Of a stretch of DNA of 24,000 bases, positions 1 through 24,000 are shown piece by piece. The position numbers and the translations under genes were made by a program. Position 1 is the first letter of the stretch. Each line of letters opens with the position of its first letter. Under the pieces are notes generated by a model. It saw only the letters and a list, made by a program, of their open reading frames with translations, was not told the origin of the DNA and did not search any database. Origin of the DNA: an uncultured Bacillales bacterium (GTDB taxonomy: Bacteria > Bacillota > Bacilli > Paenibacillales > KCTC-25726); the NCBI GenBank assembly GCA_964514665.1, contig CAZESH010000026.1, positions 1 to 24,000 on the forward strand. The letters run 5' to 3'.

Positions 1-1
1 G

Positions 2-229
2 TATAAACCCGATCCAAAATCATACACGGTGGTTTTAGAGAAAATGAATGTAACGCGGGAACAAGTGCTGTTTGTTTCCTCCAATCCGTGGGATGTAGCC
101 GGAGCGAAAAGTTTTGGGTTTCACGTGGCTTGGGTGAACCGGGTGAATCGAAAAATGGATGAGCTTGGTCTTCAACCGGATATCGAAATATCAGATCTCA
201 ATGGAATACTCCAGTATCTAAAAAATTGA
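2..229 (+). CDS. HAD-superfamily hydrolase, type II haloacid dehalogenase-like (C-terminal part; 5' end lies outside the window)
   Basis: The frame is open from the window edge. Translation YKPDPKSYTVVLEKMNV..VLFVSSNPWDVAGAKSFGFHVAWVNR matches the HAD motif III/IV region typical of L-2-haloacid dehalogenases. Stop codon at 227-229. Confidence 0.75.
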   Translation, partial: YKPDPKSYTVVLEKMNVTREQVLFVSSNPWDVAGAKSFGFHVAWVNRVNRKMDELGLQPDIEISDLNGILQYLKN

Positions 230-250
230 ATTTTTAGGAGGAAATTAAAA

Positions 251-604
251 ATGGGTAAAATTGCAATTTTGGTTCACGCTTCTGAATCGGAAGGAGCAAA
301 AGCACTGCATTCTTTATTATACGCACAGGAACTGCATGAAGCCGGACATGAAGTCCAAGTGATTTTTGACGGGGCTGGTACGGTATGGGTAAAGAAATTT
401 GAGGACCCTGAAAACAAATATAACCCGCTTTATAAATCGGTAAAAAATCTGGGAGTGATTACAGGTGCTTGTGAATACTGCGCCGGCGCTTTTGGGGTGA
501 AAAACGAAGTTCGCAAATCCGGGATTCGTTCACTTGGAGAAATAAACGGACATCCTAGTCTAGCCAGCTTGATTGCCAAAGATTTTCAGATCATTACATT
601 ATAA
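251..604 (+). CDS. DsrE/DsrF-like family protein (small sulfur-relay/peroxiredoxin-like fold)
   Basis: 117-aa ORF with an AGGAGG SD about 8 nt upstream of the ATG. Size and pattern (KIAILVHASE..., GxxVxVxFDGAG, C-terminal CEYC) are typical of DsrE-family proteins. Confidence 0.65.
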   Translation: MGKIAILVHASESEGAKALHSLLYAQELHEAGHEVQVIFDGAGTVWVKKFEDPENKYNPLYKSVKNLGVITGACEYCAGAFGVKNEVRKSGIRSLGEINGHPSLASLIAKDFQIITL

Positions 605-606
605 TA

Positions 607-816
607 GTCAATCATATTACGTTCGACGTGGATGATATTCATTCGTCGGTAAAAGAATTTACTTCGGCCGTCACAACATTTTTTGTAGAACCGGATTTTG
701 ACGAAGAAAATTATTTTGCTTTTGGGTTTGGCGCAAGCGGTGAAGGTATTGAACTATTTAAAAGGAATCTGCAACGACCGCAGGTTCTAGAAGGGGGCTG
801 CTTTCAGCCTCCTTAA
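607..816 (+). pseudogene. Glyoxalase/VOC-fold fragment, probable gene remnant
   Basis: Translation VNHITFDVDDIHSSVKEF... resembles the start of one beta-alpha-beta-beta-beta VOC module. Only about 65 codons are present, with no ATG and no SD; the frame opens right after the DsrE stop. Confidence 0.3.
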
Positions 817-994
817 AAAGTGTGATCAACTTTCGTCAATGCGAAAATCAAGAAACTTCGTGAAGCGTGTGCCCATAAGATATGCAGTATCCTGTAACTC
901 AATATTCGTTTTGGACAAAAAGGAGGTGTTGAATAAAGCAAGATTTGGATGAAGGTCGGGCTGCAAAGAATCGTGGAGAAAGATGATTTGAACA

Positions 995-1032
995 TAAAAA
1001 AGCCTGCAGTTTTATCGACTGCGGGCTTTTTT
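995..1032. terminator. Bidirectional rho-independent terminator
   Basis: Sequence is AAAAAAA-GCCTGCAG-ttttatcga-CTGCGGGC-TTTTTT. The stem is 8 bp (one G-U) with an A-run on one side and a T-run on the other. It lies 19 nt downstream of the minus-strand gene that ends at 1051. Confidence 0.7.
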
Positions 1033-1050
1033 GCGATGGGATTTATTTCA

Positions 1051-1476
1051 TTATTTCGCCAATGTTTTATAGACAATACCGGTTATCAAGCCATACACGA
1101 GATGGCCGACCAGGCTCATCATGCTTGCGGACGTAAATTGGAAGGCCATGTTGCCCATTCCCATCATCATCGGCATGAGAATGAAAGGAAACAGGAACCA
1201 AAGGATCACGCCAAAGACGAGTCCGGATACGACGCCGTTCCATTTGACTATACTTGCAAAAATGGTGAATACCATCCCAAAAATCAAACTGATCATCATA
1301 TGAATGATAAATCCTATGACTGCCGATTTGCTGCCCATCATACCGGCGATCGTCTGGAGCATGCCCATCATTGCCATCATACCCCCGAATACCAATCCTC
1401 CGAGCAAGCTTCCGGTAATACCGGCTTTCCAATTCAATCTTTTGCTGCTGACAACTTCCGTTTGCGCCATCATCAT
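1051..1476 (-). CDS. Met-rich integral membrane protein of unknown function
   Basis: The ORF spans 1051-1500 and has 4 predicted hydrophobic segments. By my count 22 of 149 residues are Met (MMAMMGM, LMPMMMGMGNM). AAGGAGG sits inside the first codons, just upstream of the ATG-ATG-ATG triplet at 1476-1468, so the real start is probably one of those ATGs rather than 1500. Confidence 0.7.
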   Translation of the reverse strand: MMMAQTEVVSSKRLNWKAGITGSLLGGLVFGGMMAMMGMLQTIAGMMGSKSAVIGFIIHMMISLIFGMVFTIFASIVKWNGVVSGLVFGVILWFLFPFILMPMMMGMGNMAFQFTSASMMSLVGHLVYGLITGIVYKTLAK

Positions 1477-1532
1477 TTCCTCCTTGTTTGGTTGAATCAT
1501 AACGCTTACATTGTAACCGTATATGGATTCAA

Positions 1533-1558
1533 GCTTCTGTAAGCTATCTTACAGAAGC
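1533..1558. promoter_or_regulatory. Perfect 10-bp inverted repeat (GCTTCTGTAA-N6-TTACAGAAGC) in a divergent intergenic region; candidate operator
   Basis: Read directly from the sequence. It lies between the minus-strand gene start (about 1476-1500) and the ABC operon start (1614). No T-run follows it on either strand, so a terminator is unlikely. Confidence 0.35.
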
Positions 1559-1613
1559 AATTTGCTCATTTGATTAAGATAAAAATAATCATAGAAATCA
1601 TAGTTGAACAGGA

Positions 1614-2867
1614 GTGGAAAATTTGAATCGAAAAGTAATCATTATGCTGCTTTCCATTTTGCTGATTTTCGGAGCAGTGGCTGCGGGATGTTCTACTGAA
1701 AAAAAGAAAACGTCTGCAGATTTGTTAAATGCCAGGTGGGATCACATTGCGGCCCAGGCTAAAGGCCAGAAGGTGAACCTGCATATGTGGGGAGGCAGCG
1801 ATACGATCAACCGTTACATTGACGAATGGGTTGCACCGCGACTGAAGCAAGCAGCAGGAGTGGAACTGCACCGTGTGCCGGTGAACGACACCAAAGATAT
1901 TATAAATCAACTGCTTGATGAAAAACAGGCGGGGAAATCGAGCGGAAGTGTGGACATTGTCTGGATGAATGGGGAGAATTTCAAAGCGGCCAAAGATAAC
2001 CGCTTATTGTGGGGATCTTTCGCTTCAAAATTGCCCATGGTCCAAGAATATGTGGATATGAAGGCGCCGGATATTGCAAGTGACTTTGGTGAACCGACGA
2101 ATGGTTTGGAAGCGCCTTGGGGGAAAGCACAATTCGTCTTTGCCTATGATTCCGCAAAAATTCCAAATCCGCCAAAGTCGATGGAAGATTTGCTTGCATG
2201 GGTGAAGAAAAACCCGGGAAAATTCACTTACCCGGCTCCTCCGGATTTTACAGGCAGCGCCTTTGTCCGCCAAACGATGTATGAAACAACAGGAGGGTAT
2301 GAACCGTACATGAAGCCCTTGAATGACAAAGCTTTTGAAGCCAAACTATCCCCGCTTTGGGCTTATTTGAAGAACATCAAACCGTATCTGTGGCGGGAAG
2401 GAAAGACATATCCGGAAAGTCTGGCTAAATTGAATCAGCTCTACACAAACGGCGAGGTATGGATGACAATGAGCTACGATCCGGCAAGTGCATCCAGTGC
2501 TGTGAACAAAGGGACATTTCCGAAGACGACACGCACGTTTGTCTTGGATGGAGGGACGCTTTCGAATACCCATTATCTTTCTATTCCCTTTAATGCACCG
2601 CATCCGGCCGGAGCGATGGCAACGATTGATTTCTTGCTTTCACCGGACGCGCAGATTGCCAAAAATGACCCGGCGCATTGGGGGGATATGACTTCGCTTG
2701 ATCCAAAAAAATTATCTGAGGCTGACCGGCAGCGTCTGTTATCGCTCGATCTGGGAGTCGCCACGTTGCCCGCGTCTGTCTTAGCCAGCCATCGGCTGCC
2801 CGAAATCCCCTCAAAGTATGTGGATGTATTGGAAAAGGCGTGGACGGATGATGTGGCGAAGAAGTAA
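1614..2867 (+). CDS. ABC transporter substrate-binding lipoprotein, YnjB-like family
   Basis: Signal peptide with lipobox (LLIFGAVAAGCS). The block NLHMWGGSDTINRYIDEWV...GSVDIVWMNGENF resembles E. coli YnjB-type binding proteins. A TTG at 1623 has better spacing to the GGAG at 1611 than the GTG at 1614. Confidence 0.85.
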   Translation: MENLNRKVIIMLLSILLIFGAVAAGCSTEKKKTSADLLNARWDHIAAQAKGQKVNLHMWGGSDTINRYIDEWVAPRLKQAAGVELHRVPVNDTKDIINQLLDEKQAGKSSGSVDIVWMNGENFKAAKDNRLLWGSFASKLPMVQEYVDMKAPDIASDFGEPTNGLEAPWGKAQFVFAYDSAKIPNPPKSMEDLLAWVKKNPGKFTYPAPPDFTGSAFVRQTMYETTGGYEPYMKPLNDKAFEAKLSPLWAYLKNIKPYLWREGKTYPESLAKLNQLYTNGEVWMTMSYDPASASSAVNKGTFPKTTRTFVLDGGTLSNTHYLSIPFNAPHPAGAMATIDFLLSPDAQIAKNDPAHWGDMTSLDPKKLSEADRQRLLSLDLGVATLPASVLASHRLPEIPSKYVDVLEKAWTDDVAKK

Positions 2868-3738
2868 ACCGTATGTATTCGTTTTGCCGGCAGTGATCGT
2901 GATGATCGCATTATTCTATACCGGCTTGTTACAAGGATTGATCCAAAGCCTGGGTTTTTTCCCTGCGGCGGGTCAATTCGATGTTTCACCGAATGCCTAC
3001 AAAGTGCTGCTGCAATCGGCTGACTTTTGGCATTCCTTGCGCATGACGATACGCATTTCGTTCCTATCCACGGCGGCGGCAGCAGTGCTGGGCATATTTG
3101 CGGCCATCTGTTTATTTATGATCGGAAGCAGCAGGAAATTTCAGGACTATCCGTTCTGGCAACGCTTCTTCCAACTGCCTCTCGTCGTTCCCCATTTAGC
3201 GGGTGCGTATATGATGGTGCTATTATTCATGCAAAGCGGATGGTTTTCGCGGATGTTTTATGCCTTTGGATGGACCGACCGGCTCTCGGATTTTCCGGTG
3301 ATGATCAATGAACCGTTCGGGTGGGGGATCATTCTCGCCTACGCATGGAAGGAAGCTCCTTTTATCGCTTTAATGGTCTATCCCGTCCTGCTTCGCATAC
3401 ACGGCTCCTGGTTTGAGGTTTCAAAAGTGTTCGGGGCGAATTCGTGGAAGTTTGTCCAGCAGATTGTGCTTCCCTTATTATTGCCGACCTGGCTTTCGGC
3501 CTCTTTTATTGTTTATGCCTTTTCGTTTTCTGCATTTGAAGTGCCTTTTTTGTTGGGCGTAACGTACCCGAAAATGCTCCCGGTATTATCTTACGACTAT
3601 TATTCAAGCGGTCAATTATCCATGCGGCCTGAAGCTCTGGCGGTGAATGTCATTTTGGCATTCATCACAATTGTATTGGGCTTGATCGCCTATCGGTTGG
3701 GGAAAAGATGGCGGATCGATGAAGGGAGTCGGTGGTGA
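2848..3738 (+). CDS. ABC transporter permease (first membrane subunit)
   Basis: Six predicted hydrophobic segments and an EAA-like loop (WKEAPFIALMVYP). The ATG at 2848/2851 overlaps the end of the binding-protein gene. The ORF track begins at 2818, but that would imply a longer overlap. Confidence 0.85.
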   Translation: MMWRRSKPYVFVLPAVIVMIALFYTGLLQGLIQSLGFFPAAGQFDVSPNAYKVLLQSADFWHSLRMTIRISFLSTAAAAVLGIFAAICLFMIGSSRKFQDYPFWQRFFQLPLVVPHLAGAYMMVLLFMQSGWFSRMFYAFGWTDRLSDFPVMINEPFGWGIILAYAWKEAPFIALMVYPVLLRIHGSWFEVSKVFGANSWKFVQQIVLPLLLPTWLSASFIVYAFSFSAFEVPFLLGVTYPKMLPVLSYDYYSSGQLSMRPEALAVNVILAFITIVLGLIAYRLGKRWRIDEGSRW

Positions 3739-4550
3739 CGGGTTCCAAGATCATCCATGTTTTACACGTAACCATGACGGTGTTCCTATTGATTTTCATG
3801 GCCATTCCGTTTGTGCCGCTTGTGTTGTCCAGCTTCTCCTCGGGGTGGACATGGCCGGAGGTGTTTCCTCGTGATATGTCCATTCGGGCATGGAACTATA
3901 TACTTTCAGGCAGTTCCGGTACGGGGACTGCAGTGGGAACGAGTTTGATCATTGCATTGACGGTGACATGCATCAATCTGTTTTTGGCGGTTCCGGCAGC
4001 GGATGTGCTGGCCCGATCGGAATTTCCGGGGAAGCGAGTCATCGAAGGTTTACTGTTTGCTCCGATTATCATTCCGCCCTTTATTGCGGTGATGGGACTT
4101 CATACGACGTTTATTCGCTTGGGTATGACCGAATCCATAGCAGGGGTCATTTTCGTACATCTGGTTCCAACGCTGCCTTACATGATTCGCGCTCTGACTG
4201 TCAGCTTCAGTACCTTGGGATTCCAATGGGAAGACCAAGGCCGCATGCTTGGAGCGGGAGCCATGCAGCGTTTTCTTCATATCGTATGGCCGCACATTTT
4301 ACCGGGGGTGATCGCCGGCTCCAGCTTGAGCATCCTGATTTCATTAAGCCAGTATTTGATTACGTTTCTGGTTGGCGGCGGACAGGTTCTGACGCTGCCC
4401 TTAATCTTGTTCCCGTTCATTAACGGCGGGGATCCTGCGATTGGTTCGGCATATACCATTGTCTTCGCGGGAATGGCCGCTTTCGCTTTGTGGGGGATGG
4501 ATGTGCTGCTGAAAAGATATTACGGGAAAAGGTTGACGGTACACGTATAA
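3735..4550 (+). CDS. ABC transporter permease (second membrane subunit)
   Basis: GTG start overlaps the upstream stop (GTGA). EAA loop is EDQGRMLGAGAMQRFLHIVWPHILPG. The protein is polytopic. Confidence 0.85.
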   Translation: MTGSKIIHVLHVTMTVFLLIFMAIPFVPLVLSSFSSGWTWPEVFPRDMSIRAWNYILSGSSGTGTAVGTSLIIALTVTCINLFLAVPAADVLARSEFPGKRVIEGLLFAPIIIPPFIAVMGLHTTFIRLGMTESIAGVIFVHLVPTLPYMIRALTVSFSTLGFQWEDQGRMLGAGAMQRFLHIVWPHILPGVIAGSSLSILISLSQYLITFLVGGGQVLTLPLILFPFINGGDPAIGSAYTIVFAGMAAFALWGMDVLLKRYYGKRLTVHV

Positions 4551-4563
4551 AAAGGAGGCCGAC

Positions 4564-5652
4564 ATGTCCAAGCTGCAAATCTCAAACTTGCAAAAACGTT
4601 ATGACAAAAAACATCCGAAACAACATGAACCGGCAGCTTTCACCCTTCAACCTCTAAGCCTGACGATTGAGGATGGAGAATTTCTTGCGATACTCGGTCC
4701 TTCCGGATGCGGCAAAACCACACTGTTGAAATTGGTGGCCGGTCTATTGGCACCGGACGAAGGGGAGATCATTTATCATCATCGCAAGATGCATACGGTC
4801 CCGGCTGAAAAAAGAGGGTTCGGCATGGTGTTCCAGCAGGCGCTTTTGTTTCCGCATATGACCGTGGAAGAAAATGTGGCGTTCGGTTTGAAGATGCAAG
4901 GGGTGGGCAAAAAAGAACGGCTTCAAAAAGCGGAAGAGATACTCGCTTCAGTCGGCTTGAATGGGATGGGAAGCCGCTCTCCTTCCGTGTTAAGCGGAGG
5001 CCAGCAGCAGCGGGTTTCCCTCGCTCGGGGTTTTCTTTCCGGCTCCAAAGTGCTCCTGATGGACGAACCGTTCAGCGCGCTTGACCCCGGCCTGCGTGAA
5101 GAGATGAGGGAATTGCTGGGCAAACTCCATCAAAAACATCGCATGACCGTGTTTTTTGTCACCCATGACCGGGAAGAAGCCTTCATTCTGGCAGATCGCA
5201 TCGGCGTCATGAACAACGGAAGTCTCATGCAGGTCGGGACCCCTGAAGAATTGTATATGCGGCCGAACCATCCGGAGGTTGCTCTATTTATGGGGGCCAA
5301 AAATGTGATTCCGGGGGAAATGAAAGATGGGGTATTCCATTGTGCGGATTTTGAGTTGAAGCTTTCAGAGGCAAATGGAACGACAGAAGGCTTGGGATGG
5401 TTGATGATTCGCCCGGAAATTCTTGAACTTTCCCAAGAAACCTCAGGTCTGCAATCCTGTCCATACATCCGTTATCTTCATGGAATCATTAAACAGATCA
5501 CCTTTCGGCAGGGATTTTATTATCTGAAGGTAGAGAGCGGTTCAATTATGCTCGATATGATGGGAAAGCAGTTGCACGATCGTCCATTGCGCAGGGGTGA
5601 AGCCTCTTGCTTGCAATTGGATGTTCGTCAGACTTATTTTATACGAGAATGA
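4564..5652 (+). CDS. ABC transporter ATP-binding protein with a C-terminal regulatory (TOBE-like) extension
   Basis: Walker A GPSGCGKTT, Q-loop, signature LSGGQQQRV, Walker B LLMDEPFSALD and H-loop VTHD. GGAGG lies 5 nt upstream of the ATG. Confidence 0.9.
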   Translation: MSKLQISNLQKRYDKKHPKQHEPAAFTLQPLSLTIEDGEFLAILGPSGCGKTTLLKLVAGLLAPDEGEIIYHHRKMHTVPAEKRGFGMVFQQALLFPHMTVEENVAFGLKMQGVGKKERLQKAEEILASVGLNGMGSRSPSVLSGGQQQRVSLARGFLSGSKVLLMDEPFSALDPGLREEMRELLGKLHQKHRMTVFFVTHDREEAFILADRIGVMNNGSLMQVGTPEELYMRPNHPEVALFMGAKNVIPGEMKDGVFHCADFELKLSEANGTTEGLGWLMIRPEILELSQETSGLQSCPYIRYLHGIIKQITFRQGFYYLKVESGSIMLDMMGKQLHDRPLRRGEASCLQLDVRQTYFIRE

Positions 5653-5671
5653 TCAGAAAGGATGGATCGGA

Positions 5672-6259
5672 ATGCTGGATACGCACGCACGCCATTTCGT
5701 ACAACCGTTGATTGGATCGACGGCAAAAGCATTGCTCAGACTGGGGATGACTGCCAATCAAGTGACTTGGATTGCGTTTGGTTTGGGTTTGTTTTCCGGG
5801 GCTTTGATTGTGATCGAACATCCCTGGTTGGCGGTCATCGTGCTGTGGATTTCCGGGTATTTGGATGCCGTTGACGGTTCAATGGCGCGATTGCGGAATC
5901 GATCCAGCGCATGGGGAACACTGCTCGATATCACCTTTGACCGCATTGTAGAGCTGTCCGTTATTATTGGATTGGCTGCATTATATCCGGATTCGCATTT
6001 TCTTCTGCTGATATTGACCGCTTCAATCGTGTTTTCCATGACCGTGTTTTTAACCGTCGGTGCGCTGACGGACAAGAAGGGGATGAAGTCGTTTTATTAT
6101 CAGGCCGGACTTGCCGAACGAACGGAAGGTTTTATTTTATTTACCTTAATGATCGTATTTCATCAGGGGCTCCTGTGGCTGACGGGCATCTTTATCGCGG
6201 TGGAGATATTCACGGCACTGCAGCGAATGTATGAAGCCCGACATATCTTAAAGGACTGA
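5672..6259 (+). CDS. CDP-alcohol phosphatidyltransferase family protein
   Basis: Exact family motif D-x2-DG-x2-AR-x8-G-x3-D-x3-D, seen as DAVDGSMARLRNRSSAWGTLLDITFD. Multiple TM segments. The ATG at 5672 follows AAAGGATGG; the upstream extension to 5597 in the ORF track overlaps the ATPase gene. Confidence 0.85.
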   Translation: MLDTHARHFVQPLIGSTAKALLRLGMTANQVTWIAFGLGLFSGALIVIEHPWLAVIVLWISGYLDAVDGSMARLRNRSSAWGTLLDITFDRIVELSVIIGLAALYPDSHFLLLILTASIVFSMTVFLTVGALTDKKGMKSFYYQAGLAERTEGFILFTLMIVFHQGLLWLTGIFIAVEIFTALQRMYEARHILKD

Positions 6260-6263
6260 TTCG

Positions 6264-6953
6264 ATGAAAAATGCCCGATTTCGATGGAAATGGATTGGAT
6301 TGTTCGCGGTACTAGGGGGCGTGATCCTCGGTATTGTTCTTGAACCCTCCTGGTGGCGGGACATCACGTCTTTGTTTTCGGCAAACTCTCTGGATCGTGT
6401 AGCTGCATTTTTGCGCTCGTTCGGGTGGTGGGCCGCCGCGGTAAGCATCGGGTTGATGATATTTCAAGCGGTCGCTGCCCCGCTGCCCTCCTTTTTGATC
6501 GCGGCAGCAAACGGCATAGTATTCGGGGTGTTCTGGGGAAGCATCATCTCCTGGCTGGGCGGAATGGCTGGAGCAGCAGTGAATTTTTATCTGGCCAAAT
6601 GGCTGGGCTATCCTTTTGTCGCCAAAGCAACGAAGAAAACCGATCTGTTGAAAAAGGTCGATGAATACAGCGGCAAAAACGGATTTTTCATCATTTTGGC
6701 TGCGAGACTGATTCCTATCATATCGTTTGACTTCGTCAGTTTTTTGGCGGGGTTAAGTAAAATCGGCGGGTCGCCTTTTCTGATCGCTACAGGAATCGGA
6801 CAGATTCCGGGCACGATTTTGTATGTTGTCGTCGGGCATGATTTGGCCCACCTGCAGCAGTATCAAACCCGGCTGATTATCATTAGTGTGATTCTCATTG
6901 CCATCGTCATTCTGGGAAAATCGTGGGGAGTCCGAAGAGGAAAAGACCAGTAG
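6264..6953 (+). CDS. TVP38/TMEM64 (DedA-superfamily, VTT/SNARE-associated domain) membrane protein
   Basis: 229-aa polytopic protein with the typical pattern ...AVAAPLPSFLIAAANGIVFG...ARLIPIISFDFVSFLAGLS. It starts 5 nt after the preceding stop. Confidence 0.8.
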   Translation: MKNARFRWKWIGLFAVLGGVILGIVLEPSWWRDITSLFSANSLDRVAAFLRSFGWWAAAVSIGLMIFQAVAAPLPSFLIAAANGIVFGVFWGSIISWLGGMAGAAVNFYLAKWLGYPFVAKATKKTDLLKKVDEYSGKNGFFIILAARLIPIISFDFVSFLAGLSKIGGSPFLIATGIGQIPGTILYVVVGHDLAHLQQYQTRLIIISVILIAIVILGKSWGVRRGKDQ

Positions 6954-7002
6954 ATCGTACAGGTGGCATTTTTCGAGTCTATGAGAAAGGAAGGCAGCCT
7001 CT

Positions 7003-7488
7003 ATGTTTTATGGAATTACATGCTTATTGTTTTGCATTGATTTTTTTACGAAGCAATGGATGCAATCCCACCTGAATTTGAATGATACAGTCAATGTCAT
7101 CCCCGGTTGGATTCAGTGGCATCTCATTCATAATTCCGGCGCAAGTTTTGGCGTGTTATCGGGATACACACAACTTTTGAGAGTGGTGAGTTTCACTGCT
7201 ATTTTGATCATTCATTATTTGTATCGGAAAATGGAGATGAAGTCTATTCTGGTAAATGTTGGGTTTTCTCTCGTCATTAGCGGAGCGATTGGGAATTTTA
7301 TTGATCGTTTGCGATTTGGTTATGTGATCGATTTTATTGAATTCCGCTGGTGGCCGGCTATATTTAATGCTGCAGATATGGAAATTCGCTCAGGGGTCGT
7401 CCTTTTAATTTGGCTGTTTATAATAAAGGGGGATGCAGTTTTTGAAAGTAAAATTGTATGTCAGCGAGCATTGCAGAAGGTGCAGTGA
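7003..7488 (+). CDS. lspA: Lipoprotein signal peptidase (signal peptidase II)
   Basis: Family motifs NSGASFG, GNFIDR, VIDF and FNAADMEI (both catalytic Asp regions). Four TM segments; SD is AAAGGAAGG. Confidence 0.85.
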   Translation: MFYGITCLLFCIDFFTKQWMQSHLNLNDTVNVIPGWIQWHLIHNSGASFGVLSGYTQLLRVVSFTAILIIHYLYRKMEMKSILVNVGFSLVISGAIGNFIDRLRFGYVIDFIEFRWWPAIFNAADMEIRSGVVLLIWLFIIKGDAVFESKIVCQRALQKVQ

Positions 7489-7675
7489 AGTGAGACAATA
7501 TTTTGCAAAGAAAGGAATTCAAACGGAAGAAGTCGATGTGACGCACGATCAAACAAAATTCGATGAAATGTTGTCACTAGGCGGCATCGCGACACCACTG
7601 ATTGTTATTGAAGATCAAGTGGTCCACAACTGCGAACCGGCGAAGCTCGATAAAATAATGGAGGGATTCCATTGA
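7442..7675 (+). CDS. Glutaredoxin/NrdH-like thioredoxin-fold protein (CxxC = CRRC)
   Basis: The pattern KLYVSEHCRRCSEVRQYFAKKGIQTEEVDV...GGIATPLIVIEDQVV fits a Grx-like fold. The ORF opens at ATG 7433, but AAAGGGGG abuts that ATG, so the TTG at 7442 is better spaced. The gene overlaps the lspA 3' end. Confidence 0.7.
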   Translation: MKVKLYVSEHCRRCSEVRQYFAKKGIQTEEVDVTHDQTKFDEMLSLGGIATPLIVIEDQVVHNCEPAKLDKIMEGFH

Positions 7676-8352
7676 ATAAATTATGGTATTTGTCACAGAT
7701 CAGCTTATTGGATGCGTTGCCTATGGAAGATTTAATGGAAATTGAAAAAATGGCGCCGATGAGCACGATTAAAAAGGGGACATTGCTTCAAACCCCGGAG
7801 ACGTTCCGTGAAGGCCTCTATTTTTTAAAAAAAGGAAAGTTGAAGTTATATAAAATCAATGCCGAAGGAAAACAATTTATTGTCAGCATTTTGGGAGAAG
7901 GGAATGTATTTGGGGAAATCGATTCTTTCTCTTTGGGAACAAAATATACCTTTATCGAATCAATGGATGACACGTTGTTATGTTCAATGGGGAAGGAGCA
8001 TTTTGAACAATTTTTAATGGACAGACCCCAGTTGGCTTTGAAAATGTTGCAGGAATTGAGCGCGTTGCTGAAAGAACGGGATGCTTTGCTCGCGCAATTG
8101 GCCATGGGAGATGTGAGAGACAAAGTACTGCACTTGCTGTTAAAGCTTGCAGAAAAGTTCGGAGTTGTCGAAGACGGCATGTATAAAATTGATGTACCGC
8201 TTTCACACCAGGAAATTGCGAATATGATCGGATCAAGCCGGGAAACGGTTACGGTGGTATTGAATGAACTGGTGAAGGAAGAAGTAATCAAGACCGGTCG
8301 CATGTCCATTACAATCGACTTGCCTAAAGCGAAGGATTATTTGAGCGAGTAA
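7672..8352 (+). CDS. Crp/Fnr-family transcriptional regulator
   Basis: N-terminal cNMP-binding-type beta-barrel (GEGNVFGEID) and C-terminal HTH (SHQEIANMIGSSRETVTVVLNEL). The TTG start overlaps the upstream TGA. There is no N-terminal Cys cluster, so it is not a classical FNR oxygen sensor. Confidence 0.85.
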   Translation: MNKLWYLSQISLLDALPMEDLMEIEKMAPMSTIKKGTLLQTPETFREGLYFLKKGKLKLYKINAEGKQFIVSILGEGNVFGEIDSFSLGTKYTFIESMDDTLLCSMGKEHFEQFLMDRPQLALKMLQELSALLKERDALLAQLAMGDVRDKVLHLLLKLAEKFGVVEDGMYKIDVPLSHQEIANMIGSSRETVTVVLNELVKEEVIKTGRMSITIDLPKAKDYLSE

Positions 8353-8477
8353 CTTTATCCGCTCCGATATAAAATTAATCCTGAATTTGCGCCGCGATCC
8401 GTGCATCGTTCTAGCTGGCACAAAGGTTTGGCAGCGGCAAACGCATCATGCCGGTCCTTGACAAGATTGGCTGTTCT

Positions 8478-8500
8478 GAAGGCGTAAGCCTCCTTTTTTT
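8478..8500 (+). terminator. Weak candidate rho-independent terminator after the crp-like gene
   Basis: GAAGGC-GTAA-GCCTCC followed by TTTTTTT. The stem is short and carries a mismatch. Confidence 0.3.
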
Positions 8501-8627
8501 GTTGCTTTTGCACAAAATTCCAGTCGTTCGCATATTTTAAAATCGCATATATAATAAATTATTTACTAATTCATCATTCTGCCTTATACTTATAATTCAT
8601 ATAGGTAAACTAGGAATTAAAAAGGGC

Positions 8628-9695
8628 GTGAGTGGATTGCTTATCATTGCTTTGATCATATCGTTTTTCTTTGCCATGAATATTGGGGCGAGCGGTACGG
8701 CTGCATCCATGGGGGCAGCCTATGGCGGAGGTGCCATCAAGAAAAAATGGGTGGCGCTTATTCTTGTAGCGGTTGCAGTTTTCCTCGGAGCTTATTTGGG
8801 GGGCGGGGAAGTTGTCAAAACGATTTCCAAAGGGATTATTCCGTCACAACTACTGACGGTTGAATTGACGATTACCATTATCGCATCGGCTTGCATCACG
8901 CTGTTCTTAGCGAATGTCATGGCAATCCCTTTGTCCACCAGTGAAGTGACGGTCGGAGCTGTAGTCGGGGTGGGGATTGCTTATCACTCCTTATATCTCT
9001 GGAAAGTGCTCACGATTTTATTGATCTGGATCGTGCTGCCCCTCATCGCATTTGCGATATCATTTCTTTTAGGCAAATTGATTGAGCCTTTGGAACGCCA
9101 TTTACTCAAGGAAAAACATAGGCATTGGAAATGGTTTTTTACGTTGTTGTTGATCATCGCCGGCTGCTATGAAGCATTTTCTGCAGGCATGAACAACGTG
9201 GCCAATGCTGTAGGTCCGCTGGTCGGAGCCAAGTTGATTGACTCTTCGAGCGCCATTCTGTGGGGCGGACTATTTGTATCCCTGGGTGTTATTTTGCTTG
9301 GCGGAAGAGTTTTGGACACTAATGCAAAGAAGATTACACAGCTATCCTTGCTAAAAAGCAGCGCGGTTTCCCTTACTTCCGGAACCTTGGTTGTTATTGC
9401 ATCGATATTTGGCATTCCGGTACCTTTAACACAAGCCACGACCATGTCCATTTTCGGAATCGGCACGGTGAATCACGGAAGCCGATTTTGGAAGAGTAAT
9501 ATTGTCAAGAAAGTTGTAAAAGTTTGGATTATATCTCCAATCAGTTCCTTACTGGTCTCTTACGCTCTGGTTCAGGTCGTCATTTTGGGGGATATTTATG
9601 GGATTTTCATTATCTTTTTCACAGTTATTGCTTGTTTGGTCTTTGTAAGTATGAGGAAAGCGAAAAAAGTCGTTTTGAACAATGAAGGTATCTGA
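8628..9695 (+). CDS. PiT (PHO4) family inorganic anion transporter, divergent (CysP-like size)
   Basis: 355 aa with about 10 TM segments. The two-fold repeat carries PiT-like signatures: GASGTAAS at 8685-8705 and GMNNVANA at 9186-9209. GTG start lies after AAAAAGGG. Confidence 0.8.
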   Translation: MSGLLIIALIISFFFAMNIGASGTAASMGAAYGGGAIKKKWVALILVAVAVFLGAYLGGGEVVKTISKGIIPSQLLTVELTITIIASACITLFLANVMAIPLSTSEVTVGAVVGVGIAYHSLYLWKVLTILLIWIVLPLIAFAISFLLGKLIEPLERHLLKEKHRHWKWFFTLLLIIAGCYEAFSAGMNNVANAVGPLVGAKLIDSSSAILWGGLFVSLGVILLGGRVLDTNAKKITQLSLLKSSAVSLTSGTLVVIASIFGIPVPLTQATTMSIFGIGTVNHGSRFWKSNIVKKVVKVWIISPISSLLVSYALVQVVILGDIYGIFIIFFTVIACLVFVSMRKAKKVVLNNEGI

Positions 9696-9783
9696 GGCTT
9701 AACTTCAAGATTTTTAGAAATTAGAAATAAATCCCGGTCAGTTTTTTCATAATGTTTGATGACAAGAATATGGGCCGATAAAT

Positions 9784-9806
9784 TCCGCGTAGATCGCGGA
9801 TTTTTT
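9784..9806 (+). terminator. Rho-independent terminator downstream of the PiT gene
   Basis: TCCGCG-tagat-CGCGGA followed by TTTTTTATTTT. Confidence 0.7.
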
Positions 9807-9814
9807 ATTTTAAA

Positions 9815-9856
9815 GGTATAAGTTCTTGTCGTTTGTTCGCGACAAGAACTTGTACC
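9815..9856. repeat. Long inverted repeat / hairpin (17 bp including one G-U)
   Basis: GGTATAAGTTCTTGTCG-tttgttcg-CGACAAGAACTTGTACC. The core is a 12-bp perfect complement (9820-9831 with 9840-9851). Confidence 0.6.
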
Positions 9857-10130
9857 TATTGTCGATGAAGCTAAAGAACTCACTTGAAAAATAATTGATT
9901 GGTTTTATTTTAATATGGCTTTTTCGTCTATACTTTCTACCTAAGGTTCTAGATGAAATTCGTCTAACAGCCCTCTGTTGGTGTATAGAAGAATTCGTTG
10001 AATAAGAGTTATACGAAATAAAGGCGAAGTCCAGAACCTGAAGAACATTCATAAATCGAAGATTTACAAAATCCTTCAGCCGGCTTGGCAGAAGGCCGCC
10101 GCTTTGTTTTATTCGGTCAAGATCAAGTTC

Positions 10131-10166
10131 AAAAACGAAAAAACCCTTCTACAAAGAAGAAGGGGG
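10131..10166 (-). terminator. Rho-independent terminator oriented on the minus strand, with no ORF upstream of it
   Basis: The minus strand reads CCCTTCT-tctttgt-AGAAGGG-TTTTTTCGTTTTT. Confidence 0.6.
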
Positions 10167-10170
10167 AACA

Positions 10171-10231
10171 CTCTACTATAAGGGACGCGAGGAGAAAATT
10201 CATTTTTGTATCGCGTCCCTTATTAGTAGAG
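10171..10231. repeat. About 20-bp inverted repeat / long hairpin
   Basis: CTCTACTATAAGGGACGCGA ... TCGCGTCCCTTATTAGTAGAG, with one extra base in the right arm and a 20-nt loop. Confidence 0.6.
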
Positions 10232-10248
10232 TAATCGATGATGTCATA

Positions 10249-11067
10249 TTGGAAATTGACACCATCGGAGCAGGCAATACATTAAAGGTTTCGGAAAACA
10301 GGAGGGAGAAATACCCTATTTACGATAAAGTTTGGTTTATGGATGAAATAAAAAAAATGTTTCCTAGTCATAAAATCGAGCATTTGGATACACTGGGGAA
10401 CGTAGCACTTTATCCTCACTTGTTAGGAATTGATGTTAAGATCTTAAATTTTCAACAAATAGGGGGGAAGTTCCTCAACATACTGATAAGGATGATTTAA
10501 ATTCAATTGATTGGGATGCATTAATTAAAATGATAAAAATTCATCTTTTTCCAACTACATAAACAGGAAACTTGTTAACACTTCACGAATACATTTTACA
10601 TCGCCATTATTGGCGAATTTCGCAGGAAATTCCCCGACATGGGCCCGAGGGCATGGATGAGAGAGGAAATTTTAAAAAAATATGATCTGGTTTCAAATGA
10701 AGAACGGGAAGAGAGAAATCAAAAATTCTTGCAGTTAATAACTATCAGAACTAGCGAACGCTTGAACTCTAACGTTTTAACAGAAAGTTGATACTCTAGT
10801 ACCCTGAAACAAAAATCGATTGAGCCGCAATCGATACGGCACATACTGGCCTCGTTATTTTTTCGGCGGCTAAAGCGATGGACCTCGATTTTGTTCCTTT
10901 AACATATGAATCATATGACTTGTTAATGAGCAGGGAGTTTTATGAAAGCGAAGGCGGGCGCTTGCTCATGTGAAATCATGAAATCGGAAGAGTTCATCAG
11001 GCAGGTAGAATATTTCGGCGGTTACAAACTATGCCGAACGGGAGAACCGATCAATATAAAGGAGTGA
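10249..11067 (+). pseudogene. Decayed gene for a PBP-like (molybdate-binding-type periplasmic-binding-fold) domain protein, of the kind usually fused to molybdopterin-biosynthesis or HTH modules
   Basis: The clearest part is the 3' end. Frame 0, 10824-10973, gives AAIDTAHTGLVIFSAAKAMDLDFVPLTYESYDLLMSREFYESEGGRLLM*. It continues after a +1 shift at 10972-11067 as EIMKSEEFIRQVEYFGGYKLCRTGEPINIKE*. Both fit the conserved C-terminus of PBP_like-domain proteins as I remember it. Upstream pieces (the 83-aa ORF at 10249-10500, then FPDMGPRAWMREEILKKY) fit more loosely and are broken by stops. Confidence 0.45.
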
Positions 11068-11074
11068 AAAATGA

Positions 11075-12100
11075 ATGAAGGATGACCAAGGTAAGATTTT
11101 TGATCATATGAATAGGCCCCTTCGTGACTTGCGGATCTCCGTGACTGACCGGTGCAACTTCCGTTGCCGGTATTGTATGCCGGAAGAGGTGTTCGGGCCA
11201 GACTACCGGTTTCTTCCTCCGAAGCAATTGCTGAGTTTTGAGGAAATCCAGCGGTTGACTCGTCATTTTGTGGCGTTGGGCGTCGAGAAAATCCGTATTA
11301 CCGGCGGAGAACCGCTACTGCGCAGGGACCTTTCCGTTTTGATCCGGATGATTCGAAACATAGACGGTGTCAAAGACATTGCTTTGACCACAAACGGTTC
11401 ATTGCTGGAACAGTTTGCGGGGGCACTCAAAGAGGCGGGATTAGACAGGTTGACGGTTAGTTTGGACAGTTTGGATGATGAACGTTTTGGACGCATTAAC
11501 GGAAGGGGTTTCAAGGTGGAGACGGTTCTGAGAGGAATTGAAGCGGCCGTCAATGCCGGGTTCTCCGTCAAAATCAATATGGTTGTACAAAAAGGCGTGA
11601 ATGACCAGGATATTCTCCCAATGGCCCGTCACTTTCGCGAAATGGGTCATATCGTGCGTTTTATCGAATACATGGATGTCGGAAACTGCAACGGATGGAA
11701 ACTGGAGCAAGTCATTCCCAGCAAAGACGTCGTCAGCATGATTGATGCGGAAATGCCTTTGGAACCGGTGGATCCGAACTATTATGGCGAAGTGGCCAAC
11801 CGCTACCGATACAAAGGAACGAATGAGGAGATTGGACTGATATCCTCTGTTACCCAAGCCTTTTGTTCCACCTGTACAAGAGTGCGTCTCTCTGCGGAAG
11901 GCGAATTGTACACCTGTTTGTTCGCTTCACAAGCATACGATTTGTGCAAGCCTCTCAGGGGAGGAGCCAGCGATGAAGAAATGATGGAAATCATTCATCA
12001 TGTCTGGAACAAGAGAGAAGACCGGTACTCGGAAATCCGTTTGCAGAACACAACAGGATTGAAGCGGCCTAAAGTGGAAATGTATCATATCGGGGGATAA
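11075..12100 (+). CDS. moaA: GTP 3',8-cyclase MoaA (radical SAM, molybdenum cofactor biosynthesis)
   Basis: [18 protein letters not shown] radical-SAM cluster motif, GGEPLLR, and C-terminal second-cluster cysteines [18 protein letters not shown]. 341 aa; GGAG lies 10 nt upstream. Confidence 0.95.
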
Positions 12101-12191
12101 CGTAGAAACTATTCATTTTTTATATTTAGTAGAGGTAGCGGATTATCTTTAAGCAAACTCGAGGAAGGCAATGACTTCGCCTGACATAGTA

Positions 12192-12240
12192 TTAGGCGAG
12201 CCAGATTTGACGCTTTCCAAAGCGCCTCAAAGCCTTATGT
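12192..12240 (+). repeat. Copy of a sequence motif also present, inverted, at 19409-19464
   Basis: TTAGGCGAGCC...TTTCCAAAGCGCCTCAAAGCCTTATGT compared with the reverse complement of 19409-19464, TTAGGCGAGCC...ATTCCCAAAATGCCGAAAAGCCTTATGT. That is 11/11 identical at one end and about 22/28 at the other by hand alignment; the centre is divergent. Confidence 0.45.
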
Positions 12241-12339
12241 GATTAAGCTTTTCTCGGATCGCTATATGGAATAAATCTTGTTTTTTAGGTTTCATATTAT
12301 GCACTTCCTATCGAGTTGAAATCACTGTCCCATTTCCTA

Positions 12340-13659
12340 TCATTTCACCGAAGATAATTTGACTTCATTTTCTTTTTCTCTTATCTTGTCAGTGGTTTTA
12401 ATGGATTTTATACGGATTAAGTAGATACCAAATCCAAAGGATAACCATATTAATCCTGAAAAAAATCCAGATCCTCCAACTGAAACAAGTAAACAAAGGC
12501 TAATAATTAAAGCCAAAGCCGGTAAATATGGATAAAATGGGGCTGAGAACTGCTTCGATCGTTCTTCAAAAGACACTTTTCTTCTTGAAATAAAAAAGGC
12601 GGTCATCGTAAAAATAAAAGTAAGCAAATACAAAAAACCAGTTGCATTTACGGCAATATTGATTGAACTTACGAGGGTAAACATAATTTGTATGCTTACC
12701 CCCAGCAAGATTGCCCAAACGGGAGTTTGAAATCGCGGATGAATCAAACCGATTTTTTTTGGTAAAAATCCATTACGCCCCATGGCAAAGGCAGTTCTCG
12801 AAATCGAGATGATAAACGCATTGGCTGTAGCGGGTAAAGCAATAACAATGACAATACTGATGAATGCCGGTCCAAAATCTCCCAAAAATTGTTGGCTGGC
12901 TAAAGCGACCGGTACTTTTGACAATCCAAGTTCCTGCCAAGGAACGACTCCTGTTGAAACGAATAAAAGACCGGAGTACAGAAAAAGTACGATGATAATG
13001 GATGATAAAATAGCCCTTGGAATGGTTTTACTCGGATTTTTCATTTCTTCCCCGGCATCAACAATCACATCCCAACCAACCATGGAGAGAAACCCGACTA
13101 ATGCCGCAGCTAGAATGCCCTCTAACCCATTAGGGGCAAACGGTGTATAGAATGAATAATTTACATGTCCAAATCCTAAAGCAAAAAACAAAAGGAGTAC
13201 GATGATTTCAACAATCACAATCCCCACTTGAACAACGCCACTAAACTTAATACCCAACATATTGAGAAGTCCTAAAACAAGAAGGAGGATAACCGAACTC
13301 AACAACGGAGGAGCATCCGTTAAGGAATGAAGGTAGTTACCAAATCCTTGTGAAACGAAGCTGCTTGCTGCAAGCCATGCTCCCCAATAGGACCATCCAA
13401 TTAACGTCCCGATAAGGGAACCCATCGTTTCACGCACATATTCATAAGCACCACCAGCTCTCGGGTATCTCGATGCTAATTCCGCGTAACATAATCCTAA
13501 TAAAATTTCTAAGATCGCCGCGATGACAAAAGCGAGCATCACAGCCGGACCTGCTTTTCCAGCTGCTACCCCACTAAGAATAAAAATACCCGCACCAACC
13601 ATAGCCCCAGTACCAAGAGAAGTAGCCTCTTTCCATCCTAAATCTCTTTTTAGGCTCAT
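12340..13659 (-). CDS. APC-superfamily amino acid permease
   Basis: 439 aa with about 12 TM segments. The N-terminal GTGAMVGAGIFILSG motif is typical of APC transporters. SD AAAGGAGA lies 6 nt upstream. Confidence 0.9.
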   Translation of the reverse strand: MSLKRDLGWKEATSLGTGAMVGAGIFILSGVAAGKAGPAVMLAFVIAAILEILLGLCYAELASRYPRAGGAYEYVRETMGSLIGTLIGWSYWGAWLAASSFVSQGFGNYLHSLTDAPPLLSSVILLLVLGLLNMLGIKFSGVVQVGIVIVEIIVLLLFFALGFGHVNYSFYTPFAPNGLEGILAAALVGFLSMVGWDVIVDAGEEMKNPSKTIPRAILSSIIIVLFLYSGLLFVSTGVVPWQELGLSKVPVALASQQFLGDFGPAFISIVIVIALPATANAFIISISRTAFAMGRNGFLPKKIGLIHPRFQTPVWAILLGVSIQIMFTLVSSINIAVNATGFLYLLTFIFTMTAFFISRRKVSFEERSKQFSAPFYPYLPALALIISLCLLVSVGGSGFFSGLIWLSFGFGIYLIRIKSIKTTDKIREKENEVKLSSVK

Positions 13660-13681
13660 ATTGTTCTCCTTTCATCAGATA

Positions 13682-14317
13682 CTAAAATTCTGTGACTTCA
13701 CCCGGCCTTTCTACAAAACCCCATTTCTTTAAGTCAACGATCCAATATTTTTTAGGACGAACTATACCATTGATATCGTATCCGGCACGTCGTTCCCATT
13801 CCCCAATTTGATATTCTTCGGTTATTTCCAATTGAGCCAAACCTTTTACGTTTTTGTAACCGTATTGTCCAAAATCAAATAGACGCAATGGATATCCTTG
13901 TTCCATGGGTAAAGGTTCTCCATCAACCGAATGAACAATCAACGTCCGCCTGGACAGGGCATCACCTAAAGGAATGGTAGATTCATAAACTCCTTTTTCC
14001 TTGGTTCCTATGCTCGTTTGCTTTAAATAATATTTTTCAGGATGGGATACCCCAGCCATTTCCATAATGTTTGATAACAATACACCTTTCCAAGTTCGAC
14101 GAATGCTCCAATTACAGACACAAACCATTCTTCTGCTTTCTTCCACTTGGGGCATTTCTAATAAATCTTGATAGGTAAAACTCAATTCTTTTTCTACTAA
14201 TCCAGTAACGGATAGACGCCATGTATTTAAATCAATGGATTTCGGTGGACCTTCCTGATAATATCGAAGGGAAGATGGCTTTCGATCTAAATTTGGAGTT
14301 TTTACCGTTGGATTCAC
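13682..14317 (-). CDS. Small molybdopterin-dependent oxidoreductase (sulfite-oxidase-fold Moco domain only; YuiH/MsrP-like)
   Basis: WRLSVTGLVEKELSFTYQDLLEMP...MVCVCNWS (candidate Mo-ligand Cys)...IVHSVDGEPLPMEQGYPLRLF, the typical Oxidored_molyb pattern. No twin-arginine or signal peptide is visible. GTG start lies after AAGGAGAG. Confidence 0.85.
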   Translation of the reverse strand: MNPTVKTPNLDRKPSSLRYYQEGPPKSIDLNTWRLSVTGLVEKELSFTYQDLLEMPQVEESRRMVCVCNWSIRRTWKGVLLSNIMEMAGVSHPEKYYLKQTSIGTKEKGVYESTIPLGDALSRRTLIVHSVDGEPLPMEQGYPLRLFDFGQYGYKNVKGLAQLEITEEYQIGEWERRAGYDINGIVRPKKYWIVDLKKWGFVERPGEVTEF

Positions 14318-14329
14318 GTTTCTCTCTCC

Positions 14330-15100
14330 TTAAATATTATTGATGACACAACGAAAACCAATTAAATTATCTCTTACTGAAACGGGATAATTATCTCTTG
14401 CTGTACATCTCATAAAATCCTCATTATGTAATCCACATCCACCTCTAACGATGTGATAATCTTCTTGTGACGTAAGATATATTGGATTCATTCCAGTTTT
14501 ATCCCATTCGTAATTAAGGGAAGCATTGTCCAAACACCACTCTGCTAGATTACCAGCCATATCTAAGCATCCAAAAAAGGATTTATTCTTTGGAAATGCG
14601 TAAACAGAGGTTGAGCTGCGGTTCAATTCTTCGGGATCGCAGTCAACAGCATAGTTTGCATATTCAGGAGTTGGTTCTTCGTTTCCCCACGGGTATTTTC
14701 GTTGATCGGTACCCTTACATGCATACTCCCACTGTGCTTCAGTCGGCAAGGTCTTGCCTACAAAGGTAGCAAAGGCCATGGCCTCCCACCAATTGACTCC
14801 TGTTACCGGATGATCATCTTGGTTAAAATGGTCATCAAACCAATAGTTTGGATATTTAATGTTGTTAGTTTGAATATACTCCCATCCTTTTGGAAGCCAA
14901 AATTCTGGTTTTTGATATCCTCCGTCTTCTACAAATACCCGGAATTGCTTATTGGTTACTGGCGTTTTGTCGATAGCAAAAGCGTTTAAGGTAACCAATT
15001 TAACTGGTTGTTCGTCCGGTGATTCGTTACTACCACGAAGAAAAGTCCCATCTGGAATAATGATCATATGATCTAATTCATTTTTTACCTGATTACTCAT
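14330..15100 (-). CDS. FGE-sulfatase-fold protein (SUMF1/EgtB/PvdO family)
   Basis: MIIIPDGTFLRGS..., HPVTGVNWWEAMAFATFVGKTLPTEAQWEYACKG, YPWGN, DMAGNLAEWCLD, RGGCGL...RCTARDNYP...IGFRCV. All canonical blocks of the family are present. Confidence 0.85.
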   Translation of the reverse strand: MSNQVKNELDHMIIIPDGTFLRGSNESPDEQPVKLVTLNAFAIDKTPVTNKQFRVFVEDGGYQKPEFWLPKGWEYIQTNNIKYPNYWFDDHFNQDDHPVTGVNWWEAMAFATFVGKTLPTEAQWEYACKGTDQRKYPWGNEEPTPEYANYAVDCDPEELNRSSTSVYAFPKNKSFFGCLDMAGNLAEWCLDNASLNYEWDKTGMNPIYLTSQEDYHIVRGGCGLHNEDFMRCTARDNYPVSVRDNLIGFRCVINNI

Positions 15101-15115
15101 ATTAGATTCCCCCCG

Positions 15116-15529
15116 TTACCTAAGAAGCCCCATACTTCCGGTCAGTTTATTGACTTTTTTCTTGTCTCCATATAAAGCCAATCCTAAATATTCAAGGTCA
15201 TTTTCTGAAAAGGTCGCTATTTTTTCGGTATATTCCTCATAATTTTTTGTTATTTGTGCTGCATTACTAAAGTCGACAACCAGTAAATCTGAAAATTCTT
15301 CAGCGTATAACCTATTCCTTAACTCTTTAATGGTTAAAGCATCCCCCTTTAAAATCGGAACAGGAGTTGTTGTTATTCCTACATGAAAGCGGCCACTTCC
15401 ATCCTCTACCGCAGGACCAATAATCTCCTCAATTTCCTTTCCTAAAGTGAGAGCTAACACCGCAGCAGTATTGGCAATTAATCCTGTTGGTAAATTTACA
15501 TCAATAACCATCACACATTTCATTTCCAT
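15116..15529 (-). CDS. DUF2000 family protein (PTH2-like fold family, function unknown)
   Basis: MKCVMVIDVNLPTGLIANTAAVLALTLG...LVVDFSNAAQ...YLGLALYGDKKKVNKLTGSMGLLR matches my recollection of DUF2000 proteins in size (137 aa) and motifs. SD GGAGG lies 7 nt upstream. Confidence 0.7.
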   Translation of the reverse strand: MEMKCVMVIDVNLPTGLIANTAAVLALTLGKEIEEIIGPAVEDGSGRFHVGITTTPVPILKGDALTIKELRNRLYAEEFSDLLVVDFSNAAQITKNYEEYTEKIATFSENDLEYLGLALYGDKKKVNKLTGSMGLLR

Positions 15530-15547
15530 GATTTTTCCTCCATTTTG

Positions 15548-16204
15548 TTAATGCTTGAACGATACTATCGTTGATTTGGTACCAAAAACGGACCATAACA
15601 TTAAAATCGTACGTGTCGGCGAAATGAATTCCGCATTATATTTTTGGGCAGCATTAGCCGTGGTTAAACAAAGATCCACCTCTCCTTTCTGCAATTTGAC
15701 AGCCGCTTCACTTGTCGAATTAACAAACAATATCTCATATTTGATATCGAAATCAGCTAAGAACCAAGGAAGAAGACTCGAGGGAGCATGATGGGTAGCG
15801 ACAACCAAAGGACGGCTCCTGTTCAATTTTTCATGAGGTCTTTTTGCTACTCCATATAACGGTGTTTCAAAAATAAATGGAAATAAAAATTGGATATCTT
15901 TCGACATGTAAAATTTATCTATTCCCTTATAAGCATTAGCGACAAGAAGGACATTGGATACCCCTGAGACCAAGCTTTCATAAGCTTCTTCATAGGAAGG
16001 AAAAAGGGAATACTTCCCATGCTCATCTTTTAACGTTGTGAGCAAGAATTTGGCCGATGCTTCGCTACTTGTCCCAGAAGGGCCCAGAGTAGCAATTTCA
16101 ACTTGTTCTAAAAATAATAAAGAGGATAAAAATTGTTGATTCCAGTTGGAAAAGATAAGATTCTGTACCCTAGTCTGAGTATTAACAGTCACTATTTGCA
16201 CCAC
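15548..16204 (-). CDS. BacA-like prephenate decarboxylase (non-aromatizing member of the prephenate dehydratase superfamily)
   Basis: 218 aa with no ACT domain. IATLGPSGTSSEASAK, VANAYKGIDKFYM, ETPLYGVAKRP, VNSTSEAAVKLQKG, TTANAAQKYNAEF and MLWSVFG align block for block with B. subtilis BacA as I recall it (INTLGPEGTSSEYAAK, VPHAYDGIKHFYM, DTPMYGLAVRP, VNSTSAAAKRVKDG, NELARQKYGLQF, MSWSLFG). The start is uncertain: GTG at 16204/16201 has a poor SD. Confidence 0.75.
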   Translation of the reverse strand: MVQIVTVNTQTRVQNLIFSNWNQQFLSSLLFLEQVEIATLGPSGTSSEASAKFLLTTLKDEHGKYSLFPSYEEAYESLVSGVSNVLLVANAYKGIDKFYMSKDIQFLFPFIFETPLYGVAKRPHEKLNRSRPLVVATHHAPSSLLPWFLADFDIKYEILFVNSTSEAAVKLQKGEVDLCLTTANAAQKYNAEFISPTRTILMLWSVFGTKSTIVSFKH

Positions 16205-16284
16205 CTATATCCATCAAAGTTAGGTAAACCTCCATTTTCCAATATGTGTAATTCCTTTTCCCATTTATAATTTAGCATGATAAA

Positions 16285-16331
16285 ATGGTAGGGATAAGGA
16301 CCAATTATTATAGATTTTTATAGTACCAATT
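16285..16331. promoter_or_regulatory. Candidate MocR operator repeats in the divergent promoter region
   Basis: Direct repeat GGACCAATT (16298-16306) / GTACCAATT (16323-16331), 25 bp start to start. An inverted ACCA-type half site, ATGGTAG, lies at 16285-16291. TTATAG is repeated at 16308 and 16318. Confidence 0.3.
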
Positions 16332-16350
16332 TGAAAAAAGGGGAAAATGT

Positions 16351-17425
16351 ATGTTTTGGATTGATCGAACACTAGATATACCTTTAATACGACAAGTTTA
16401 CGAACAAATTCGCACACGAATTTTACATGGGGAGCTTGTTGCCGGGGAATGCCTTCCACCTACCCGAGAACTGGCTTCCCATCTAGGGATATCTCGGAAT
16501 GTGGTGGTAGAAGCTTATGAACAATTATTAGCAGAAGGATATATTGAAGGACGCCAAGGTTCCGGAACGTATGTTGCAGAGGGAGCCTATTTGGATCAAC
16601 AGGAGAAAACGGATTACCTCTCTTTTTTTGAAATGCAGCAAGAAGAAATACATGATTTCATTGATTTTCGATCAGGGATCCCTGCTTTAGATATGTTTCC
16701 AAGACATATATGGGGACAAATCGCTAAACAAGTCTGTATTGAAACTTCACAATCTGTATTTGGTTATGGTTATCCTGAAGGAAGAAGGGAATTGCGTCAT
16801 ATCTTGTCTCGATATCTAAAAAGAACAAGAGGAGTTCATTGCCATTCGGATCAGTTGGTTATTACATCTGGAGCCACACAAGCTTTATCTCTTATTGCAA
16901 ACTTACTACTTTCACCAGGAGATGAGGTAATCATCGAAGATCCGATTACGCACGAAATTCAGACCATTTTTTCTTCCCCGGGATCAGTACTTTATCCTAT
17001 ACCTGTGGACGAACAAGGAATGAAAACAGATTTAATCCCCCAAAATAAAAAGCCTAGCTTTATTTTTGTCACTCCATCTCATCAATTTCCGCTCGGGGGG
17101 ACGTTACCTGTTCAACGCCGGATTCAGCTAATTCAATTTGCCAGAACAGCTGATTGCTTTATTGTAGAAGATGATTATGACAGCGAATTTCGTTATCAAG
17201 GAGCTCCTATTAATTCACTGCAGGGTCTCGACCCAAAGAGGGTAATTTATATTGGAACATTCAGCAAAATATTGTCACCTGCACTCAGACTAGGGTACTT
17301 AATTCTCCCTCCTTCCTTAACGAAACGTTGTAAAGATCTAAAATGGTTCATGGATCTTCATACTCCTTCATTACAACAACTTACCCTTGCGCGTTTTATT
17401 GATGAGGGACACCTGGAACGTCATA
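16351..17425 (+). pseudogene. MocR/GabR-type regulator (GntR wHTH plus fold-type-I aminotransferase-like domain), 5' portion, interrupted by an IS
   Basis: wHTH region LPPTRELASHLGISRNVVVEAYEQLLAEGYIEGRQGSGTYV. The aminotransferase-like domain has the PLP-Lys motif YIGTFSKILSPALRLGY. The reading frame runs into IS sequence after ...IDEGHLERH. Confidence 0.85.
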
Positions 17426-17495
17426 TGATGCTAGACTAAATAGTAGACACAGATTACACTGATAAAACAACTAGTATCGGAGGACTGTGTCAACA

Positions 17496-17780
17496 ATGAA
17501 AAAACCTCTCTATGATGAAGCGTACAAAAAGAAGACAGTTCAGTATATCAAGGAAAGCGGGAAGGCGGTGGCGGCAGTAGCCCGTGAGTTGAAGATCAAG
17601 GACAACACGTTGTATGGCTGGATGAAGAAGTTCGGCAACGAGCCGGAAATCGCTCAACACCAAGCGTTTAAGTCAGAAGATCATCAATTACGGGAAATGC
17701 AAAAACAAATACGTGAACTGCAAGAGGAGAACGAAATCTTAAAAAAGGCCATGCACTTCTTCGCGAAAGACCGTCGGTAA
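17496..17780 (+). CDS. IS3-family transposase OrfA (HTH plus leucine-zipper part)
   Basis: MKKPLYDEAYKKKTVQYIKESGKAVAAVARELKIKDNTLYGWMKKF...LQEENEILKKA. GGAGG lies 12 nt upstream of ATG 17496; the ORF track starts at GTG 17487. Confidence 0.85.
   Translation: MKKPLYDEAYKKKTVQYIKESGKAVAAVARELKIKDNTLYGWMKKFGNEPEIAQHQAFKSEDHQLREMQKQIRELQEENEILKKAMHFFAKDRR
17741..17747 (+). promoter_or_regulatory. Programmed -1 ribosomal frameshift heptamer A-AAA-AAG
   Basis: In the orfA frame the codons are TTA AAA AAG. A -1 slip enters the orfB frame and gives ...KKGHALLRERPSVKYEFIHEYRSEYRLEKLCNVMNVSRSGY, a typical OrfAB junction. Confidence 0.7.
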
Positions 17781-17827
17781 AATATGAATTCATTCACGAA
17801 TACCGCTCCGAGTACCGACTGGAGAAG

Positions 17828-18652
17828 TTGTGCAACGTAATGAACGTATCTCGCAGCGGATACGACAAATGGAAAGATCGCCCTGAGAGCGAACGCGAGA
17901 GTCAACACAAAGAATGGACTGAGCAAGTCAAGAAAGTCTTTGAGGAATCTCGCCAGCTCTACGGAAGCCCCAAGGTCACGCAAAAGCTATATCAGCAAGG
18001 AGTGAATGTGTCCGAGCGGACAGTCACACGCATTATGCACGAGCAACGGTGGCGATCTCGAACGGTGAAAAAGTACAAGGCTACAACAAACTCAAAACAT
18101 AACCTGCCGGTTCACGAGAATGTGCTGAATCAGGAATTTACAGCCTGTAAGCCAAACGAAAAATGGGTGACAGACATCACTTACATTCCTACAGCGGAGG
18201 GCTGGCTTTACCTGGCGAGCGTGATGGATCTATACTCCCGTAAGATCGTTGGATGGCATATGAGTGACAGGATGACGAAAGAGCTTGTGCTGCAGGCTCT
18301 ACAGCAGGCTCACGGTCGCCAGCAACCAGAAGGTGAGGTGCTCCACCATTCTGATCGCGGGAGTCAATACGCCTCTCACGACTATCAAAAGCAACTTCAA
18401 ATCTATTCGATGAAAGGCAGTATGAGCCGTAAGGGAAATTGTTACGATAACGCTTGTATCGAGTCGTTTCACAGCATCATTAAGAAAGAGCTTATTTATT
18501 TGAACAAGTACCAGACGCGTGAGGAAGCCCAAAAGAGCATCTTCGAATACATTGAAGTATTTTACAATAACCAACGCATTCACTCGTCTATCCAATATCT
18601 TACACCCGACGACTTTGAATGCAAATACTACGTTAGTGTAGTAAAGCAATAA
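17828..18652 (+). CDS. IS3-family transposase OrfB (DDE/rve integrase core), expressed as an OrfAB fusion by frameshift
   Basis: DDE motifs WVTDITYI, HHSDRGSQYAS and CYDNACIESFHSIIKKE. The frame is -1 relative to orfA and is open from about 17747. Confidence 0.9.
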   Translation: MCNVMNVSRSGYDKWKDRPESERESQHKEWTEQVKKVFEESRQLYGSPKVTQKLYQQGVNVSERTVTRIMHEQRWRSRTVKKYKATTNSKHNLPVHENVLNQEFTACKPNEKWVTDITYIPTAEGWLYLASVMDLYSRKIVGWHMSDRMTKELVLQALQQAHGRQQPEGEVLHHSDRGSQYASHDYQKQLQIYSMKGSMSRKGNCYDNACIESFHSIIKKELIYLNKYQTREEAQKSIFEYIEVFYNNQRIHSSIQYLTPDDFECKYYVSVVKQ

Positions 18653-18683
18653 AATTTGTGTCTACTATCTTGACAGAGGTCCA

Positions 18684-19009
18684 ATATTAGAAAAATGAAA
18701 AAAATATATAAAACACGTCGGGATCACGTAAAAAAATGCTTGTTAAAAGAATTTGGTACTCAAGTCAGTGTTGCAGGTGATTCAACAGGTCTGCATTTGA
18801 TTGCTGAATTTGATAACATAGTATTTTCAGATGAAATCATAAATGAAATACTTAATGAACATAAGGTGAAAATTTATCCAGTGGAACTGCATACTATTCG
18901 AAAAGGCACACATCAAAACAAAGTAATATTAGGTTATGGGAATCTGACGACAGAGGAAATAGAAGAAGGTATCCATAGGTTAAAATTAGCCTTTATGCCA
19001 AACAAGTAG
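18684..19009 (+). pseudogene. MocR/GabR-type regulator, 3' portion downstream of the IS
   Basis: (I)RKMKKIYKTRRDHVKKCLLKEFGTQVSVAGDSTGLHLIAEF... is the conserved C-terminal segment of MocR proteins. Joining 17425 to 18687 restores ...LERH-IRKMKKIY... in frame, giving about 465 aa in total. Confidence 0.85.
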
Positions 19010-19577
19010 GAATGAGTTAAGCAATGGCTCTTCGCCATTTAGTGTGGGAAATGAGTTATAGATCAAATCATTGACGGCTTGACATGGATCCTCTGCAGGT
19101 ATGATTCCTTACTCAAGCCCGAAGCCGAAAAAGGTTTCGCCAGGCCAGGCTCACCAGCCTATCATGCCCACCTCTCCATGTAGGGGTTTCGCCAACAAAT
19201 CGCGGAAAACGTACGCTAAGTAGACGAAGCCAGCAAAATCGACGCTTTTCCGTCCTCCTTTGGAAGTTAGGCGCGGAAGAAAGTTAGGCGAGACTGGAGG
19301 GGGTTTCCCTCGTCTATCTCAGCGATAGACGAGGGAAACTAACTTTGCTTAAATCGGCAGGATATCTGCGCTCTCTGGAAAAAACTCCATCCTTGAAACC
19401 TCTTGAAACATAAGGCTTTTCGGCATTTTGGGAATGTCCGTTCGCTTCATCCCGGCTCGCCTAACACCACATTCACGCTACGGGCCTTACGGCCCTTGGT
19501 CTGCCCGATGGATTTCGAACAAGTGGAATCATGTAGACAACGCTGCACTGGCTAACCTCCTACTTGGGCGCCTGAGC
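19010..19577 (-). other. Non-coding, highly structured region; possible 5' fragment of a degenerate group II intron
   Basis: There is no credible ORF. After a terminator the minus strand reads GCTCAGGCGCCCAAGTAGGAGGTTAGCCAGTGCAG, which resembles the Ll.LtrB intron 5' end as I remember it (GTGCGCCCAGATAGGGTGTTAAGTCAAGTAG), although the initial GUG is not intact. Other structure: a GNRA-capped hairpin GGGCC-GUAA-GGCCC (19482-19495), a 16-bp perfect hairpin (19303-19339), and a 10-nt long-range complement (19283-19292 with 19456-19465). No reverse transcriptase ORF or domain V was found. Confidence 0.35.
19303..19339. repeat. Perfect 16-bp inverted repeat with a 5-nt loop
   Basis: GTTTCCCTCGTCTATC-tcagc-GATAGACGAGGGAAAC. 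No T-run follows it. Confidence 0.7.
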
Positions 19578-20047
19578 AAAAAAAGGTACCGCCTCAGCGA
19601 TACCTTTCATATTCTCCATCGTATCCAAGTCCAGCACGGTTCCTTCATCTTCGGTACCAATACATGTTCGTAGGCATGTTTCATAATCGTTTTGGCACCA
19701 ACGTCACCTTTCAGTTCGGAGAAATGGACGAGCATCGACCTGGAAAAAAACACGGGATGCCCTTTTTGCTCCCGGAAAATCGGCTGGATCACCCGTTTTA
19801 TGTTGGGGTCCGCAGGTTTCTGCGCCTCATTTAATACACATTCGATCGTTCCGGACGCAATAAAAGGCTGATCGGACAAAAAAATAAGCATCCCGAGCGT
19901 GGAATCGGGGCAGCGTTCGCCGACAACGCGGGGATTGCGGATTTCGGCTCGTTTGCCTTTTTGAAAAAGATCCAGCCAGCTCCCAGACTGGTTGTATTCA
20001 GCGCGGGTTCGCTTTGACATTCCTGCAGCTAAGATGACCGCCCGACC
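19560..20047 (-). pseudogene. MocA/MobA-like nucleotidyltransferase (molybdenum cofactor cytidylyltransferase type), probably decayed
   Basis: - The N-terminal motif AVILAAGMSKR follows the xdhC stop in frame with no start codon.
- Only about 42 residues separate it from the LSDQP motif; I estimate about 90 in intact MocA-like proteins, so a segment appears to be missing.
- The conserved middle part is QPIFREQKGHPVFFSRSM...LKGDVGAKTIM.
- The expected C-terminus EDEGTVLDLDTMENMK... lies in another frame, with a shift near 19650-19660. Confidence 0.55.
19578..19607 (-). terminator. Candidate rho-independent terminator on the minus strand at the end of the mocA-like frame
   Basis: The minus strand reads AAAGGTATC-gctgaggc-GGTACCTTT-TTTT. 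The stem is 6-9 bp (one G-U) followed by a T7 run. Confidence 0.4.
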
Positions 20048-21100
20048 TTACACATGGATTTTCGTTCGGCCGTGAAGGGACCTGCCAGTGCTGCCGTTAC
20101 GGACCATCATCAGTTCAGATATGATACTTACAGCTACTTCTTCAATTGTCTCGGCACCTAAATCAAGTCCGATTGGGGCGTGCAGAGGGCCGCTCGATAG
20201 ATTGGCTCCGATGTTTGAAAGCATTTCTTGAGTGCGGGACTGGGGGCCTAACACACCAATAAAGCGCGGGTTGCTTTTTAACGCTAGCGCCAAAGAAGCT
20301 TCATCTCGACTCTGCTGGTGGTTCATGATGACCCACCAACTATCGTTAAAAGCAACAGGGTCTGCTTCATTGGGTTCAACGACGATATGCGATGAAGCGG
20401 CCGGAAAACGAAGTCCATTATTAAAGTCTTTACGGGGATCTAATACGGTTACGCAAAATCCCACTTGCGCAGCAACAGAAACGAGAGGTACTGCATCATG
20501 GCCGGCACCCGCTATAACCAATTGTTCACTGGGTCTCATGGTATCAATTACAAACCGGCGATTTCCGAGGGAGATAACTTCTGCACGCGTTCGTTGGAAG
20601 ATCCGATCCAATGCTTGCTGGCGAACTTCGTCTGGAAGCAGAGCCAGATCACCCCATCCATTCCCGTTCGGATCAATCAAGAAGCGAACGCCTGTCGGAA
20701 TTTCGAGGATCAACGAAATGGGACGATCTTCTTGTATAACGGTTATGGCTGTTTGCCAGAAGCTATCGTTGGGAACGACAGGAATAATCAAGATCTCCAA
20801 GGATCCTTTACAACCGATACCTAAACTCCATAACTCATTTTCACTAAGATCATATTGTCTTGTTAGAGGGATGGTTTGACAAATTGCTTCTTTTGACCAT
20901 TCAAACAAATCATTCTCCAAACAACCGCCGCTCAATGTACCAAACATTTGTCCGTCCGTTGACATCATCATCTTGGCGCCAGGTTGGCGGTAAGCCGACC
21001 CAGACACCTCAGTAATCATCAATAAACATGTTTTTTGATTGCTTTCCCAGGCTTGTTTTATTTTTTGTGTGACATCTCGTGCTTCTTGAATGCGCGACAA
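20048..21100 (-). CDS. xdhC: XdhC/CoxI-family molybdoenzyme maturation (Moco insertion) accessory protein
   Basis: N-terminal XdhC_CoxI-like region (SGSAYRQPGAKMMM...GTLSGGCLE) and a C-terminal Rossmann-like domain (LVIAGAGHDAVPLVSVAAQVGFCVTVLDPR). TTG start lies 7 nt after AAGGAGGG. Confidence 0.85.
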   Translation of the reverse strand: MSRIQEARDVTQKIKQAWESNQKTCLLMITEVSGSAYRQPGAKMMMSTDGQMFGTLSGGCLENDLFEWSKEAICQTIPLTRQYDLSENELWSLGIGCKGSLEILIIPVVPNDSFWQTAITVIQEDRPISLILEIPTGVRFLIDPNGNGWGDLALLPDEVRQQALDRIFQRTRAEVISLGNRRFVIDTMRPSEQLVIAGAGHDAVPLVSVAAQVGFCVTVLDPRKDFNNGLRFPAASSHIVVEPNEADPVAFNDSWWVIMNHQQSRDEASLALALKSNPRFIGVLGPQSRTQEMLSNIGANLSSGPLHAPIGLDLGAETIEEVAVSIISELMMVRNGSTGRSLHGRTKIHV

Positions 21101-21151
21101 GATTGCTCCCTCCTTAACTGATTAATTAGCTCTCGGCATAGCCGAATATTG

Positions 21152-21187
21152 AAACCTCAAGGTTTAGTCCATGAGGTTTTTTCTGTT
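21152..21187 (+). terminator. Terminator-like hairpin in the xdhC/coxM divergent intergenic region (function unclear)
   Basis: AAACCTCA-12 nt-TGAGGTTT followed by TTTCTGTTT. No plus-strand gene ends upstream of it. Confidence 0.3.
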
Positions 21188-21428
21188 TAAATCTATCAGC
21201 AAGATAGCATCCGTCAAAATAAAAATAATTTTCAGTTAATTATATTCATATAGTGGCCGTTATAACATATTCAAGAATAAAATATTTATTGACTTCAATC
21301 GATGGCTACGTGATGTCCAACCATTGACGAAATTTTAATATTCTAATTCTTCAATTTTTGCCATATAAAATAATAAATTCATAATAGTATAATTTATTTT
21401 TTAATAAGCAGGGAGGGATGATCATTTT

Positions 21429-22295
21429 ATGATTCCAAATTCATTTGACTATTACTCACCAACAACAGTGGAAGAAACGATTGAATTACTGCAGAAATAC
21501 GGTTACGATGCAAAAATTTTGGCGGGTGGCCAAAGTTTGCTGCCCATGATGAAGCTGCGCGTTGCGATGCCGTCAGTTTTGGTTGATATCAATCATATTG
21601 ACGATTTGCATGGCTGGCGTGAAGAGAATGGCTATTTACGAATAGGGGCATTGACGAAACATGCCGATCTCGAAAATGAATTTCATCTGAATGAGCGCTA
21701 CCCGCTTTTATCGAGAACGGCAGAATGGATTGCGGACGTACCCGTTCGAAATCGGGGTACAATTTGCGGCTCTCTTGTCCATGCAGATCCCGGTTCTGAC
21801 TGGGGAGCGGCAATAATTGCCCTGCATGCGGATGTTGAGGTGACCGGTCCGTCTGGAGTACGGCGGGTTTTTATCGATGATTTTTTTGTCGACACATTCA
21901 CGACATCGCTTGAGAACGATGAGATTGCATCGGCGGTATTGATCCCCTCCCCGATAGGCCGTACTGGGGCACGCTATATGAAGTTAGAACGTAAAGCAGG
22001 AGATTTTGCGATTGTTGGAGTCGCGTTACATGTTATCAAAGCAAGTGATGGAACCATTCTGGATGTCGGCATCGGCTTATCCGCATGCGGCGATATCCCT
22101 GTTCGGGCAAAAAAGGCTGAAGATTGGTTAATGGGGCGTCCTTTAGATAAGGAAACGATTAAACAGGCTTCGCTTTTGGCCCAGGAAGATGCGAATCCGG
22201 CTACGGATCTGAGAGGCAGTGCAGAGTACAAACGAGACCTGGTAAGAGTGTTTGTAAAGCGAGGGCTTGAAGAAATTGCAGATGAACTCCGTTAG
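21429..22295 (+). CDS. coxM: Aerobic CO dehydrogenase / xanthine-dehydrogenase-family FAD-binding medium subunit
   Basis: ILAGGQSLLPMMKLR FAD-binding motif and a C-terminal CO_deh_flav_C-type region (DLRGSAEYKRDL). 288 aa. Confidence 0.9.
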   Translation: MIPNSFDYYSPTTVEETIELLQKYGYDAKILAGGQSLLPMMKLRVAMPSVLVDINHIDDLHGWREENGYLRIGALTKHADLENEFHLNERYPLLSRTAEWIADVPVRNRGTICGSLVHADPGSDWGAAIIALHADVEVTGPSGVRRVFIDDFFVDTFTTSLENDEIASAVLIPSPIGRTGARYMKLERKAGDFAIVGVALHVIKASDGTILDVGIGLSACGDIPVRAKKAEDWLMGRPLDKETIKQASLLAQEDANPATDLRGSAEYKRDLVRVFVKRGLEEIADELR

Positions 22296-22344
22296 TTTCG
22301 CTTGCTGCCTATCCATAAATTAAACCGGGAGGGACAATTATTTT

Positions 22345-22857
22345 ATGCAGATGAGTGTAACTGTAAACGGACGTGTTTATGAATCGGATGTCGAGCCCCG
22401 TACGTTGCTTGTCTACTATCTCAGGGAGCAACTAAGACTGACGGGTGCGCATGTCGGATGTGATACGACATCTTGCGGAGCGTGCACCGTGTTATTAAAT
22501 GGAAGGGCGGTTAAATCTTGTACAGTGTTGGCGGTACAAGCGAACGGACAAGAAATCATGACGGTAGAAGGACTCGAACGTGACGGTGAGCTGCATCCTT
22601 TGCAAAAAGCATTTTGGGAAGAGCATGGCCTCCAATGTGGGTATTGCACGCCGGGAATGCTCATGTCAGCCTGTGAACTGTTGGAACGAAATCCTTTTCC
22701 TACAGAGGAGGAAGTTCGTAGAGGGATATCCGGAAATCTATGTCGATGCACAGGTTATGTGAACATCATAAAAGCAATCCAATCAGCAGGACGTCACATC
22801 GCCGGGCAAGACAAGGAAGCCAAGCACCAATCGGAGGTGGTTCCCAGTGGCAATTAA
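22345..22857 (+). CDS. coxS: Aerobic CO dehydrogenase-family [2Fe-2S] small subunit
   Basis: Two cluster motifs: [12 protein letters not shown] and CGYCTPGM...CRCTGY. 170 aa. Confidence 0.9.
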
Positions 22858-24000
22858 TCAATCTGAGCTTCGGCCCATGGGGAAATCGATTCATCGGAAA
22901 GAAGATCCCCGATTTATTCGAGGTCAAGGTCGATATATTGACGATATTGTATTACCAAATATGTTGTATATGAGCATCGTACGCAGTCCCTATGCACATG
23001 CAAAGATTAATCGTATAAATACCGAAGCGGCTTATCAGGTTCCCGGAGTGAAATTAATCATCACCGGTGAGGATTTGGCAAAGTTGAATCTGGCCTGGAT
23101 GCCAACATTGGCCGGAGATGTACAAATGGTATTGGCAACCAATAAAGTTCTTTTCCAATACCAGGAGGTTGCGGCGGTAGTCGCTGAAACTCGCGGTGCA
23201 GCGGTGGATGCAGCTCAATTGATCCAGGTTGAATACGATGCGCTGCCTGTTGTAGTTGACCCGTTCCGAGCGTTAGAGCCGGATGCTCCGGTACTGCGGG
23301 ATGATCGTGATAAGAAGAGCAATCATATTTGGCACTGGGAATCGGGAGATCGGGAGAACACACAGGAGATTTTCAAAAACGCTGCCGTGGTTGTAAATCA
23401 AGATGTTCGTTTTCAACGAGTTCACCCGTCGCCACTGGAACCATGCGGATGTATCGCGGATTACAACAAGGGGACTGGCAGATTGACTTGGTATGTCACT
23501 TCACAGGCGCCTCATGCGCATCGAACGGTATTGGCTATGGTAAGCGGCCTGCCTGAACAAAAGATTCATGTCATTTCTCCAGACGTTGGGGGAGGTTTCG
23601 GCAACAAAGTTCCCGTCTATCCGGGTTATGTCTGTGCGATTGTTGCTTCGTTGCAACTGGGACTGCCGGTCAAATGGATCGAAACCCGTACTGAAAACAT
23701 AGCCAGCACCGGTTTCGCCCGTGATTATCATATGAGGGCCGAGATTGCCGCTGATGAGAACGGGAAGGTATTAGGGTTAAAAGTGAAAACGCTTGCAGAT
23801 CATGGCGCGTTTGACGCTGCGGCTGATCCTACAAAGTTTCCTGCCGGATTATTCAGCATCGTAACCGGTTCCTATGATTTTGAGCAAGCATTTGTTGAAG
23901 TGGATGGTGTTTATACCAATAAGGCGCCGGGCGGAGTAGCCTATCGTTGTTCGTTTCGTGTCACGGAAGCAGCCTATCTGATCGAACGAACGATGGATGT
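22847..24000 (+). CDS. coxL: Aerobic CO dehydrogenase molybdopterin large subunit, form I signature (3' end outside the window)
   Basis: This gene is absent from the ORF track because no stop codon falls inside the window. The GTG at 22847, preceded by GGAGGTGG, overlaps the coxS stop. Translation is [33 protein letters not shown]...[11 protein letters not shown]...[14 protein letters not shown]. The AYRCSFR active-site loop is at 23939-23959. Gene order is M-S-L. Confidence 0.9.

Follow-up and report, generated by a model that had tools for sequence, protein, structure and literature searches.

A conserved four-gene core with a BacA/Plu3043-like protein in an operon of an uncultured Bacillales bacterium

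We have analysed a stretch of 24,000 nucleotides from an uncultured Bacillales bacterium (contig CAZESH010000026.1), which we will call the window. It contains a five-gene operon, four genes of which form a conserved unit: a prephenate decarboxylase-like gene, a DUF2000 gene and the genes for an FGE-like protein and a small Moco enzyme. This core is found in the same order in Bacillaceae, cyanobacteria, actinomycetes and Beta- and Gammaproteobacteria. The gene order is shared by at least 21 loci of four phyla and is no product of chance. Only the transporter (APC, LysE or EamA) and the regulator (MocR or AraC) vary around the core, as interchangeable accessories. The literature searched does not describe the cluster, and the core of four enzymes probably has no described function, its gene set being unmatched by the characterised clusters compared. 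A first-pass annotation, made without database searches, had known of no characterised pathway with such genes; this held against the bac and DHP genes and the literature searched. Co-occurrence of the genes in other genomes was confirmed and is widespread. The idea of five genes as a unit held only in part, as it is the four-gene core that is conserved. In Actinophytocola a gene for a class II DAHP synthase comes after that of the Moco enzyme. B. aquiflavi, B. siamensis, Metabacillus and Robertmurraya have a HisC-type aminotransferase gene (353 bits, cut-off 277) as the last of the operon; this sixth gene is missing from the operon in the window.

The operon occupies positions 12340–16204 of the minus strand. 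The ORF list gives five closely packed reading frames, each with the limits first proposed. Several early claims were confirmed: the genes are co-directional, their gaps are within 12–22 nt (18, 15, 12 and 22 nt from gene 1 to gene 5) and four of them have strong Shine-Dalgarno motifs, GGAGG, GGGGGG, AGGAGAG and AGGAGA upstream of genes 2 to 5 respectively. The start of gene 1 had been placed at GTG 16204/16201 with a weak motif, which is only partly correct: there is none at that site. GTG 16192 is the likelier start, since it has AGGTGG upstream with an 8-nt spacer and agrees with the NCBI call (P0001, 214 aa). A promoter-like site (TTCAAA, 17 nt, TATAAT; minus strand, 16307–16335) was found in a consensus scan with 10 of 12 matches, about 100 nt upstream of gene 1 and inside the divergent intergenic region. 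It might be the operon promoter; it is a pattern match only, with no functional evidence.

The low GC content noted at first is more marked than claimed. It is 0.392 in the operon, with a GC3 of 0.29–0.35 versus 0.43–0.60 in the flanking genes. The operon and the MocR gene form a compositional island at 12101–19009 (GC 0.387 without the insertion sequence, GC3 0.28–0.35 versus 0.43–0.60 in the flanks), bordered by moaA and by a MobA-like/XdhC/xanthine-dehydrogenase-type cluster. The genes which flank the operon are different in each related genome compared. Judging from sequence alone, the five-gene operon is likely to be a horizontal acquisition. Compared with orthologues, its structural genes have their full length, and the invariant residues of their families are kept. 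Families were assigned by curated profile cut-offs: four of the five proteins pass, which confirms the first calls of DUF2000, FGE-sulfatase, Oxidored_molyb and permease (AA_permease_2).

Gene 1 (15548–16204, minus strand, or from 16192 with the likelier start) does not pass Pfam PDT, but its early BacA-like call holds through family membership. By its sequence it is clearly a member of the BacA/Plu3043 family of non-aromatizing prephenate decarboxylases. Its homologues carry the labels BacA or prephenate decarboxylase. All 30 positions which are at least 97% conserved among 87 family members, true BacA included, are kept. Identity is 36% to true BacA of a verified bacABCDEFG operon (locus L079) and 43% to the DHP-cluster enzyme; BacA and Plu3043-type enzymes are each more similar to gene 1 than to one another. 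Its size of 214–218 aa is BacA-like. The possibility of an ordinary PheA-type dehydratase, raised at first, was not borne out: we found no ACT domain, and the PheA and PDT profiles give only faint direct matches (E=0.0013 and E=0.14, the latter with Pfam PDT). Solved structures searched with the family profile gave no match. The characterised members of the family are all biosynthetic and produce the precursors of anticapsin and DHP.

Gene 2 (15116–15529, minus strand) codes for a DUF2000 protein (PF09391, 1.3e-45) with a PTH2-like fold. Its structure model has a pLDDT of 90; Foldseek finds 2GAX first (TM 0.86), followed by archaeal peptidyl-tRNA hydrolase 2 with a probability of 1.0. A DUF2000 gene is present in 56 of 80 BacA-family loci, and in the DHP cluster it lies directly upstream of plu3041-3043. 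It is a usual companion of BacA-type enzymes and no odd extra; it is still an accessory, because 24 of the 80 loci do without it, DHP-like ones among them. The first-pass annotation had stated that the usual partners are all absent: this is true for BacB, BacC, BacG and BacD, but DUF2000 is itself a usual partner. Schinkia and an abundant metagenome lineage keep orthologues of MocR (70–72%), DUF2000 (65–67%) and APC (68–70%) without the other three genes. By analogy this minimal module may follow the pattern of orphan resistance genes; a unit for uptake and conversion is equally plausible.

Gene 3 (14330–15100, minus strand) codes for a stand-alone protein with the fold of FGE and of the EgtB C-terminal domain, without known catalytic residues. 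It passes Pfam FGE-sulfatase (PF03781, 8.7e-60) and is under every NCBIfam cut-off. Foldseek matches EgtB, OvsA, FGE and ToxD. The C-terminal FGE-like fold is common to EgtB, OvoA, OvsA and SenA, among which are the best solved matches (OvsA 2.3e-28, EgtB 4.1e-26), but gene 3 lacks their DinB iron-binding domain, has a gap at the region of the catalytic Tyr (EgtB Tyr377) and falls far under their family cut-offs. It is known that in EgtB and OvoA the DinB domain bears the iron ligands. With respect to FGE (SUMF1), both copper-binding catalytic cysteines are missing (Cys336 is aligned with His225, Cys341 with a gap), there is no sulfatase nearby and the protein is cytoplasmic. Without the catalytic residues of either enzyme its chemistry cannot be assigned. 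Among its own invariant residues are C189, H225 and C251, and C154 and H216 are present in at least 90% of the sequences; the conserved loops are modelled with low confidence. A non-catalytic binding subunit is also possible. ToxD (toxoflavin) and CalU17 (calicheamicin) are likewise single-domain FGE-fold proteins of natural-product clusters, but their similarity is low (E about 1e-18) and they have no Moco partner. The functions of these two proteins are themselves not known to have been resolved.

Gene 4 (13682–14317, minus strand) codes for a small molybdopterin oxidoreductase of the sulfite-oxidase fold, similar to YedY/MsrP. It shares with them the Oxidored_molyb domain (PF00174, 1e-33), the Mo-ligand Cys (Cys66 when aligned to YedY, 1xdq) and a conserved G-x-P-x-R-L...K motif. 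It differs by its length of only 211 aa, by an invariant C-V-C at the Mo site (motif R-R-x-V-C-V-C-x-W-S), by the lack of a twin-arginine signal, dimerisation domain and MsrQ or haem partner, and by scores under all equivalog cut-offs, including MsrP and SoxC. No obvious export signal was found. The FGE-like and Moco genes are always together and always with DUF2000, in 11 of 11 complete scanned loci and also in L088–L091; in at least four lineages the two reading frames overlap by 4 nt, stop codon over start codon. Two proteins that looked like FGE-Moco fusions were rejected as artefacts.

Gene 5 (12340–13659, minus strand) is an amino acid transporter of the APC superfamily (AA_permease_2, 2.2e-53; TIGR00909 1.8e-84, under cut-off); in other phyla LysE or EamA takes its place. 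The divergent MocR regulator (GntR plus aminotransferase-fold, Aminotran_1_2) was correctly noted at first, but its split by an insertion sequence had gone unnoticed. The N-terminal 358 codons (16351–17425, plus strand) cover positions 1–350 of a 448-position PdxR-type model, and a C-terminal remnant (18684–19009, plus strand) matches positions 353–453 of MocR-type models; intact orthologues have 465–478 aa. In between lies an IS3-family element (17426–18683, plus strand; HTH_Tnp_1 and rve domains) with orfA at 17487–17780, orfB at 17828–18652, inverted repeats at 17440–17455 and 18653–18668, ends TG...CA and a 3-bp target duplication ATA at 17423–17425 and 18684–18686. Deletion in silico of the element and one ATA copy restores the frame (...LERH-IRKMKK...). 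The element has cleanly disrupted the MocR gene. Operon expression would therefore be lost or deregulated, and the copy in the window may be silent.

Among known systems, the bacilysin/anticapsin operon bacABCDEF(G) of Bacillus resembles this one by its homologous first enzyme, its host group, its use of an aminotransferase of class I/II together with a transporter, and its exported antimetabolite amino acid, the kind of product proposed here. However, the window has no BacB cupin isomerase, BacC or BacG SDR or BacD ligase, and the bac operon lacks DUF2000, the FGE-like protein and the Moco enzyme. The cluster plu3041-3043 for DHP/H2Phe (2,5-dihydro-L-phenylalanine), found in Photorhabdus, Erwinia, Pseudomonas and Streptomyces, shares the decarboxylase homologue, the DUF2000 gene and, with window-type loci, a LysE or EamA exporter. 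DHP is an exported Phe antimetabolite. Its cluster has a PaaK-like ligase, an IlvE-type class IV aminotransferase, an OCD/mu-crystallin protein and a Dabb protein, none of which is in the window. Counterparts of plu3041 and plu3042 are absent from the operon, which has the FGE-like/Moco pair instead. AerD, of the aeruginosin Choi pathway, belongs to the same decarboxylase family as gene 1; the cyanobacterial AerD/AerE/AerF system works with a cupin and a reductase and supplies an NRPS, and the operon has none of the three. A BacA-family locus of Hormoscilla (L084) does have a BacB/AerE-like cupin. Like the GabR, PdxR, TauR and EhuR regulons, the operon has a divergent GntR/aminotransferase-fold regulator, a transporter and, in its relatives, a PLP enzyme, but the MocR gene of the window is disrupted; the survey of MocR regulons does not describe the operon's genes as targets.

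We lean towards reading the operon as a cassette for the biosynthesis and export of an amino-acid-like metabolite which derives from prephenate and is as yet unidentified, probably an antimetabolite of Phe/Tyr. From its family membership, gene 1 would likely decarboxylate prephenate without aromatization to dihydro-4-hydroxyphenylpyruvate, as do BacA and Plu3043. The FGE-like and Moco proteins would work only as a pair, possibly as the two subunits of a redox enzyme, and tailor the cyclohexadienyl intermediate, an inference which could go either way; their chemistry would be neither of the FGE nor of the EgtB type as currently understood. The amino acid would be formed by a HisC-type aminotransferase, operon-borne in some relatives and presumably a housekeeping enzyme in this genome. 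The APC transporter would carry the product, with a slight preference for the outward direction, and MocR, inactivated here, would sense an amino compound. More speculatively, and with some doubt, DUF2000 may be a hydrolase which protects the producer, for instance by cleaving the analogue off mischarged tRNA. Self-protection remains a possible added role; it leaves unexplained that DUF2000 also adjoins pdxS/pdxT in Clostridiales. The first-pass annotation had left open whether the amino acid is made or degraded and whether the permease moves substrate or product; the LysE/EamA exporters and DAHP synthase of relatives favour making and exporting. Against this reading, no member of the cluster type has a demonstrated product, activity or expression, and an APC permease with MocR, as in Bacilli, is typical of uptake or catabolic operons such as those of GabR, TauR and EhuR.

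A less likely rival is an uptake system for catabolism, salvage or detoxification. APC would take up an amino compound from outside, perhaps a cyclohexadienyl or aromatic amino acid analogue produced by other organisms, MocR would sense it, and DUF2000, the FGE-like/Moco pair and the decarboxylase-like protein would convert or neutralise it. In its favour, MocR regulators characteristically govern the use of amino compounds, the minimal module exists without a biosynthetic enzyme and importers such as BcaP are among the APC relatives. However, outside Bacilli the same core goes with exporter families and AraC regulators, DAHP synthase is clustered with it in one lineage, the characterised relatives of gene 1 are all biosynthetic and prephenate is an intracellular intermediate, no nutrient.

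It is also possible that the cassette in the window is a decaying, non-functional acquisition. The regulator is split by an element with its target duplication intact, the HisC-type gene is missing, the region is a compositional island, and relatives show decay: fragmented genes in Robertmurraya L014 and Scopulibacillus L011 and a degraded permease in Alkaliphilus. On the other hand, the five structural genes are full length with their invariant residues, the Shine-Dalgarno and promoter-like sites are intact and, should MocR act as a repressor, the operon would be de-repressed without it.

A sulfur-containing amino acid as the product, suggested at first, is unlikely. The FGE-like/Moco pair would carry out EgtB/OvoA-like thiol (or selenol) chemistry, with formation of a C-S bond and sulfoxide on the ring followed by sulfoxide reduction by the Moco enzyme. 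In favour of this, no solved relatives are closer to gene 3 than OvsA and EgtB, gene 4 is similar to MsrP/YedY, a sulfoxide reductase, and keeps the Mo-ligand Cys, and the pair is inseparable. Nevertheless, gene 3 lacks the FGE and EgtB catalytic apparatus, so that the idea has no specific support; it is also far under the EgtB, SenA and OvoA cut-offs, and the core has no conserved cysteine-supplying enzyme or C-S lyase, the extra aminotransferase being HisC-type.

Finally, gene 1 could be an aromatizing dehydratase or a mere ligand-binding PBP-fold protein in a cluster unrelated to non-aromatizing prephenate chemistry: the faint PheA/PDT matches, the lack of a solved-structure match and of any enzymology in its clade would allow it, but it is very unlikely in view of the missing ACT domain, the BacA-like length, the invariant residues, the position inside the BacA/Plu3043 family and the homologue of B. 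siamensis, which lies at a locus without any bac operon partner gene. This species belongs to the bacilysin-producing group of Bacillus (its own bac operon was not located).

BacA-type prephenate decarboxylases are the entry enzymes to anticapsin, dihydrophenylalanine (DHP), the Choi unit and cyclohexenylalanine. The cassette on the minus strand of the window defines a third, widespread cluster architecture around an enzyme of this type, with a product which is unknown. It is formed by a gene similar to non-aromatizing prephenate decarboxylases (gene 1, 16204-15548), a DUF2000 gene (gene 2, 15529-15116), an FGE-sulfatase gene (gene 3, 15100-14330), an Oxidored_molyb gene (gene 4, 14317-13682) and an AA_permease_2 gene (gene 5, 13659-12340). 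All five are intact in this genome. Four of the five family assignments clear their curated thresholds: DUF2000 (1.3e-45), FGE-sulfatase (8.7e-60), Oxidored_molyb (1e-33) and AA_permease_2 (2.2e-53). The gaps between genes are 18, 15, 12 and 22 nt and there are strong SD sites before genes 2–5. The positions proposed for the five open reading frames in the first-pass annotation held exactly. It also reported a weak SD at the start of gene 1, which is correct for the GTG it had chosen; it appears weak because the true start is likely to be GTG 16192; a spacer of 8 nt separates this codon from an upstream AGGTGG, and the database call of 214 aa begins there. Finally, its description of the operon as low-GC was right and even understated: GC3 is 0.28–0.35 in the operon and its regulator vs 0.43–0.60 in the flanking genes, so that a compositional island extends from about 12.1 to 19.0 kb.

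The protein of gene 1 has 214–218 aa in a single domain. It keeps all 30 positions which show at least 97% conservation in 87 sequences of the family, and it has the family-invariant motifs TLGPxGTSSE, NAY, TPxYG, HxxP, STSxAA and MxWSxF. Homologues in the databases are named BacA or prephenate decarboxylase. Its identity is 36% with the BacA of locus L079, a genuine bac operon in which BacC and BacD exceed their equivalog cut-offs, and 43% with the enzyme of the DHP cluster of Photorhabdus, which lies beside plu3041/3042 homologues; these two reference enzymes share only 33% identity between themselves. Neither the sequence by itself nor a profile of the family matched a solved structure. A PheA-type prephenate dehydratase was considered and rejected: the PDT model PF00800 fails (E=0.14, 12.4 bits vs a cut-off of 25.2), NF008865 fails as well (17.9 bits vs 219) and no ACT domain is detected. 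To our knowledge there is no residue-level signature which separates aromatizing from non-aromatizing enzymes. Gene 1 is thus likely to encode a non-aromatizing prephenate decarboxylase, an inference from family membership which extends to the decarboxylation activity itself.

The complete arrangement, with a MocR gene divergent from the decarboxylase, DUF2000, FGE-like, Moco and APC permease genes, is found in Bacillus aquiflavi, B. siamensis, Salipaludibacillus, Metabacillus, Avamphibacillus, Scopulibacillus, Robertmurraya and Cytobacillus. Several of these Bacilli genomes have a HisC-type aminotransferase as a sixth gene (353 bits vs a cut-off of 277), for example the intact relative in B. 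aquiflavi (CP082780, 145859-162503). The core of four enzymes keeps its order in cyanobacteria (Baaleninema, Calothrix), actinomycetes (Amycolatopsis, Actinophytocola, Streptomyces), Betaproteobacteria (Solimicrobium, Caballeronia, Rhodoferax, Paraburkholderia), Xenorhabdus and one abundant metagenomic lineage. Altogether the architecture is spread over Bacillaceae, cyanobacteria, actinomycetes, Burkholderiales, Xenorhabdus and Vibrio. The genes around the core are variable: Bacilli have an APC transporter, Proteobacteria LysE and actinomycetes EamA, and the regulator is either MocR or AraC. In Actinophytocola a class II DAHP synthase follows directly after the Moco gene, and Baaleninema has an added methyltransferase.

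Species-representative genomes were scanned for relatives of gene 1; of the 152 obtained, the best 80 were kept. Eleven of these 80 species-level loci have the complete orthologous cluster of the window (F-type) and two more are cut off at a contig end; 43–45 are of the DHP type (D-type), with Dabb, DUF2000, PaaK-like ligase, class IV aminotransferase and OCD genes. The F-type is much more common than 11 out of 80 implies, because the FGE-like family is large and because the scan missed the more divergent proteobacterial decarboxylases. At 90% identity the family comprises over 1100 clusters, and none of its 120 best matches falls below 51% identity to the window protein. In the neighbourhood comparison, about 100 loci were sampled. 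Throughout the loci scanned, the FGE-like and Moco genes never occur apart and never without DUF2000; in at least four lineages the stop codon of the first and the start codon of the second overlap by 4 nt. Two apparent fusions of both proteins were rejected as Rosetta-stone evidence, since they are artefacts. In the database protein P0106 the C-terminus of the FGE part runs straight into the middle of a Moco protein and the Mo-ligand region is lost, an internal-deletion or chimeric call, while P0136 is a fragment reading through the intergenic SD.

Some loci have particular features. In Robertmurraya sp. P23 (L014, 9257-11320) and Scopulibacillus daqui (L011, 9625-11521) the decarboxylase, FGE-like and/or Moco genes are fragmented or shortened, which suggests that the cassette may be decaying in some lineages. 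Close homologues in Bacillus methanolicus (P0050/P0313) are annotated as plasmid-borne; the FGE-like protein is 88% identical and one of them is named 'NirV'. A blastn search of PLSDB for plasmid carriage gave no DNA match.

The cluster differs from the bac operon and from the DHP cluster. In the bac operon the bicupin BacB, the SDRs BacC and BacG and the ligase BacD adjoin BacA, which is not the case in the window, where all five proteins are assigned to families other than those of the bac partners. BacB, BacC and BacG of L079, used as tblastn queries, found no counterpart in the F-type loci scanned, and the cassette locus of B. siamensis has no bac operon partner genes. The published DHP cluster is defined by a PaaK-like ligase (plu3041) and a class IV aminotransferase (plu3042); 42 of the 45 D-type loci carry these genes, and all 11 F-type loci lack them. 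In the D-type locus of Photorhabdus luminescens (L045, 5862-12087), Dabb and DUF2000 genes lie before the plu3041-3043 homologues, and CMD, OCD/mu-crystallin and LysE genes come after them. This extended set recurs in about 40 Streptomyces, Pseudomonas, Vibrio and Erwinia-like loci, and it suggests that the DHP cluster is larger than the three genes usually cited.

Gene 3 encodes a protein of 256 aa with the FGE-sulfatase fold (PF03781, 203 bits vs a cut-off of 23.3), and Foldseek finds EgtB, OvsA and FGE at probability 1.0. It does not qualify as a catalytic FGE: in the alignment with 2aft, His225 is found at the position of C336 of human FGE and there is a gap at C341, so that both catalytic copper-binding cysteines are missing. 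Nor does it qualify as a synthase of the EgtB/OvoA/OvsA/SenA type. The DinB domain, which in EgtB and OvoA bears the iron site, is absent; the region of the catalytic Tyr of EgtB is a gap; and the equivalog scores are below the cut-offs (EgtB 129.7 bits vs 360, SenA 112.9 vs 420). Since FGE cysteines, DinB domain and EgtB Tyr are all missing, we infer from sequence and fold that gene 3 fits none of the characterized catalytic families. It has conserved residues of its own: C189, H225 and C251 never vary, at least 90% of the sequences have C154 and H216, and there is conservation at several acidic and aromatic positions too. Most of them are in or beside loops which AlphaFold placed without confidence; the pLDDT is below 50 precisely in the conserved loops 149–154 and 220–245.

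Its constant partner, gene 4, encodes a minimal sulfite-oxidase-fold protein of 211 aa (PF00174, 116.7 bits vs a cut-off of 24). Its Mo-ligand Cys is in an invariant R-R-x-V-C-V-C-x-W-S motif: Cys66 aligns with the Cys of R-C-V-E-A-W-S in YedY (1xdq) and is invariant in 18 orthologues. An identification with MsrP (YedY) was rejected. The score on the MsrP model is 68.1 bits vs a cut-off of 207; a twin-arginine export signal is not found, as the N-terminus MNPTVKTPNLDRKPSS has no RR motif; and no MsrQ-like gene is present in any locus examined. The protein has no known redox partner. Codons 64–70 (14108-14128), V-C-V-C-N-W-S, contain a second invariant Cys, C66-V-C68, where YedY has a Glu. A thiol-based recycling route for a cytoplasmic enzyme without haem partner is one possibility for this pair.

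The first-pass annotation had placed a MocR gene divergent from the operon. It is present, across an intergenic region of 146 bp, but an interruption had been overlooked: the gene (16351..17425 + 18684..19009) is split by an IS3-family element at 17426-18683. All the features of this family are found, namely orfA (17487-17780, HTH_Tnp_1) and orfB (17828-18652, rve), terminal inverted repeats of 16 nt which are 94% complementary, TG...CA ends and a 3-bp target duplication, ATA, at 17423-17425 and 18684-18686. The insertion looks recent, since excision in silico restores the MocR frame (...LERH-IRKMKK...). Both the GntR HTH and the fold-type-I aminotransferase domains are recognizable; the latter is split after residue 358 and therefore MocR is presumably non-functional. 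Because of this insertion we infer, from sequence alone, that the operon is either silent or deregulated in this genome. The N-terminal part of MocR reaches 397 bits on the PdxR model, vs a cut-off of 320, and there are no adjacent pdx genes.

DUF2000 (PF09391, 155 bits vs a cut-off of 25) is the general companion of these decarboxylases: it is present in 56 of the 80 BacA-family loci and missing in the other 24. Its model (pLDDT 90) retrieves with Foldseek first the structure of its own family, 2GAX, and then archaeal peptidyl-tRNA hydrolase 2 (1RLK, 2ZV3 and 1XTY, probability 1.0, TM 0.57–0.66 on target), so that it has a PTH2-like fold. The sequence profile finds 2GAX only and does not reach PTH2; the kinship is structural only. 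K4, D86 and the C-terminal LTG..LL motif may resemble PTH2 motifs. The possibility that DUF2000 replaces the BacB isomerase was not upheld. BacB-like cupin genes are found only in two of the loci scanned, L079 and L084, and neither of these has DUF2000, as the idea would allow; complementarity is not established, as 22 other loci have neither gene.

A different role is suggested by the distribution of DUF2000. In Photorhabdus it is immediately upstream of the plu3041-3043 homologues, and the DHP produced by this cluster is a phenylalanine antimetabolite. In Schinkia azotoformans and in a metagenome lineage present in 497 data blocks (L095-L099) there is only a minimal module, MocR divergent from DUF2000-APC. 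Its three proteins are orthologous to those of the window (65–72% identity), a class V aminotransferase is sometimes added, and decarboxylase, FGE-like and Moco genes are absent. In Alkaliphilus metalliredigens (L092) the permease of this module is degraded to fragments. DUF2000 might be a self-protection or resistance determinant, because it accompanies an enzyme family that produces toxic analogues, has a fold like that of a tRNA-ester hydrolase, is retained together with a transporter and a sensor, and persists where the biosynthetic genes have been lost. The idea is speculative, and the ester-hydrolase activity on tRNA is inferred only from structural likeness. The self-protection idea does not account for two Clostridiales metagenome contigs (L093/L094, 4389-6423), where DUF2000 immediately follows pdxS-pdxT, the genes of PLP synthase, and a chorismate mutase-shikimate kinase fusion is encoded 3 kb upstream. 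This adjacency, together with the score of the window MocR on the PdxR model, leaves room for a connection of DUF2000 with PLP.

Taken as a pathway, the operon would start with the decarboxylation of prephenate by gene 1 without aromatization. The inseparable FGE-like/Moco pair would then tailor the cyclohexadienyl keto acid, perhaps as a two-subunit redox enzyme of unknown chemistry. Transamination would follow, for which relatives have the HisC-type enzyme and this genome would use a housekeeping aminotransferase, and the product would be exported. On balance we lean towards this reading of biosynthesis and export, which remains an inference. The biosynthetic direction is favoured because LysE and EamA exporters accompany the core in other phyla, because a DAHP synthase is clustered with it and because every characterized member of the gene 1 family is biosynthetic. 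The same three points speak against the main alternative, a catabolic or detoxification operon. In its favour, catabolic operons are where MocR and an APC permease are typically found, and an uptake unit is a possible reading of the minimal MocR-DUF2000-APC module; nevertheless we consider it unlikely. A sulfur-containing product, proposed in the first-pass annotation, would require EgtB-like C-S chemistry followed by sulfoxide reduction; the MsrP-like partner makes it attractive, but it is weakened to the point of being very improbable by the lack of an iron domain and of the catalytic Tyr in gene 3.

The biosynthetic reading can be taken further in a bolder form, which we offer as a single tentative proposal. 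The core, spanning several phyla, might make an undiscovered and widespread prephenate-derived secreted antimetabolite or signal. The FGE-like protein and the small molybdoenzyme might form a new two-subunit Mo enzyme acting on a cyclohexadienyl substrate, with the FGE-fold subunit in place of DinB, haem or MsrQ partners. DUF2000 might be an immunity enzyme with the PTH2 fold, such as a trans-editing deacylase acting on analogue-charged tRNA, found with a transporter and MocR as an orphan resistance module in non-producers. If this is true, DUF2000, a large clade of catalytically 'orphan' FGE-fold proteins and the small cytoplasmic sulfite-oxidase-fold enzymes would each acquire their first function, and the recurrent MocR-DUF2000-permease module of Firmicutes would be explained. 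We found no description of the gene set, of DUF2000 or of the FGE-like/Moco pairing in the literature searched, which included papers on MocR regulons and B6 and was incomplete in coverage. What is new is an architecture within a known class, the amino acid pathways based on prephenate decarboxylases, with three protein families of no assigned function. It is not categorically new, since there was prior knowledge of the entry enzyme, of the exporter logic and of the sister DHP cluster. The operon is directly testable by heterologous expression because it is compact, with five genes in 4 kb.

The island lies between moaA (11075-12100) and a group of genes at 19607-22857: a MobA-like ORF, XdhC, and the FAD-binding and 2Fe-2S subunits of a xanthine-dehydrogenase/CO-dehydrogenase-type enzyme. 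The position of the operon beside Moco genes may be a coincidence, since the flanks differ in its relatives. No leader RNA, riboswitch or tRNA was matched anywhere in the window. The 1.4 kb upstream of moaA (9700-11070) has a low GC content of 0.36–0.38 and short ORFs only, without family match, and no Moco riboswitch at the Rfam gathering threshold. On the other flank there is a 600-bp stretch without a convincing ORF (19010-19606), next to the MobA-like ORF (19607-20020, minus strand). The latter matches only positions 88–157 of the 160 in the NTP_transf_3 profile and may be a truncated gene.
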